From Candidatus Aldehydirespiratoraceae bacterium (GTDB taxonomy: Bacteria; Actinomycetota; Acidimicrobiia; Acidimicrobiales; Aldehydirespiratoraceae), in the NCBI GenBank assembly GCA_965208435.1, contig OZ242337.1, forward strand, positions 2,572,588-2,636,587: a stretch of 64,000 nucleotides of DNA. Reading direction: 5' to 3'. Each line of letters opens with the position of its first letter. Positions within the stretch are counted from its first letter, which is position 1. Positions 1 through 64,000 of the stretch are shown one piece after another. A program made the translations under genes and the position numbers. The notes beneath the pieces were generated by a model, which saw only the letters and a program-made list of their open reading frames with translations, was not told the DNA's origin and searched no databases.

Positions 1-84
1 CGATTGGGGGATACCCGAGGACGAGTACGTGGATGTGTCCAGTGACCTGTCCAACGACACGGCACGTCTCATTCAATCGCTCGC

Positions 85-471
85 GTGATCGACACCGCCT
101 CAGTCCGGAGGCTGCACGCGCAGTGCGGCTGCATCACGGTGGACAACGAACCGTCGCCACTCACCCGAGACGGTCTCGAACACGACGGCTGCCGCCTTCG
201 AATAGGTGGACTGCGCCTGGTCATCGAGTGCGACGAGTGCAAAGCCTTTGTGAAGGATCAGCAACGGCCCGATCTGCTGGTGTTTCGAGTTGTCGACGGT
301 GAGGCTCAGTGGGTCGTGATCGAACCCTCGGCTATCGCCCGCCCCACGTTTTGTTCGCAGGTTCAAGGACTTGGTGGTCTGCGGGCTTTGGTAGCCGTCA
401 TCAGCAGGTACACCATTCGGCTCGGGACACTCCTGCCTGTTTCAGCAGTTCGCCGATCAGGCCCTTGCTGA
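85..471 (+). CDS. hypothetical small protein (uncertain ORF)
   Basis: GTG-start ORF with moderately coding-like third-position GC. It overlaps the 3' end of hicA on the opposite strand, and an equally long antisense ORF (100..366) exists, so strand and reality are unresolved. Confidence 0.25.
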   Translation: MIDTASVRRLHAQCGCITVDNEPSPLTRDGLEHDGCRLRIGGLRLVIECDECKAFVKDQQRPDLLVFRVVDGEAQWVVIEPSAIARPTFCSQVQGLGGLRALVAVISRYTIRLGTLLPVSAVRRSGPC

Positions 472-628
472 GGTCACCGGAATGGTTGTTCGGGATGGTG
501 AGCGGCCGTTGGCCCTCTTTGTACATGGTGTCGTGTTTCCGCCCGCGGTGGGGGCCGCTCCATCCCAAGTCTTTGAATCGGCGTATGAGTCTGGTGCGGG
601 AGAGCGGGACGAGTCTCTCGCCCATCAA
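401..628 (-). CDS. hicA: HicA-family mRNA interferase toxin
   Basis: 75-aa ORF. The segment LIRRFKDLGW...GRKHDTMYKEGQRPLTIPNNHSGDLSKGLIGELLKQAGV fits the HicA/YcfA pattern (xxGSHxxx...vP.H..dl..Gtl..ilkqaG). Its start overlaps the upstream hicB stop in an ATGA at 625-628. Confidence 0.75.
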   Translation of the reverse strand: MMGERLVPLSRTRLIRRFKDLGWSGPHRGRKHDTMYKEGQRPLTIPNNHSGDLSKGLIGELLKQAGVSRAEWCTC

Positions 629-861
629 TCGGGATTGAAGTTGACGCCGCCCATGACGGGGATGTCGTCGGCCCCGTGCTCGAGTTGGACGTGGACCCAG
701 TCGGCCAGAGCGGAGCGGAGGCTGTCGAGCGCTTCGTCCTTGGTGCTGCCGTATCCGAGCGCTCCCTGGAGTCCGGCGACTGTCGCGACGAACTCTTCGG
801 GTCCGATGGTGCTCACCTTTGCGTGGGGCATGGCGGCATCAGACCATTCGGCGAGCAGCAC
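625..861 (-). CDS. hicB: HicB-like antitoxin (UPF0150 fold)
   Basis: 78-aa ORF directly upstream of hicA and translationally coupled to it. The segment GYGSTKDEALDSLRSALADWV resembles the HicB N-terminal domain. Confidence 0.65.
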   Translation of the reverse strand: MLLAEWSDAAMPHAKVSTIGPEEFVATVAGLQGALGYGSTKDEALDSLRSALADWVHVQLEHGADDIPVMGGVNFNPD

Positions 862-949
862 GATGTACAGGTCTTCTTGTGATCTTGTCGAGTCGGGGTC
901 GGCTTGAATGGTTTTTACATTCTGGTATCAGCCCATTTCGTGTTGTTGG

Positions 950-1200
950 TCAGACCAGGGTGCCCAGGGGGGCTGCGGCGATGCGGTCGCCGAGTCGGAA
1001 GGCCGTGGTGGACGGGTGGACTACGAGTCCGGCCCTGAAGGTGTGGCCGAGCCGGTCCCGCAATGACGTCAGGTGGCGGGCATCGGCACTATGTCCAACA
1101 ACTGTCCCCGCACGACATCGACGATGCCGGTCCCCCAGGCCTTGTCCCGGAACTTCCCGCGGCACCACATCAGATGCTCGTCTGGTCGGGGCGATCCGCG
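950..1200 (-). pseudogene. frameshifted C-terminal remnant of a DUF4143-type ATPase
   Basis: The tail HLTSLRDRLGHTFRAGLVVHPSTTAFRLGDRIAAAPLGTLV resembles the conserved end of DUF4143 proteins. The preceding expected block (GTGIVDVVRGQLLDIV) lies in another frame, and no N-terminal AAA part is present. Confidence 0.35.
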
Positions 1201-1247
1201 GAGCGTAGCCGGGTTGGTCTATCGACCGGCGCTTGGTTTTGTGGCTG

Positions 1248-2555
1248 CTACTGCGAACGGCAACCACCTGCGTGGCCTTTCGCGAGCACGCAGTAGTCGT
1301 GTGCCCTCGGCATGAACTTGCGGCATCTTGGTTTGCTGGCCCGCGCGGTTGTTGAGTCGCCGGGCTCTGACAGTCGGAGCTCGTCGTCTGTTCCCATCTC
1401 TTCGAGGATGACCGTTCGGGGTACCAGGGTCGATAACTGGAACAACCCGCGGCTTGCTTTGGTCACATAGCAGAGATCGGTGAGCCGTTTGAGGTTGTTG
1501 GCCGCGGCGGTTCTTGACACTTGCACGGTTCGGTGGATCTCGTTCAGCGTCGCCATCCCGCCGCTGTGTGCGATCACGCCGAGAAGTTCCTGATCTCTTT
1601 CAGCAAGGTCGTACCAGGCAGGCAGGCTGATCTTTGCGGCGGTTTCTCTCTCGGCGGTGTCGATAGCCGCGGAGACTACGGACATGCCGATCTCGTTGTC
1701 GGGCGCACCAGCCATCCTCCACGCTGTATCGCCGATCATCTGAAGCTTGTACGGCGACCCGTCGACCGCTTCTGCGGCGGCCCGCAGAGCGTCGCCTGCG
1801 ATGGACCCGCCCGCCGCGCGGATCGGGTGGATCAACCCGACCGAAGCGTCGCTCGCCGACAACGGCGGCATGTCGTACGGCTCGCATCGCTGGAAAAACG
1901 TCAATTTTCTGTCTCTCAGCAAGGTGTGCTTGATCTCTGGCAGTCCAGCCCCGAGAAACGCCAGAGGCTTCTCTGAGCGGCGGGTGATGTGTTGAAGGTC
2001 GTTCGCCAACCTGCGTCCCTCTGTGCGGTCGATGCTGTGCAACTCGTCGACGCTCAACAGCACAGAGGTCCCGTTTCGTTGCACTGCGTCGACGAGGTAG
2101 GTGAGATGCTCCCAGACGCCCATCCGTGCGTGAAAGTCTCGGCTCTCGGTTGTAGTCACGCTTCCCGCGACTGGACCCAGCCGAACCCCGATGGTCCTCT
2201 CGACCGATTTCGTGTGCGGCTGTTCCATGTTGAGCGTCTCGACTGTTCGCTGCGCGTGGACAACAGCACCGACGATCCGCTCCAGCAGCCCAGGCGTGCT
2301 CGCATCCATCGAAAGCACAACCCAGCCCTCACGCACCGCTCGGTCTTCGATTTCGTTGAGCGTCACAGTCTTACCCGAACCCCGCACACCCATCAAGATG
2401 CTGGTGTACCGCTTATCGTTCGGCCCAGAGACCAGCCCGTCGCCCACATTCGACAGAATGCGATCTCGCCCGACCATGGACTGCGGGCTTTTCCTAAAAT
2501 GCGGCGAGAACGGGCTGACAGTCATGTTCCCGAGAGCTGATCGGTGCTCCATCAT
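1248..2555 (-). CDS. AAA/ATPase_2-type ATP-binding protein with C-terminal winged-helix domain
   Basis: 435 aa. It has the N-terminal MVGRDRILSNV motif, then a Walker A (GVRGSGKT), a Walker B-like LLSVDELH and a C-terminal wHTH-like segment (LNEIHRTVQVSRTAAANNLKRLTDLCYVTK). Confidence 0.8.
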   Translation of the reverse strand: MMEHRSALGNMTVSPFSPHFRKSPQSMVGRDRILSNVGDGLVSGPNDKRYTSILMGVRGSGKTVTLNEIEDRAVREGWVVLSMDASTPGLLERIVGAVVHAQRTVETLNMEQPHTKSVERTIGVRLGPVAGSVTTTESRDFHARMGVWEHLTYLVDAVQRNGTSVLLSVDELHSIDRTEGRRLANDLQHITRRSEKPLAFLGAGLPEIKHTLLRDRKLTFFQRCEPYDMPPLSASDASVGLIHPIRAAGGSIAGDALRAAAEAVDGSPYKLQMIGDTAWRMAGAPDNEIGMSVVSAAIDTAERETAAKISLPAWYDLAERDQELLGVIAHSGGMATLNEIHRTVQVSRTAAANNLKRLTDLCYVTKASRGLFQLSTLVPRTVILEEMGTDDELRLSEPGDSTTARASKPRCRKFMPRAHDYCVLAKGHAGGCRSQ

Positions 2556-2596
2556 GCAAGCCTACACCACTGCTCAACCGCTCCCTCATGACTTAT

Positions 2597-2650
2597 GAAC
2601 TCACCTCATCATTAGTTAACTTGCCTCACGACCTGTGAACTTGAACCTCA
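2597..2650. promoter_or_regulatory. three phased direct repeats (GAAC/TAAC..CCTCA) upstream of the ATPase gene
   Basis: gaactcacctca (2597), taacttgcctca (2617) and gaacttgaacctca (2637) start exactly 20 bp apart. They lie 42-95 nt upstream of the minus-strand start at 2555. Confidence 0.3.
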
Positions 2651-3058
2651 CAATCCACGCCCGCGCAGCCAACAACTGCGGACTACCCCTTGGATCCGGG
2701 TGCTCTGGCTTGACTGCCGTTCCGTCCCGCCAAGGTGCTGGGCGTTGGCTAGAGGTCATCGCGGGGGCCGCGCAGGGTTTCTGGCTCTACGCGTTTGTGG
2801 GTGGGGTCCGGTCAGGGTGGGGGTCCGCAGTGGTGTTGAGCGTGCCGGGTCGGGTGTGTTGTCGGGCACGGCGGGAGCCTGGGCGGTCGTCGCGGCGGGG
2901 CCTGTGCTGTGCACCAAAAGCATTCAGGAGTCCCGGGAAGGTTTGATATTGCTTCGTGTTGGTTCTGGTAGTACGCTACGGGTACTCGCTGCACATGGCT
3001 ACAGCTTCCCCCACCAACAACTTCCCACATTTACAGAACAACCAACGGGAGACTTGCC

Positions 3059-3490
3059 GTGACCGCCGCCGAGCAGGAGCGATTCGAGCTCCGCAACAGA
3101 CTGATCGAAGCGCTTGGAGAGGACGTGGCCACCAAACTCATGGACTCGCTGCCACCATTCTCGTGGGACCAGGTCGCAACCAAAGACGACCTCAACACGC
3201 TGAGCGCAACGATGACCGCGAAGTTCGACCAAGTCGACGCCCAGTTCACCGCTGTGGCAGCAGAGTTCGTCAACCTACGAGGCGAGATCTCCAAAGAGAT
3301 CGGACGGCTCGACAGCAAGATCACCACCGAGATCGGCGCGCTCGACAGCAAGATCACCACCGAGATCGGCGCCCTCGACAGTAGTTTCTCCAAGAAGATC
3401 ACCGAGCAGACTCGGGTCATGGTGTTGATGATCTCCGGGTTCTCGCTGACCGTGTGCGGGGCCATGGCCGGCGGCATCCTCTTCGCCTGA
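3059..3490 (+). CDS. DUF1640-like tail-anchored coiled-coil protein (paralog 1)
   Basis: 143 aa with the N-terminal motif LMDSLPPFSWDQVATKDDL, a heptad/hendecad-like coiled coil, a perfect 33-nt tandem repeat (LDSKITTEIGA x2.3) and a C-terminal TM helix. It is paralogous to the genes at 12320 and 27439. Confidence 0.7.
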   Translation: MTAAEQERFELRNRLIEALGEDVATKLMDSLPPFSWDQVATKDDLNTLSATMTAKFDQVDAQFTAVAAEFVNLRGEISKEIGRLDSKITTEIGALDSKITTEIGALDSSFSKKITEQTRVMVLMISGFSLTVCGAMAGGILFA

Positions 3491-3921
3491 ACACCCATGC
3501 ACGCCCTCTTGGGAGCGTGCCAGACCGCGTCCGCGGCGCTCCACGTTCAAGCGCAGGCCCCGTAACGGCGGACATGAACCCGCAACGGCCCGGCGTCGCC
3601 GCCGCACACCTCCACGCCGCCCAGCCCCCAACCAACAACTCACACACGCGTGCAGGGACAACTTCCACACCGATCCTCCAGAGTCTCGGCTGCAGATTCA
3701 GCACCGATTCTGGAGGATCTCTCGCGTTCAGCCGCGGACCCTCACCCCACCGACTCCACCCGCCAACGGACACCCCAACACTATGAGTGCGAAGAGCCGT
3801 TTAAGGCAGCTTGACGACATGATGCGCAGTTCGTCGGTCCAGTCGAGGAACACTTTGTCGTATTGGAGTTCAGTCCCACTCTTTGGGCGCGGAGATCGCG
3901 TTCGGTCGCCAATGCCAGAGT

Positions 3922-4707
3922 TCACGAAGCATCTTCCTTGGTCTGTTGCCGCCTGAATTGATCATGACTGGGAAGCCGGTGCGTAGCGACTTGTCTCACG
4001 TTCTCACGGAACGTTGGCCAACTTTGGAGCAAACCGAACGCGACTTGGGGAACGGCGAGCGTCGTGTAGGGAAATAGTACAAGCGATGCACCAGACTCAT
4101 CGTCATGAGGAGCGTTGACGGTGGCCACCAATGCCACATTGAGGAACCGCATCACCGCTACGCCACTACCTTCGCTCTCTGCTAGTTCTATTTCGGCGTA
4201 CCACTCGCGACACTGTTCCTTGCTGAGCCTTACCGTTTGCGGCAGCGGTCCCTTTGGAAGGCCGATGTATAGGAACGGTGCAACCAGTCCTCCAACGAGA
4301 GGTTCGCCGACGCGGACTTCCGCATCATGACGCGAGGGGTCGACGGTGAGGGCATCACCGTGCAGATAGGGGCGTGAGAGCCGAGTTGCGAGGGTGTCTC
4401 GTTGCGTCTCCGCCTTCTGGCGTGCTTCCTCAGCTTCCTGGCGTGCCTCCTCTGCATCGTCCAAGCGTTTCAGGAGACCACTGACCCCCTCAGGCACCCG
4501 GCGAGCGAACCATGCGAGGCATCCAGTCGCAACGGCTGTGACCAGCACAGCAGATAGTGCGAGCCATCCTCGAAACGCTTCAGGCGTGCCGGCGCTGCTT
4601 GTTGGCTCCGGCATGGCCTCCCATGTCGTAGCCAACCACACGCCAACAGCAACCGCCGCGAGGAGCACAACGGCTGCGATCACTGCAACGACAGCCTTCA
4701 TGGTCAT
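3922..4707 (-). CDS. hypothetical membrane protein (2 TM, charged coiled coil, globular C-terminal domain)
   Basis: Start chosen at MTMKAVVAV (4707), which precedes two hydrophobic helices. These are followed by DDAEEARQEAEEARQKAETQRD. I recognise no family. Confidence 0.5.
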   Translation of the reverse strand: MTMKAVVAVIAAVVLLAAVAVGVWLATTWEAMPEPTSSAGTPEAFRGWLALSAVLVTAVATGCLAWFARRVPEGVSGLLKRLDDAEEARQEAEEARQKAETQRDTLATRLSRPYLHGDALTVDPSRHDAEVRVGEPLVGGLVAPFLYIGLPKGPLPQTVRLSKEQCREWYAEIELAESEGSGVAVMRFLNVALVATVNAPHDDESGASLVLFPYTTLAVPQVAFGLLQSWPTFRENVRQVATHRLPSHDQFRRQQTKEDAS

Positions 4708-5390
4708 CCGTCTGGTGACGCGAGATACAGGTCCACGCCAGCAGACTACGGCCACCGCCGCGCAGCGATCCAGTTCTGTAAGCCACCAGAGCAACGAAGA
4801 GTTTGGAGTTGCGGGGTTGATCTCGGTGGTCGTAGGTTCGTGGGGTGGCTCGGATTGACGATCTGATCAGTCGGGTAGGCGATGAGCGTCTGCGTCGTGA
4901 TCTTGAGGACTCGGTAAGCGCCTTCGTAACGGTTTGAAGTTCGGTCTGGTGTTCGAGGAGCACGAGCCTGAAGTGCTGGCGACTCCCGGGGTTACGATCC
5001 GTGCGGGTTCGACAGCTAGCGGCGAGGCCGTGGCGTTTGTGCCTCGCGTCATCGATCAGTTCTTTGACGGCGCGCTGGAACGCCGCATCGTCTCTCGAAC
5101 TGCATCTTGAGGAGCCAGTTGGGCAAGTCAGAGCGGGATCTGGATGATGGCTCTGCACACGGCGACATCCTGGTCCTAGACGACATAGCGGTTCACCGCT
5201 TCCATCGGCCCGAACCCACCGATCCGGCGGAGGTCGAGCAGGTTGACAACGAGCCCGATTGGGGGATACCGGAGCTTCGTCCCGCGAGTTTGCTGGTCGC
5301 CCATGCGTGGGAGGCTACGAGACCTGCGGTCAAACCTCCAGTCCCTCTCTAGGTTCGACCCGATTCTCTGGGTCGAACCTCCCCAATGAA

Positions 5391-6695
5391 CTAGCGGCGA
5401 TCCGGGGCGTAGCCGACTACGGCTTCGTACGTGTCTCCGTCGCTCAACTCCTGTACGAGCTTGTCGACCCAAGCTTGGGTGTACCCGTACCCGCGCATGA
5501 GCCGGTCCCAGCGGCAGAAGTCGCCGTTGGTCGCCTCCGGCTCGCCCGCATCGCTGGCTGGACGTACACCGTAGTGCCGCCAACATCTTGTGTGCGTGTC
5601 CATGGTGAAGCGGTGTGGCAGCCGTTCAGAAACGAGATTCACGACCTCTTTTGGACGGAACAGATCGTCGGATGCGACGGGAGTGATCTTCCGCTTCGTC
5701 ACGACGCCGATCTCTGCCAGCTGGTCGGCCATTTCGGGGGTGACCTGGTCTGGCCTGACGAAGCGAACGACCGAGTCGGCTGACCGTTCCCGATTCGCCG
5801 TCACCGCGACGAAGAAGATCTGGAGGCAGTAGTCGGAACTCTTGAGGATGTCCTCATCGAGGTCCGCGCGGTGCCTAGCCAAGAACTCGACTACGTCAGT
5901 AGGCAGCTGCGCTTGCGCCTTTCGAAGCGAACTGAGCGCGCCATCATTGCGGAACCCGCTCAGCTGGAGCGGGACGGCCAACCGGTCGCCCAGCGCGGCT
6001 TCGTCTCCGAACTGCGCCACCAGGAGGTTCTCGAAGTTGAGAAGCATCGCTTGCGCCTCGCCGACCACAGCGGGATCCAGCGCCGGCAAGTATCGATGAG
6101 CGATCTGGTTTCGTAGCCCTAGGAAGAAGTCGAGATTGGCTCGAACCGACGGGCGCTCATCGCCTGCCAGCGCTCGGTCAAACAGTTGCTTCGTGTCGAG
6201 GACCTTCGCGCGTCCGTCGATCAAGATCTGAGAGCCATTCTGATCACGCTGGTAGTAGTCGACGCCTGAGCGTTCCAGCAGAGCCTGGAGTAGCGAGTTC
6301 CATGCGACGATCATGAGAACGATGAACGTTTCGGTTCGGAAGCCTGCGAGGGGATCGTTGTAGACGCGTACGGCCGCCAGCGCCGCTTCGCGGCCCTTGG
6401 CCAGCAGCCGGTACTCCTCGGCCAGATCTCCAGCTTCGGTGGGAGATACGCCGTTCGCGCGTAGCAGAGCCTCCAATTTCGCGATCCGGGTGCTCTGACT
6501 TGACTGCCGCTCCGTTTCGACATCGAGCCAGCGCTTGACGTAGGCGGTGAAAGCCTTTCCGTGGGAGGTGGCGTTGTCCCAGTATTCGATCTCTAACCGT
6601 GACTTCGGCTCCCCGTCCCGCCATCGCTCGTACATCTCGGTCGCGAGTCGTACATGTTCCTCTTGAGTATGGTCCTCTCCGTCACGATCGTTCAT
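5391..6695 (-). CDS. DUF3644-like protein (defence-island associated family)
   Basis: 434 aa. The segment EAALAAVRVYNDPLAGFRTETFIVLMIVAWNSLLQALL and the later LGLRNQIAHRY resemble the DUF3644 signature. The assignment is by eye only. Confidence 0.6.
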   Translation of the reverse strand: MNDRDGEDHTQEEHVRLATEMYERWRDGEPKSRLEIEYWDNATSHGKAFTAYVKRWLDVETERQSSQSTRIAKLEALLRANGVSPTEAGDLAEEYRLLAKGREAALAAVRVYNDPLAGFRTETFIVLMIVAWNSLLQALLERSGVDYYQRDQNGSQILIDGRAKVLDTKQLFDRALAGDERPSVRANLDFFLGLRNQIAHRYLPALDPAVVGEAQAMLLNFENLLVAQFGDEAALGDRLAVPLQLSGFRNDGALSSLRKAQAQLPTDVVEFLARHRADLDEDILKSSDYCLQIFFVAVTANRERSADSVVRFVRPDQVTPEMADQLAEIGVVTKRKITPVASDDLFRPKEVVNLVSERLPHRFTMDTHTRCWRHYGVRPASDAGEPEATNGDFCRWDRLMRGYGYTQAWVDKLVQELSDGDTYEAVVGYAPDRR

Positions 6696-6817
6696 TCGCT
6701 ACTCCTGTCGACTAGTGGTGACCGTACCGGCGATCCGTTTGGCGTCGGTGAACAAGGCTGCCAAAGTGGGAACCGAGGCAGGGGAGGCTGAGCGTGCGGG
6801 CGTAGACTCGGAATCCG

Positions 6818-7606
6818 ATGAATCAGATTTCGTTCGAAGGTCTCGCCGACAGTTTGGCGCCCGAGGCACTCGACTTGTTCCGAGAGATGGCGGCAGCCCA
6901 CCTTGAGAGCACCGGCGATCGCTTGTTCATTTCGACCTCCACGTCCGCTGGCACGAACCTGAACTTCCTAGGACAGGGATCCAAGCGACCGTTCAGCGGA
7001 GCCGACGAAGGCTCACTCGCCGATCTAACGGACTGGGGTCTACTTCGCATCGACTACGGAGAGAGAGGAACGCCGAACTACCGAGTCACGGGGGAAGGGC
7101 AGCGGTTCTATCGACACCTGATGCAGGGCAAAGGGTCTGCGATTGACCAAATCGAAGAAGAGACTCGCCGCGTGATCTCTGGATCGGAGTATGCCGAGGC
7201 CCACCCGAAAGCAGCGCACCATTTGCGTGAGGCCTTTGACTTGCTCTGGAGTGGACGGATGGACAATCCGGTCGTGTCTGAACTTGGAGACCACTTGCGC
7301 AAGGCGGTGATGGACGCGACTACCGACCTAGTCGGGCCTGACGCGGAGGGAGGACAGGAGAAACCGATAGAACGCCTGAGGCTCCATCTGGAGGGGCTCG
7401 AACTTCCGTCACGCGAAGCCGAAGTTGTGTCTCGGATCGTCGAACTCGCCGAGGCTGTACTGAGGCTCGATCATCGCCTCAACCATATTCGTGATGAGGC
7501 GGACAAAGGAGAGCCCGACGCGCCTTGGGAAGAGGTTCGACGCGCGGCGTTCACAACAGCGTTCACGTGCTATGAACTCGACCGGTTGCAAGTTGCTGAG
7601 CATTGA
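6818..7606 (+). CDS. hypothetical protein, divergent from the DUF3644-like gene
   Basis: 262-aa ORF with good coding appearance. Its helical C-terminal half (HPKAAHHLREAFDLLW...LGDHLRKAV) is reminiscent of TIGR02391/Abi_C-type helical domains. Confidence 0.55.
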   Translation: MNQISFEGLADSLAPEALDLFREMAAAHLESTGDRLFISTSTSAGTNLNFLGQGSKRPFSGADEGSLADLTDWGLLRIDYGERGTPNYRVTGEGQRFYRHLMQGKGSAIDQIEEETRRVISGSEYAEAHPKAAHHLREAFDLLWSGRMDNPVVSELGDHLRKAVMDATTDLVGPDAEGGQEKPIERLRLHLEGLELPSREAEVVSRIVELAEAVLRLDHRLNHIRDEADKGEPDAPWEEVRRAAFTTAFTCYELDRLQVAEH

Positions 7607-7885
7607 TGCCCGCCTATCCTCGTGAGTTGCCGCTTGGACACGGACGAGTGGACTGAGGGGGTCGTCGGCCCCAAAGCGCCTCGCCCAAAGGCTGAACTCC
7701 GACGACTCGAAATCGACCATTGAGCGGACGCAAAGGCTCCGGTTCGTTCGTCTGGTGGGTCTCAGGGGTCAGGATGCCATGGGGATGTGCGAGGAATTGC
7801 AGCCTGATACAGACCACAGAAGCGTTGTCACAGCTAGCTACCTCCGAGCGTATGCTCAACGCGAATTAGAGAGAAAGAGAACCGT

Positions 7886-8719
7886 GTGACACCCAGACCA
7901 CCCTGGTCGAAACGGCAGACAAGTGAGAGCATCGAGGAGTTCTTTGTTCTGCGCGAGGGAGTACCCGACGGGTTGCGCAACTCTCTGCTAGGCGTTTTCG
8001 ACGACTATTTCATAAGAGGCGGCTTCATAGATCTTCAACGAACGGAACACCTCGCGCGACTAACCGGGCGTGCGCTACCGCAATACCCCGGAGAGCTCAG
8101 GGCGTTGGTCTGGAATGACCAAGAACTCTTGCTTGATGCCATCGACCACCTGTTGCAATACCCGGGCGGAGATCCAACAGAATCGCGCCACTTGTTGGAG
8201 AGAGTGGTGTCGTATCTTAGCGATGCCCGCAGCGTTTTCGATGTTGTCCAGCTTGATGGGTGGAAGTGTGAACTTGTTTGGAGGCAGCCTCCGGAACTTA
8301 CCGAGATCGTTGCGAAGGTGACCTCCGATCGGTCGCGAGCGTCAGATCACCTCCGCCGAGCTTGGTCGCATGCGTTTGCTCGTCGCCCCGATCCTTCGGC
8401 TGCCTGTATCGAAGCTGCAAAAGCTGTGGAAGCAGCCGCACGAGCGACAATCGAACCCAACAACCCCAGAGCAACGTTGGGAACGATGCTCAAGGTTGTA
8501 GAAGCCAAACCCGAGAAGTGGACGACGGTCTTCGAGTCGTCGGACGCCGGTTCCCTGGAAACGGTTATCTCGATGATGCAGATGATGTGGAAAGGGCACC
8601 TTCGTCACGGCAACCCAGAAGAACCGATTGATGTGTCAACCGAACAGTGCGAGATGATTGTTCACACTGCGGCCCTGCTCGTCCACTGGTTCGGTTCTGG
8701 ACGGATCAAGACTGTCTAG
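7886..8719 (+). CDS. Abi_C / TIGR02391-like protein
   Basis: 277 aa. The C-terminal half (ACIEAAKAVEAAARATIEP...TLGTML......MWKGHLRHGNPEEP...EQCEMIVHTAALLVHWF) fits the helical Abi C-terminus / TIGR02391 pattern, which has a conserved R.(G/N).xH. Confidence 0.55.
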   Translation: MTPRPPWSKRQTSESIEEFFVLREGVPDGLRNSLLGVFDDYFIRGGFIDLQRTEHLARLTGRALPQYPGELRALVWNDQELLLDAIDHLLQYPGGDPTESRHLLERVVSYLSDARSVFDVVQLDGWKCELVWRQPPELTEIVAKVTSDRSRASDHLRRAWSHAFARRPDPSAACIEAAKAVEAAARATIEPNNPRATLGTMLKVVEAKPEKWTTVFESSDAGSLETVISMMQMMWKGHLRHGNPEEPIDVSTEQCEMIVHTAALLVHWFGSGRIKTV

Positions 8720-8759
8720 GTCGGCTGACTTGCGGGAGCTGGTGCGGCGAGCGGAGGAC

Positions 8760-10053
8760 TTACGCTTCAACCGAGACCTTACCGGTCACGGCTGCGGTGA
8801 TCAGCGCGGTTCGGTACTCCTGTAGGAGCTTGATGACAGACTCCTCTCGCGAGGACAGAGCGTCGATGCGGGTCGTTTCGGTGTCGAGGTAGTCAGCGAT
8901 GGTCCGCTGCTCGGGAAGCGGTGGTGTCGGTATCGGCATGCGGCCGACGTCCGCTGTGGAGACAGCGTCATAGGTTGAGCCAACTGACAGCGGTTCCAAC
9001 GATTGTCGTGTCATGTGCAGGACCCACCAGGCGAATTGCGGATCGAGACGCTCTCGGCTTGGTGTTACGCCACAGAGTCCGCGGCCAATTGCATAGGCCT
9101 GATCCGCCCTGTTCAACGCGCCAACGGGTGCTCTCACTGATAGCAGGAGCGTTCCGATCTCAACGACCTTCGGGGCCGCGTTGCAGTACCACTTCGGAGT
9201 AGGGCTGCGTTCACCGAATTCAGCGTTTCCCTGTAAGAAAGGTCGTTCACCGGGCTCATCGCGGTATGCGTCGGACGGTGGTGACTGTCCCATGATCACA
9301 CGACCTGCGTACTTGGTGGCCCGCAATTCCCAATGTTCGGGGATGTCGCCTAGCCAGTTGGTGCCGGAGGGGGGGGGAGGGGTCGAGGCCGCGGGTTACG
9401 GTCTGGGTGATCAGGGATGTGCGCTTCTCGGTGAGGAGGTCGATGAGGCGGCGTTTCTTGGAGATGAGGGTGTCGATGCGGGCGGTTTCGGTGTCGAGGT
9501 AGTCAGCGATCGTCCGTTGCTCGGGGAGAGATGGAAAGGGGACGACAGCTTCGCCGACGGCAGAATTTGGCAGCCCGAATCGTGTGATGCCTGTTGCCGC
9601 AACTTGGAGTTGACAATTCACCGCTGTTGACTGCATTGCTCGGAACACGAAACCGGGATCCGCTAGTGGAGTTGGTCGGACGATGCCGAGGTGGTAGCCA
9701 CAGACGAAGTCATCGGCCGTTTCTTCGATGAGCGCCGGCACAGCGATGTCCTGCCAGTCCTCGGAATCCTTTGTGATCACAACGTCGCCTTCGCTCAGCT
9801 TGAATCGAGCGAACTCTTGTGGCGACGCTGTTGCTTCCATGAAACTGCCGTCGCCAGCCCGAATGCGGTCTGTGTAATAGACATCGGTGTAGTTGCACAG
9901 CTTGACGGGCAACTCTCCTTTCTTGGTCTTCTTGTCAACGTTGCTCGTCCGATATGACGCCCGATACTTGAGACGCAGAACTTCCCAGTGGGCGGGGATG
10001 TCGCCCAGCCAGTCCAGGCCAGAAGGCTTGTAATCAGGGAAGCGGTCTGTCAC
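8760..10053 (-). pseudogene. hsdS: type I restriction-modification specificity subunit HsdS, split by a +1 frameshift at a C9 tract
   Basis: The two ORFs (9256..10053 and 8760..9326) each carry one target-recognition domain followed by the conserved PEQRTIADYLDTET.RID helix. The second TRD entry motif WLGDIPEHWEL is present upstream of the second ORF start but in another frame. Confidence 0.85.
9369..9377. repeat. G9 (C9 on the coding strand) homopolymer inside hsdS
   Basis: Counted directly as ggagg ggggggg agg. Removing one C gives ...TRGLDPSPPSGTNWLGDIPEHWELRATKY..., that is, an intact two-TRD HsdS. Confidence 0.9.
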
Positions 10054-12077
10054 AGGGTTGCCTCGGCGAGGAGGGTTTGGATCTCGGCTTCTAGGGCTTT
10101 GATTTCGGCGTTGATCTCGGTGAGGGGGCGGGGCGGGGTGTAGGTGTAGAAGTGGCGGGTCAGGGGGATTTCGTAGCCGATCTTGGTCTTGTCGGGGTCG
10201 TGCCAGGCGTCGGGGACGTAGGGGAGAACCTCGGACTCCATGTAGTCGTCGATGGCTGTGCGGTACTCGATGGTCTCGAGCCGTGCTGAGGGGTCGCCCT
10301 CGAAAGTCACGCCCACCGGGGGCAGCGGGATGTTCTCGTAGTCGCGCAGGTCGGGGTCGGGCTTGGGAGCACCCGCGCGGTCGGTGATGATCGGGGCCTC
10401 GGGGTCACGCACAGCAACAGCTTCCGTCACGGCCTTGACCAGGGCAGCGGTCCGGTCCAGACCCGCCGAGTCGAGCACCTCTGACATCACAGCCCTCGCT
10501 AGCCTCTCGGTGGCGAAGGAACTGCCCAGCCGCTCGCGCAACGCATCGAGCAGAGCTTCGTGCAACGAAGCATCCAGCTTGCCGACGGCCTTGAGAGACT
10601 CGACAGCAAGCAAGGTGTCATCGGTGATCTCCCAACACAACTGCAGAGGACGCTCGACGGTGATGTGCAGGAAACCGAACGCCTCGTTGGGGAAGATCTT
10701 GACCTGGGGACCCTCCTCGAAGGCGCCGTACAGTCTCGCGATCTCATCGATCTGAGCGACCGAGAGCTCCTTGCGCTTCTGGCCGAGCGACTTGCGGGTC
10801 TTGGTGAAGATCTCGCGAGCGTCCAGAAGCTGGATCTTGCCGCGCCGCCGTGCCGTCTTGCGGTTGGTGACCACCCAGAAGTACGTCGAGATCCCGGTGT
10901 TGTAGAAGAGCTGGTCGGGCAAAGCGACGACCGCTTCGAGCATGTCGTTCTCAATGATCCAGCGCCGGATCTCCGACTCGCCCGAACCCGCACCCCCGGT
11001 GAACAGCGGCGACCCGTTGAACACGATCGCCAAGCGGGCGCCACCCTCGGCGGCGGGTTTCATCTTCGAGACCATGTGCTGCAGGAACAGGAAACTGCCG
11101 TCGTTGATGCGGGGCAGGCCAGCCCCGAAACGGCCGGCGAAACCCAGAGCCGAATGCTCGCCCCGCACCGAGTCGGCCACCATCTTCCACTCCACGCCGA
11201 AAGGAGGATTCGCCAGCAGGTAGTCGAAGCGCTCACCGGAATGCTGGTCGTCGTCGAAGCTGTTGCCGAAACGGATGTTGGCAGCCTCCTGGCCCTTGAT
11301 GAGCATGTCGGCACGGCAGGTGGCATACGTCTCGGCGTTCAACTCCTGGCCGAACACCCGCAGACGAGCCTGCGGGTTGAGCCTGCGCAGGTGATCCTCG
11401 GCAACCGACAGCATCCCGCCGGTCCCGCACGCCGGATCGAGCAGCGTCTTGACCACACCGGGGCGCGTCAACAGCTCGTCGTCGTCGATGAACAGCAGGT
11501 TCACCATCAGCCGGATCACCTCACGGGGCGTGAAATGCTCACCCGCCGTCTCGTTCGACAGCTCGGAGAACCTGCGGATCAACTCCTCGTAGAGATAACC
11601 CATGTCGAGATCCGAGACCGACTCGGGGCTCAAGTCGATGTCGGCGAACTTCGACACTGCCAGATACAGCAGGTTGTGCTCGTCGAGGCGGTCGATCTGC
11701 ACGTCGAAGTTGAACTTGTCGACAATGTCACGCGCCGACTCGGAGAACCCGGCGATGTAGTTCCGCAAGTTGCCGGCCACATTGTCGGGATCACCGAGCA
11801 GGGTGCCGAACGTGTGCCTCGACGTGTTGACGAACGGCTGCCCAGCCACCTGCTGCAACACCGGCTCACGATTCTGCAGCGACGGCGGCAGTTCCTCCAG
11901 ACGCTCCAGCACAGCCTCCTTGGTCGGCTCCAGCACGCAGTCCAGGCGCCGCAGCACCGTCAACGGCAGGATCACCCGACCGTACTCCGACTGCTTGTAG
12001 ACGCCCCGCAGCAGATCCGCCACCGACCAGATGAACCCCGCATGATTGTTGACCGCTGTCTCGCTCATCGATTCCAA
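10050..12077 (-). CDS. hsdM: type I restriction-modification DNA methyltransferase subunit HsdM
   Basis: 675 aa with the AdoMet motif LDPACGTGGML and the catalytic motif LLANPPFGVEW. Its stop overlaps the hsdS start at 10050-10053. Confidence 0.95.
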   Translation of the reverse strand: MESMSETAVNNHAGFIWSVADLLRGVYKQSEYGRVILPLTVLRRLDCVLEPTKEAVLERLEELPPSLQNREPVLQQVAGQPFVNTSRHTFGTLLGDPDNVAGNLRNYIAGFSESARDIVDKFNFDVQIDRLDEHNLLYLAVSKFADIDLSPESVSDLDMGYLYEELIRRFSELSNETAGEHFTPREVIRLMVNLLFIDDDELLTRPGVVKTLLDPACGTGGMLSVAEDHLRRLNPQARLRVFGQELNAETYATCRADMLIKGQEAANIRFGNSFDDDQHSGERFDYLLANPPFGVEWKMVADSVRGEHSALGFAGRFGAGLPRINDGSFLFLQHMVSKMKPAAEGGARLAIVFNGSPLFTGGAGSGESEIRRWIIENDMLEAVVALPDQLFYNTGISTYFWVVTNRKTARRRGKIQLLDAREIFTKTRKSLGQKRKELSVAQIDEIARLYGAFEEGPQVKIFPNEAFGFLHITVERPLQLCWEITDDTLLAVESLKAVGKLDASLHEALLDALRERLGSSFATERLARAVMSEVLDSAGLDRTAALVKAVTEAVAVRDPEAPIITDRAGAPKPDPDLRDYENIPLPPVGVTFEGDPSARLETIEYRTAIDDYMESEVLPYVPDAWHDPDKTKIGYEIPLTRHFYTYTPPRPLTEINAEIKALEAEIQTLLAEATL

Positions 12078-12319
12078 TCCCCGACAGTGTGCGTCGCCAC
12101 ACTAGAAGATCAGGGACGTTCCGTCCTACCCCGCGTTCAGCTCTGCGTGCTCACCGTCTCGCGGTCTGCCGAACTGGACTCCGTCGCCGACATCTGCGCC
12201 GAGGCAGTGCCGCATGGTCGTTGCCATGTCGGTTCGGCTCTGGTACGGTCTGGGCACTTGCCAAGTCGAGGCAACAGCTTCCCCCAGATTTGATTCGATT
12301 TGATTTGATGGAGGCTGCC

Positions 12320-12706
12320 ATGACGGTGAGTGAGGAACAGCGACTCGAGTTGTTCCACAGGTTGAGTGAGCAGATCGGAGAGGGGGCTGCGAACACACTG
12401 ATGGAGTCTTTACCCCCCTTTTCGTGGCACGACGTCGCCACCAAGGACGACCTCAAGGCCCTGAAGGAATGGACCGAGGTCAAGTTCGAGCGAGTCGATG
12501 CGCAGTTCGTTGCGCTGTCCGCCGAGTTTCGGACTGCGATCGCCGAACTCTCCGCCAACATGACCAATGAGATCGCGGGCCTGTCCAAGGAGGTCTCCGG
12601 CCTGTCCATGGACAACGCGAGACAGACCTGGGTGTTCGTGTCCACGGTGGCTGCCCTTGCGGTGGCCGTGTGCGCGACGATCGCCGGTGGCGTGTTCTTC
12701 GCCTGA
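12320..12706 (+). CDS. DUF1640-like tail-anchored coiled-coil protein (paralog 2)
   Basis: Start chosen at MTVSEEQRLEL by homology to paralog 1, with a GGAGG 5 nt upstream. It has the LMESLPPFSWHDVATKDDL motif and a C-terminal TM helix. Confidence 0.7.
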   Translation: MTVSEEQRLELFHRLSEQIGEGAANTLMESLPPFSWHDVATKDDLKALKEWTEVKFERVDAQFVALSAEFRTAIAELSANMTNEIAGLSKEVSGLSMDNARQTWVFVSTVAALAVAVCATIAGGVFFA

Positions 12707-12725
12707 ACCCGCAGGTGTGGCCGGG

Positions 12726-12768
12726 CCGGGTCGGCGTACCTGATATTCGGGAACTGAGACCGACCCGG
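12726..12768. terminator. possible bidirectional hairpin between convergent genes
   Basis: ccgggtcgg (12726-12734) pairs with ccgacccgg (12760-12768) around a 25-nt loop. It sits between the paralog-2 stop and the mutM stop, and there is no clear U-tract. Confidence 0.25.
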
Positions 12769-12769
12769 G

Positions 12770-13579
12770 TCAGCGGGGTTGGCAGGCGGGGCACCAGGTG
12801 GTGCTGCGGGCGTCTAGGACTCGGCGTGCCATGATCGTGCCGCAACGGTCGCAGGGCTCACCGGAGCGCCCGTAGCAGTGCAACTCGTGCTGGTTGGCGC
12901 CGGACTGGCCCTCTGAGTCCACGTAGTCGCGCAGGGTCGTGCCGCCGTACTTGATGCCGGAGTCGAGGGCCGTGCGTATTCCCTCGACGAGGCGGTCCGC
13001 CCGCTGCGGGCTCAGCCGCCGGGTCGCCGGGTTGATCCTGGCGAGCCAGAAGGCCTCGTCGGCGTATATGTTGCCGATCCCCGCCACCGGGCGCTGAGAC
13101 AACAGCAGCGTCTTGACATAGCGGTCCGAGCGCTTCACGAAGGCAGCCAGGGACCGCCCGGTGAAGGCGGGATCCCACGGCTCGGGCCCCAGAGCAGCGA
13201 GCGTGGGGATGCCGCCGTGATCACCGCGCTCAACATGGTGGATGCGCCCGAAACGCCGAATGTCGTGGAACGTCAGCCGCCCACCGCTATCGAGGTCCCA
13301 CCAAGCCCGAAGATGGGGATGCTCCAGCGCCTCGGGGGTCCGCTCCCGCACCGCGAGCCGCCCCGTCATCCCAAGGTGGACGATCAACTCCTCACCGCCG
13401 GAGAGGTCGAAGAGCAGGTACTTCCCCCGGCGGCGAACCCCCATGACCTCGGCGCCCACAGCACCCACGGCGGGCGTGAACTTCTCAGACCAGTGCGACC
13501 CGGCATCGACGATCTCCGCTCCCACCACACGCGGCTCAAGTTGGCGGCGGATCGTCTCCACCTCAGGCAGTTCAGGCAC
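12770..13579 (-). CDS. mutM: formamidopyrimidine-DNA glycosylase (Fpg/MutM)
   Basis: It has the N-terminal MPELPEVETIRRQL and a C-terminal zinc finger CYGRSGEPCDRCG...WCPACQ. Confidence 0.9.
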   Translation of the reverse strand: MPELPEVETIRRQLEPRVVGAEIVDAGSHWSEKFTPAVGAVGAEVMGVRRRGKYLLFDLSGGEELIVHLGMTGRLAVRERTPEALEHPHLRAWWDLDSGGRLTFHDIRRFGRIHHVERGDHGGIPTLAALGPEPWDPAFTGRSLAAFVKRSDRYVKTLLLSQRPVAGIGNIYADEAFWLARINPATRRLSPQRADRLVEGIRTALDSGIKYGGTTLRDYVDSEGQSGANQHELHCYGRSGEPCDRCGTIMARRVLDARSTTWCPACQPR

Positions 13580-13598
13580 ACCGGCACCCTATTGCAGC

Positions 13599-13656
13599 CG
13601 TGTCGGCGCAACCAAGGCAAGCGTGTCGGCGCAACAGGGGCGCGCGTCGGTGCAAC
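13599..13656. promoter_or_regulatory. three 14-nt direct repeats upstream of mutM
   Basis: cgtgtcggcgcaac occurs at 13599 and 13622, and cgcgtcggtgcaac at 13643. The spacing is 23 and 21 nt, beginning 20 nt upstream of the mutM start. Confidence 0.3.
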
Positions 13657-13817
13657 TCGAGGATCAGGCTGACACATCCCCTCGGTCGCGGCGAGATGTT
13701 GAGCCTGCGCCCAAACGGCAGTGTGTACGAATATCGGTAGTGATTACCGGTTTTGAGCAGCATTGACTACCGAAAATCGCATATGTCGCGGGTTATGGTC
13801 GAAGGGTGCAACGAGGG

Positions 13818-13912
13818 TGTCAGGTGGTGCTGCGGACGCGAACGGCCCGGCGTGCCATGACGGTGCGCAACGATCGCAGACTCTCCGGAGCGTCCGTGGC
13901 AGTGCAGCCAGG
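13818..13912 (-). pseudogene. degenerate, frameshifted copy of an Fpg/Nei zinc-finger 3' end
   Basis: It reads LHCHGRSGES / CDRCGTVMARRAVRVRSTT* across two frames, versus mutM LHCYGRSGEPCDRCGTIMARRVLDARSTTW. The nucleotide match to 12786-12880 is visible by hand alignment. Confidence 0.5.
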
Positions 13913-14000
13913 GGTTCCACGGGCATGTCGGTACCCGGAACTATGCTGACGAACGTTCGTTCGCAAACGCCGCAACCACGGTAACCACGGGAGGCTCCCC

Positions 14001-16421
14001 ATGCCCCGACAACTCGAGTTCGACTCCGGCTACGCCCGCGACGTCGTCGATGTGCCCGTCGCCGACGAGATGAGCGAGTCGTTCCTCGCCTACTCGCTGA
14101 GCGTCATCACCGCCAGGGCCATACCCGACGTGAGAGACGGCCTCAAACCGGTGCAGCGGCGGATCCTCTGGTCGATGCTGCAGATGGGGGTCCGCCCCGG
14201 CACTCCGTTCCGAAAGTCGGCCCGCATCGTCGGCGACACCATGGGCCGCTACCACCCCCACGGCGACTCCGCCATCTACGACACGCTGGTGCGGATGGGG
14301 CAGGACTTCTCGCGGATGCTCCCGTTCATCGACCCGCAGGGCAACTTCGGCTCCCTCGACGATCCGCCCGCAGCATCGCGCTACACCGAATGCCGCCTCG
14401 CCGCCCCGGCCATGGACATGGTCCGCGAGCTCGACGAGGACACTGTCGACTTCCGCGCCACCTACGACGGCGAGGGAGAGGAGCCGGTGGTGCTGCCCGC
14501 GGCGGTGCCCAACATCATCGTCAACGGCACCAGCGGGATCGCCGTGGGAATGGCCACCAACATGGCCCCGCACAACCTCCGTGAGGCAGCCGAACTGGTC
14601 AGGCTGGTGATGACCAGGCGGCGCCCCAAGCCGACCGTCGACGAGATGATGGAAGTGCTCCCCGGGCCCGACTTCCCGTCGGGCGGCATCGTGGTCAACG
14701 ACGGCCTGCGCGAGGCCTACGAGACCGGGCGCGGCTCGTTCCGGATCCGTGCGAAGGCCCACGTCGAGCAGGTCACCCGCTCACGTCAGGCGGTGGTCGT
14801 CACCGAGTTGCCGTACCTGGTCGGGCCCGAGCGGGTGATCAGCAAGGTCCAGGAACTCGCCAACAACGGCAGGCTCGCCGGGATCGCGGGCATCGCCGAC
14901 CTCAGCGACATGGAGGGGCTGCGCATCCAGATCGACCTGAAACCGGGCGTCAACCCGCAGCTCGCACTCCAGGACCTGTACCGGCTCACACCGCTCGAGG
15001 AGACGTTCGGAATCAACAATGTGGTGCTGGTCGACGGGGTGCCGACCACGCTCGGCATCGGTGACCTGTGCCGCCTCTACACCGAGCACCGCCTCGAGGT
15101 GATCGTCCGCCGCACCGAGTACCGCCTCGCCAAAGCACAGGACCGCCTGCACATCCTCGAGGGTCTGCTGGTCGCCCTCGACGCGATAGACGAGGTCGTC
15201 GCCATCATCCGAGGCTCCCAGGACGCCCCCGAAGCCCGGGTGAGGCTGATCGAGCGGTTCCTGCTTACAGACGTCCAGGCAGCGCACATCCTCGACATGC
15301 CGCTGCGTCGGCTCACCGCCCTGGCCAAGCTCGAACTCGAACAGGAGGCCACCGGACTGCGCGTCGACATTGCCGAGTATCACAAGCTGCTCAGCTCGGA
15401 GGCACGCCGCCGCACCCTCGTGCTCAAGGAGCTCGACGAGATCGTCGAGGCCCACGGGGTCCCGAGGCGCGCCGAGATCATCGAACCCGACAGCATCGTG
15501 GTACACGAACAGCCCGCGCCCGACGAATCCGAGACCGTGGGCGTCGATGAACCGTGCGTGGTGACCCTGTCGACGTCGGGGAATCTCGGCCGTGTTCCCA
15601 CCAACGGAGCGCGGCGGGCGACCGTGGGCCGTCACGATCTGATCGCGGCCCGCGCCATGACCACCACAGGCTCCGAGATCATGGCGGTCACCTCCGAGGG
15701 TCGAGCCGTCCCGGTGCGGGTCCGGGAGCTTCCTGATGCAACCGGACGTGCCCGCGGAGTGGCCGCATCGGCGCAGCTCGGGCTCAACAGGGGCGAGACG
15801 GTGCTGGCGCTGCTCACCGACGGCGACGAACGCCTGGTGCTCGTGACAGCCAACGGTGTGGTGAAAAGGCTGACCCTCGGCGAGGTGATGGGCACCAGAT
15901 CGTCTGCGACCGTGGTCTCGCTGAAGGGCAACGACCGGGTGGTCGCGGCGTTCCGGGCCCCCCTCGGCGTCGACATCGCCCTCGTTGCATCCGACGGCCA
16001 GGTGCTGCGCACACCCGTCGACGGCATCAACGACCAGGGTCGGGGCGCGGCCGGAGTCGCCGGCATGAGACTGCTCGGTGACGCCGAGGTCGTGGGCGCC
16101 GATGCGATGCTCGGAGACGGTGTGGTGCTGACCGTCACCAGCGCCGCAGGTGTCAAGGCGACGCCCTACAGCGACCTGTCGGCGAAGGGCCGTGGCGGCC
16201 AGGGAGTGCGGATCGCCCGGCTGGCCGAAGGCGAGACGGTCACCGGCGCCTGGTTCGGGCCTGCGGCGATGACCGACGTGTACTCGCTCATGGCCGACTA
16301 CGACGACCCCCGCAAGCTTGATCCCAACCCTGTGCCGCTCAACATCGACCCCAGCGCCCGCGACCTGGTGCCGAGCCGCACCGAGCGCCAGATCATGGTG
16401 GTTGCAGACGCCCGCTGGTAG
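14001..16421 (+). CDS. parC: type IIA topoisomerase subunit A (topoisomerase IV ParC-like)
   Basis: 806 aa with the DVRDGLKPVQRRILWSM motif and a beta-pinwheel C-terminal domain. The choice of ParC over GyrA rests on the QRRILW motif and the paired ParE-like gene nearby. Confidence 0.85.
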   Translation: MPRQLEFDSGYARDVVDVPVADEMSESFLAYSLSVITARAIPDVRDGLKPVQRRILWSMLQMGVRPGTPFRKSARIVGDTMGRYHPHGDSAIYDTLVRMGQDFSRMLPFIDPQGNFGSLDDPPAASRYTECRLAAPAMDMVRELDEDTVDFRATYDGEGEEPVVLPAAVPNIIVNGTSGIAVGMATNMAPHNLREAAELVRLVMTRRRPKPTVDEMMEVLPGPDFPSGGIVVNDGLREAYETGRGSFRIRAKAHVEQVTRSRQAVVVTELPYLVGPERVISKVQELANNGRLAGIAGIADLSDMEGLRIQIDLKPGVNPQLALQDLYRLTPLEETFGINNVVLVDGVPTTLGIGDLCRLYTEHRLEVIVRRTEYRLAKAQDRLHILEGLLVALDAIDEVVAIIRGSQDAPEARVRLIERFLLTDVQAAHILDMPLRRLTALAKLELEQEATGLRVDIAEYHKLLSSEARRRTLVLKELDEIVEAHGVPRRAEIIEPDSIVVHEQPAPDESETVGVDEPCVVTLSTSGNLGRVPTNGARRATVGRHDLIAARAMTTTGSEIMAVTSEGRAVPVRVRELPDATGRARGVAASAQLGLNRGETVLALLTDGDERLVLVTANGVVKRLTLGEVMGTRSSATVVSLKGNDRVVAAFRAPLGVDIALVASDGQVLRTPVDGINDQGRGAAGVAGMRLLGDAEVVGADAMLGDGVVLTVTSAAGVKATPYSDLSAKGRGGQGVRIARLAEGETVTGAWFGPAAMTDVYSLMADYDDPRKLDPNPVPLNIDPSARDLVPSRTERQIMVVADARW

Positions 16422-16493
16422 GTGACGGCGCGATGCTGTACCTCGGCTCGGCGACGAGCGTCAGATCATGGTGTTGCAGACGCCCGCTGGTAG
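16382..16493. repeat. direct duplication of the last ~40 nt of parC (including the stop)
   Basis: cgagcgccagatcatggtggttgcagacgcccgctggtag (16382-16421) recurs as cgagcgtcagatcatggtg-ttgcagacgcccgctggtag (16455-16493). Confidence 0.8.
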
Positions 16494-16562
16494 TGCCTCT
16501 CGGGTGGCTCGCCCCCCGCTGCCGGCTCGCCCCCCCCGCTGGTAGCGCTGCTCGGCACTCGG

Positions 16563-17672
16563 TCAGTTGAACTGATCGAGTCCTTCGATGATCCGCTGCT
16601 GTTGCGCGGAGTTGAAGCCGTTGAGAGGTTGGGTTCCTTCGGTCAGGTCGTGGCTGAGCAGGATCATCGAACTGTTCGTCCTGATTCCGTACTGGCGCCA
16701 GGTCGTGAACGACGGGTCCCAGACCATGGTCGGGGTCGTGACTCCGAGGCCGGTCACGAAATCGAGAGCCTGGTTGAAGTCGTCCTGGCCGCCCATGCCG
16801 ATGACCTGGATCTCGTTGATGTGTGTTCGAGCGAACTGCTCGACGTGCGGCGCCTCGCGCCGACAGGTCGGTCAATGAGGCGCCCAGAACCACAACAGCA
16901 CCGGACGGTCGCCGTCCACGGCGTCTGCCAGACTGGTGATCGACCCGTCGGCGACGTCGAGGACTTCGATGCGCCGCCGGTCGGTGTTTGGTTGCAACAA
17001 CGGGGCGTTGGCGGCCGCGGCGTCGAGGATCTCCTGTCGGGTCAGGGTCTTGGCCGTTGTGGTTGTCGGTGCGGCGGTGGTTGTCGTTGTGGCTGTTGTC
17101 GGACTGTCCGTGGTTGCCGGCGCGTCGGTGGTTGCTGACGTGTCGGTGATTGTCGGCGCGGCTGTTGTCGGCGCGGTTGTGGTTGTCGGCGCGGCTGTCG
17201 TTGCGGATGCCCCGGTGGTTGCCGGCGCGTCCGTGCCGGTTGCGTCTGTGTCTGAAGAGTCCGTGTCTGATGAGCCGGGGTCGGTTGCGTCTGTGTCCGT
17301 CTGCGGAATCGTGGTCGTGGACACTTCGGCTGTGCTGTCGGTGGTTGTCGGTGCGGTGGTCTCGGTCGGCGCGGGGTCGGATGGAAGGGTCGCTTCCGGG
17401 CTGTCGCCGTCGGCTGTCGTCGGTGCTGCGGTGTCCTGGACAGGTTCGCTCCCGCCCTCGCCTCGGCCTTCACCATTGCCCCCGTCCTGTGGTCCGGTCG
17501 TTGCGTATTCCGGGGTGAGGGGCGGGAGCGTGGTCGTCGCGAAACCGGCGTCTCCGGAACCGTCGGGCCCTGAAGAGTCGTCGCCGCCACAAGCCGCGGC
17601 AACGCTCGCGAACACAACGGTGATCGCTAGGGTGAACGCAGGGAGTCGGCGGATCTGCAAGACCTCAATCAT
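16563..17672 (-). CDS. TlpA/ResA-like thioredoxin-fold lipoprotein with in-frame UGA at the first CxxC position (candidate selenoprotein)
   Basis: ORFs 16872..17813 and 16563..16796 are in the same frame and contiguous, giving ...PVLLWFWAPH-[TGA 16872-16874]-PTCRREAPHVEQFARTHINEIQVIGMGGQDD.... The N-terminus has a lipobox (VAAAC) followed by a long T/A/P/D-rich linker. The start is taken at MIEVLQIRRLP. Confidence 0.7.
16841..16870 (-). promoter_or_regulatory. candidate bacterial SECIS hairpin
   Basis: In the mRNA, UGA is followed by C and then the hairpin CGAC-C-UGU-C-GGCGC-GAG-GCGCC-GCA-C-GUCG. That gives 12 bp with one C/C mismatch and one bulged C. The G-containing apical loop lies about 16-18 nt after the UGA. 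Confidence 0.45.
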
Positions 17673-17752
17673 AACCAAATCCGCTCCCCTGTCACCCGTG
17701 CCTAGTACGGTGTTGCGAACACCCGTTCGTTGACCGCCCACCCTCTGTATTC

Positions 17753-19816
17753 TTGGATTCCGACTTGGCCACAACCACCACAACCGCTTACGACGCTGAC
17801 GCGATCGAGACACTTGAAGGCTTGGAGGCCGTGCGTAAACGGCCGGGCATGTACATCGGCGGCACGGGCAGCGCGGGGCTCATGCACCTCGTGTGGGAAC
17901 TGATCGACAATGCCGTCGACGAGGCCGCTGCGGGCTTCGCGACCAAGGTCGACGTCACCCTGCACCGCGACAGGTCGGTGGAGGTCAGCGACAACGGCCG
18001 CGGCATCCCCATCGACCGCCACGCCAAGCGCAAGGTTTCAGCGGTCGAGGTCGTGTTCACGGAGCTGCACGCGGGGGGCAAGTTCGGTGGCGGCGCGTAT
18101 TCGTCGTCGGGCGGCCTTCACGGGGTGGGGGCGTCGGTCGTCAACGCCCTGGCCACCAGACTGGTCGTCGAGGTCGACCGTGACGGCGGCACCCATGTCC
18201 TCGGCTTCAAAGACCGTGTGGCGGGCCAGTTCAACGGTTCGAACAACTTCAAGGCCGGCCATCAACTCCAGAAGCTCAAGCGCGTCTCCAAGAACCGGAC
18301 GGGCACGCGGGTGCGTTTCTGGCCCGATTTCGAGATTTTCGACCCCGATGCCCGCGTCGACTTCGACAAGGTCTGCGATCGTGTGACGCAGGCGTGCTTC
18401 CTGGTGCCCGGGATGCGGGTCTCGGTCACCGACAGACGAGCGGGTGGCGCTGCCGAGCCGTTCGTGTTCGTCAGCAGGGGAGGTCTCGCCGACCTCGTCG
18501 ACCACCTTTCCGACTCTCCGCCGGTCAGCGCGGTCATCACGGGCAACGGCATCGACACCTTCGTTGAGAAGGTGCCGGTCAACAAGAAGATGACCGACGT
18601 CACCAGGGAGTGCACCGTCGACATCGCTCTGCGCTGGGTCGACGGCTACGACACGAAGGTGGTGTCGTTCGTCAACACCATCCCCACTTCCCAGGGCGGG
18701 ACCCACGTTGCTGGATTCGACAAGGCGCTCACCCGCGTGGTCAACAGTGTGCTGCTCAAGGACCACCACAAACTGGCCAAGCTCGCCAAGCAGAACAAGC
18801 ACAAGGCCGTCAAGGACGATGTGCAGGAGGGCCTTGTTGCGGCGCTGAAAGTGACCTTTGCGGAGCCCCAGTTCCGCGGGCAGACCAAACAGGAACTGGG
18901 CACTCCCGCAATCGACGGGATTGTCAGCCGGGTGGTGTATGAACAGCTCAAGGAGTGGTTCGAGCCCGGTGGCGGGCCCCGCAGCCATGTCAAGGCGATC
19001 GCCGACAAGCTGTCGAACGCGGTGCAGAACCGTGTGGCCTCCAAGACGCTGCTGGAGAACCAGCGCAAGGCTGCGAGCCTCGGTTCGACCGGAATGCCCC
19101 AGAAGCTCGCCGACTGCCGGGTCCACGGCATGGACTCGGAGCTGATCCTGGTGGAGGGGGACTCGGCGGCCGGCCCTGCCAAGCGGGGCCGCGACTCCGA
19201 GACGATGGCGATCCTGCCGCTGCGGGGCAAGGTGGTCAATGCCCACAAGGCGACCGAGAAGCAGGTGCTCGACAACGCCGAGGCGACCGCGTTGTTCACT
19301 GCGCTCGGCGCTGGGGCCGGCCGCAAGTTCAACATCGCAGACGCCCGCTACGGCCGCATTGTGATCCTGTGCGACGCCGATGTCGACGGCAGCCATATCC
19401 GGTGCCTGCTGCTGACGCTGATCTACAAGTACCTGCGGCCGATGCTCGAGGCGGGGCGGGTGTTCGCGGCCCAGCCACCGCTGTTCACGACCAAGGTCGG
19501 CGACGAGACCTACCGGGTCTACTCCGAGGAGGAGAAGGAGGCGGTGACCGACGAACTGTGCAGGGGAAACCGCCGCCGCGAGAACATCAAGTGGCAGCGT
19601 TTCAAGGGTCTCGGCGAGATGAACGTCGACGAGCTCCGTCATTGCGCCCTCGATCCCAACACCCGCACTCTGCGCCGGCTCACCATGGACGACGGCGCGC
19701 AGACCAAGCAGGCCCTGGAGATGTTCGAGGTGCTGATGGGCACCGACGTGTCGAGCAGGCGCGACTTCCTGATCCGCAACAGCGCACTGGTGGACAGCAC
19801 GATCCTCGACGTCTAG
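17753..19816 (+). CDS. parE: type IIA topoisomerase subunit B (ParE-like)
   Basis: 687 aa with the GHKL ATPase motif GLMHLVWELIDNAVDE and the TOPRIM motif ELILVEGDSAAG. Confidence 0.9.
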   Translation: MDSDLATTTTTAYDADAIETLEGLEAVRKRPGMYIGGTGSAGLMHLVWELIDNAVDEAAAGFATKVDVTLHRDRSVEVSDNGRGIPIDRHAKRKVSAVEVVFTELHAGGKFGGGAYSSSGGLHGVGASVVNALATRLVVEVDRDGGTHVLGFKDRVAGQFNGSNNFKAGHQLQKLKRVSKNRTGTRVRFWPDFEIFDPDARVDFDKVCDRVTQACFLVPGMRVSVTDRRAGGAAEPFVFVSRGGLADLVDHLSDSPPVSAVITGNGIDTFVEKVPVNKKMTDVTRECTVDIALRWVDGYDTKVVSFVNTIPTSQGGTHVAGFDKALTRVVNSVLLKDHHKLAKLAKQNKHKAVKDDVQEGLVAALKVTFAEPQFRGQTKQELGTPAIDGIVSRVVYEQLKEWFEPGGGPRSHVKAIADKLSNAVQNRVASKTLLENQRKAASLGSTGMPQKLADCRVHGMDSELILVEGDSAAGPAKRGRDSETMAILPLRGKVVNAHKATEKQVLDNAEATALFTALGAGAGRKFNIADARYGRIVILCDADVDGSHIRCLLLTLIYKYLRPMLEAGRVFAAQPPLFTTKVGDETYRVYSEEEKEAVTDELCRGNRRRENIKWQRFKGLGEMNVDELRHCALDPNTRTLRRLTMDDGAQTKQALEMFEVLMGTDVSSRRDFLIRNSALVDSTILDV

Positions 19817-19903
19817 GCCCTGTGGCGCCTGACCGGCCGGTTCATTCACAGAACTTGACGGTCTCACCTTGCGATGTCACACCCATGGTGTAGAACTACA
19901 TGA

Positions 19904-20809
19904 GTGGAACTCGACTCGGAACTCACCGGTACTGCGGATGCGGAAGTACCGGCATCTCCCGCCTCCGGCGCGGCTGTGCCGCCGTTGATCCCGGTGCCCC
20001 CGCCCCGCCTCTCCCCCTCGGGAGCGGGGACCTTCGTGCAGTGCCCCCGCCGGTGGAGGTTCCGCTACATCGACCGTCTCGCGGACCCTCCGGGCGAAGA
20101 CGCACTGGCCGGGAGCTTCGCGCACCGGGTCCTCGAACTGCTGCTGCAGCGCGAGCCCGCGCAGCGAACAGTCGAGGAGGCCCGGGCCATTGCCCGAACC
20201 GAGTGGCCCGAGACCGAGGCCATGGACGACTATCAGGCGTTGGAGCACGACGAGGAGCAGTCCCGCCACTTCCGCTGGAAGGCGTGGACGGCGATCGAGG
20301 GGTTGTGGCACCTCGAAGATCCCGCAACAGTCGAGGTACGGGCCACCGAACAGGACGTAGAAGCTGAACTGGCCGGAGTGCCGTTCCGGGGGATCGTCGA
20401 CCGGATCGAAACCGAGGGCGACGGGATCGTCGTCACCGACTACAAGTCAGGCAAGGTGCCCTCCCATCGCTACCGTCGGTCGCGGCTCGACCAGGTGTTG
20501 TTGTATGCCGCCGCGGTGGAGGCGTCCACCGGCGAGATGCCGGTGCGTGCCCGGCTGCTCTATCTCGGCCAGCGCACAGTAGGCATGGACGTCAACCAAG
20601 AGGAGATCGATGCCGTCACCGAGAAGCTCGCAGGCACCTGGTCTGAGATCCGAACGGCTTGTTCTGAAGACGAGTTCGAGCCGCGTCCGGGCCCGCTGTG
20701 CGGCTGGTGCCCCTATGTGTCGATGTGTCCGCAGGGTGCGGCCGAAGTCGCCTCCAGGGCTGACCGCAAAGCTGCTGAAGAAGCGGAACTAGTGGCTTTG
20801 GCCAGCTGA
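19904..20809 (+). CDS. PD-(D/E)XK nuclease family protein (RecB/Cas4-like, C-terminal Cys cluster)
   Basis: It has LSPSGAGTFVQCPRRWRFRYI, IVDRIE...VVTDYKSGK and a C-terminal CGWCPYVSMCP. Confidence 0.8.
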   Translation: MELDSELTGTADAEVPASPASGAAVPPLIPVPPPRLSPSGAGTFVQCPRRWRFRYIDRLADPPGEDALAGSFAHRVLELLLQREPAQRTVEEARAIARTEWPETEAMDDYQALEHDEEQSRHFRWKAWTAIEGLWHLEDPATVEVRATEQDVEAELAGVPFRGIVDRIETEGDGIVVTDYKSGKVPSHRYRRSRLDQVLLYAAAVEASTGEMPVRARLLYLGQRTVGMDVNQEEIDAVTEKLAGTWSEIRTACSEDEFEPRPGPLCGWCPYVSMCPQGAAEVASRADRKAAEEAELVALAS

Positions 20810-21190
20810 AACGAGCCGTAGCAGACTCGAATCACGCCTTATTCGTCGCTGTCCTGCCGAATCAGCGTTGCGGAACCAGCGTTTCCACAGGTAACGCAGC
20901 ACCAGCGCACCGACGAGAGTACACGCCGCACTCACCAGAGCGCTGTTGAGCAACAGCTTGTCGGGAGGCGGGTTGGCAGGTTCAGGCGTGACCGCGGGAG
21001 TTGGAGGCGGGTCGTGTGTGGCCTCGGAGGCCTCGTCGATGCTCTCAGCCACGCCGGGCGCTGAACGGTCCGAACTAGCGCCCTGGCCGCTCGACTCGGG
21101 GGTGCGCGTGAGCAGGAGCGCATCCACCGGGGCAGGCCCGGAGGCTGTTGGTTTCGGACGCTGACGTTTGGCTTGCGGGTCATACGCCAT
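20789..21190 (-). CDS. possible small proline-rich membrane protein downstream of parA-like gene
   Basis: The start MAYDPQAKRQ overlaps the parA-like stop by 11 nt, and there is a C-terminal hydrophobic helix (LLLNSALVSAACTLVGALVL). The low-complexity sequence keeps confidence low. Confidence 0.35.
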   Translation of the reverse strand: MAYDPQAKRQRPKPTASGPAPVDALLLTRTPESSGQGASSDRSAPGVAESIDEASEATHDPPPTPAVTPEPANPPPDKLLLNSALVSAACTLVGALVLRYLWKRWFRNADSAGQRRIRRDSSLLRLVSAGQSH

Positions 21191-22004
21191 TGGACACCTC
21201 GCGGTTGATGATGAGATCGAAGACAGTCTCGAACTCAGCGGCGGCTTCGGGGGCGCCGGCGCGGGACCCGAGGGCATGGATCGGCAGGGAGTTGGCAGCC
21301 GCTTCGGCCACCGCGGCACGGAGCCGCACCGCCGGCAGCACCATGGAGCCATGGTCGGTTCGGAGTTGTTCGTCCCAATAGCGGGCGTCCCTGGTGCGAC
21401 CCAGGCGGTTGACGACCACACCAGCCACAGTGAGCGGCTCGCTGCGGCGTGAGGAGATCCGCTTCACGGTCCGCAGGATCTGATCGACACCGTCCGATGC
21501 CCAAGCGCCCGGTTCGGTGACGATCAACGCTTGATCCGCCGCGAACAGCCCATTGATGGTGAGCAGGCCCAACGATGGGGGGCAGTCGATTATCACCAGG
21601 TCGTGATCAATGCCTTCGAGCGCCACCGAGAGACGATTGTTGGCTCCGATCGGGTCGGTCATCAGTTGCGGTTCACGGGCCGCGAGAGCCGGCGTGGCGG
21701 GAACGACCGACGGGGGACGACCGTTCCCCGAGGGCCAGCCCGAGGTTGCCCGCAGACTCGCGATCGAACCGGGCCGCTCCTCGGCCAGTGCGTGGTCGAC
21801 GCTGAAGGGAGGGTTCCACACCCCCAGACCAGTGGTGGCGTTGCCCTGCGGGTCGATGTCGATCACCAGACAGTCGAGTCGGCGGGCCCAAGCCGTGGCA
21901 GCCAGCCCCAATGCCACAGTGGTCTTGCCCACTCCACCCTTCTGGTTGACCAGCGTGAGGACCTGCACACTGACAAGGTAGTCAACAGATCCGCCAACGG
22001 CCAC
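21180..22004 (-). CDS. ParA/Soj/MinD-family ATPase (orphan)
   Basis: It carries the deviant Walker A VNQKGGVGKTT and the IDIDPQGN motif. Confidence 0.85.
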   Translation of the reverse strand: MAVGGSVDYLVSVQVLTLVNQKGGVGKTTVALGLAATAWARRLDCLVIDIDPQGNATTGLGVWNPPFSVDHALAEERPGSIASLRATSGWPSGNGRPPSVVPATPALAAREPQLMTDPIGANNRLSVALEGIDHDLVIIDCPPSLGLLTINGLFAADQALIVTEPGAWASDGVDQILRTVKRISSRRSEPLTVAGVVVNRLGRTRDARYWDEQLRTDHGSMVLPAVRLRAAVAEAAANSLPIHALGSRAGAPEAAAEFETVFDLIINREVSNGV

Positions 22005-22043
22005 GGCGGAGCCGAGTTGGCGCTCGCTGATGCCTGATTCTGG

Positions 22044-22355
22044 TCAGGCCGCGCGTCTGGCTCTGTTCGCTCCCCGAAGAATGTCGTCGAGAGCGTCGAC
22101 CAGGTCGGGACGGCCCTCGAACAGTTCGTCCACCAATGGTCCGCTCCAAGGGACACACAAGTGTGTCGGTTCCAGACCGGCCTTGGTCCACGACTCGGCG
22201 ATACGGCGGATCGCGCCGTCCACCTGAGGATCGGCGGCCGTGACTGAAGCGACAGCCAGTTCCTCGACGTTCCACTCGTCGTCTTGCACAAGTGGGGCGT
22301 GGACCAGTTTCAGGCGATAGCGCAGCGCTTCGGCAGCGATCATTGCGTGATTCAC
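22044..22355 (-). CDS. hypothetical protein upstream of the parA-like gene
   Basis: 103-aa ORF on the same strand, 40 nt upstream of the parA-like gene. I recognise no family. Confidence 0.4.
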   Translation of the reverse strand: MNHAMIAAEALRYRLKLVHAPLVQDDEWNVEELAVASVTAADPQVDGAIRRIAESWTKAGLEPTHLCVPWSGPLVDELFEGRPDLVDALDDILRGANRARRAA

Positions 22356-22478
22356 CGGTGGTGCCCTCCAACGGATCGGATCTGTGGATAACCAACAGAA
22401 TCTGTGGACAGATACGCGAAAGAATAAAACACACGCGGAGAACTCTGGTGGATACCTTTCCCGATGCCCGTGTTGTGC

Positions 22479-23483
22479 TCACCTCTGGAGCGTGCAGCAG
22501 CCGGGCGCACAGTCGTAGGGTCGTGCGGGCAGTGCGCTCAGGGCCCGTCGACTCGAGAGGCCCAACCGCTCCTCGACCAGCTCGCGGGCCATGGCGATGA
22601 AGTCGGGGTCGGGGGCTGTTCCCGGAGTGGTCGCACGTTCAATCCGGATCCCGAGTTCCTCGGCGGTCGCAGCGGCTTCGTGGTCCAGGTCCCACACCAC
22701 TTCCATATGGTCCGAGACGAAACCGATCGGGACCACCACCGCCGCGCGGATCCCCTGAGCCCCGAGCCGGCGGAGGTGATCGTTGACATCGGGTTCGAGC
22801 CACGGCACCGACGCAGGCCCCGAGCGGCTCTGCCAGACCAGATGGCGGACGCTCTCGGGTGAGGCGGCCGCAGCCACAAGGTCCATGGTCGCCCGCAACT
22901 GGGCTTCGTAGTCACACGTTTCGGCCATCGCCACCGGGATGGAATGAGCAGTGAACACCAATGGGGGAGGATCGGTTGAGGCGAGGCGGTCGAGCGCCTG
23001 TCGGGTTGAGTCGATGAACGGTTGCACGAACCCGGGATGGTCGAAGTAGGGCCTGATCTTGTCGATCCGCACAGCGTCGGCCCCTGCTGCCGCTCTGGCG
23101 CGGTCGATGTCCTCGAGGTACTGCCGACAGCTTGAGTATGAACTGTACGCGGACGTCACCAGAGCGACTGCATGGCGGACCCCGTCGCCGGCCATCTGCG
23201 CGATCGTCTCTTCAAGCAGAGGGTGCCAGTTGCGGTTTCCCCAATAGACGGGCAATGAATGGCCGGCCGAGTCGAGTTCGGACTGAAGTGCCCGACGAAT
23301 CGCTCGGCACTGCTCGTTGATCGGGCTGACCCCGCCGAAGTGCTGATAGTGGGCGCCCACCTCGGCAAGGCGCTCGGGTGGGATCTTGCGGCCGGCGGTG
23401 ACCCGCTCAAGGAACGGCAAGACGTCTTCGGGCCCTTCCGGACCTCCAAAGCCAACCAGCAGCACGGCGTCGATATCAGACAC
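22479..23483 (-). CDS. hemH: ferrochelatase (actinobacterial coproporphyrin ferrochelatase type with C-terminal Cys cluster)
   Basis: It has VLLVGFGGPEGPEDVLPFLERV, the HFGGVSPINEQ motif and a C-terminal CAPGCC. Confidence 0.9.
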   Translation of the reverse strand: MSDIDAVLLVGFGGPEGPEDVLPFLERVTAGRKIPPERLAEVGAHYQHFGGVSPINEQCRAIRRALQSELDSAGHSLPVYWGNRNWHPLLEETIAQMAGDGVRHAVALVTSAYSSYSSCRQYLEDIDRARAAAGADAVRIDKIRPYFDHPGFVQPFIDSTRQALDRLASTDPPPLVFTAHSIPVAMAETCDYEAQLRATMDLVAAAASPESVRHLVWQSRSGPASVPWLEPDVNDHLRRLGAQGIRAAVVVPIGFVSDHMEVVWDLDHEAAATAEELGIRIERATTPGTAPDPDFIAMARELVEERLGLSSRRALSALPARPYDCAPGCCTLQR

Positions 23484-23525
23484 AAAGCGAGGCTACCTTT
23501 GGCGAAGCGCCGGTAGCGTCGGCGG

Positions 23526-23920
23526 ATGGCCGCAATTCAGGTGGAAGGGCTGGTTCGCTGTTTCGGTGAATTGCGAGCCGTCAACGGTATCGATCTCGAA
23601 GTCTCCGAAGGAGAGATCTACGGGTTCCTGGGCCCCAACGGCGCCGGCAAGTCGACCCTGGTGCGGATGCTGTGCACTCTGCTGCTCCCCACCAGCGGTC
23701 GCGCCCGGGTAGCCGGCTTCGATGTGGTCTCCCAAGCCGCTCAGCTGCGGTTCTCGATCGGTGCGGCCCTTCAGGAAGCGGCCCTCGACGACCGCATGAC
23801 CGGTCTTGAGATCCTCCAGACTCAGGGCCGCCTGTTCGGGTTGCGCTCCAGCGAAATCAGCCGGCGGATCGACGAACTCGCGAGGTCACAGGCCATCGCA
23901 TGGAAGGAGTCGATCCATGA
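23526..23920 (+). pseudogene. ABC transporter ATP-binding protein with internal deletion (no signature motif or Walker B)
   Basis: The Walker A GPNGAGKST and Q-loop region are intact up to about RRIDELA. The frame then runs into junk. A short original C-terminus (..TGHRMEGVDP*) survives in another frame, ending at the TGA that overlaps the permease ATG. Confidence 0.65.
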
Positions 23921-24720
23921 CCACGACAACCACACCGCACCATCACATCGCGGCGCGGCCGACCGGATTCTTCAGAGACGTCGGCAGCATCGCCATCCGG
24001 TCGGTGCGACAGCTGCCCCGTGATCTCGAAGCGGTGATCCCAGCGCTTCTGATCCCGTTGTTCTTTCTGGTCATCAACGTCGGTTCGCTGCAGGACGTTG
24101 CCAACTTCACCTCCATCGAGATCGACTACAAGGCGTTCCAGTTGCCCGTAGCCATCATCTTCGCGGTGACAGGAGTGTCGCGTGCGCCTGCCCTTGTGCT
24201 CGATATCCAGAACGGATACTTCGACCGCCTGATGCTCACACCGGTGTCACGCAGGGCGCTGCTGATAGGGCATATCGTCGCCGACTTCGTGCTGGTCGTG
24301 ATGCTCGTGATCCCGGTGCTGGTGTTCGGCTTCATCATCGGTGTCCGGTTCCCGACCGGGCCGTTGGGAGTCCTCGCATTCATTGTGATGGGCGCCCTGT
24401 GGGGGGTCGCCTACACCGGCCTGCCCTACGCCATCGCCCTGCGCACGGGCAACCCGGGAGCGGTCAACTCCTCGTTCCTGCTGTTCTTCCCGTTCGCATT
24501 CATCACCTCATCGTTCGTCCCGATCGACGCGATGACCGGATGGCTCGGTGAGGCTGCCAGGTACAACCCGGTGACCTACCTGTTGGAGGGCCTGCGATCG
24601 CTCTTCCTCGAGTGGAACGGCCGGTCACTGTTGGAGGCCGTGCTGGCAATCGCGGGCGTGGCGTTCATCAGCCAGACGTTGGCGTTCCGCGCTCTGAAAC
24701 ACCGAGTCGCCCGCGGCTGA
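23917..24720 (+). CDS. ABC-2 type transporter permease
   Basis: The start at MTTTTTPHHH is preceded by GGAAGGAG. The protein has six hydrophobic segments, typical of DrrB/ABC-2 architecture. Confidence 0.8.
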   Translation: MTTTTTPHHHIAARPTGFFRDVGSIAIRSVRQLPRDLEAVIPALLIPLFFLVINVGSLQDVANFTSIEIDYKAFQLPVAIIFAVTGVSRAPALVLDIQNGYFDRLMLTPVSRRALLIGHIVADFVLVVMLVIPVLVFGFIIGVRFPTGPLGVLAFIVMGALWGVAYTGLPYAIALRTGNPGAVNSSFLLFFPFAFITSSFVPIDAMTGWLGEAARYNPVTYLLEGLRSLFLEWNGRSLLEAVLAIAGVAFISQTLAFRALKHRVARG

Positions 24721-24803
24721 GCGGGGTCTTTATCCGCCTCGCTCGCTGGGCGGCCGGCACCGCACGGCTCTGATCCATACCGCGTCCCGGTACCCTGAGC
24801 AGC

Positions 24804-25445
24804 ATGACGGAAACGGAACTTGCGACCGCTGAAACCGACCAGGGCGAGGTCCTGATCGTCACCGACGCTGCGCGCGCCACGGTGCTCGACATCCGTTCCA
24901 ACGAAGATGATGCGGAATCACTGGGACTTCGAGTGGAGGTGACCGGCGCCAGCGGCGTCGACTACACCTACGACCTGTCGCTCGAACCGGTTGCCGAGAA
25001 GGCACAGGACGACCACACCCATACCAAGGACGGGCTCACGGTGGTCGTCCCGGCGCTCAGCGTCACAGCGCTGATGGGTGCCACACTCGACCTTCCGACG
25101 AACGCCGGCCAGGGCGGCCTGGTGATCCGCAACCCGAATCGGCCGAACCCGCTCGGCGACCTCGGTCAACTTGAGTTGGTCGGCGACTCGGCGAACAAGG
25201 TCCGCACACTGCTGGCCGAGCGGATCAACCCCGCCCTTGCCTCGCACGGTGGTTACGCCGAGTTGGTGGGTGTGGAGGGTGACCGGGCCTTCGTGGCCAT
25301 GGGAGGTGGTTGCCAGGGGTGCGCCATGAGCGCTGCCACCCTGCGCGAGGGGATCTCCAAGGCAATCCTCGAAGCAATCCCAGAAATCACTGAAGTCGTC
25401 GACACCACCGACCACGACCAGGGCGAGAACCCCTACTACACGTAG
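24804..25445 (+). CDS. NfuA-like Fe-S biogenesis protein (degenerate IscA/HesB domain plus Nfu domain)
   Basis: It has an N-terminal HesB-like fold sequence and a C-terminal Nfu CxxC (GGGCQGCAMS). Confidence 0.75.
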   Translation: MTETELATAETDQGEVLIVTDAARATVLDIRSNEDDAESLGLRVEVTGASGVDYTYDLSLEPVAEKAQDDHTHTKDGLTVVVPALSVTALMGATLDLPTNAGQGGLVIRNPNRPNPLGDLGQLELVGDSANKVRTLLAERINPALASHGGYAELVGVEGDRAFVAMGGGCQGCAMSAATLREGISKAILEAIPEITEVVDTTDHDQGENPYYT

Positions 25446-27259
25446 CTGAGGACTTCGGTGGTGATGCCCTCGGCGTCTAGACCGAAGCGGGCATGGATGT
25501 CGTTGGGGTCGGCGTGGGGGACGTACTCCACGGGAATACCCAAGACCCGGATGCGGCAAGCAGTGTCGCGGTCGCCCAAGGTGTCACGAACTGCAGCGCC
25601 CGCTCCGCCGACACGCAATCCGTCCTCGACGGTCACAACCACATCGTGCTGCGCGATGTCGTCGATCATCTTCGGATCAAGCGGTACCACCGCTCGAGGA
25701 TCATAGACGGTGGCCTCGATCCCGTTGGCTGCGAGCCCCTCGGCCGCAGCCGTCACCGCACCGAGCATCTGACCGAAGCCGAGCAGCGCGACCCTTCCGT
25801 CGCCGCTGCGGGTCTTGCGAGCGTTGAGGCCCGCTCCGACCTCATGGTCGGCCACATGGGCAGCCGCGCCGCGCGACCAGCGGATCGCCACCGGACCATC
25901 AGTCAGGTCCATGGCGTCGTCCATCATCTGCTGGAGTTCCTGATAGCTCGAAGGTGCCAGCACGGTCATTCCAGGCACCTTCGTGAACAACACCATGTCC
26001 AACAGGCCGTGATGCGATGCGCCGTCAGGGCCAGTGACACCCGCTCGGTCCACACAGAAGACGACGGGTTGGCCATGCAATCCGACATCCAGATTGATCT
26101 GATCGAAAGCCCTGCTCAGAAAGGTCGAATAGACAGCGACCACGGGGCGGAGCCCGCCCATCGCCATGCCTGTCGCGGCAGTCACAGCATGCTGCTCGGC
26201 GATGCCGACGTCAAAGCAGCGGTCTGGAAAACGCTCCCGGAAAGGCAGCAGACCAGTGGAGTCAGGCATCGCCGCGGTAATGGCCACGAGTTCGGGATGC
26301 TGATCGCCGAGCTTCACCAGACTCTCAGCGAACGCCGCGGTGTAGGACCCGTCCTTCACCGAACCTATGTCGTGCATGTTCTTGATGCTGTCGTTCTCGG
26401 CGGGACCATAGCCCCGGCCCTTCTGGGTCAACACATGCACCAGGACCGGCCCGTCGAACTCGGCGGCGTTGTGCAGCGCCTCCTCGAGCGACTCGACGTC
26501 GTGGCCGTCGAAGGGACCGATGTAGCGGACACCGAGGTTCTCGAAGAAGGCGGGCGGCTCCCACATCTCGCGGATCGCGGCTTTCGACATCTTCACGCCG
26601 CGCTTGATCTGCTCACCCACCCAGGGGATCCGTTCGGCGATCTCCTCGACCTTGGCCTGTCGACGCATGTAGATCGGGTTGCTGCGAATCTTGACGAGGC
26701 TCTCGCTCAATCGGGAGACCGTCGGCGCGTAGGAGCGGCCGTTGTCGTTCAACACGATCACCACATCGTGCCCGCTGTGCCCCAGATTGTTGAGACCCTC
26801 GAAAGCCATGCCGCCGGTCATGGCGCCGTCGCCGATGACTGCCACCACCCGTCGGCGCTCATCGTTGGTGTGGAACGCAGTGGCAAGGCCGTGGGCGTAC
26901 GACAGCACCGTCGAGGCATGGCTGTTCTCAATCCAGTCGTGCTCGGACTCCGCTCGCGACGGGTATCCCGAGAGCCCGCCCTCCTTGCGGAGCCGGCCGA
27001 ACTCTGCGAGTCGTCCTGTCAGCATCTTGTGGACGTACGCCTGGTGCCCGGTGTCCCAGAGGATCGCGTCGTGAGGGGAGCGGAACACGCGGTGCAGCGC
27101 AACGGTCAGTTCCACCGCGCCGAGGTTGGAACCCAAATGGCCACTGTGCTCGTTGACCGCCGCGATGACCTCCTCGCGGATCTGCTCGCAGAGATCATCG
27201 AGTTCATCGAAGCTGCGGCCCTGCAGGTCAATTGGGTCCTGGATGGCATCGAGGCGCAT
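25436..27259 (-). CDS. dxs: 1-deoxy-D-xylulose-5-phosphate synthase
   Basis: It has DTGHQAYVHKMLTGR and the ThDP motif GDGAMTGGMAFEGLNN. The start is chosen at MRLDAIQDPIDLQ, although the ORF extends further upstream to 27415. Confidence 0.95.
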   Translation of the reverse strand: MRLDAIQDPIDLQGRSFDELDDLCEQIREEVIAAVNEHSGHLGSNLGAVELTVALHRVFRSPHDAILWDTGHQAYVHKMLTGRLAEFGRLRKEGGLSGYPSRAESEHDWIENSHASTVLSYAHGLATAFHTNDERRRVVAVIGDGAMTGGMAFEGLNNLGHSGHDVVIVLNDNGRSYAPTVSRLSESLVKIRSNPIYMRRQAKVEEIAERIPWVGEQIKRGVKMSKAAIREMWEPPAFFENLGVRYIGPFDGHDVESLEEALHNAAEFDGPVLVHVLTQKGRGYGPAENDSIKNMHDIGSVKDGSYTAAFAESLVKLGDQHPELVAITAAMPDSTGLLPFRERFPDRCFDVGIAEQHAVTAATGMAMGGLRPVVAVYSTFLSRAFDQINLDVGLHGQPVVFCVDRAGVTGPDGASHHGLLDMVLFTKVPGMTVLAPSSYQELQQMMDDAMDLTDGPVAIRWSRGAAAHVADHEVGAGLNARKTRSGDGRVALLGFGQMLGAVTAAAEGLAANGIEATVYDPRAVVPLDPKMIDDIAQHDVVVTVEDGLRVGGAGAAVRDTLGDRDTACRIRVLGIPVEYVPHADPNDIHARFGLDAEGITTEVLSYV

Positions 27260-27438
27260 GAGTGTCCTGTCGCGGCGTTGGGGGTAAGGAATCTTAGCCA
27301 TTTCGTCCGACACTTGTGTTCGCTGCGCCGACCGGCTCTTCTTGATTAGATCGCCTCTTAATGACTTTGGTGATACGGTGTCGTCCGTAAGCCACTTCCC
27401 CCCTGAATCAATCACTACGAATGGAATGAGAGACCAAA

Positions 27439-27921
27439 GTGGCTCTGACAGAACATCAGCGAACCGAGATCTACAGCAACCTTTGCGACACGGTAGGTCA
27501 ACCCCAAGCGGAGTATCTCATGGCACAGCAACCCCCTGGAGGATGGGAGCAGCTCGCCACCAAACGCGACCTCGCAGACCTGGAGACCAGAACACAGGCC
27601 TCGCTCGTCGAAATGCAGTTCGCCACCAAACGCGACCTCGCAGACCTGGAGACCAGAACACAGGCCTCGCTCCTTGAACTCAAGTCTTCGCTCGTCGAGA
27701 CACAGTCTTCGGTTGTCGCACTCGAAGCCAAGACGGATGTCCAGTTCTCGGAACTCCGCGGACAGCTCGCTATGCAGTTCGCGGCGGTTGACACCCGGTT
27801 TGGGGAGTTGTCGGGACAACGCGCCAGAGATGTTTGGGCGTTCGCCGCAGCAATGACGGTGATGACCGTCTCTGTCTGCTGCTCAATCTTCGTGGCTGTC
27901 TGGCAACTGGCGCCGTCCTGA
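27439..27921 (+). CDS. DUF1640-like tail-anchored coiled-coil protein (paralog 3)
   Basis: The N-terminal GQPQAEYLMAQ...LATKRDLADLETR matches the DUF1640 pattern. It has a 66-nt internal duplication and a C-terminal TM helix. Confidence 0.7.
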   Translation: MALTEHQRTEIYSNLCDTVGQPQAEYLMAQQPPGGWEQLATKRDLADLETRTQASLVEMQFATKRDLADLETRTQASLLELKSSLVETQSSVVALEAKTDVQFSELRGQLAMQFAAVDTRFGELSGQRARDVWAFAAAMTVMTVSVCCSIFVAVWQLAPS

Positions 27922-27948
27922 ACGACCCGTCGACAGACCTGGGTTCCG

Positions 27949-28043
27949 CTTAGAGGCCGAGCGGATTGATCCCGCACACGGCCGCGACCGAACGAGGCCG
28001 TGGCCCGAGCGGCCCGTGAACGCAGCGAACATGAGCGGGAGAC
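27949..28043. repeat. intergenic repeat family copy (reverse orientation, with internal deletion)
   Basis: The reverse complement aligns with the units at 49631 and 49786 (tgtctcccgctc.tgttcgctgcg.tcacgggccgctcgggccacggcctcgttcggtcgcggccgtgtgcgggatcaatccgctcggcctc). Confidence 0.8.
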
Positions 28044-28090
28044 AACAGGCCTCGGCGCACCCACAATGTGCAATCCGCGCACGTTCTTAG

Positions 28091-29713
28091 CCTGAATCCA
28101 CCGATTCGGTGTTGGTGGGTGGGGTGGTTGGTGGGCGGGTGTCGGGTTGGGTGTTTGGGACTGGGTTTGGTGTGTTGGGGCGTGTTGGGGCGTGTTGGGT
28201 TCAGGGTTCAGGGGTTGGGTTGGGTTGGTGGCGCTGGGTGTGTGCTGGAGGGTGCCGGGTTCCTTTGGGTGGTGGGGGTTAGCCGGAGGGTCCGGGCAGG
28301 TTTCGTAGTTTGGTGAGTGTGTTGGTGAATTGGGTTTGCCATCGCCAGCGGGTGGGGTATCGCAGGGTGTGTGTGCCGGATCGGTTGACGAGCACGGCGG
28401 GCAGCGCGGTGAGGCGGGTGCGGCGGGTTTGGTTGGTGGCTGGTGTGGTGTTGGTGAGGATGGCGGTCCAGTGGCCGATGTTGTGGGCGAGCACGGCGCA
28501 GGCGAGCCATGCACAGTTGGCTGGGTAGTGCCCGGAGGGGATGTGGTTGAGTCCGGAGCCTTCTTTGAGGTCGCGGATGGCGAGCTCGACGACTGCGTGG
28601 TTGCGGTGGAATTGGTCTGCTGTGACGGTGCTGAGGTCGTTTCTGTTGGTGATGAAGGCGTGGTAGCGCCAGTTGGGCCAGAGCCGTTGCTGGGCGCGGT
28701 CGGTGAGGCGGGTGCGGCGCACCACGAGGCGCACGGTGCGGCGTTGTTTGCCGCGGCCGGTGGTATAGAGGGTTTCGGCGACTTGGGCGTGGCCCCCTTT
28801 GGGGTAGTCGATGTCAACCCAGGCTTTGTCGCCGATCGTCTCGATAGCGGCGCGGACAGCAGAGTTCAGCGACACGGTGATCGACCATTTCACGTCAACA
28901 GTGTTGAGACGGTCGATCAGCCCCCAGGACCAGAACCCCGAATCGGCGCGTATCGTGACCGGCCCGGCAGCACCCGCGCGTTTGAGGTTGGCTATGAGCT
29001 CATCGACGAAGCGCAGCACACCACGCGATGAGTGAGCGGAGCCTTTGCGCATCCGCGCTCCGAGCACCTCAGAGGTGCCCGCACGCACAGCCAGCAGCGG
29101 GTGATAGCCCAACACTTTGGTGTAGGCGTAGGAGGCGCCGTGCTTGAGTTTGCCGTGCACCTCACAGACCGTGGAGTCCAGATCCACCACCAACGGCGAA
29201 GAGCCCGGGCCTGCGCCGAGTTGCCAGGCCCGCGCCAAAACCCGCGAGGCCACCGCTTCGAGCTGGCGGACGTGACCGAACGTGAAGGTCCGCAGAAACG
29301 TTCCCACCGTCGACGGCGCCGCGGGGGCAAACCCCAACACGCTGCCAGTGCGCCCGGCGCGCAGCATGTCGACATGATCAATATGGGTGCCACCCGCCAG
29401 CATCGCTGCGACCACCGTCAAAACCTTGCGGTCCGGGTTCGGCGAACCAGTGTCCACCCACCGTTTGATCAACCCCGACAGACCCAAACGAGCGAACAAC
29501 GTCGCAGCCAGAACCAGGCCCGCGTTCGCTACCAGGCCCTCATGATCAAACGTTGTTGCCAACCGGTCCAACCCGCGCGATGATACAGACACGAAAAGTG
29601 CCTCCTGTTTTTGTGACGAAAGTGACTTTTAGTCATCACAATCATCGCAGACCAGGAGGCCTTTTCCGCGGACGCGAACACACCAACAACCCAACCCCAC
29701 CGGTGGATCCAGG
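28091..29713 (-). mobile_element. IS1380-family insertion sequence (1623 bp)
   Basis: The terminal inverted repeats are cctgaatccaccg (28091) and cggtggatccagg (29701-29713), matching at 12 of 13 positions. They are flanked by the direct repeat cttag (28086-28090 and 29714-29718). There is a single transposase ORF plus a roughly 190-nt G/T-rich (C/A-rich on the coding strand) tail. Confidence 0.85.
28279..29592 (-). CDS. IS1380-family DDE transposase
   Basis: 437 aa with a GTG start. The N-terminal ...HEGLVANAGLVLAATLFARLGL... and the overall size fit IS1380-type transposases. Confidence 0.8.
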   Translation of the reverse strand: MSVSSRGLDRLATTFDHEGLVANAGLVLAATLFARLGLSGLIKRWVDTGSPNPDRKVLTVVAAMLAGGTHIDHVDMLRAGRTGSVLGFAPAAPSTVGTFLRTFTFGHVRQLEAVASRVLARAWQLGAGPGSSPLVVDLDSTVCEVHGKLKHGASYAYTKVLGYHPLLAVRAGTSEVLGARMRKGSAHSSRGVLRFVDELIANLKRAGAAGPVTIRADSGFWSWGLIDRLNTVDVKWSITVSLNSAVRAAIETIGDKAWVDIDYPKGGHAQVAETLYTTGRGKQRRTVRLVVRRTRLTDRAQQRLWPNWRYHAFITNRNDLSTVTADQFHRNHAVVELAIRDLKEGSGLNHIPSGHYPANCAWLACAVLAHNIGHWTAILTNTTPATNQTRRTRLTALPAVLVNRSGTHTLRYPTRWRWQTQFTNTLTKLRNLPGPSG

Positions 29714-29765
29714 CTTAGACCCCAGCCGGCGACGGGTACGCCGACAACCCGCCGTCCCCAGCGAT

Positions 29766-30608
29766 TCAAGCGGCACTTGTGGAACGAGGCAGGCGAACCC
29801 CGCCAGGCAGGTACTGGGAGAGTCTCGGGGCCAACAGCATTCCCAGACCGACAGACACGAGCCCTCCGACGGCATCGATCCAGTAATGGTTGGCTGTGAC
29901 CACGATCGAAAATAGAGTCAGCAGGGGATAGGAGGCGATGGCGACTCGTGTCGAGCGGCGCTTCAGCACCGGATACAGGCCGATCATGCACCACACCGCC
30001 CAGGCCACGTGCAGGCTGGGCATGGCCGCGTACTGGTTCGAGATCGTCTCCATGGTCCCGGACTCGAAAGACCACAGGCCGCCAGGATCGACCAGCGTGT
30101 CGACATAGTCGTGGCCCGGCTCGCAGGCCCCGTACTGCGAGGCACAGTTCGACAGCAGACGAGGCGGCATCAGCGGGTACAGGGCGAAGCCGATCAGCGC
30201 CGATGCCGTGGTGACCGCCAGCATCGAACGCATCAGGATGTAACGCGCCGGAAAACGGACGAACAGGTACACCATCACGAAGATGGTGACGATGAAATGG
30301 AACGACCCGTAGAACACGTTCCAGAACACGATGAACCAATCCCAGTCCAGGAACTGCTGCTGCGTCCACTCCTCGATGTAGAGCCCTACCGCCTCCTCGA
30401 GGCTGATGACGTCCAGAGCGTTCTCGTAGGACTTGCGCCTGACACTGTCGCCGAGCGCGGAGCCGAACTGGTTCCTGATCGCCGAATAGACGACGTAGAA
30501 CCCCAGCGTCATGGCGGCTTCGATCCACCACTTCAACACCGGAGGTGGGGAGGGGTCGGTGCCTACGCTGCTGTCGGGGCCTGCTTCGACGCGCATTGGC
30601 GGTACCAT
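29766..30608 (-). CDS. PAP2-superfamily membrane protein (PAP2_3 / IPC-synthase-like)
   Basis: Multi-TM protein with MPSLHVAWAVW and TANHYWIDAVGG motifs. Confidence 0.8.
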   Translation of the reverse strand: MVPPMRVEAGPDSSVGTDPSPPPVLKWWIEAAMTLGFYVVYSAIRNQFGSALGDSVRRKSYENALDVISLEEAVGLYIEEWTQQQFLDWDWFIVFWNVFYGSFHFIVTIFVMVYLFVRFPARYILMRSMLAVTTASALIGFALYPLMPPRLLSNCASQYGACEPGHDYVDTLVDPGGLWSFESGTMETISNQYAAMPSLHVAWAVWCMIGLYPVLKRRSTRVAIASYPLLTLFSIVVTANHYWIDAVGGLVSVGLGMLLAPRLSQYLPGGVRLPRSTSAA

Positions 30609-30637
30609 AGCGACCTCTTGACCTTGGAGTTGCCACC

Positions 30638-32029
30638 GTGCTTGACCATGAGTTGATCAACCGCACCCTCAGCACCGCGCTGAGCACCGGCGCGGAGTTT
30701 GCGGAAGTGTTCGTAGAAGACAAGAAGTCGTCGTCGGCAATGCTCGACGACGGACGCGTCGAGGAATTGACCAGCGGGCGCGATCGGGGTGCCGGCATTC
30801 GTGTGGTCGTGGGAGACACCACCGGTTTCGCCCACACCGCCGACCTCTCGGGAGCCGGACTCGCCGCCGCTGCCGAGGTAGCCGCAGCCGCGGCCAGAGG
30901 CGGTGGGGGCGGAACCCGCACGGTCCCGGTGGGTGCGAGCGGCACCGCGGCCGGCACTGCCGCCAAGGTCCTCCCCGAAGATGTCGCCAAGTCCACCAAG
31001 GTCGAGCTGTTGGCGCGCGCCGACGCCGCGGCGCGCTCGGTCGGGTCGCAGATCTCGCAGGTGTCGGCCCGCTACGGAGACAGTCGCCGACGGATTCTCG
31101 TGGCCAACAGCGACGGACTGCTCGCAACCGACGACCAGATCCGCACCCTGTTCTCAGTCTCATGCGTGGCGACGGGGGACACAGGCCTGCAGACCGGACG
31201 CGAGTCGGTCGGACGCACCATCGGCTTCGAACTGTTCGACGAGACCGACGTGACCGAGATGGCCCAGCGTGCAGCAAACCGTGCGATCACCAAGCTGGCC
31301 GCCCGCCCGGCGCCCTCGGGGACGATGCCGGTGGTGGTCGGACCCGGCGGCGGGGGAGTGCTGTTCCATGAAGCGTGCGGCCACGGGCTGGAAGCCGACC
31401 TGGTGGCCAAGTCGGCGAGCGTCTTCGCCGGCCGTGTCGGAGAGGAGGTGGCCACGCCGCTCGTGACCCTCATCGACGACGGCACCATGGCAGGAGAGTG
31501 GGGGCATTTCGCAATCGACGACGAGGGGCGCGGGGCCGCGCACAACGTCCTGATCGATCGTGGAGTGCTCACCGACTACATGTGGGACCATCTGCGTGCC
31601 CGCAAAGAGGGCCGGCCGAGCTCGGGCAACGGCCGACGCCAGAGCTACCAGCACCTGCCGATGGTGCGCATGACCAACACCTACATCAGCAACGGCGAAG
31701 ACGACCCCGACGACATCGTCTCCGCAACGCCCTCGGGCGTGTACGTCGCCCAGCTCGGCGGCGGGCAGGTCAACACCGCGACCGGCGACTTCGTGTTCGG
31801 CATGACCGAGGCGTACCTGATCGAGAACGGCGAGATCACCGACCCGATACGGCAGGGCAACCTCATCGGCAACGGGCCCGAAGTCCTCAAGCTCATCGAC
31901 GCGGTGGGCAACGACTTCGCGATGGGGTCACCGGGAACGTGCGGCAAGGACGGTCAGGGAGTGCCGGTCGGCGACGGAACCCCGACACTGCGGGTGAAGG
32001 CCCTCACCATCGGCGGCATCGCGGCCTGA
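30638..32029 (+). CDS. tldD: TldD-family metalloprotease
   Basis: 463 aa with the HEACGHGLE motif and a GTG start. Confidence 0.9.
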   Translation: MLDHELINRTLSTALSTGAEFAEVFVEDKKSSSAMLDDGRVEELTSGRDRGAGIRVVVGDTTGFAHTADLSGAGLAAAAEVAAAAARGGGGGTRTVPVGASGTAAGTAAKVLPEDVAKSTKVELLARADAAARSVGSQISQVSARYGDSRRRILVANSDGLLATDDQIRTLFSVSCVATGDTGLQTGRESVGRTIGFELFDETDVTEMAQRAANRAITKLAARPAPSGTMPVVVGPGGGGVLFHEACGHGLEADLVAKSASVFAGRVGEEVATPLVTLIDDGTMAGEWGHFAIDDEGRGAAHNVLIDRGVLTDYMWDHLRARKEGRPSSGNGRRQSYQHLPMVRMTNTYISNGEDDPDDIVSATPSGVYVAQLGGGQVNTATGDFVFGMTEAYLIENGEITDPIRQGNLIGNGPEVLKLIDAVGNDFAMGSPGTCGKDGQGVPVGDGTPTLRVKALTIGGIAA

Positions 32030-32038
32030 GGCGCAGTC

Positions 32039-33406
32039 ATGGCCGCAACGAACGGGTCGACCGGCACTGAACTGCTAGACATCGCCACGCGGGTCGCGGG
32101 CTGGGCAGATGAAGGCGAACAGGTGGAAGTCTTCGTCGCCGAGGAGCTCGAGACTGAGGTGCGGGCCTATCAGGGCGCAGTCGAATCGTTCACCTCGGCG
32201 CGAAGCCAGGGGATCGGAGTACGGGTCGTGGCCGACCGGCGCCAGGGATACGCCTATGCAGGAACGCTCGACCCTTCAGCGCTCTTTGAGACGCTGCAGG
32301 AGGCGCGTGACAATGCTGCTTTCGCCGAACCCGACGAATTCAACGGTGTGGCCGAACCCGACGGAGTGCCCCCGGTGGAATTCGACCTGTTCGACCCGTC
32401 GCTGAACGGCTTCTCGACCGACGACAAGGTCGCGCTCGCCGTGGAGCTCGAGCGCGCCACGCTCGCATCCGACGAGCGGATATCGGGGATCGAGTCAGCT
32501 GAATACGTCGACACCCGTTTCGAGTCGGCGGTCGCCACCTCCACCGGGATCGCCAGCGCCGGCCGTGAGACGGGCTGCTACCTGGCCACCTATGCAATGG
32601 CAGAGGCGGACGGCGAGACGCAGACGGGGTTCGGGTACTCGATCGGACGGGGACCCGCAGTCCTAGACGTGGACCTCGCTGCTTCGCAGGCCGCGGAGCG
32701 CGCCACCCGGCTGCTGGGAGCTGTGAAACCACCGACAAGCAAGCTCACCGTGGTCCTCGATCCGTGGGTGACCGCGCAGGTGCTCGGAATCATCGGTGGG
32801 ACGCTCAGCGGCGACGCCGTGCAGCGGGGCCGCTCATTCTTCGCTGACCGGATCGGCGAGCAGGTCGCTGTGGCCGACTTCTGCCTGCTCGACGACGCCA
32901 CCAACATTGAGGCGTTCACCGCTTCGGCAGTCGACGGGGAGGGACTGGCCACCCGCCCGACTTCGTTGATCGACTCCGGGGTGCTGCAGGGATTCCTGCA
33001 CAACTCCTACACCGCCCGGCGCGGAGCAACATCGTCGACAGGTTCAGCGGTACGTGCCGGATTCAAGGGCGCTCCCGGTGTCGGGTCCCAGGCGTTGGCA
33101 CTCCGTGCAGGGACCCGAACCCCCGAGGAGATGATCGTCGCCATCGACGACGGACTCCTGGTACAGGGCGTGGCGGGACTGCACTCTGGGGTCAATCCCG
33201 TCTCCGGTGACTTCTCCACCGGGGCGGAGGGGCTGCGCATCCGTGACGGCGCTCTGGCCGAACCCGTGCGCGAGATCACCATCGCCTCGACTCTGCAGCG
33301 GATACTCCTCGATATCACCGAGATCGGCAACGATCTGCAATGGCTTCCCATGAGCGCTGCCGGCGTCTCGCTGGTGGTATCCGACGTGATGATGTCGGGC
33401 GCTTGA
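32039..33406 (+). CDS. pmbA: PmbA/TldE-family protein
   Basis: 455 aa, adjacent to tldD, with the typical PmbA_TldD C-terminal region (GDFSTGAEGLRIRDG). Confidence 0.85.
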   Translation: MAATNGSTGTELLDIATRVAGWADEGEQVEVFVAEELETEVRAYQGAVESFTSARSQGIGVRVVADRRQGYAYAGTLDPSALFETLQEARDNAAFAEPDEFNGVAEPDGVPPVEFDLFDPSLNGFSTDDKVALAVELERATLASDERISGIESAEYVDTRFESAVATSTGIASAGRETGCYLATYAMAEADGETQTGFGYSIGRGPAVLDVDLAASQAAERATRLLGAVKPPTSKLTVVLDPWVTAQVLGIIGGTLSGDAVQRGRSFFADRIGEQVAVADFCLLDDATNIEAFTASAVDGEGLATRPTSLIDSGVLQGFLHNSYTARRGATSSTGSAVRAGFKGAPGVGSQALALRAGTRTPEEMIVAIDDGLLVQGVAGLHSGVNPVSGDFSTGAEGLRIRDGALAEPVREITIASTLQRILLDITEIGNDLQWLPMSAAGVSLVVSDVMMSGA

Positions 33407-33418
33407 GCAGGTGAGGCG

Positions 33419-34228
33419 ATGTCGACCCTGCAGGCCATCGTCCTCGGCATTGTGCAGGGGTTGTCCGAGTTCTTCCCGATCTCATCGAGCGCGCATCTGG
33501 AGCTGACCCGCTGGTTGTTCGGATGGGAGCAGCTCAGCGGTGAACTGGAGACGTCCTTCGACGTTGCGGTGCACCTCGGAACGCTCGTCGGTGCGATCGC
33601 CTGTCTCCGCGCCGACGTCGCTCGGTACGCGGTCGCCGCCTCGGCTCCGCTGCGGCGCCGCCAGTTGACCAACGACGGCCGGATCGGCTGGTTCCTGGTG
33701 GTCTCTGCGGTGCCGGCGGGGTTGGTCGGGGTGGCTCTCGCCGATCAGATCAACGACTTCGATCAGATAGCTGTCATCGCCGTGATGTTGATTGTGTTCG
33801 GCCTGCTGTTGCTGCTTGCGGACCGGATGCCGGAACGGCGCGCCCAAGACGAGTTCACCCTCCGTGATGCGCTGCTGATGGGTCTGGGCCAGGCGTTGGC
33901 GCTGCAGCCGGGAGTCTCCCGTTCGGGAGCGACGCTGACCGTCTCTCGCCTGCTCGGTTTCAATCGGGAGGCCGCGGCCCGCCTGGTCTTCTTGATGAGC
34001 CTTCCGGTCATTGCCGGAGCGGGCGTGTTCACGCTGTTGGACAGCGGCGTCCCGTCGTCATTCTGGTCACCGTTCCTGTGGGGCGCGGCAACCTCAGCGG
34101 TGACTGGATGGGTGGCGGTTCGGGGAACGCTGCGGTTGGTGCGAAGCAGTACCTTCACGCCGTTCGTCTGGTACCGGGTGATGGTCGGACTGGGCGTGCT
34201 TGCCGTCCTCGCCACCAACTGGCGCTGA
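33419..34228 (+). CDS. uppP: undecaprenyl-diphosphate phosphatase
   Basis: It has the VQGLSEFFPISSSAHL motif, PGVSRSGATL and 7-8 TM segments. Confidence 0.9.
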   Translation: MSTLQAIVLGIVQGLSEFFPISSSAHLELTRWLFGWEQLSGELETSFDVAVHLGTLVGAIACLRADVARYAVAASAPLRRRQLTNDGRIGWFLVVSAVPAGLVGVALADQINDFDQIAVIAVMLIVFGLLLLLADRMPERRAQDEFTLRDALLMGLGQALALQPGVSRSGATLTVSRLLGFNREAAARLVFLMSLPVIAGAGVFTLLDSGVPSSFWSPFLWGAATSAVTGWVAVRGTLRLVRSSTFTPFVWYRVMVGLGVLAVLATNWR

Positions 34229-34456
34229 CCGGCCGGCGCTGACCGGCTGGCGCTGACTTGCCGTCCTCGCCACCAACTGGCGCTGACCGGCCGGCGCTGA
34301 CCGGCTGGCGCTGACTTGCCGTCCTCGCCACCAACTGGCGCTGACCGGCCGGCGCTGACCGGCTGGCGCTGACCGGCTGGCGCTGACCGGCTGGCGCTGA
34401 CCGGCTGGCGCTGACCGGCTGGCGCTGACCGGCTGGCGCTGACCGGCTGGCGCTAA
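34199..34456. repeat. nested tandem repeat: 58-bp unit x3 containing and followed by 14-bp unit (ccggctggcgctga) x8
   Basis: The 58-mers start at 34199, 34257 and 34315, and the 14-mers run 34345-34456. The first unit is the last 9 codons plus the TGA of uppP. The last 14-mer (..gctaa) contains the stop of the convergent gene. Confidence 0.95.
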
Positions 34457-35103
34457 CCGACGAGCACCGGCACCACGCCGCCGACCGTCAACGACTGGAT
34501 CACCGCTTGGATCTGGTGTTCTGCGACCGCCACGGTCACGAAACCCTCGTCGACCTCGAGCACTGCGGCGTCGGTGGCCAGCCGGGCGCCGTCGATGAGG
34601 CCGTACAGGTCGACCAGGTCACCCGGAATCAACGGCGTCTTCTCGGTGGTGATGGTCAGCGCAGCCGACGCCTCCCCGAGTTGGGCGGCCAAGAACCCCG
34701 ACGCCGTGGCTAGGCGCCCGTCGCGAACGATCTCGCCGGTGGCCATGGAGTCCCGAAGGGTCAGACCGAACGGGTCGCCGAGGGTTGCGTCGCGGGGCGT
34801 GCCCGCAGACGGGAGCCGGGCGGTGGCGAGATCGTCGGCGCGCAGGGTGGTGCCGGCCTCAAGGTCTCTGGTGGCGACCCAACCGACTGTCTCGGTCTGC
34901 CACTGTTCGCGGGCGGTCGTGGCATCGTCGTAGATCCCGACGAGCCAAAACCCCAGACCTAACCCGACGACCGCGGTCAGAATCAGCCTCGGCCAGCGAC
35001 TTCGGCGGATTGTCGCCCGAGCACCAGTGATGGTGGCCCACGCCGTTGATATTGGAGACCGCTGCAACTCGAACATGGTCGCCCCCTTGCCGAGGCTCGA
35101 CAT
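34453..35103 (-). CDS. SAF-domain / CpaB-like membrane-anchored protein
   Basis: It has an N-terminal TM helix followed by VGWVATRDLEAGTTLRADDL, a SAF-like segment. The start may instead be MFELQRS at 35076. Confidence 0.55.
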   Translation of the reverse strand: MSSLGKGATMFELQRSPISTAWATITGARATIRRSRWPRLILTAVVGLGLGFWLVGIYDDATTAREQWQTETVGWVATRDLEAGTTLRADDLATARLPSAGTPRDATLGDPFGLTLRDSMATGEIVRDGRLATASGFLAAQLGEASAALTITTEKTPLIPGDLVDLYGLIDGARLATDAAVLEVDEGFVTVAVAEHQIQAVIQSLTVGGVVPVLVG

Positions 35104-35147
35104 CGTCTGGGGGAAGCTCCGCCGGGGGAATCGGCGTTGGGGAAGTG

Positions 35148-35516
35148 TCAGGCGGCGCTGGAGGCGCTGCTCTTAGTTGATTTCGAGCCGTTCGAAGACG
35201 ACCCGGAACCACCCGACGAGGAACTCGAATCGCTCTTGGCGGCGTCCGACTCGCTCTTCGACTCGCTCTTCGACGAATCCGATTTGGACCGTTCAGACGC
35301 CCTGGCCCGGGCGTTCGCACCGTGATCGTTCTTGTAGAAGCCCTCACCCTTGAAGGAGATCCCCACCTTGGAGAACACCTTCTTGACAGGCGCGTCGCAC
35401 CGCTCGTCCTCATTGCCGTGGACCTGAGTGCAGCGCGTCAGGGGCTCGTCGCGGAACGACTGCCACATTTCGAACATCTCTCCGGTCCGCTGACACCGAT
35501 AGTCGTAGGTGGGCAC
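35148..35516 (-). CDS. FmdB-family zinc-ribbon protein with Ser-rich tail
   Basis: It has the N-terminal MPTYDYRC, the motif FKGEGFYKND and a long S/K-rich C-terminal tail. The Cys pattern is partially degenerate. Confidence 0.7.
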   Translation of the reverse strand: MPTYDYRCQRTGEMFEMWQSFRDEPLTRCTQVHGNEDERCDAPVKKVFSKVGISFKGEGFYKNDHGANARARASERSKSDSSKSESKSESDAAKSDSSSSSGGSGSSSNGSKSTKSSASSAA

Positions 35517-35567
35517 GAAAACGGAGGATACCCGTACCGACAGCGCCCGCCACCATACGATGGTCGG

Positions 35568-36131
35568 GTGATCGAAGTTGTCGCCCTTGTGGTTGGCGCC
35601 TACGTCGTAGGAATGTTCCCGACCGCGACGATCGTGGGCCAGCGGCTGGGTGTGGATCCGACACGGGAAGGCTCAGGCAATCCGGGCGCTTCCAACATCT
35701 ATCGTCTCGCAAGCCGCAAAGCCGGCGTGATCGTGGGGCTGATCGACATGGGAAAGGGCGCGGCCCCTGCGGCGCTGGCTCTGATGGTGTCAGGCCGACC
35801 GGCTGCGCACGCCGTCTGGGTGGCGGCGGTGGTCGGGCATGTCTGGCCGGTCCTGCGAGGCTTCCGCGGCGGCAAGGGGGTGGCTACCGCGGGTGGTGCG
35901 GGTCTGATGATCAGCCCGATCATCGGCCTGTTGTGCGCGCTCACCTTCCTGGTCGTGGTGAAGGTTCTGAGAGTCGCCGCACTGGGGTCGCTGTCGATCG
36001 CCTTCTCGTACCCGCTGCTCGCCACGATTGCGGGTCTTCCGAGGGGGGAGATCCTGGTGTCGATCGGGGTCGCCGCGATCCTTGTGCTGCGTCACCAGTC
36101 CAACATCCGTCGGCTCCTGTCGGAGCGCTAG
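35568..36131 (+). CDS. plsY: glycerol-3-phosphate acyltransferase PlsY
   Basis: It has the GSGNPGASNIYR motif. An in-frame GTG start at 35568 was chosen to avoid overlap with the fmdB-like gene. Confidence 0.8.
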   Translation: MIEVVALVVGAYVVGMFPTATIVGQRLGVDPTREGSGNPGASNIYRLASRKAGVIVGLIDMGKGAAPAALALMVSGRPAAHAVWVAAVVGHVWPVLRGFRGGKGVATAGGAGLMISPIIGLLCALTFLVVVKVLRVAALGSLSIAFSYPLLATIAGLPRGEILVSIGVAAILVLRHQSNIRRLLSER

Positions 36132-36198
36132 AGGCCCAGCGGACTGATCCCGAACACAACCGAGCGGGATTCGAGCGGAGCGAACAAGAGCGGAAGAA
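36131..36198. repeat. short copy of the intergenic repeat family
   Basis: gaggcccagcggactgatcccgaacaca...gagcgaacaagagcggaaga aligns with both ends of the unit at 27949-28043. Confidence 0.6.
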
Positions 36199-36200
36199 GA

Positions 36201-37475
36201 TTGCCGTCAAGTAGGCGCGCGGCGGTGGCATCTGCTGTGGAGTTGGGGCACGCTTTAGGTGTGATCCCGCTGCACGAAGCTCGCTCGTACGTCCTCGACC
36301 GGGTCGACCGCCTGGGCGCGGTGTCGGTCGCACTGGCCGACGCAGCCGGTCTGGTCCTTTCAGATCCGGTTGTCGCCCACGAACTGGTACCGCCCTTCGC
36401 CAACACTGCGATGGACGGTTTCGCTGTCGTTGCTGCCGACACGGTCGGCGCCCCGGTCACCCTCGAAGTGACGGGCACGGTGGCTGCGGGTGCTCCGGCG
36501 ACTCAACCGCTGAAGCCGGGTCAGGCAATGCGCATCATGACCGGAGCACCGATGCCTGAAGGCGCTGATGCAGTGGTGATGGTGGAGCGGACCTCGTATG
36601 ACCCCGAGAACTCGCAGGTTGACGTGGAGATCACGGTTGACGAAGGCAACCATGTGCGCGAGGCGGGGGAGGACGTACAACCCGGTGATGAACTGTTCGC
36701 GCCACCAACGGTGCTCGGCGCCGGCCATCTCGGAGTGTTGGCCAGCGTCGGGTTGTCTGCGGTGCGTGTTCACCGCAGACCGGTCGTAGGGGTCCTGTCG
36801 ACCGGTGATGAACTCGTCGACGACGGGCGACCACTGCAACCAGGAGAGATAAGGGACTCGAACCGGCGCACCCTGCTGACGATGCTGGACGAGTCAGGCA
36901 TGGAACCCGTCGATCTCGGCATCGCCCGCGACAACGAGGCAGACATTGCCGAAGCCTTCTCCAGCGGCGCTGCGCGCTGTGATGCGATCCTCTCGTCGGG
37001 CGGCGTGTCGATGGGGGCTTTCGACTATGTGAAAGTGGTGTTGGACCGTCTCGGCGACATGCGTTGGATGCAGATCGCCATCAAACCCGCGAAACCGTTC
37101 GCGTTCGGGCTGATCGGAACAACGCCGGTGTTCGGACTTCCGGGCAATCCCGTTTCGTCGATGGTCAGCTACGAACTCCTGGCGCGTCCCGCACTGCGGA
37201 AGATGGCGGGCCACGAACGCATTGATCGGCCCGTCCGGCGAGCCGTCAGCGAAGAGCCGTTCGGTCGCCACGACGACGGCAAGACCCATTTCGCGCGAGT
37301 GACCGGCGGCCCGGACGAAACCGGGCGCTGGCACGTTCGCAAACTCACCGGGCAAGGTTCGCACCAGCTGACGGCAATGGCCCGCGCCGACGCGCTCGCG
37401 ATCATTCCCGCCGGTACCGAGATAACCGCCGGCGATGAGGTGGAGATCATCCCGATGGGTACGGTGGTGGGATGA
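36201..37475 (+). CDS. moeA: molybdopterin molybdotransferase MoeA
   Basis: It has MRIMTGAPMPEGADAVVMVE and the SGGVSMGAFDYV motif. Its stop overlaps the moaA start (ATGA). Confidence 0.85.
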   Translation: MPSSRRAAVASAVELGHALGVIPLHEARSYVLDRVDRLGAVSVALADAAGLVLSDPVVAHELVPPFANTAMDGFAVVAADTVGAPVTLEVTGTVAAGAPATQPLKPGQAMRIMTGAPMPEGADAVVMVERTSYDPENSQVDVEITVDEGNHVREAGEDVQPGDELFAPPTVLGAGHLGVLASVGLSAVRVHRRPVVGVLSTGDELVDDGRPLQPGEIRDSNRRTLLTMLDESGMEPVDLGIARDNEADIAEAFSSGAARCDAILSSGGVSMGAFDYVKVVLDRLGDMRWMQIAIKPAKPFAFGLIGTTPVFGLPGNPVSSMVSYELLARPALRKMAGHERIDRPVRRAVSEEPFGRHDDGKTHFARVTGGPDETGRWHVRKLTGQGSHQLTAMARADALAIIPAGTEITAGDEVEIIPMGTVVG

Positions 37476-38455
37476 CCACGCAGTTGATCGACGGTTTCGG
37501 TCGAGTTCATCGCGACCTGCGAATCTCCGTCACTGATCGTTGCAACTTTCGCTGCACCTACTGCATGCCCACCGAAGGGATGCAATGGCAGCGCCGCGAA
37601 GACCTGCTCTCGTTCGAGGAGATCGAACGTTTGGCCCGGTTGATGGTCGAGCGTTTCGGGGTGAACGCAATCCGGTTGACGGGCGGAGAGCCCACGGTGC
37701 GTGCCAAGCTGTCGATTCTCGTCGCCAAGCTGTCAGCGCTCAACGTTGATCTGGCGATGACGACCAACGGAGTCACGCTGCCGCTTCTGGCCGACGAACT
37801 TCGCACGGCGGGTCTCAAGAGAATCAACATCTCCTTGGATTCGTTGCGGGCCGGTCGTTTCACCGAGCTCACCCGACGCGATGACCTTCCCCGAGTGCTG
37901 GAAGGCATCGAAGCGGCCCTGCAAGCAGGTTTTGATCCCGTGAAGATCAACGTCGTCGTGATGAAGGGCGTCAACGACGATGAGATCGTCGATTTCGCCC
38001 ATTTCGGGCGCGACCGATCTCTGGTGGTGCGGTTCATCGAGTTCATGCCTCTCGACGCCGACGAAGGTTGGAGCAACGACCAGGTGATGACTCAGGCGGA
38101 GATCCTCGCGAGTCTCTCCGCCGAATTCGAGTTGGTGCCGATTGCCCGGACCTCTGCGCCGGCCACGCGCTGGCGATACGCAGACGGCCGTGGCGAGATA
38201 GGGGTCGTGGCCAGCGTGAGCCAGTCGTTCTGCGATTCGTGTGACCGGGTTCGAATCACCGCGGACGGGCAGTTCCGCAACTGTCTGTTCGCGACCGAGG
38301 AGACCGACGTTCGCGCCTTGTTGCGCAACGGAGCGGGCGACGACGAGATTGCCGAAGCACTGCAACGGTCCGTGTCGTCCAAGTGGGCCGGTCACAGCAT
38401 CAATCAAGTACACTTCATCCGTCCCCGCCGCTCAATGTCAGAAATCGGGGGCTGA
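37472..38455 (+). CDS. moaA: GTP 3',8-cyclase MoaA (radical SAM)
   Basis: It has the CNFRCTYCMP radical-SAM motif and a C-terminal CDSCDRVRITADG cluster. Confidence 0.9.
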   Translation: MTTQLIDGFGRVHRDLRISVTDRCNFRCTYCMPTEGMQWQRREDLLSFEEIERLARLMVERFGVNAIRLTGGEPTVRAKLSILVAKLSALNVDLAMTTNGVTLPLLADELRTAGLKRINISLDSLRAGRFTELTRRDDLPRVLEGIEAALQAGFDPVKINVVVMKGVNDDEIVDFAHFGRDRSLVVRFIEFMPLDADEGWSNDQVMTQAEILASLSAEFELVPIARTSAPATRWRYADGRGEIGVVASVSQSFCDSCDRVRITADGQFRNCLFATEETDVRALLRNGAGDDEIAEALQRSVSSKWAGHSINQVHFIRPRRSMSEIGG

Positions 38456-38604
38456 CCCCGGGTCTGCCGGCGCAGGGTGAAGCGGGCATCAGCAGGAAGG
38501 GTCTGCATCCAACGGCGTGTGCTGCGACCTCCCAGTTGCGATGGTATTTCTTGTGTTGGGTAGTTCGGCGTAGTTGTGGTGTGCTGCGACCCTTCTAGAC
38601 TCTT

Positions 38605-39093
38605 GTGATGGCCGATCATGGGTTCACGCATCTGGATCCTTCGGGCCGTGCTCGAATGGTTGACGTCACTCCCAAGGAGCTGACGCACCGCAGGGCGATT
38701 GCTCGCGGCCGCGTGCTGATGACCGCTGAGACCGCATTGGCTGTAGCCCAGGGGGCAATCAAGAAGGGAGATGTGTTGGCGGTTGCGCGCGTCGCGGGGA
38801 TCCAGGCGGCGAAGCGTTGTTCGGATCTGGTCCCTCTGTGTCATCCGCTGCTTGTGGGCGCAGTCACCGTCAACTTCGAGATTCTCGACACCAGTATCGT
38901 GATCGAGTCCCAGGTTGAGACGGTCGACCGCACGGGAGTGGAGATGGAGGCCCTCACCGCCTGTAGCGTTGCTGCGCTGACCGTCTATGACATGTGCAAG
39001 TCGAAAGATCGTTCGATGGTCATCTCAGACATCGCCCTTTGGGAGAAGACCGGAGGCCGTTCGGGCCAATACCGCCGTGACGAACGGTTATGA
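38605..39093 (+). CDS. moaC: cyclic pyranopterin monophosphate synthase MoaC
   Basis: It has FTHLDPSGRARMVDVTPK and the LVPLCHPL motif. Confidence 0.9.
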   Translation: MMADHGFTHLDPSGRARMVDVTPKELTHRRAIARGRVLMTAETALAVAQGAIKKGDVLAVARVAGIQAAKRCSDLVPLCHPLLVGAVTVNFEILDTSIVIESQVETVDRTGVEMEALTACSVAALTVYDMCKSKDRSMVISDIALWEKTGGRSGQYRRDERL

Positions 39094-39226
39094 CGACTCA
39101 CGATAACAAATAGTCGATAGCAAATCATTGATTTTGCGTTTCGATTGTAGTAGAACTGTAACTTAGTTCTGGCTTTTCCGAGAACCGCGTTCACTCAACC
39201 GCAACCTTCTGGGAGTACAACACCAC

Positions 39227-39703
39227 ATGTCGGAGTCGATCATCATTGTAGCCTTGGCAGCTTGTTGGGCCCTGTATTTCGGTTGGTATTTGAGGCTGCG
39301 GTTCCAGAGTTCGGTGGAGGACAGTGATCGCGTGAGTTCCTTCTCACAGGGGCTGGGCACTCTCGGGGTTGCGCGAGAGGCGCGAGACCAGCCATTGACG
39401 GCGGTCTACGGTTCCTCTCCGCTGGTGCCGCGGGGAGGGCAGGGCGCAGCCCGTCGGCGCCGCGATGCAGGGATCGCCCTGAGTATGGCATGCTTGACAA
39501 CCTTCTTTGCAGCGTTGGCCTTCGGCCCGCTGTTGTGGGCAGTCCACGTTCTGGTCGTTGTCGCCACTGCTTCTTTCGCCTTCTTTGCCGCACGGCGCCG
39601 CAGCATCGTCGCTGAGCGTGAGATGAAGGTCCATATGCTCTACCCCGATCGTGTGATCGATCACCGTGCGCATGTAGGCGTCGGCAGAGCTGCCAACGGT
39701 TAG
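39227..39703 (+). CDS. hypothetical membrane protein
   Basis: 158 aa with an N-terminal TM helix and two central TM segments. It is preceded by an unusually AT-rich 130-nt spacer. Confidence 0.5.
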   Translation: MSESIIIVALAACWALYFGWYLRLRFQSSVEDSDRVSSFSQGLGTLGVAREARDQPLTAVYGSSPLVPRGGQGAARRRRDAGIALSMACLTTFFAALAFGPLLWAVHVLVVVATASFAFFAARRRSIVAEREMKVHMLYPDRVIDHRAHVGVGRAANG

Positions 39704-39775
39704 CACTGTCAAAGGGAAATTGAAGAGTTGGAGGTGCGGGACCCCGGCCGCGCGACGCTACGATTGCCGGTCGCA

Positions 39776-39848
39776 GGGGGTGTAGCTCAGTTGGTAGAGC
39801 GCCTCGGTCGCATCGAGGAGGCCAGGGGTTCAATTCCCCTCACCTCCA
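39776..39848 (+). tRNA. tRNA-Ala (anticodon CGC)
   Basis: Hand-folded cloverleaf with acceptor GGGGGTG/CACCTCC including G3:U70 and D arm GCTC-AGTTGGTA-GAGC. The anticodon stem is CCTCG/CGAGG with loop GTCGCAT, and the T arm is GGGGT-TCAATTC-CCCT. CCA is not encoded. Confidence 0.9.
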
Positions 39849-39901
39849 CTGCGTTTCCTTGATTCGGCTGTCGGATCGTTGGGATAACCGTCCATGGAAA
39901 T

Positions 39902-41572
39902 CTAGCGGGGGGCGGGACGGAAGTCGTTGCGTCCGGTGATGCAGACGGGGTCGCCGCTGCGTCGGATGAACGGCAGAGGCTGATCGCACGGGAAGATGAA
40001 GTCCAGCGTCTGGATCGCGTCGGAGGCCTGCGTCTTGTCGGGGCGGATGGAAGCCGGGGTCATGCCGTTGACGTCGACCGGGCCCAGGTTGACGAGCGCT
40101 TCATGGACGTCGGCGAGAGTCGGGTTGTCGCCTGCGTCGTACAGTGTCCGCGCCATGAGTCGGATGATGTGGCAGACGGTCTCGGTCATGCCCCAAGCGG
40201 AATCGCCCAAGGTCCGCCAATCGTGGCTGGCGCCCGACGGACTGTGCGCTCCGTACAGTTCGTTGCAGAGTCCGGCCATAGCGTTGGGTTGGAAGTCCGG
40301 ATCCCTGAACTCACCGGTGGTCTTGAAGTCGATGATCCTCGCGCCGTTGTAGAGGATCCCGGCTTCGACATTGTTGGCGATCTGACCGGCCACGAGCTCG
40401 TTGGCCTGCGCGCCGTATTCGCTGGCGAAGAAGCGCACGTCTCCGGGTTCATAGCCCTGATTCACCATTTCTGCGATGTAGCCGGGCGCAGAGACCACGT
40501 TGAGGACGTTGAAGAACCCGTCTACGCCGGCGTTGACCATGTTGGTGACGGATTCAGGGGTGCCTCCGAAGCAGATCGTTCCGCCCCCGCAGTCGATCAC
40601 GTCGAACACGACTTCGAATCCGGCTTCGCGCAGCGGGACCACCAGGCCGTCCTCGACGGCCTCGGCCTCCCCCGGAGTGTTGCCTGCTGCGACACCGAGC
40701 GTCAACCCCTCGAGCTCACCGCTCGATAGCAGGTCGGAAACCATGAAGCGGAGGGTCTCCTCAGACGACGGATTCATGGTGATCAACAGGCCGCCGGCGC
40801 GTTCGAGGAACTCCTCGGGCTGGCCGGAGTTGCTGATGAACGCGGTCTGCTGCTCTTCGGTGAGGCACAGATTGGCGGTACCCCCGAAGCCGGTGCTGTT
40901 CATCACGATCACGGCGCCGAAATCCTCAGTCATCGCCAGACAGGCGGCGTTGCGGCTGCCGTCGACGTCGGCGCCGAGCACGTCCGCCTCTGCGTAGCCG
41001 AGGTCGAGCATGCGGCCCCTGATCCCCCCGCACTGCTCGTTGATGTAGTCGACGAACACCTCGTACATCTCTTTCGGGTCGCCGACGGGAACGGCGAACC
41101 CGATCCCGGTCAGGTCTTCGAGCCGACTGCGAATGTGCCCGACCTTGATCGAGTCGGCAGTGATTCCGCGATCCGTGTCGACACGGTCGGCGGCCGGTTC
41201 ATGCGGCAGGCAGAAGCTGTCGTGCTGCATGAACGGATGGCCGCCGCGGTCGAAGCCCTGCTGGAACTCGGCAAAGATACCGCCCCGAGGATCCTCATAG
41301 ATGTTGGGACCGGCAACCTCATCGTCGGTCGGCATGTCGTCGCCGGCCTCCGCAGCAGCGTCATCGCCGGTGGTCGTTTCGGGAGCATCGTCGGCGTCGT
41401 CGTGGGTTGCGTCTGTCTCGGGAGCGTCGTCACCGGAATCGTCACCCTGCTCGGTTGTGTCGCTACCGTCGGCATCGTCGCTCGAATCGTCGGTCGTCTC
41501 CCCGCCGCAGGCCGCGGCGAAGAAAACGAACGCCAACAGGACCGCAAGCCAACTGAACCGTCGGTTGTTCAT
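39902..41572 (-). CDS. ABC transporter substrate-binding lipoprotein (Liv/PBP1-like), paralog A
   Basis: It has the signal/lipobox FFAAACGG, an acidic D/E/T linker and a large periplasmic-binding-type body. It is adjacent to Liv-type permease/ATPase genes. Confidence 0.8.
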   Translation of the reverse strand: MNNRRFSWLAVLLAFVFFAAACGGETTDDSSDDADGSDTTEQGDDSGDDAPETDATHDDADDAPETTTGDDAAAEAGDDMPTDDEVAGPNIYEDPRGGIFAEFQQGFDRGGHPFMQHDSFCLPHEPAADRVDTDRGITADSIKVGHIRSRLEDLTGIGFAVPVGDPKEMYEVFVDYINEQCGGIRGRMLDLGYAEADVLGADVDGSRNAACLAMTEDFGAVIVMNSTGFGGTANLCLTEEQQTAFISNSGQPEEFLERAGGLLITMNPSSEETLRFMVSDLLSSGELEGLTLGVAAGNTPGEAEAVEDGLVVPLREAGFEVVFDVIDCGGGTICFGGTPESVTNMVNAGVDGFFNVLNVVSAPGYIAEMVNQGYEPGDVRFFASEYGAQANELVAGQIANNVEAGILYNGARIIDFKTTGEFRDPDFQPNAMAGLCNELYGAHSPSGASHDWRTLGDSAWGMTETVCHIIRLMARTLYDAGDNPTLADVHEALVNLGPVDVNGMTPASIRPDKTQASDAIQTLDFIFPCDQPLPFIRRSGDPVCITGRNDFRPAPR

Positions 41573-41655
41573 CTGGTTTCTCCGATTGCTTGTTCAATGC
41601 TTGTCAAACAATTGCTCGTTCAAGCAGGGCTTGTTCAAGCAGGATCGGGGGAGGT

Positions 41656-43332
41656 CTACCGGGGGGCGGGGCGGAAGTCGTTGCGTCCTGTGATGCAGAT
41701 CGGGTCGCCGCTGCGCCGCACGAACGGCAGGGGCTGATCGCACGGGAACGAGAAGTCAAGCGTCTGGATGACGTCAGCCATCTGGGTCTTCCCGGGACGG
41801 ATCGACGCCGGGGACATCGCGTTGTTGTCGATCGGACCCAGGTTGATGATCGCCTCCTTCACATCAGCGACAGTCGGGTTGTCGCCCGCGTCGTACAGGC
41901 CGCGGGCCATGATCCGGACGATCCCGCAGACGCTGCCGACCATTCCGTAGGCCGAGTCTCCCAGGGTCCGCCAGTCGTGGCTGGCACCCGACGGACTGTT
42001 CTCGTTGTAGAGCGTGTTGCACATGTCGGCCATCGGGTTCGGCTCATAGGTCGAGTCCCGGTACTCTCCGGTGGTCCTGAAGTCGATGACCTTGGCACCG
42101 TTGTAGAGGTTGCCGGCCTCGACATTGTTGGCGATCTGACCAGACACGAGCTCAGAGGTCTGAGAGTTGAAGTCCGAAGCGAAGAACTGCACGTCTCCGG
42201 ACTCATAGCCCTGGTTGACCATCTCGCCGATGTAACCGGGCGCAGAAACCACGTTGAGGACGTTGAAGAATCCGTCGACACCGGCGTTGACCATGTTGGT
42301 GACCGACTCGGCGACACCGCCGAAGCAGATCGTTCCGCCGGCGCAGTCGATCACGTCGAACACGATGTCGAACCCGGCTTCACGCAACGGGATCACGAGA
42401 CCCTCCTCCACAGCCTCGACCTGCCCCGGCGTGTTCGGTGCGGCAACACCCAACGTGAGGCCGTCGAGTGCTCCACTGTTCAGACTGTCGATGACCATGA
42501 AACCGAGGCTCTCCTCGAGCGTCGGCGACAACGACAGCAACAGGTCGTTCCCACGGGCCATGAACTCCTCGGTCTGGCCCTGGGTCGAGATGAATATCGT
42601 CTCCTGCTCCTCGACCAGGCACAGGTTGGCCGTGCCCTGGAAACCGGTGCTGTTCATCACGATCACAGACTTGTGGTCCTCGGTCATGGACAGGCACGCA
42701 GCGTTGCGGCTGCCGTCGACATCGGAACCGAGAACTTCTGCCTCTGCGTACCCGAGGTCGAGCATGCGGCCTCGGATGCCACCGCACTCCTCGTTGATGT
42801 AGTCGATGAAGACTTCGAAGATCTCCTTCGGGTCGCCGACGGGAACGGCGAATCCCAGACCGGTCAAGTCCTCGAGCCGGCTCCGGATGTGGCCGACCTT
42901 GATCGAGTCGGCACTGATTCCGTCATCGGTGTCGACGCGGTCGGCGGCCGGATCATGGGCCACACAGAAGGCGTCGTACTGCATGAACGGGTGGTCGCCG
43001 CGGTCGAAGCCCTGCTGGAACTCGGCAAAGATACCGCCCCGAGGATCCTCATAGATGTTGGGGCCGGCTACCTCTTCGGGCTCCGACATGTCGTCGCCGG
43101 TCTCTGAAGCAGCGTCGTCGCCGGTGGTCGTTTCGGGCGCGTCGTCGCCGTCGGCGTCGTCGCGGGTTGCGTCTGTCTCGGGCGCGTCGTCTCCAGAATC
43201 GTCGCCCTGCTCGGCTGTGTCGCCGTCGTCGGCGTCGTCGCCCGAGTCTCCGGTCGTCTCACCGCCGCAAGCAGCGGCAAAAAATAGGAAAGCCAGCAGA
43301 ACAGCTAGCCACCGGAACCGTAGGTTGTGCAT
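41656..43332 (-). CDS. ABC transporter substrate-binding lipoprotein (Liv/PBP1-like), paralog B
   Basis: It is collinear with paralog A over the whole length and has the same lipobox. The start is taken at MHNLRFRWLAV. Confidence 0.8.
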   Translation of the reverse strand: MHNLRFRWLAVLLAFLFFAAACGGETTGDSGDDADDGDTAEQGDDSGDDAPETDATRDDADGDDAPETTTGDDAASETGDDMSEPEEVAGPNIYEDPRGGIFAEFQQGFDRGDHPFMQYDAFCVAHDPAADRVDTDDGISADSIKVGHIRSRLEDLTGLGFAVPVGDPKEIFEVFIDYINEECGGIRGRMLDLGYAEAEVLGSDVDGSRNAACLSMTEDHKSVIVMNSTGFQGTANLCLVEEQETIFISTQGQTEEFMARGNDLLLSLSPTLEESLGFMVIDSLNSGALDGLTLGVAAPNTPGQVEAVEEGLVIPLREAGFDIVFDVIDCAGGTICFGGVAESVTNMVNAGVDGFFNVLNVVSAPGYIGEMVNQGYESGDVQFFASDFNSQTSELVSGQIANNVEAGNLYNGAKVIDFRTTGEYRDSTYEPNPMADMCNTLYNENSPSGASHDWRTLGDSAYGMVGSVCGIVRIMARGLYDAGDNPTVADVKEAIINLGPIDNNAMSPASIRPGKTQMADVIQTLDFSFPCDQPLPFVRRSGDPICITGRNDFRPAPR

Positions 43333-43512
43333 CGGACCCTCCAAGTTTGAGCGCCGCGTGGGTTCACGGCACAGCCAGAATTGTTGCCTCAAGTGACGCG
43401 CGACACAAATCGCCGCTCAGGTTTCTTGGCTCGATTTGCTTTCTCGATACTGGCGCGGCTCTGCTTGTGCGGTAATGATGTCGGCGCACAGAACAGTCAA
43501 TCTGGGGGGCCG

Positions 43513-45747
43513 ATGACAAGCCAGGACCGCGACGCCGCAACCGGGGACACCGCCGCTGATCCGACCGGGAGTTCAGCAGCACGCCTCGCAGCCGCGGTTC
43601 TGGACGAGGAAGCCCGCCGCCAGGTCGAACAGGCGGAACGAGACAAGGCGGTTCTGTTCCCCGACGATCTGTTGCCGGGGGTCGGCGACGAGCCGATGAC
43701 CTTGCGAGAGGCGATGGTCGTCGGGGGCAAGACGACTGTGGTGATGATGTTCCTGCTGAACTTCATCGACGATCTTCCCCGCGCGGTGCGGGTGATCGGC
43801 CCCGACATCCAGAACTCGCTCAACATCTCAGACACCGTGCTGGCCGGGGTCCTCGGTTTCGGTGGTGTCGCCCTGGTCCTCGGCGCGGTCCCGATGGCGG
43901 CGCTGGCCGACCGCGTCACCCGTGTCGCCATCATCCCGGTCGCCTCGCTGTTCTGGGCCTCGACGATGGCGTTGTCGGGATTCATCGTCAACGCCTTCCA
44001 GCTCTTCTGGACCAACGCCGCAACCGGTTTCGGGCAGGCGTACAGAATCCCGGTGTCGAACTCGTTGATAAGTGACCGCTACCCGATACAGGCCCGGGCC
44101 CGGGTCTTCGCTTTCGAGGCACTGGGCCGACCGCTCGGCCAGCTGCTCGGCCCGCTGGCGATCGGTGTGATCGTGGCGATCGCGGGCGGTGAGGACGGAT
44201 GGCGATGGGCGTTCTACATCATGGCGATCCCGCCCGTGCTCGTCGGCTTGGCCTCGCTCGGCATGAAGGAGCCGCAGCGGGGCCGCAACGAGCAGGACGC
44301 CCTGCTCGAGGACGAGGCCATCGAAGTGGAGGAACTCGAGGCGTCGATGAGCACGGCGTTGGCACGGCTGCGCAAGGTCCGCACGTTCTACTTCTTCGCC
44401 ACAGGCGTCGGCGTGCTCGGATTCGCGCTGATCGCGGTGCCCGGCCAGTTCAACCTGATGCTCGAGGACAAGTACGGTCTCGACGCCCTCGACCGCGGGA
44501 TCGTCGAGTCTCTGATGTGGATTCCCGCATTGATCGGGATTCCCATTGCGGGTCGAGTCTTCGACCGCAAATTTCGCGAAGACCCCGAAGCCGTGGTCAA
44601 CCTGACCGGAGCGTTGATCATCGGCGCCGGCCTGGTCTATTTCGTGGCACTGCCAATCAAGGCCATCGGCCCCCTGCTCCTGTTGGTCGGTCTGGCCCAG
44701 GCGTTGATCTCAGCGGCGTTCGTTGCGGCCCCCACGATCATCGCACTGGTCGCCCCCTACCGGATCCGCGCCCAGGCGTTCGCCCTGCTTCCCGTCTTCA
44801 TCTTCTTGATGGGGGGATTCATCGGCGGCCTGGTCGCAGGACAGATCTCCGACGCCTACAACAACCGCACTGCCATGCTCATCCTGGCACCGTACACGGC
44901 GATGCTCGGCGGCTGGTTGATCCGGCGCGGTGCCGTGCACATTCGCAGAGACATCTCCCTGGCAGTGGAGGAACTGCTCGAGGAGCAGTCGGAGGCTCGC
45001 AAGATCGCCTCGGGTGAACCCGTTCCCGCGTTGCAGGTCCGGAACCTCGACTACAGCTACGGGCCGGTACAGGTCTTGTTCGACGTCGAGATCGAAGTTG
45101 CCAAGGGCGAGGTGCTGGCCCTGCTCGGAACCAACGGGGCCGGAAAGTCCACATTGTTGCGAGCCATTTCCGGCCTGGGGATACCGGACCGTGGGGTGGT
45201 CCGTCTCAACGGGCGCACGATCACCTACGCCGAAGCCGAGACGCGGTTCCGAGTCGGGATCGTTCAGTTGCGCGGCGGGGAGGGGACCTTCCCTGCCTTG
45301 AGCATCGGCGACAATCTTCGGGCCGCGCTGCTGGGCAAGGAGATGGAACCCGAGGAAGTGGAGCGCAGGATCGCCACAGCAGTCGAGACCTTCCCGGCGC
45401 TCGAAGGCCGGCTCGGAGAGCCCGCGGGAGACCTCTCAGGAGGCCAGCAACAGATGCTGGCCCTGGCCATGGCGCTCATCCACGAACCCGAGGTCCTCCT
45501 CATCGACGAACTGAGTCTGGGCCTGGCGCCGGTGGTGGTGCAGGAACTGTTGGAAGTCGTCCAGGACCTCAAGGCGCGGGGCCAGACGATGATCATCGTC
45601 GAGCAGTCGCTCAACGTGGCGCTGGCGTTCGCTGACCGCGCCGTCTTCATGGAGAAGGGTGTGGTCCGTTTCGAGGGGCCCGCCCAGGAACTCGCCGAAC
45701 GCGACGACCTGGCCCGTGCCGTCTTCCTGGGAGGCGAAGGCGGATGA
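43513..45747 (+). CDS. fusion protein: MFS-type membrane domain plus LivF-like ABC ATPase
   Basis: The N-terminal two-thirds shows MFS hallmarks (ALADRVTRV, GWRWAFYI, about 12 TM segments). The C-terminal third has Walker A GTNGAGKST, the signature LSGGQQQML and Walker B LLIDELSLGLAP. Confidence 0.8.
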   Translation: MTSQDRDAATGDTAADPTGSSAARLAAAVLDEEARRQVEQAERDKAVLFPDDLLPGVGDEPMTLREAMVVGGKTTVVMMFLLNFIDDLPRAVRVIGPDIQNSLNISDTVLAGVLGFGGVALVLGAVPMAALADRVTRVAIIPVASLFWASTMALSGFIVNAFQLFWTNAATGFGQAYRIPVSNSLISDRYPIQARARVFAFEALGRPLGQLLGPLAIGVIVAIAGGEDGWRWAFYIMAIPPVLVGLASLGMKEPQRGRNEQDALLEDEAIEVEELEASMSTALARLRKVRTFYFFATGVGVLGFALIAVPGQFNLMLEDKYGLDALDRGIVESLMWIPALIGIPIAGRVFDRKFREDPEAVVNLTGALIIGAGLVYFVALPIKAIGPLLLLVGLAQALISAAFVAAPTIIALVAPYRIRAQAFALLPVFIFLMGGFIGGLVAGQISDAYNNRTAMLILAPYTAMLGGWLIRRGAVHIRRDISLAVEELLEEQSEARKIASGEPVPALQVRNLDYSYGPVQVLFDVEIEVAKGEVLALLGTNGAGKSTLLRAISGLGIPDRGVVRLNGRTITYAEAETRFRVGIVQLRGGEGTFPALSIGDNLRAALLGKEMEPEEVERRIATAVETFPALEGRLGEPAGDLSGGQQQMLALAMALIHEPEVLLIDELSLGLAPVVVQELLEVVQDLKARGQTMIIVEQSLNVALAFADRAVFMEKGVVRFEGPAQELAERDDLARAVFLGGEGG

Positions 45748-48599
45748 TCGAGCTTCTCGGTATTGAAATCGGTCAACAGTCGATTGTCATCGGGATCATC
45801 GCAGGGCTCACCTATGCCGCGTTGGCGGCAGGTTTCGTGCTCATCTACCGCTCGACCGGGGTGCTCAACTTCGCGCACGGCGAGATGGGCTTCTTCGGTC
45901 TGGCGATCTTCGTGATGATGATCATCAACTACGAACTGAACTGGTGGGTGGCCTTCGGGTTGGCGATCGTGGGGACCGCCCTGATCGGGATGGCCGTCGA
46001 GTTGATCGTGGTGAGACGGCTCTTCGAATCGCCGCGTCTGGTCCTGCTGATAGCCACCATCGGGGTCGGCCAGATCCTGACCTTGGCGCGTGTCGGTTGG
46101 ATCCCCGACATCACCGCGGGAGGGAACATCCCCACGGCTTTCGAGATGACCTGGGAACCGACCGACCACATCCGGCTGCAGGCACGGGAGATCACGGTGC
46201 TCGCCGTGGTGCCGGCTCTCATCGCCCTGCTCGGCCTGTTCATGACCAAGACCCGCTTCGGTCTGGCGGTACGGGCGTCGGCCTCCAATCCCGACACTGC
46301 CCGGGTGTACGGAACGTCGCCGCGGCGCGTGTCGACGATCGTCTGGACCATCGCAGGGGCGTTCGCGGCGGGCACAGCGATCCTCACCGCCCCACTGCAG
46401 GGGTTCCAGGCAGCGACCGTCGACGACACCGGCAATCTTCTGGTCGAGGAACTGCTGTTGAAGGTTCTGGTCGTGTCGTTGCTGGCCAGGATGCGGTCAC
46501 TGCCCGGCGTCATCTGGGCGGGTCTCGCAGTCGGTGTGGTCGAGAAGATTGTTCGCAACAATGTCGACTCGACCAACCAGTCGATCGTCAACCTCTGGTT
46601 CTTCATCACGGTCCTGGTGGTGGTGCTGTGGTTCGTGCGCTCGGGCAAACAGGATGTGGGCTGGTCTCTGTCGCCGACCCTGCGCCCGATCCCCGAGCGG
46701 CTCCGCAGCATCTGGTGGGTGCGCAACCTCAACGGCATCGGATTCTTCTTCCTGTTCGGCGCCTTGGCGCTGGTCCCGATCTTCGTTACCGAATCCGCAC
46801 CGATCCTGACTTGGAGCAACATCCTGCTGTTCGCCATGGTGGCATTGTCGTTGACGGTGTTGACGGGTTGGGCCGGGCAGTTGTCCCTCGGCCAGTTCGC
46901 TTTCGTCGGTGTCGGAGGACTGGCGACGCTGGCGTTCACCGAAGGCCACGACATTCCGATTCCATTCGATCTGTTCGATCTCAGCATCGACGTTCCATGG
47001 GGGATCGCTGTGGTTCTGTCGACGGCATTGGGAGTGCTGGTCGCGGTGCTGGTCGGTCTGCCCGCGTTGCGCGTGCGCGGACTGTTCCTGGCCGTCACAA
47101 CCCTCGCGTTCGCAGTCATGGCGGGCACCTGGATCTTCGTTCAGGACTTCTTCAGCGGCGGCACGACCGCGCCCCGGCCACCCGACCGCCCGGCCCTGTT
47201 CGGGGTGGACGTGGGGGAGTCGCGGCGAACGATGTACCTGGTCTGCCTCGTCACGTTGGTACTGATGTCGTGGGTCGTGACCCGCATCCGCGCAACAGGC
47301 ATCGGACGCTCGTTCATCGCCGTGCGCGACAACGAGGACATGGCGGCGGCCTCCACAGTGCCGCCGGGCCGCATGAAACTCGCCGCCTTCGCGGTGGCCG
47401 GCGGGATGGCTGCCCTGACCGGCGCGCTCTATGTCATTGTGCAGCCGTCCCTCAGCCCGGGCACTCAGTTCGCGCCCTCCAATTCCTTGAGGGTGATCGT
47501 GATCGCCATCGTGGGCGGCTTGGGGTCCGTCGCCGGGCCGGTGCTCGGCTCGTTGTGGATCCTGGGCATCGAACGGCTGGTCCCGGACCAGCTCCGCGAC
47601 CTGCAACAGCTGCTCACCTCCAACATCGGCCTGCTGGTGCTGCTCATGTACTTCCCGGGAGGGCTGCTGCAGATCGTCTACTCAATCCGCGACGGCCTGC
47701 TCGGTGTGGCCGACCGTCGCCTGCGCGAGCAACAACCCGACGAGGCGCCCCAAGCTCCGGAGCAAGCGGCGGTACCCGCATCGGCGCGCTCTGAACGCCC
47801 CGCGGTCGACGGCCCGATGCTCGCGGCGCGGGGAATCACCGTCCGCTTCGGAGGCAACATTGCCGTGGCCGACGTTGATTTCGAGGTCAACCAGGGCGAA
47901 CTGGTCGGTCTGATCGGAACCAACGGCGCCGGAAAGTCGACCCTGCTCAATGCGATAGGCGGATTCGTTCCGTCGGAGGGCACGGTCGAAGTGCTTGGAG
48001 TCGATGTCACCGAGCGCAGCGCCTCGGCTCGTCACAGGCTCGGTCTCGGCAGGGGCTTCCAGGCGGCCCGCCTGTACCCGGGCCTCACTGTGCGCGAGGC
48101 GGTGATGGTTGCGCTGGAAGCACGTCAGCACTCCCGCCTGGTGCCGTCAATGTTGGCACTTCCACCCTCAGGCGCTCACGAGCGGGCCAAGCGAACCGAA
48201 GCCGACGAGATCATCGACTATCTCGGACTCGGCCGCTACTCAGACTCCTTCATCGAGGCGCTCTCCACGGGTACCCGCCGCATCGTCGAACTCGGCAGCC
48301 TTCTGGCAGTCGATGCCCGTGTCCTGCTGTTGGATGAACCCACCGGCGGTGTCGCCCAGCGCGAAGCGGAAGCGTTCGGGCCGCTGATCAAGCAGATCCA
48401 ATCCGAACTCGACGCGTCGGTCGTTGTGATCGAACACGACATGCCGTTGGTGATGAGCATCAGTGACCGGGTGTACTGCCTCGAATCCGGTGCGGTGATC
48501 GCCAACGGACCCCCCGACGAGGTCCGCAACGACCCCATGGTCATCGCCAGCTATCTCGGGACCAACGAGGCCGCCATCGGTCGTTCCGGCCCTGCCTAG
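45744..48599 (+). CDS. fusion protein: LivH-like permease plus LivM-like permease plus LivG-like ABC ATPase
   Basis: 951 aa with three recognisable modules: VLNFAHGEMGFFG, GWAGQLSLGQFAFVGVGG, and Walker A GTNGAGKST with the C-terminal DPMVIASYLG. Its start overlaps the upstream stop. Confidence 0.85.
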   Translation: MIELLGIEIGQQSIVIGIIAGLTYAALAAGFVLIYRSTGVLNFAHGEMGFFGLAIFVMMIINYELNWWVAFGLAIVGTALIGMAVELIVVRRLFESPRLVLLIATIGVGQILTLARVGWIPDITAGGNIPTAFEMTWEPTDHIRLQAREITVLAVVPALIALLGLFMTKTRFGLAVRASASNPDTARVYGTSPRRVSTIVWTIAGAFAAGTAILTAPLQGFQAATVDDTGNLLVEELLLKVLVVSLLARMRSLPGVIWAGLAVGVVEKIVRNNVDSTNQSIVNLWFFITVLVVVLWFVRSGKQDVGWSLSPTLRPIPERLRSIWWVRNLNGIGFFFLFGALALVPIFVTESAPILTWSNILLFAMVALSLTVLTGWAGQLSLGQFAFVGVGGLATLAFTEGHDIPIPFDLFDLSIDVPWGIAVVLSTALGVLVAVLVGLPALRVRGLFLAVTTLAFAVMAGTWIFVQDFFSGGTTAPRPPDRPALFGVDVGESRRTMYLVCLVTLVLMSWVVTRIRATGIGRSFIAVRDNEDMAAASTVPPGRMKLAAFAVAGGMAALTGALYVIVQPSLSPGTQFAPSNSLRVIVIAIVGGLGSVAGPVLGSLWILGIERLVPDQLRDLQQLLTSNIGLLVLLMYFPGGLLQIVYSIRDGLLGVADRRLREQQPDEAPQAPEQAAVPASARSERPAVDGPMLAARGITVRFGGNIAVADVDFEVNQGELVGLIGTNGAGKSTLLNAIGGFVPSEGTVEVLGVDVTERSASARHRLGLGRGFQAARLYPGLTVREAVMVALEARQHSRLVPSMLALPPSGAHERAKRTEADEIIDYLGLGRYSDSFIEALSTGTRRIVELGSLLAVDARVLLLDEPTGGVAQREAEAFGPLIKQIQSELDASVVVIEHDMPLVMSISDRVYCLESGAVIANGPPDEVRNDPMVIASYLGTNEAAIGRSGPA

Positions 48600-48630
48600 A
48601 GGCTCCCGCTGCCGGGCCTGGAGGCCCCTG

Positions 48631-49575
48631 CTAGAGGCTCAGCGGATCCGCAGCGATCAGGGCGGCGCCGAGGGCACCGGACTCGGAGCCGAACTTCGCC
48701 AACACGACCTCGACTCTCGGACGATGCTCCGAACCCAGCAGCAGGCGTTGGAGCCAGTCGTCGACCCTGGACCTGAGCGGCTCACCCACCTCGGCGAGGC
48801 CTCCGCCGAGCACCACCCGGCTCGAGTCCAGAATCAGGATCAGGTTGGCGATGCCGCGGGCGGCCTCACGGCAGAAACCGTCGAAGATCTCCTCAGCGGT
48901 CGGGTCGCCCTGATCAAGGGCCGCTACCACATGTTCACTGCGGATCTCGCTGATATCGCCCACCAGGGCGCATGCCGCGGGAAAGGTGCCGGCGGCTGCG
49001 GCTTCACGGCCGAGCCGGCCGAGCCCGTTCCCTGAAGCGAAATACTCCCACGGTCCCGGCTCTCCGGTGATGTGTGCGGGTCCGCCGGCGTCGACGGTCA
49101 TGTGCCCGGACTCTCCCGCGAACCCGTTGGCACCGAGCAGCAGGTGTCCTCCGGCGACGAAGCCGGTCCCTATCCCGCTTCCCAGAGCCACGTAGGCGAA
49201 GTCGTCTGCGCCTCGTCCGGCACCGAGTCTTGCCTCAGCCCAGGTGCCTGCGGTGGCATCGTTGATCGTTACGACCTGCGTGCCGGTCGCCTCGGCCAGA
49301 AGTCGGCCCACCGGGAACTCGATCAGGTTCGGCAGGTTCGGGGAGTAGCGCACCACACCGGTGCGGGCCGCCAGACCCGCTATCCCGAGGCCCACGCTCT
49401 GCACAGGCGTGTCGCTGCGCTCGGACAGTTCCGTCACGACCTCGGTCAACCGCCCGAGCAGTTCGTCACCGGTGCCGTGGCTCGACCTGCGGGTTCTGGC
49501 CAGGATCTGACCGTCGTCGGGATCGACCAGCAGACCCAGCGCCTTGGTCCCTCCGACGTCAATCCCGATGATCAC
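48631..49575 (-). CDS. ROK-family sugar kinase (glucokinase-like)
   Basis: It has the N-terminal IGIDVGGTK and ROK-like signature regions. Confidence 0.85.
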   Translation of the reverse strand: MIIGIDVGGTKALGLLVDPDDGQILARTRRSSHGTGDELLGRLTEVVTELSERSDTPVQSVGLGIAGLAARTGVVRYSPNLPNLIEFPVGRLLAEATGTQVVTINDATAGTWAEARLGAGRGADDFAYVALGSGIGTGFVAGGHLLLGANGFAGESGHMTVDAGGPAHITGEPGPWEYFASGNGLGRLGREAAAAGTFPAACALVGDISEIRSEHVVAALDQGDPTAEEIFDGFCREAARGIANLILILDSSRVVLGGGLAEVGEPLRSRVDDWLQRLLLGSEHRPRVEVVLAKFGSESGALGAALIAADPLSL

Positions 49576-49630
49576 CCCTCGAATCTACTGTCGAGGGCAC
49601 CACTTGGAACCCGCTCTTGTTCACTGCGCT

Positions 49631-49744
49631 TGTCTCCCGCTCTTGTTCGCTGCGCTCACGGGCCGCGAGGCCGCGGCGGGCCGCTCGGGCCACGGCCTCG
49701 TTCGGTCACGGCCGTGTGCGGGACCATTCCGCTCGGCCTCTTGG
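49631..49744. repeat. intergenic repeat family, full-length unit 1
   Basis: 114-nt unit that recurs 155 nt downstream. It contains the internal hairpins gccgcg-aggc-cgcggc and cacggcc..ggccgtg. Confidence 0.85.
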
Positions 49745-49785
49745 AACGTGCGTGGATTGAGCATGGCGGTGCGTCGAGACCTGCT

Positions 49786-49899
49786 GTCTCCCGCTCTTGT
49801 TCGCTGCGCTCACGGGCCGCGAGGCCGCGGGCGGGCCGCTCGGGCCACGGCCCCGTTCGGTCGCGGCCGTGTGCGGGATCAATCCGCTCGGCCTCTTGG
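49786..49899. repeat. intergenic repeat family, full-length unit 2
   Basis: Near-identical to the unit at 49631-49744. Confidence 0.85.
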
Positions 49900-49948
49900 C
49901 GGGTGCTCTGATTGGCGGGTCGAGTCGGTGGCGAAATACGGTGCCCGG

Positions 49949-51514
49949 ATGCAGACTGGACCCCGAAACCCCTTCCTCGCCGACTCCTCGAACGCCATGG
50001 CGCACGGCCGTTGCGACCAGCAGGACAACGTCGCATGGCGGGGACCTGAAGGACCGAGCGAGGTTCTCAGCGAGGACGACATCCAGTATTCGTGGCTCGG
50101 ACCGTGCCACTTCGGCTGCACGATCTCAGGCCCCTATCCCGACGGCCGTCGGGTTGTGTGGAGCAACGGCAGCCAGAACATCGCGAAGCTCGACTATGAC
50201 ACCCTGGAAGTGTTGGCCGATCACGAGATCGTGGGTGGCGAGGGACGCACACCGATTGCCGAGTTGGAAGCCAACCTCGCCGGTCTCGACAACCTGGAGG
50301 GTCAGGACGCGATCGACCACGCGCTGGGCCTGTCGTTGCGGTTCATGACCGGGCTGGACGGCGTCTACTGCCTCGTCGATTGCAACAACACGCTGTTCTT
50401 GGGCCGCAAGGATCATGCGGTGGCCTACGTCGAGGCCGATTCAAGCGACCCGGCATCGGGGATCAGCGAACGCGACCGCTGGTACAAGCCCGACCATATT
50501 GAAGGCTATTTCGTGGGGATGAACATGACCTTCGACGGCCGGTTGGTGATGTCGACCGACCATGGTTGGGTCGTGGTGCTGGCCCGTGACTTCAGCGAGT
50601 ATCACGCGATCCAGGTTGCGGGTGGCGCCGAGCAGGCAGCGGAGTACTGCGCGATGAGGGCAGCCGAGCGGGGTCACACCGGTTACGGCTGGGTGCGCAC
50701 CAGCATCTGCGTCGACGAGGACAACGGCATCTACGTCAACTCCAACGACCACCACCACAAGCTTCGCTGGACCGGTGAACGGCTCTCCGACGACGAGGCG
50801 GACGGCTGCTGGTCGGTGCCCTATCGCAACGGTGGGGGCTGTGGATCCGGCACGACACCGTCGCTGATGGGGTTCGGTCCCGACGAGGACAAGTTCGTGG
50901 TGATCGGGGATGGGGACGAGGTCGTCAACATCACGCTGCTGTGGCGTGAGGAGATCCCCGAAGACTGGGAACAGCTCCCCGACGCTCCGCACCGTCGAAT
51001 TGCAGGCATCGGCCCGGCGAACATGGGCGATCCCGACCTGCCGGAGATCAAGACGGAGCAGTCGATCACGGTGTCGGGGTACGGCGCCATGACCGTCAAC
51101 AACGAACCCGCCGCGGTGCCCGACAATTTCCCCCCGCGGGGCGCACGGATGCTCTGCTTCATGCTCGGTCACAAGCCAGAATACACACCGCACGGGATGC
51201 ACAAGTACCAGTGGGACCCCGAGGCGCGAGAGCTCGAGGAGGCATGGGTCAACCACGATGTCTCCTCACCCAATTCAGTGCCCTTCGTGGCCCAGGAGAG
51301 CGGGCTGGTCTACACCTGTGGTGCGCGCAACGGCTCCTGGAGCATCGAAGCCGCTGATTGGGAGACTGGTGAGAGCCGCTTCCATTTTGTTGTCGGCGGC
51401 TCGAAATTCAACACCACCGGCGCCGGCGTGACCATCGACGAGGACGGCCGCGTGCTCTTCGGCACTATGTACGGCAAGGCCCGAATCCTACGCGGCCCCG
51501 GCCCCACAGCCTGA
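49949..51514 (+). CDS. hypothetical protein (no family recognised)
   Basis: The start is taken at MQTGPRN because the upstream part of the ORF runs through the intergenic repeats. The body looks coding-like. The last 40 or so codons are duplicated at 55449-55584. Confidence 0.6.
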   Translation: MQTGPRNPFLADSSNAMAHGRCDQQDNVAWRGPEGPSEVLSEDDIQYSWLGPCHFGCTISGPYPDGRRVVWSNGSQNIAKLDYDTLEVLADHEIVGGEGRTPIAELEANLAGLDNLEGQDAIDHALGLSLRFMTGLDGVYCLVDCNNTLFLGRKDHAVAYVEADSSDPASGISERDRWYKPDHIEGYFVGMNMTFDGRLVMSTDHGWVVVLARDFSEYHAIQVAGGAEQAAEYCAMRAAERGHTGYGWVRTSICVDEDNGIYVNSNDHHHKLRWTGERLSDDEADGCWSVPYRNGGGCGSGTTPSLMGFGPDEDKFVVIGDGDEVVNITLLWREEIPEDWEQLPDAPHRRIAGIGPANMGDPDLPEIKTEQSITVSGYGAMTVNNEPAAVPDNFPPRGARMLCFMLGHKPEYTPHGMHKYQWDPEARELEEAWVNHDVSSPNSVPFVAQESGLVYTCGARNGSWSIEAADWETGESRFHFVVGGSKFNTTGAGVTIDEDGRVLFGTMYGKARILRGPGPTA

Positions 51515-51549
51515 GCCGCCCAACCCCCACCCCAGGCTTACGCGCGGAC

Positions 51550-53337
51550 TCAATTTCTGTCTCTCTGGTAGTCGATAATGAAGTCATCCAGTATCTGTGC
51601 GGCTTCCTCAGGGGGTAAGGGAGTGGCTTCGTCTGGCAGCGAAATGGAGAAGACAAGGCCTGCGAGGTCCTCCCTTTGGAATAGAATGAGGTGAACTCGC
51701 ACGTACCCGTCCGGAAGTTCAAGGTCATACTGGTAACCCAGCGCTTTCTGCCCGATTGATTGCACATCGAACGTTCCAGTTTCGATTTCATCTGAAAATT
51801 CCGGGGCAGAGAAGATCTCAGAGAAAACAAACGATGGAGGGAAGTCTTCAGTCGTTGGAAAATCTTCATCGGATTCTGTAACAACAACTGACAGGAGTTG
51901 GAATGGGTCGTCGGTCAGGAAATTGAGTGCGTTGTCCAAGAAAGTGCTTAGTATCAAGCCATAGAACTGAACATCCCCTAATGGCAGATCAACTTCATAG
52001 AAAAATTCCTGTAAGCCAATGGCTGCCCGCACAACGTCTGGCTCCAAGGCCCAAGTGAATCCGGATTCCAGTTCAGAGTCTGGTTCGTCTGCTTCGTCTG
52101 CTTCGTCTGCTTCCGAAACCTCCAAAGTGTATCCGCCCGTACCTCTTGCGTTGTTGCCGACGCTAACAAGGAATGTACCTGAATGGGGAGCGCGGTAGAT
52201 GGCCAATTCCTGGTTCTCATAGAGCCCGGAACCGTTGCCATCTTTAAAGACAGTTTCCTGTCCGCCGGAGAAAGTTATTTCAAGGTATGTATCAAGATTT
52301 AGGGAGGTCGTCGCGATCTGCACCTTCTGATCAGCACGAAGATAAATGGAATACGTATCAATATCCGTGGCGTAATCGGATGTACCTTCGACGGTTTGAC
52401 CGACTGACAGTACCGTCCCATCTTCGGAATCAGGTATCGGCACCAATACGTGCGAGGCTGTAACTGTGAAATCAATTGACCCTGGCTCTTCAGCCGCATT
52501 GCTCACGATTACGAAATATGGCTCCGATGAGTCAACATCGAATGTTCCAGTTGCCGCGTCAGACTCTTCACTAAATTCCACCTCCACCGAATCGTTAAAA
52601 GGGTTGTGGACGGCAAAACTCGGAACGCCCTCGCTTTCGACCGTGATATCTACTTCCGTTCCGGCAGGCTCCAGGAGCATGTAGGCCTTCGTGTCCCAGC
52701 TCCCAGCAAGAGTTCCGTCGTGGCGCATGCCACCGTCTGTATGAGACGGCCATGATGCTGTGCCTGAGGGGTCATTGCCAGAAATGATACGCTCGATCCG
52801 TGGAAGAACCTCGGTCGATGCCAGGGCTAAACTATAGCTTGACCCTCCAAACGTTACGAGCCCGACAATCTCGCCAGTATCGGAGACCATCACCCCACCG
52901 CTATTCCCTCCTTCTACATCAGCGGAAGTCTTAAGATAGACAATATCTGTCTCCGGCCATTCACGATACCGTGCCACCATTCCGCTTGTGAACGCAGGTT
53001 GCGGTGGGTCTGCATTTGGGGGAGGGTAGCCGATCGTATAGATGTCTGAACCGATTGCTGGGCTGGCAGCAGAGGACAGGACAACCGGTTCAATCGGGAC
53101 GTCTATAGGGCCTAATACTGCAATGTCCGCCAGCAAATCCCAGCCAATCAATGGGACACTATTTAGTTTTGTTCCATTCGGGAATGACACTGTTAAGTCC
53201 ATGTAGGGATACACAACATGGGCATTGCTGATCAAATAGCCCCCTTCAATAAGAAATCCAGATCCGCGGTCTCCATCTTCAGTCCCGATGGACGCAACCG
53301 CCGGAGAAACCGTTGCGAAAATCTCAGACGCGGTTAG
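51550..53337 (-). pseudogene. trypsin-like serine protease lipoprotein, copy A, 5' end severed by IS1380 insertion
   Basis: It is collinear with copy B from LTASEIFATVSP onward, with the catalytic region GSGFLIEGGYLISNAHV...GNSGGVMV. The apparent N-terminal extension in ORF 51550..53631 is IS sequence. Confidence 0.85.
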
Positions 53338-55013
53338 CCCTGATCGTTCATGGGGGTGTTGAGGTTGGGGTGTGCGCGTCCGCGGAAAAGCCCCTTTGAT
53401 GTGGGACGATGTGTGTTGGGAAGCACATGTGGGTTCCACAGAAAGGGGCATCTCCGAGATGCAGGTTAGCAGCACTTGTGATGTGAGGGTGACAGGGGGC
53501 GGTGGGCAGGTCGCGGCGCATGCGGGTTTGTTCGCGTTGGGGCGTTTCGCTGACGGTTTGGGTTTGGGGGAGGCGTTGTCGGCGGTGGTGCCGGTGTCTG
53601 GTGAGCGGGCGCCGGTCCATGACCGGGGCAAGGTGTTGGTGCATTTGTTGTTGATGCTCGCCGGGGGTGGGGAGGCGTGCGCGGATATTGAGCATCTGCG
53701 GGCTCAGCCGGTGCTGTTTGGGGAGGTGGCGTCTGATTCGACTCTGTACCGCACACTGCGGGGCTTGGGCCCTGATGTGGTGGGGGGACTGGCTGGGGCG
53801 GTGGCTGGTGTGCGCGCGGGGGTGTGGGAGCGCCGCGGTGATGTGTCGGGGTCGTCTCCGGTGGTTTTGGATATCGACTCGACGCTGGTGGAGGTGCATT
53901 CTGAGAACAAGGCCGAAGCGGCGGCGCATTTCAAGGGCGGGTTCGGGTTCCATCCGATGCTGTGTGCTACCGACGATGGTGAGATGCTGTCGATCAAGCT
54001 GCGTGCGGGCAACGCAGCCGCGAACTCGATAGCAGACCATATAGAGGTCCTCGACGCTGCTGTGGCGCAGCTCCCCGCAGCGGTCGCCGCGGGGCACCGC
54101 GAACACGACGACACGGTGCCTCTCAGGCGGGTGCAGTTGCGTGTGGACTCCGCGGGCTGTTCTGCACGTATCGCCGCGGCTTGCCGGGACCGCAACATCG
54201 AGTTCTTCATGACAGCACGCTCCAACAACCAGGTGGAGGCGGCTATCGACCACAACCGCATCGACCCGGACAAATGGCAGTCCGCCCTCGACGCGAAAGG
54301 CGAACCCGCCGAACGCGCCCAGGTCGCGGACCTCACCCATTTCGTCGATCTCTCCGACTGGCCCGACGCGACCCGTTTCATCGCTTGCCGCGAGCCCCGC
54401 CACCCCGGCGCCCAAAGGACCCTGTTCGACTCCGACACCTGGCGCTACCGCGGGTTCTACACCGACGCCGCAGGCGACCCCGCCGAACTCGACGCCCACC
54501 ACAGAGCCCACGCCCGCATCGAGAACACCATCGCCGACCTCAAAGACTCCGGCCTGGCCCGCATGCCCTTCAGCGACTTCGACGCCAACACCGCCTGGGC
54601 CGCGATGGTCGCGTTCAGCTCGACGCTGGTGAAATGGTTCCAACAACTCCGCCTCGACGGACCCCTCGCCAACGCCTCCCCCAAACGCCTCCGCTGGCAG
54701 CTATGGCACGCACCCGCGAGACTCGTGCGGTCCTCACGCAAATGGACCCTGCGCCTGCTCCACTGGTGGCCAACAACACCACAACTCCTCCACGCCTGCC
54801 GCCCCGGCGCCCCATAAACACACCCCCCACCCCGACCCGACACGGCCTGATTCACCCCGACCCGACACGCCCCAACACACCCCAACACGCCTGACCAGAC
54901 CCCAAAACACCCGCCCGCGAACCCCACGCCCCCCAACCCCGAAACCCCAACCCCGAAACCACACCAAAACACGCACACCCAACCCGATCACAAATACTCG
55001 TGAACGATCAGGG
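53338..55013 (+). mobile_element. IS1380-family insertion sequence (1676 bp), distinct from the copy at 28091
   Basis: It has perfect 13-bp terminal inverted repeats, ccctgatcgttca (53338) and tgaacgatcaggg (55001-55013). The TTAG target duplication lies at 53334-53337 and 55014-55017. There is a C/A-rich tail after the transposase stop. Confidence 0.9.
53459..54817 (+). CDS. IS1380-family DDE transposase
   Basis: The start is taken at MQVSST. It shows the same family-like layout as 28279..29592 (..AHAGL..L.....LGL...) but the sequence is clearly different. Confidence 0.8.
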   Translation: MQVSSTCDVRVTGGGGQVAAHAGLFALGRFADGLGLGEALSAVVPVSGERAPVHDRGKVLVHLLLMLAGGGEACADIEHLRAQPVLFGEVASDSTLYRTLRGLGPDVVGGLAGAVAGVRAGVWERRGDVSGSSPVVLDIDSTLVEVHSENKAEAAAHFKGGFGFHPMLCATDDGEMLSIKLRAGNAAANSIADHIEVLDAAVAQLPAAVAAGHREHDDTVPLRRVQLRVDSAGCSARIAAACRDRNIEFFMTARSNNQVEAAIDHNRIDPDKWQSALDAKGEPAERAQVADLTHFVDLSDWPDATRFIACREPRHPGAQRTLFDSDTWRYRGFYTDAAGDPAELDAHHRAHARIENTIADLKDSGLARMPFSDFDANTAWAAMVAFSSTLVKWFQQLRLDGPLANASPKRLRWQLWHAPARLVRSSRKWTLRLLHWWPTTPQLLHACRPGAP

Positions 55014-55116
55014 TTAGAGAACTGGGTTCTGATACCTGCCTGAAAGGTGCAACGCAAGCCGCTGTCAGCAAAGTTACAAGGAATATTGATAGGATACTGA
55101 ATTGACGAGAATACAT
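55014..55116 (-). pseudogene. displaced 5' fragment (signal peptide/lipobox) of protease copy A
   Basis: It encodes MYSRQFSILSIFLVTLLTAACVAPFRQVSEPSSL. This joins seamlessly to TASEIF... at 53337 once the IS and one TTAG are removed. Confidence 0.85.
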
Positions 55117-55448
55117 TAAAAAGCCTATGCGGGTTTGTCTCAACATTCTGGAATGTGGCTCAATCTACCGACGATTCCCACTATCCAACCAACGACATCA
55201 ACAAACGTGGACAACATTTGGTGCTGGAATGCTCCGCCCGTGTGCTGTTCGGCGCGGTGTGGGGCGAGCTCCGAGTCCTTCGCCGTCTCGGCCCCTCAGC
55301 TTGAGTCGCCCAACGCGGCAGCGAATGCGGCGGCCGCGGCATGAACGTCGTTGTCCCTACGACGAACCGCCCACGGCTTCACCAACCCCACCAACTACGC
55401 CGCCCGAGGACTCCTACAACATGACCCGCAACTGATCCAGCAACCCAC

Positions 55449-55584
55449 ATTCCACGTTTACGCGCAGGGCCCGAAATTCAACACCACCGGCGCTGGCGTG
55501 ACCATCGATGAGGGCGGCCGCGTGCTCTTCAGCACGATGTACGGCAAGACCCGAATTCTGCGAGGTCCCGGCCCCACAGCCTGA
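55449..55584 (+). pseudogene. duplicated 3' fragment of the 49949..51514 gene
   Basis: FHVYAQGPKFNTTGAGVTIDEGGRVLFSTMYGKTRILRGPGPTA matches FHFVVGGSKFNTTGAGVTIDEDGRVLFGTMYGKARILRGPGPTA. Confidence 0.8.
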
Positions 55585-55609
55585 GTCGCCCAGCCCCTTA
55601 CGCGCGGAC

Positions 55610-57526
55610 TCAATTTCTGTCTCTCTGGTAGTCGATAATGAAGTCATCCAGTATCTGTGCGATTTCCTCAGAGGTGGAGGGAGTGGCTTCGCCGTCCGGC
55701 AGCGAAATGGAGAAGACAAGGCCTGCGAGGTCCTCCCTCTGGAATAGAATGAGGTGAACTCGCACGTACCCGTCCGGAAGTTCAAGGTCGTACTGGTAAC
55801 CCAGCGCTTTCTGCCCGATTGATTGCACATCGAACGTTCCAGTTTCGATTTCCTCCGAGAATTCCGGGCTAGAGAAGAAACCAGGGAAAACAAGCGATGG
55901 AGGCAAGTCTTCGTAAGTCATTTGGAGATCTTCATCGGAGTCTGCAACACCAACTATCAGAAATTTGAATGGGTCGAGGCTCAGAAGATTGAGTGCGTTG
56001 TTCAAGTAAGTGGTTAGTTCCAAGCCAAATATCGACATACCTGACATACCTATCAGATCAATTTCATCAAATTGTTCGTGTAAATTAAGGGCTGCCCGTA
56101 CAAGGTCCGGATCCAATGCCCAAGGGAATCCGGATTCTAGTTCAGAGTCTTCTTCGTCTGCTTCCGAAACCTCCAAAGTGTATCCGCCCGGATCTAGATT
56201 GTAGCTGCCAATGCTAACAAGGAATGTACCTGAATGGGGAGCGCGGTAGATGGCCAGATCCTCGCTCTGGTAGAGCCCGGAAGCGCCGTCATCTACAAAG
56301 AAAGTTTCCGACTCGTGAGCGCCGGGGGAAGTTATTTCAAGATATGTATCGAGAATTAGGGTGGTCGTCGCTATCTGCACCGTCTGATCAGCACGAAGGT
56401 GAATGGAATATGTATCAACATCCTCGATGTAATCGAATGTACCTTCAACGGTTTGACCGATTCGCAGTTCTGTCCCATCCTCAGAATCAGGTATCGGTAT
56501 CAATGCGTGCGAGGCTGTAACTGTGAAACCATTTGAATCTGGCTCTTCACGCGCATTGCTCACAACTACGAAATACGGCTCTCGGTATCGAACATCGAAT
56601 GTTGCAATTGCCGTGTCAGACTCTTCACTATTATATTCTACTGGAGGGCTAAACACCGGATCCGAATAGTTGTGGATTACTAAACTCGGAACGCCCTCAC
56701 TTTCGACCGTGATATCTACTTCTGTTCCGACAGGCTCCTGGATCATGTATACCTTCGTGTCCAAGCTCCCAGCAAGAGTTCCGTCGTGGCGCATGCCGAC
56801 TATATGAGACAGCCACGATGCTGTGTCTGAGGGGTCATTGCCAGAAATGATACGCTCGATCCGTGGAAGAACGTTGGTCGATACCAGGGCCAAACTGTAG
56901 GCGTCCGATCCGAACGTTACGAGCCCGACAATCTCGCCAGTATCGGAGACCATCACCCCGCCGCTATTCCCTCCTTCTATCTCAGCAGAGGTCTTAATGT
57001 AGACAATACCTGTCTCCGGCCATTCAAGATATCGTGCCACCATTCCGCTTGTGAACACAGGTTGTGGTGGATCTGCATGTGGGGGAGTGTAGCCGATCGT
57101 ATAGATGTCTGAACCGATTGCCGGGGCAGCAGCGGAGGACAGGACAACCGGTTCAATCGGGACGTCTATGGGACCTAACACTGCAATATCTGCCAGCAAA
57201 TCCTGGCCGATCACTGGGACACTATCTAGTTTTGTTCCATTCGAGAATGACACTGTTAAGTTCATGTAAGGATACGCAACATGGGCATTGGTGATCAAAT
57301 AGCCCCCTTCAATAAGAAATCCGGATCCGTGCGGGCCTCCATCTTCAGTTCTGATGGATGCAACCGCCGGGGAAACCGTTGCGAAAATCTCAGACGCGGT
57401 TAGAGAACTGGGTTCTGGTTCTTGCGGTGAACTGGGTTCTGGTACCTGCGGTGAAAGTTCGGCGCAAGCCGCTGTCAGCAAGGTTACAAGGAATATTGAT
57501 AGGATATTGAATTTACGATAAGACAT
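55610..57526 (-). CDS. trypsin-like serine protease lipoprotein with PPC-like domains, copy B (intact)
   Basis: The start is taken at MSYRKFNILSIFLVTLLTAAC (lipobox). It has a Trypsin_2-like domain (NAHVAYPY, GNSGGVMVSDTGEIVGLVTFG) and a PPC-like segment (GQTVEGTFDYIEDVDTYSIHLRADQTVQI). The C-terminal domain of about 190 aa is unassigned. Confidence 0.8.
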   Translation of the reverse strand: MSYRKFNILSIFLVTLLTAACAELSPQVPEPSSPQEPEPSSLTASEIFATVSPAVASIRTEDGGPHGSGFLIEGGYLITNAHVAYPYMNLTVSFSNGTKLDSVPVIGQDLLADIAVLGPIDVPIEPVVLSSAAAPAIGSDIYTIGYTPPHADPPQPVFTSGMVARYLEWPETGIVYIKTSAEIEGGNSGGVMVSDTGEIVGLVTFGSDAYSLALVSTNVLPRIERIISGNDPSDTASWLSHIVGMRHDGTLAGSLDTKVYMIQEPVGTEVDITVESEGVPSLVIHNYSDPVFSPPVEYNSEESDTAIATFDVRYREPYFVVVSNAREEPDSNGFTVTASHALIPIPDSEDGTELRIGQTVEGTFDYIEDVDTYSIHLRADQTVQIATTTLILDTYLEITSPGAHESETFFVDDGASGLYQSEDLAIYRAPHSGTFLVSIGSYNLDPGGYTLEVSEADEEDSELESGFPWALDPDLVRAALNLHEQFDEIDLIGMSGMSIFGLELTTYLNNALNLLSLDPFKFLIVGVADSDEDLQMTYEDLPPSLVFPGFFSSPEFSEEIETGTFDVQSIGQKALGYQYDLELPDGYVRVHLILFQREDLAGLVFSISLPDGEATPSTSEEIAQILDDFIIDYQRDRN

Positions 57527-57730
57527 TGAAGAGCCTATACGGGTTTGTTTCAATATTCTGAGATGTGGCTCAACCTACCGACGGTTTCCCACTATCCAAC
57601 CAACAACATCAACAAACGTGGATTATATCGTGGATTATATCGTGGATAATATTTAGTGCTGGAATGCTGCGCCCGCGTGCTGTTCGGCGCGGTGTGGGGC
57701 GAGGCCCGAGTCCTTCGCCGTCTCGGCCCC

Positions 57731-58801
57731 TCAGCTTGAGTCGCCCAACGCGGCGGCGAATGTTACGCCCGCGGCATGAACGTCGTCGTCGCTGATGCCG
57801 AGGTGGGTGACGAGTCTCGTGCCGACCACCTGCGCATAAGAGCTCGACCCCTTGTGGTCCCTGGTCCTCAGCACGTCGCAGAGCACGCCACGGTCTGCCA
57901 GACGCTGCTGGAGATCGCTGCCGGCGCCGTCAATGGAGATGAACATCATGTTGGTGTTGACGGCGTTCACCTCGATCCCGTCGATGTCGGCCAGAGCCGC
58001 CGCCAACAGCGCTGCCCGAGCGTGATCGTCGGCAAGTCGGCCCACGTTGTTCTCCAGGGCGTAGATGCCCGCAGCAGCCAGCACCCCGGCCTGTCTCAGG
58101 CCGCCGCCGAGCATCTTGCGCCACTTCCGGGCCTCATCGATCAGCGTACGCGGGCCGCTGAGAAGCGATCCGGCGGGAGCCCCGAGTCCTTTCGACAGGC
58201 ACATCGAGACGGTGTCGCAACCGGCGACCAACTCCGCACCCGAGATGCCCAGTTCAACGCAGGCATTCCACATGCGCGCACCGTCGAGGTGCACGCTGAG
58301 GCCAGCGTCGCGCGCCACCTTGATCGCCTCGTCCATACGTTGCGGTGACTGCACCATCCCGTTCTTGGTGTTCTCGAGGCACAGCAGTCGAGTGCGGGCG
58401 AAGTGGGTGTCGTCGGGTTTGACGGCGGCCGCGACCGCCTCGGGGCTGGGAAGGCCGTCGGTCTCCGTCGCTACGGGCTGAGGCGCTATCCCACCGAGCA
58501 CCGCGCCACCTCCGGCCTCCAGCCGGAACGTGTGGGAACTGTCGCCGGCGATGTATTCGTCGCCACGTCCGCAGTGGGCCAGCAGGGCACACAGGTTGGA
58601 CTGTGTTCCGCTGGTCACGAACAGGGAGGCCTCTTTGCCGAGCCGTTCCGCGACCATGGCCTCGAGGCGGTTCACAGTAGGGTCGTCGCCGAAGACGTCA
58701 TCGCCCACGTCGGCGGCCGCGATCGCCCGGCGCATCTCCTCGGTGGGTCGGGTCACTGTGTCTGAACGAAGGTCGATCATCACGCCATCCTTCGGGGTCA
58801 T
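57731..58801 (-). CDS. ltaE: low-specificity L-threonine aldolase
   Basis: It has DLRSDTVTRPT...VGDDVFGDDPT. Its start overlaps the valS stop (ATGA at 58798-58801). Confidence 0.85.
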   Translation of the reverse strand: MTPKDGVMIDLRSDTVTRPTEEMRRAIAAADVGDDVFGDDPTVNRLEAMVAERLGKEASLFVTSGTQSNLCALLAHCGRGDEYIAGDSSHTFRLEAGGGAVLGGIAPQPVATETDGLPSPEAVAAAVKPDDTHFARTRLLCLENTKNGMVQSPQRMDEAIKVARDAGLSVHLDGARMWNACVELGISGAELVAGCDTVSMCLSKGLGAPAGSLLSGPRTLIDEARKWRKMLGGGLRQAGVLAAAGIYALENNVGRLADDHARAALLAAALADIDGIEVNAVNTNMMFISIDGAGSDLQQRLADRGVLCDVLRTRDHKGSSSYAQVVGTRLVTHLGISDDDVHAAGVTFAAALGDSS

Positions 58802-61485
58802 TCCGGCAGTTCGGGTTCGAGCTCTGCGCTGACGCTGATCTCGCTGCTGTCAGCGACTGTGCTGGGGCCCACCGTGAGGATCACGCCGGCAGCTTTCACG
58901 TCGTCGATCACCGTGTCGAGCATTGCCAACTGCTCGGTGCTGCCAGCGAAGGCCGCCGACAATACGGGGGTGCGCAGTTTGCGTTTGTTCTCCGACTTGG
59001 TGCGGCGCACAACGCTGAGAGCGTCTGCCGCGACACCGCTGGTCTGTGCGCCGACACCACCCGCCGCCGCTCGCAGGCTGTCGCTGGAGGGCCAGTCGGC
59101 AGCGTGTACCGAGCCTTCATGCCACCAACTCCAGACCTCCTCGGTGACGAAGGGCAGAAAGGGGGCGAACATTCGCTGCATCGTCGACAGGGCGAATCGG
59201 AGGGCGTGGCGAGCCGAATCGGCGCGCTCCTCACCGTATTCGCCGTAGGCACGGGCTTTCACGAGCTCCAGATAGTTGTCGGTGAACCACCAGAAGAACG
59301 CTTCGGTCCGTTCCAGGGCCCTGGCGTAGTCGAAGCGCTCGAAGGCATCGGTGGCATCGTCGACGAGACCGGCGAGCCGGTCCAGCATTGAACGGTCGAG
59401 GGGCTCGCTGATCCTGGCCGGATCACAGTCATCGGAGCCGTCGGCAGCGGAGCTATTGGTATCGGTCAGAGCATCGGCATCGGCAGCTCCGGAGTCGGCT
59501 GCGCCGGCGGCATCTGCTGCATCGGCTGCGCCGAATCTGAGAGTGAACTTCGAGGCGTTCAGAAGCTTGATCGCCAGGCGTCGACCGATTTTCATCTGGC
59601 CCTGATCGAAGGCGGTGTCAGTGCCGGGGCGCCCCGATGAGGCCCAGTAGCGGACGGCATCGGCGCCGTACTGCTCCAACAGGTCGGTCGGCACGACAAC
59701 GTTGCCCTTCGACTTCGACATCTTCTTGCGGTCGGGATCAAGGATCCAGCCCGAGAGAGCGGCGTTGCGCCAGGGAGCGGTGCCAGCGTCGAAATGGGCC
59801 CGGACCACAGTGGAGAACAGCCAGGTGCGGATGATGTCGTGCGCCTGGGGCCGAACGTCCATGGGGAACGTCGCCGCGTAGAGGTCGGCGTCGGTCCTCC
59901 AACCGGTGGCGATCTGGGGAGTGAGCGAGGATGTGGCCCAGGTGTCCATCACGTCGACCTCGCCCACGAAACCGTTCGGTTGATCCCTCTGGGCCTCGGA
60001 GAAGCCGTCGGGCACATCGGTCGAGGGGTCGACCGGGAGCTGATCGGGGCGCGGCGTGATCGGCTGTCCCCAGACCGGTTCACCATCGGTGTCGAGGCGG
60101 TACCAGAGCGGGAGCGGCACCCCGAAGAAGCGCTGCCGGCTGATCAGCCAGTCTCCGTTGAGGCCCTCGATCCAGTTCGTGAAACGGGCCTGCATGTAGT
60201 CCGGAACCCAGTTGATCTCGTCGCCGCGGGCCACCAGGGCCTCGCGAAGATCCTCGTCGCGGCCGCCGTTGCGGATGTACCACTGACGGCTCGCAACGAT
60301 CTCGAGCGGTTTGTCGCCCTTCTCGAAGAACTTCACGGGATGGGTGATCGGGCGCGGTTCGCCCTGCAGGTCTCCAGACTCCACAAGGAGCTGCACCATC
60401 TCCTGTTGCGCCTGGGCGACGCGTTTGCCTGCCAGCCGCGCATAGGCCGCGGAGGCATCAGGTGTGGTGAGCCACTCCGGGGTCTCGCCTGCGAAACGGC
60501 CGTCACGGCCGATGACCGTGCGCACGGGGAGGTCGAGCTCCCGCCACCAGGTCACGTCGGTGGTGTCGCCGAAGGTGCAGATCATGGCGATCCCGGTGCC
60601 CTTGTCGGGGTCCGCGAGGTGGTGGGGGTGAACGGGAAGCTCAACACCGAAGACCGGACTCACTACCGTGACACCGTCGAACAGTGGCTGGTAACGCTGG
60701 TCGTCCGGGTGAGCGACCAGGGCGACGCAGGAGGGAACCAGCTCCGGGCGCGTGGTGTCGATCCAGACCGCCTTGCCGCCGTCGGACCGTGCGAAGCGGA
60801 GCTTGTGATAGGCGCCGGGAACCTCCTTGTCCTCCAACTCAGCCTGAGCCACTGCGGTCTGGAAGGTCACGTCCCAAAGCGATGGAGCCTCGAGGAGGTA
60901 GGCCTCACCGCGTGCGAGGTTGTCGAGGAAGGCGAGTTGGCTGACCCTTCGGCAGTGGTCGTTGATGGTCGTGTACGTGCGGGTCCAGTCGACCGACAGT
61001 CCCAGGAGTCGGAACAGCTGCTCGAAGACCTTCTCGTCCTCGCCGGTCAGTTCCAGGCACAGCTCGATGAAGTTGGGACGGCTGACTGCGAGCGGGCGGC
61101 GCTTCGACACTGCCTTGGGATCGCCGGCGTCGGCGGGTGCGGTGAAATCGGGGTCGTAGCGGAGCGACGGGTCGCACACCACCCCGTAGTAGTTCTGCAC
61201 ACGACGTTCAGTTGGGAGGCCGTTGTCGTCCCAGCCCATGGGATAGAAGACCTCGCGGCCGGCCATGCGCTGGTAGCGGGCGATGGTGTCGGTGTGGGTG
61301 TAGCTGAAGACGTGACCGACGTGCAGCGACCCGCTCACCGTCGGAGGCGGCGTGTCGATCGAGAAGACTTCATCACGCGGCTTGGCGGGATCGAAGTGGT
61401 AGATCCCGGTTCGATCCCAGACGGCATCCCACTTCTTTTCGAGGCCGACCAGGTCCGGTTTCTCGGGAAGTCGCAGCGTAGCCAT
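58798..61485 (-). CDS. valS: valine--tRNA ligase
   Basis: It has the HIGH-type motif SGSLHVGHVFSYTH and KMSKSKGN. The start is taken at MATLRLPEKP. There is an Ala/Asp-rich insertion near the C-terminal domain. Confidence 0.95.
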   Translation of the reverse strand: MATLRLPEKPDLVGLEKKWDAVWDRTGIYHFDPAKPRDEVFSIDTPPPTVSGSLHVGHVFSYTHTDTIARYQRMAGREVFYPMGWDDNGLPTERRVQNYYGVVCDPSLRYDPDFTAPADAGDPKAVSKRRPLAVSRPNFIELCLELTGEDEKVFEQLFRLLGLSVDWTRTYTTINDHCRRVSQLAFLDNLARGEAYLLEAPSLWDVTFQTAVAQAELEDKEVPGAYHKLRFARSDGGKAVWIDTTRPELVPSCVALVAHPDDQRYQPLFDGVTVVSPVFGVELPVHPHHLADPDKGTGIAMICTFGDTTDVTWWRELDLPVRTVIGRDGRFAGETPEWLTTPDASAAYARLAGKRVAQAQQEMVQLLVESGDLQGEPRPITHPVKFFEKGDKPLEIVASRQWYIRNGGRDEDLREALVARGDEINWVPDYMQARFTNWIEGLNGDWLISRQRFFGVPLPLWYRLDTDGEPVWGQPITPRPDQLPVDPSTDVPDGFSEAQRDQPNGFVGEVDVMDTWATSSLTPQIATGWRTDADLYAATFPMDVRPQAHDIIRTWLFSTVVRAHFDAGTAPWRNAALSGWILDPDRKKMSKSKGNVVVPTDLLEQYGADAVRYWASSGRPGTDTAFDQGQMKIGRRLAIKLLNASKFTLRFGAADAADAAGAADSGAADADALTDTNSSAADGSDDCDPARISEPLDRSMLDRLAGLVDDATDAFERFDYARALERTEAFFWWFTDNYLELVKARAYGEYGEERADSARHALRFALSTMQRMFAPFLPFVTEEVWSWWHEGSVHAADWPSSDSLRAAAGGVGAQTSGVAADALSVVRRTKSENKRKLRTPVLSAAFAGSTEQLAMLDTVIDDVKAAGVILTVGPSTVADSSEISVSAELEPELPE

Positions 61486-61554
61486 ATGGCGCATGAGGTT
61501 ACCGCCTGTGCGCGCCCTCACACCGGTTGCGCATGCGCCGTCGGTCGGGAGCGG

Positions 61555-62466
61555 TCAGTCAGCGACCCTGGGTTGCGAAGATGCGGTGCGGTAGTCGTCG
61601 TAGGGCTCGTCGCGCTCGCTCAGCGCTGCGGTCAGACCCTTCTCCTTGATGTTGCCGATGAACCGTTTCATCGATTCGCTGTGGACACCGAGGGCGCAGA
61701 GTTCGGTACCGGCGCGGATACCGGTGCGAAGGCCCATCACCTCCATCTGGCGATGAACCACGCGTTTGTTGAGTTGAACCACATCGGTAGGGGTCTGCGT
61801 GATCCGCTCGGCGATCTTCAGCACCTCGGCCGAGAGATCCTCGGCCGGAAAGGCCTGGTTGGCCCAGCCGTGCTCGACTGCCTCAACGCCGCTGACCGAG
61901 TCGCCGGTGATCATCATCTCCATCGCCTTGCGCATTCCCATGAACCAGGCGTGGAAGTGCATGTCGGGCACGCCGAAACGGGTGGCGGGGTAGCCCATCT
62001 GGGCATCCTCGGCCACGTAGACGAGGTCACAGCAGGTGGCGAGCTCGCTGCCACCCGCCAGGCAGTATCCGTGGACCTGCGCAATGACCGGCTTGGCGAG
62101 ATCCCAGATGCTCATCCAACCCTCGGTGACATGGCGCGGCCACTGCCCCTCGCCCTGAGCGGTGAAGAACGGCAGGTCGTACCCTTCGTTGTTGCCGGCG
62201 AGGTCGTAACCGGCCGAGAACGACGGGCCGTCGCCCCGCACGATCGACACCTTGACGCTGTCGTCATCATCGGCATCGCGAAGCGCGCCGAGGATCGCGC
62301 CCCGCAGGGGGTGGATCAACGAGTTGCGTTTGTCGGCCCGATTGAAGGTGATCCTGCGGACCCCCGGAATCGGGTCGTCGAGCAGAACCCACTGGTGGTC
62401 CGCCGCGGATGGACCACCGTTGCCGGTGTCGCTCGGATTGGCCGTCTCTTGGCTGTAGTCGCTCAT
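61555..62466 (-). CDS. enoyl-CoA hydratase/isomerase (crotonase) family protein
   Basis: It has ITFNRADKRNS and crotonase-fold motifs (VHGYCLAGGSELA). Confidence 0.8.
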   Translation of the reverse strand: MSDYSQETANPSDTGNGGPSAADHQWVLLDDPIPGVRRITFNRADKRNSLIHPLRGAILGALRDADDDDSVKVSIVRGDGPSFSAGYDLAGNNEGYDLPFFTAQGEGQWPRHVTEGWMSIWDLAKPVIAQVHGYCLAGGSELATCCDLVYVAEDAQMGYPATRFGVPDMHFHAWFMGMRKAMEMMITGDSVSGVEAVEHGWANQAFPAEDLSAEVLKIAERITQTPTDVVQLNKRVVHRQMEVMGLRTGIRAGTELCALGVHSESMKRFIGNIKEKGLTAALSERDEPYDDYRTASSQPRVAD

Positions 62467-62610
62467 GGCCCGACCCTACGACGCGCGCCCCACTCCCCAA
62501 AAATCGAGCAGTCGTGGAGAGTGGTCGGGGGAGTTGTGACGAAACCACCGATCTGGGACCGGTTGAATTCTCGGGGCGGGGGGCGGGCGACTTTGTAGCC
62601 GGACTAGCCT

Positions 62611-63510
62611 GTGGGCGTGACTTCTTACGATGATTTCGAATGCACACCCGGCGGTGCGGTACTCATGGACGGAAACCGGCTGCGCGATGAGATCGTTGCC
62701 GCCATACGCGCAGAGATCGACTCGCTGGGCAACCCCGAGGTGTGCCTCGCCACCGTGTTGGTCGGCAGCGACAGACCCAGCCAGATCTATGTCCGCAACA
62801 AGCATCGCAAGGCTCAGGAAGCGGGCATGGTGTCGCGTCATGTGGAGCTGAGCGAGGACGCAACGCAGGACGACGTCACCGGGGCGGTCCGCGATCTTGC
62901 CGAAGATGATTCGGTCCACGGCATTCTTGTGCAGCTGCCGGTGCCGGCCGGTATCGATGCGGAGGCGGTGCTCGACCTGATCCCGCCCGAGAAGGACGTC
63001 GATGGATTGACTGAGCGGTCGATGGGTCGACTGATCCGCGGCCGGGTCGGGCACGTTCCGTGCACGCCGCTGGGGGTCATGGAACTGCTTGCGCGTTACG
63101 GAATCGAGACCAGCGGAAAGCGGGCCGTCGTCATCGGGCGCTCCACGCTGGTCGGCCTGCCACAGATACTGTTGCTGGGGCGCAAGGGCTGCGACGCGAC
63201 CGTCACGCTAGCCCACAGCCGCACCGCAGACCTCGCCGGACTGTGCCGCTCCGCCGACATAATCATCGCCGCTGCCGGAATGGCACGGTTGGTGACCGCC
63301 GACTTTGTGAGCCCCGGAGCGACCGTCGTCGACGTGGGCATCTCCCGCACCGAGGACGGCATCGTCGGTGACGTCGACTTCGACAGCGTGCAGGATGTCG
63401 CAGGCGCCATCACGCCGATGCCTGGCGGAACCGGCCCGATGACCATCGGCTGTCTGCTCAAGAACACCCTGGCAGCGGCCCGCATGATGGGCTCGATCGC
63501 TCTCAGATGA
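62611..63510 (+). CDS. folD: bifunctional methylenetetrahydrofolate dehydrogenase/cyclohydrolase
   Basis: It has VGSDRPSQIYVRNKHRKAQEAGM and PGGTGPMTI. The true start may be the internal Met at 62665. Confidence 0.9.
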   Translation: MGVTSYDDFECTPGGAVLMDGNRLRDEIVAAIRAEIDSLGNPEVCLATVLVGSDRPSQIYVRNKHRKAQEAGMVSRHVELSEDATQDDVTGAVRDLAEDDSVHGILVQLPVPAGIDAEAVLDLIPPEKDVDGLTERSMGRLIRGRVGHVPCTPLGVMELLARYGIETSGKRAVVIGRSTLVGLPQILLLGRKGCDATVTLAHSRTADLAGLCRSADIIIAAAGMARLVTADFVSPGATVVDVGISRTEDGIVGDVDFDSVQDVAGAITPMPGGTGPMTIGCLLKNTLAAARMMGSIALR

Positions 63511-63552
63511 TCACTGGCTGGATGATCACCGAAACGTTGACCCGCTGAGTCG

Positions 63553-63948
63553 TCAATCTTCAGTCGGTGGATTGAGGGGGCGCGCAACTCCGATTCCCAT
63601 GTGGCCCTCAATACGGGACAAGCGCTCCCGAACGTGCCCCAGACCTACGTCCAGAGTCCTGATGTCGTCCCGTAGTTCGCCGCCGAGTGTCCTGTGGTCG
63701 GCTCTCAGTTCGTCGCCGAGCTTCTTGTGGTCGGCCCGCAGTTCGTCGCCGAGCTTCTTGTGGTCGGCCCGCAGTTCTTTGTGGTCGGCTCGCAGTTCGT
63801 CGCCGAGGTTCCTCAACTCGAGTCGTGTGCCTTCGTTGAGGTTGATCATGAGTTCGCGAGTCTTCGAGTTCTCGCGGGACTGATGCCAAGAATTGCCGAG
63901 CAATGCCACAAACAGAGTTGAAATCATCGTCAGCAAAGCGGCGTCCAT
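63553..63948 (-). CDS. membrane-anchored coiled-coil protein with 11-residue repeats (DUF1640-like theme, inverted topology)
   Basis: It has an N-terminal TM helix (LLTMISTLFVALLG) followed by LGDELRADHKK hendecad repeats, which are encoded by perfect 33-nt tandem copies. Confidence 0.6.
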   Translation of the reverse strand: MDAALLTMISTLFVALLGNSWHQSRENSKTRELMINLNEGTRLELRNLGDELRADHKELRADHKKLGDELRADHKKLGDELRADHRTLGGELRDDIRTLDVGLGHVRERLSRIEGHMGIGVARPLNPPTED

Positions 63949-64000
63949 GAAGCCACCCTACCACACACACCTGACCGAACCAGCCCAAAAACCATGAAAA

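Follow-up and report, generated by a model that had tools for sequence, protein, structure and literature searches.

Architecture of the locus

The window, i.e., the whole stretch of 64,000 nucleotides that was analysed, holds on its minus strand a gene which is flanked by two type II topoisomerase genes and whose features are compiled in Table 1. Translation of 17672..16563 yields a single frame with one internal stop, a TGA at 16874-16872, which lies between DGDRPVLLWFWAPH and PTCRREAPHVEQFARTH and stands where the CxxC redox motif has its first residue (WFWAPH-U-PTC). The ORF list cuts the gene into two ORFs of the same frame (16872..17813 and 16563..16796), whereby translation and ORF list agree exactly with the same-frame split at 16872-16874 that had been described in the initial annotation. 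Judged from the sequence, the ATG at 17672 is the probable start codon; other possible starts are a GTG at 17813, which opens the mechanically derived ORF, and a TTG located a few codons inside, and in an orthologous locus (L001) the gene call begins at the equivalent signal peptide. The N-terminus reads as a signal peptide, the end of which resembles a lipobox (MIEVLQIRRLPAFTLAITVVFASVAAA-C28), and predicts export of the protein and, probably, its lipid anchoring at Cys28. The lipobox of the window protein is non-canonical (VAAAC followed by GG, read as FASVAAA-C with Ala at -3; consensus [LVI][ASTVI][GAS]C), and most of the relatives shown possess a canonical one (LAAC, LTAC or LAGC). In one relative a twin-arginine motif (SRRRFLG) was observed. 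The linker following the signal peptide differs in length among orthologues and is much shorter in a second orthologous locus (L002) and in the inspected protein matches.

Table 1. Coordinates of the gene and of the RNA elements discussed in the text (positions within the window).
Feature	Position	Strand	Remarks
Complete predicted selenoprotein CDS	16563..17672	-	369 residues plus Sec267; terminal stop TGA 16565-16563
Signal peptide with lipobox-like end	17589..17672	-	Read from the sequence; ends at C28
Thr/Pro/Ala/Asp-rich low-complexity linker	17052..17588	-	Residues 29-207; degenerate tandem repeats at the DNA level
Thioredoxin-fold (TlpA / DsbE / DsbF-like) domain	16566..16979	-	Residues 232-369; contains the Sec codon
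In-frame UGA, predicted selenocysteine codon U267	16872..16874	-	First position of UxxC
TGT, Cys270, resolving cysteine of U-P-T-C	16863..16865	-	Invariant in the family alignment
Hairpin 1	16841..16870	-	nt 5-34 after the U of UGA; core CGGCGC-GAG-GCGCCG at 16862-16848
Hairpin 2	16827..16843	-	nt 32-48 after the U of UGA; UCGAGC-AGUUC-GCUCGA; encodes V-E-Q-F-A-R

The assignment to the TlpA-like thioredoxin fold, initially made from the letters of the sequence, is supported by domain and profile searches. With Cys replacing the internal stop, the Pfam models AhpC-TSA (34.0, cut-off 26), Redoxin (32.8, cut-off 26.6) and Thioredoxin (24.9, cut-off 23.5) were matched, and a profile of the family compared with solved structures identified DsbF (3IOS, E 1.5e-24) and DsbE/MPT53 (1LU4, E 2e-21), both from M. 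tuberculosis, as best matches. As had been proposed, the TGA occupies the place of the first cysteine of the CxxC motif, and in the alignment it shares its column with the catalytic Cys of both DsbF and DsbE. None of the NCBIfam models for DsbE, ResA, StoA and TlpA came near its cut-off (17-35 bits as compared to cut-offs of 123-359), the best scores being 35.2 (cut-off 359) and 34.4 (cut-off 123) for DsbE, 22.3 (cut-off 170) for ResA and 17.5 (cut-off 230) for TlpA.

Conservation of the TGA column

That standard pipelines would call a truncated gene plus a fragment was anticipated by the initial annotation and is what the databases contain: the protein search returned 41 matches, each of them a fragment (41/41), and the gene tables list two calls per locus. 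All 16 inspected N-terminal pieces stop at WF[WYF][AS]PH, and two C-terminal pieces begin two codons past the stop. At the nucleotide level, the question whether orthologues carry TGA or TGC/TGT at this column was answered by 156 distinct relatives with TGA at the Sec column, nearly all labelled Acidimicrobiia, in which the frame runs on through the full thioredoxin fold; like the other comparison sequences, almost all of these derive from MAGs or metagenome contigs. Genome loci provided 54 distinct Sec-form sequences with TGA at the column and a frame that stays open, a sampling which is biased as the search patterns required either Cys or the VEQFAR motif. This bias was corrected by a metagenome scan whose pattern imposed no constraint beyond the CxxC motif and which accepted any T[A/G]N codon at the Sec column. 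Here, 116 distinct sequences were obtained, 104 possessing TGA and 12 TGC or TGT, while TAA, TAG, TGG and TAY were encountered in 0/116. The median distance from the TGA to the next stop amounts to 98 in-frame codons.

Next to the Sec forms, 36 distinct Cys forms (TGC/TGT) were identified, which share the WFWAPH-C-xx-C context. These homologues are more distant and cluster apart from the Sec forms, hence the family constitutes a Sec/Cys pair.

RNA elements downstream of the UGA

Two hairpins lie directly 3' of the UGA within the coding sequence, with hairpin 2 following directly on hairpin 1. The loop of hairpin 2 is located at 16837-16833 and starts 34 nt past the UGA. In the Sec forms this hairpin is almost invariant, its family form being (U)CGAGC-AGUUY-GCUCG(A): the pairs 33:47 to 37:43 are paired in 98-100% of the 156 Sec forms, and the loop reads AGUUC or AGUUU in 146 of them. 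Compensatory changes were found at 33:47 (CG to UA in 12 sequences) and at 35:45 (AU to GC in 8). In the Cys forms the same five pairs are paired to 17-47% only and the hairpin is absent. Counted over all cells, 97.4% are paired in hairpin 2 as compared to 30-45% for slid controls, and RNAalifold predicted this hairpin as the sole structure. Synonymous-codon resampling gave p = 0.004 for hairpin 2 of the window and mean z values of -3.04 for the Sec forms versus +0.08 for the Cys forms. The codon usage in hairpin 2 is extremely biased as compared to the background, with GCT used for Ala in 95% versus 9% and CGA in 71% versus 15%, whereas GAA (0 versus 27%), CAA (0 versus 22%) and GTG (2/146, i.e., 1%, versus 41%) are avoided, a preference at synonymous sites for which the protein sequence offers no explanation.

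For bacterial SECIS elements, loops of 3-9 nt, stems of 4-16 bp and a spacing of 16-37 nt were published, together with the rule that a G is found within the first two loop positions and is followed by G or U (PMC13188914). Hairpin 2 lies within these limits (5-nt loop AGUUY, stem of 5-6 bp, spacing of 34 nt), whereby its spacing is close to the upper one. In view of its sequence and conservation, hairpin 2 is preferred over hairpin 1 as the candidate for the SECIS core to which SelB binds. A search of Rfam with the whole window at the gathering threshold and with 16760-16920 at E<=10 returned no SECIS or otherwise relevant family, and a search of 3.8 Mb of fetched loci revealed no other gene with a hairpin of this type 3' of an in-frame TGA. 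What the latter search did return were out-of-frame artefacts within the same gene and unrelated chance matches.

Hairpin 1 corresponds to the structure (16841-16870) that had initially been put forward as the SECIS. Its 12 pairs (4+2+6) do exist and enclose a GAG loop at nt 19-21, yet taken alone the hairpin of the window stands out only marginally: for 66 nt an MFE of -22.7 kcal/mol was obtained (z = -1.81), a stability also reached by 10 of 200 dinucleotide shuffles, and in synonymous-codon resampling the complete hairpin gave p = 0.06 and the core p = 0.018. As the primary conserved SECIS it was rejected because its register is not fixed, with 65% of cells pairing in one register and 51% in that of the window, and RNAalifold yielded no consensus helix at this place. 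The covariation that had been named as a check was observed for a downstream hairpin, with compensatory changes and in Sec forms only, but this hairpin is hairpin 2 and not the one initially described.

Assuming that selenocysteine is inserted, hairpin 1 (16870-16841) could nevertheless be the structure bound by SelB, with hairpin 2 being accessory or conserved for another purpose. This arrangement is regarded as rather unlikely, even though several observations agree with it: the loop (GAG or GAAGC, nt 19-24) is found at a distance resembling that of E. coli fdhF and begins with G in the window as well as in the consensus of the family, pair 15:29 covaries (CG 21, UA 17, GC 16), and the Sec forms exceed the stability expected from synonymous resampling (mean z -1.35, p<=0.05 in 32% of sequences), whereas the Cys forms (z 0.08) show no extra stability in this region. 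Opposed to this are the shifting register described above, a loop that varies in sequence and size, and the spacing in the window, which with 15 nt is just below the published 16-37 nt (PMC13188914). Selection on hairpin 1 is weaker than that on hairpin 2. The 3' base of hairpin 1 overlaps hairpin 2, and its lower stem (GUCG) is in competition with the 5' arm of the latter. In the systems studied, SelB recognition is sequence-specific, a property better matched by the invariant hairpin 2. With hairpin 2 as the preferred SECIS core, hairpin 1 is probably an auxiliary or spacer helix.

Selenocysteine machinery in the lineage

Within the 64-kb window no component of the Sec machinery was found by ARAGORN and by tblastn with E. 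coli SelA, SelB and SelD. In OZ240617.1, OZ242187.1, OZ243951.1 and CBDFKX010000002.1 a tRNA-Sec gene shares the chromosome or contig with the orthologous TGA gene, and tRNA-Sec was likewise identified in the close relatives CATOTC01, JAHQYN01, JAKZTU01 and CBDCSG01, resulting in 8 TGA-gene carriers in all. Three of these (CATOTC01, JAHQYN01 and OZ243951.1) possess flanking genes that are ~92% identical to those of the window at the nucleotide level. In the closest relatives tRNA-Sec is the Sec component demonstrated, while selA, selB and selD were found elsewhere in Acidimicrobiia, among others in two MAGs that carry TGA forms. A selB fragment scored above the TIGR00475 cut-off (253.7 versus 242.25), the selA-selB pair is widespread in the class, with selA adjoining selB in 55 of 80 selB loci, most of them from Acidimicrobiia, and in several loci tRNA-SeC and selD adjoin selA-selB as well. 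At two of the tRNA-Sec loci (L155 and L225) no adjoining sel genes were found, nor do these loci share synteny around the tRNA-Sec gene. SelD itself is a Cys form in all five Acidimicrobiia examined (5/5), so that it offers no second SECIS for comparison. Descriptions of Sec usage in this lineage are only now appearing (Actinomarina preprint).

These data also bear on the idea that the UGA is recoded without selenocysteine, be it by near-cognate tRNA readthrough (Trp or Cys) or by reassignment of UGA in the lineage. Downstream structures are able to stimulate stop-codon readthrough in other systems, and in such a case the hairpins would be what promotes it here. However, the recoded site coincides precisely with the catalytic position of the CxxC motif, which homologues fill with Cys, the lineage possesses tRNA-Sec, selA, selB and selD, and the G-U of the loop is typical of bacterial SECIS elements. 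UGA has moreover not been reassigned, because the same gene ends on a functional TGA stop (16565-16563). Recoding to another amino acid is accordingly judged very improbable.

Proposed mechanism of UGA decoding and catalysis

Considered together, the locus very probably holds a single intact gene, which encodes an exported and probably lipid-anchored thiol-disulfide oxidoreductase of the actinobacterial DsbE/DsbF (TlpA-like) type, in which the attacking cysteine is predicted to be replaced by selenocysteine (U-P-T-C). The initial proposal of a UxxC selenoprotein is thereby supported by the conserved TGA, by the Sec/Cys pair and by a hairpin that is confined to the Sec forms. It is from the sequence that we infer selenium insertion, the lipoprotein nature and the redox direction of the enzyme. 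According to the mechanism suggested, the ribosome would encounter UGA267 while an mRNA structure within the coding sequence recruits SelB-GTP together with Sec-tRNA(Sec). The element bound by SelB is most likely (U)CGAGC-AGUUY-GCUCG(A), presenting its G-U at loop positions 2-3, and the gap between the UGA and this element would be occupied by the variable GC-rich hairpin. Translation is then expected to run 102 residues further to the real stop, which is also a TGA. Outside the membrane, a selenolate at the N-terminus of helix 1 may attack substrate disulfides or form a selenenylsulfide with Cys270. For some members of the family, a CcdA-type membrane protein, the gene of which follows directly downstream, is the probable electron partner.

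At bacterial UGA codons termination competes with Sec insertion, which allows for a selenium-dependent switch in which a truncated lipoprotein of 266 residues is the main product, the full-length enzyme is synthesized only under selenium supply and the UGA serves a mainly regulatory function. The N-terminal part, being a long exported linker, could stand alone. This part is however poorly conserved in length and sequence, all conservation is located downstream of the UGA, and the truncated product would end within the first strand and active-site turn and thus without the conserved domain, so that little credence is given to such a switch as compared to synthesis of the full-length selenoprotein. 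Finally, a pseudogene, in which a recent nonsense mutation or an assembly error causes termination and leaves the downstream part dead, would be compatible with the window alone and with gene callers treating the TGA as stop in every database entry, but it can practically be dismissed, as the protein is conserved past the TGA, TAA and TAG do not occur at the column, the RNA hairpin 3' of the stop is under selection, and the same TGA is found in 156 distinct sequences from many families. Assembly error and recent nonsense mutation, which the initial annotation had named as what could overturn its proposal, are excluded because the TGA recurs in many independent assemblies, and one contaminating template for all sequences is contradicted by their domain identity, which ranges from 34 to 88%.

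Relation to known systems and significance

The closest structurally characterized relatives, DsbF (Rv1677, 3IOS) and DsbE/MPT53 (Rv2878c, 1LU4), are like the window protein exported actinobacterial proteins with a signal peptide, and the surroundings of their active site (WFWAPWCPTCQGEAP) are almost the same as WFWAPHUPTCRREAP of the window. Both differ from it by using Cys, by possessing Trp instead of His in front of the catalytic residue, and by having neither an in-frame UGA nor a SECIS. Both furthermore keep the cis-proline, the position of which is taken by Ser in the subclade of the window: according to the sequence alignment, N-S is found in this subclade versus Q-P in the rest of the family. 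The chemistry of the subclade may hence be different from that of DsbE and DsbF.

Going further, it was tentatively considered, with the odds rather against it, that the invariant hairpin and the spacer hairpin form a lineage-specific class of SECIS which is tuned to the SelB of Acidimicrobiia and forces the V-E-Q-F-A-R sequence upon the protein, which itself would be a surface-anchored selenoenzyme with the Sec form as the norm and with a marine subclade, that of the window, lacking the cis-proline. If so, changes from E to G and from R to Q would be tolerated solely alongside compensating base changes, and the loss of the cis-proline in the marine subclade would point to a chemistry unlike that of classical DsbE or ResA. 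As a model for the element, hairpin 2 with its compensatory changes and codon bias is a concrete SECIS candidate for the Acidimicrobiia lineage and would provide a clean example of an RNA element that constrains a protein sequence. In common with the bSECISearch model and the E. coli fdhF SECIS, it is a stem-loop within the coding sequence just 3' of the UGA that presents G-U at loop positions 2-3, but it differs from the E. coli element by its location at the far end of the spacing range, by the variable hairpin preceding it and by the lack of sequence similarity.

At the Sec codon, every public gene call inspected for this family is either split or cut short. Annotations and selenoproteome counts consequently lack an abundant exported redox protein of Acidimicrobiia from aquatic, soil and sponge-associated sources. 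The general picture of selenoproteins is conceptually left unchanged by this real but fairly ordinary case, as thioredoxin-fold UxxC proteins are the commonest class among predicted bacterial selenoproteins. The protein does not represent a new type, because TlpA-like (cd02966) thiol-disulfide isomerase-like UxxC selenoproteins were predicted from the Sargasso Sea metagenome by Zhang, Fomenko and Gladyshev as early as 2005 (PMC1088965), and the same family is listed in Table 1 of a 2026 review on prokaryotic selenoproteomes (PMC13188914). The window protein carries the two features by which that family was defined, namely the TlpA-like domain and the UxxC motif (U-P-T-C). Shared features are the TlpA-like thioredoxin fold, Sec as the first residue of UxxC, widespread Cys homologues, a stem-loop 3' of the UGA and the occurrence in aquatic or marine bacteria, with both groups being known from sequence only; the likeness to the published exemplars (e.g., MGB1650493.1) is one of family description. 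What sets the present family apart is the predominance of Sec over Cys (104 to 12 within the sampled WF[WYF][AS]PH clade), the nearly exclusive range within Acidimicrobiia, the lipoprotein architecture predicted here and the defined two-hairpin element, none of which was found in the literature consulted.

With regard to the pathways in which ResA, CcmG (DsbE) or TlpA cooperate with CcdA or DsbD, the fold, the extracytoplasmic location and the membrane anchoring, the latter predicted for the present protein, are shared. The NCBIfam equivalog scores, being far below the cut-offs, do not place the protein within these families, and no ccdA homologue was found in the window, so that this copy differs from such systems also by its neighbourhood. 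A ccdA gene follows directly downstream in numerous Cys forms and in several Sec forms, and in this part of the family the likeness to these pathways extends to gene order. In M. tuberculosis, the neighbour of dsbE is Rv2877c, presumably a membrane protein of the CcdA/MerT-like type, and this arrangement would correspond to the ccdA neighbourhood that some members of the present family show.

Reading frame of the gene

The initial annotation had described one gene, split into two same-frame ORFs by a TGA at the first position of the CxxC motif, and translation together with the mechanical ORF list bears this out: the frame is continuous over the entire gene, its sole internal stop is the TGA (...DGDRPVLLWFWAPH-TGA-PTCRREAPHVEQFARTH...), and at this codon the list cuts the gene into two ORFs of identical frame. 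The gene likewise terminates with TGA, 102 codons past the internal one, hence UGA also serves as an ordinary stop in this organism. When the stop is replaced by C, the C-terminal 140 residues score above the Pfam gathering thresholds for AhpC-TSA, Redoxin and Thioredoxin. The linker preceding this domain varies greatly in length among orthologues.

Features of the gene and its surroundings (window coordinates)
Feature	Position	Strand	Detail
Thioredoxin-like gene	17672-16563	(-)	one frame
Internal TGA	16874-16872	(-)	predicted Sec267 of UxxC
Terminal TGA	16565-16563	(-)
N-terminus, signal-peptide-like		(-)	MIEVLQIRRLPAFTLAITVVFASVAAA-C28; read from sequence
Linker, Thr/Pro/Ala/Asp-rich	~180 residues after C28	(-)	degenerate tandem repeats
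Linker repeat DNA	17059-17229		repeats of 18, 33 and 69 nt, coding (A/T)PTTT-like units
Hairpin 1	16870-16841	(-)	coded by C-R-R-E-A-P
Hairpin 2	16843-16827	(-)	coded by V-E-Q-F-A-R
N-S site	16650-16670	(-)	...GIRTNSSMILL...; alignment A2
GyrA/ParC-like gene	14001-16421	(+)
GyrB-like gene	17753-19816	(+)
Near-exact duplicate	16382-16421 -> 16455-16493		last ~40 nt and stop of GyrA/ParC-like gene
12-nt motif GGCTCGCCCCCC	16506-16517, 16524-16535

Conservation of the TGA among homologues

With the domain as query (U replaced by C), 5.8 billion predicted proteins yielded 41 matches, every one of them a fragment. All 16 N-terminal pieces inspected, quite diverse in sequence, stop at ...DGDRPVL[LI]WF[WYF][AS]PH, and two C-terminal pieces start with V/M-C-R-G-E-A-P, two codons 3' of the stop. 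In the DNA of two of these matches, a locus with the window's gene neighbourhood (L001) and one from another context (L002), TGA is likewise followed by an open frame. Searching a genome collection with peptide patterns that imposed Cys or the VEQFAR motif on the matches yielded 69 loci, nearly all from Acidimicrobiia MAGs; within L001-L073, TGA occupies the column in 54 distinct sequences, each in frame beyond it, and TGC or TGT in 22. A metagenome DNA pattern, which fixed P-x-x-x-W-F-[WYF]-[AS]-P-H and the second Cys and allowed any T[A/G]N codon at the column, gave 116 distinct matches, 104 with TGA and 12 with TGC/TGT, TAA, TAG, TGG and TAY being absent from all 116.

The orthologue comparison proposed by the initial annotation thereby comprises 156 distinct sequences with TGA (Sec forms) and 36 with a Cys codon (Cys forms), the next stop lying a median of 98 codons beyond the TGA. 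Upon clustering with the SECIS-encoded residues masked, Sec forms separate from Cys forms: the nearest neighbour is a Sec form for 140 of 142 Sec forms and a Cys form for 36 of 37 Cys forms. The initial interpretation is supported: the UGA very probably encodes Sec, in a genuine selenoprotein gene split by annotation pipelines. The pattern of TGA plus open frame across the relatives is incompatible with a pseudogene, a recent nonsense mutation and an assembly error alike.

A few Cys forms lie next to Sec forms (L277 and L349 at 66-67% identity, L024 at ~50%). L277 retains a degenerated copy of hairpin 2 (GTTGAGGAGTTTGCTCAA) whose closing pair is gone, which suggests a Sec to Cys reversion with a decaying SECIS. 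Many genomes (loci L020, L022, L023, L026, L030, L034, L035, L061, L067, L322, L324, L357, L382 and L383) carry two TGA-containing paralogues 0.6-2.1 kb apart, with hairpin 2 in each copy.

Sec-decoding machinery

Within the 64-kb window neither selA, selB nor selD was found, and its one tRNA is a tRNA-Ala. The Cys-form locus L056 includes the N-terminal part of a translation GTPase that scores 253.7 with the NCBIfam selB equivalog model (cut-off 242.25), and with this selB as query 80 loci were retrieved, mostly from Acidimicrobiia and the remainder mainly from Chloroflexota; selA adjoins selB in 55 of them, and in several selD and tRNA-SeC do so too. The Acidimicrobiia tRNA-Sec sequence is highly conserved. 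A first pattern scan placed it in at least five genomes with TGA forms, once on the same chromosome (OZ245048.1), and two further MAGs hold a TGA form and selA-selB together. A narrower pattern gave 97 matches, ARAGORN calling tRNA-SeC(tca) in 89/89 new loci. Among the window's closest relatives, for which selC alone is the sel gene shown, tRNA-Sec shares the chromosome or contig with the orthologous TGA gene in OZ240617.1, OZ242187.1, OZ243951.1 and CBDFKX010000002.1, and the MAG in CATOTC01, JAHQYN01, JAKZTU01 and CBDCSG01; JAHQYN01, CATOTC01 and OZ243951.1 are ~92% identical to the window in nucleotides over the flanking topoisomerase genes.

The SelD adjoining selB and tRNA-Sec in L075, L087, L098, L113 and L118 carries Cys (GGGC or CGGC), unlike the Sec-containing SelD described in the Actinomarina preprint. 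Acidimicrobiia-type tRNA-Sec/SelB contigs also occur in MAGs with Gammaproteobacteria, Bifidobacterium or Actinomyces labels (L399, VXNP01; L423, CAXMSE01; L095, CAZWCU01; L121, CAMAYS01; L437, RFFY01), probably owing to mis-binning or mislabelling.

Candidate SECIS element

Two adjacent hairpins follow the UGA (U counted as nt 1). Hairpin 1, which had been put forward as the SECIS, is present in the minimum-energy fold with 12 pairs and a GAG loop (nt 19-21). Taken alone, the window's hairpin 1 barely stands out, with z = -1.81 relative to dinucleotide shuffles and p = 0.06 relative to resampling of synonymous codons. Hairpin 2 (nt 32-48) reads (U)CGAGC-AGUUY-GCUCG(A) and is almost invariant: each of the pairs from 33:47 to 37:43 forms in 98-100% of the 156 sequences, as compared to just 30-45% for slid-partner controls, and 146 have AGUUC or AGUUU as the loop. 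Clean double changes that also alter a residue occur at two pairs, namely CG to UA in 12 sequences (GUC..CGA to GUU..CAA, Arg to Gln) and AU to GC in eight (GAG..GCU to GGG..GCC, Glu to Gly). Codon usage deviates strongly from that in the rest of the same genes, with Ala GCU at 95% (background 9%), Arg CGA at 71% (15%), Glu GAA at 0/137 (27%), Gln CAA at 0/143 (22%) and Val GUG at 2/146 (41%); this synonymous-site bias shows that selection acts on the RNA and not on the protein. Synonymous resampling gave a mean z of -3.04 for hairpin 2 in Sec forms (90% at p<=0.05) and of +0.08 in Cys forms.

Published limits for bacterial SECIS elements allow loops of 3-9 nt, stems of 4-16 bp and UGA-to-loop distances of 16-37 nt; a G is required among the two leading loop nucleotides, and G or U usually comes next (PMC13188914). 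Hairpin 2 falls within these limits (spacing 34 nt), and it is the sole consensus helix obtained from RNAalifold; no Rfam family matches either hairpin. Hairpin 2 is probably the SelB-binding core. That hairpin 1 is the core instead appears unlikely: it does covary among members (cggcgc/gcgccg, cgtcggg/cccgacg, tcaggcg/cgcctga) and deviates upon synonymous resampling in Sec forms (mean z -1.35, 32% at p<=0.05; Cys forms +0.08), but its register shifts from member to member (65% of cells paired in one register, 51% in that of the window), RNAalifold does not recover it as a consensus helix, and in the window its spacing of 15 nt lies just outside the published range. The window's hairpin 1 lower stem (GUCG, nt 31-34) is the very sequence of the hairpin 2 5' arm, so both cannot form fully. 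The fold proposed for hairpin 1 stands, whilst the SECIS assignment should be moved to the adjacent hairpin 2, hairpin 1 being in our reading a spacer or auxiliary helix.

Protein identity, location and redox role

Comparison of the family profile with solved structures identified M. tuberculosis DsbF (3IOS, E 1.5e-24) and DsbE/MPT53 (1LU4, E 2e-21), with thioredoxins, ResA and CcmG trailing well behind. The active-site context of these exported mycobacterial proteins (WFWAPWCPTCQGEAP) is near-identical to that of the window (WFWAPHUPTCRREAP), and none of the NCBIfam equivalogs DsbE, ResA, StoA and TlpA comes near its cut-off. Canonical lipoboxes were found in the signal peptides of most relatives inspected and a twin-arginine motif in one, hence an extracytoplasmic, membrane-tethered location is a sensible inference. 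The twin-arginine case is P0003, a protein-search match with 89% identity over the aligned N-terminal piece, in which FSRRRFLG is followed by the lipobox LTAC; other members carry Sec-type export signals, and family members may not all share one export route.

Many Cys forms (L028, L041, L048, L054-L059, L062, L063, L071) and several Sec forms (L021, L284, L291, L297, L298, L304, L329, L338, L362) are directly followed by a gene for a ccdA-type membrane protein, an indication that at least some of the family belongs to a reducing pathway. This neighbour is absent at the window gene and its close relatives. The cis-proline is almost universal in thioredoxin-fold oxidoreductases. The window's subclade has N-S in place of the Q-P kept at this position by other Sec and Cys members. 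As the ccdA neighbour is lacking and Q-P is replaced, the window enzyme may either oxidize or reduce its substrates. The C-terminal tail (F-x-G-F...QQ..I...L) is likewise longer in this subclade.

Relation to known selenoproteins

UxxC thioredoxin-fold selenoproteins are the commonest class among predicted bacterial selenoproteins. The 2005 Sargasso Sea study reported a "thiol-disulfide isomerase-like" UxxC family with the TlpA-like domain cd02966 (PMC1088965), which a 2026 review includes next to a Prx-like thiol:disulfide oxidoreductase (PF00578) and a UGC-containing TlpA family (PMC13188914); Sec usage in Acidimicrobiia was recently noted for Actinomarina (preprint). Judged by its description, the Sargasso Sea family is likely the same as the present one. 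What may be new are the affinity to DsbE/DsbF, the architecture as a lipoprotein, the excess of Sec over Cys forms in the clade and the two-hairpin element with its invariant second hairpin. The novelty is modest, the value residing mainly in the annotation and in a testable SECIS model for Acidimicrobiia.

Genomic neighbourhood

The gene lies on the strand opposite to the flanking GyrB-like and GyrA/ParC-like genes, a layout kept in L001, with a PDDEXK nuclease, a ParA-like protein, ferrochelatase and Fpg as further conserved neighbours. The duplicated end of the GyrA/ParC-like gene lies 73 nt downstream of the original, within the spacer of two convergent genes, and the 12-nt motif occurs twice nearby.
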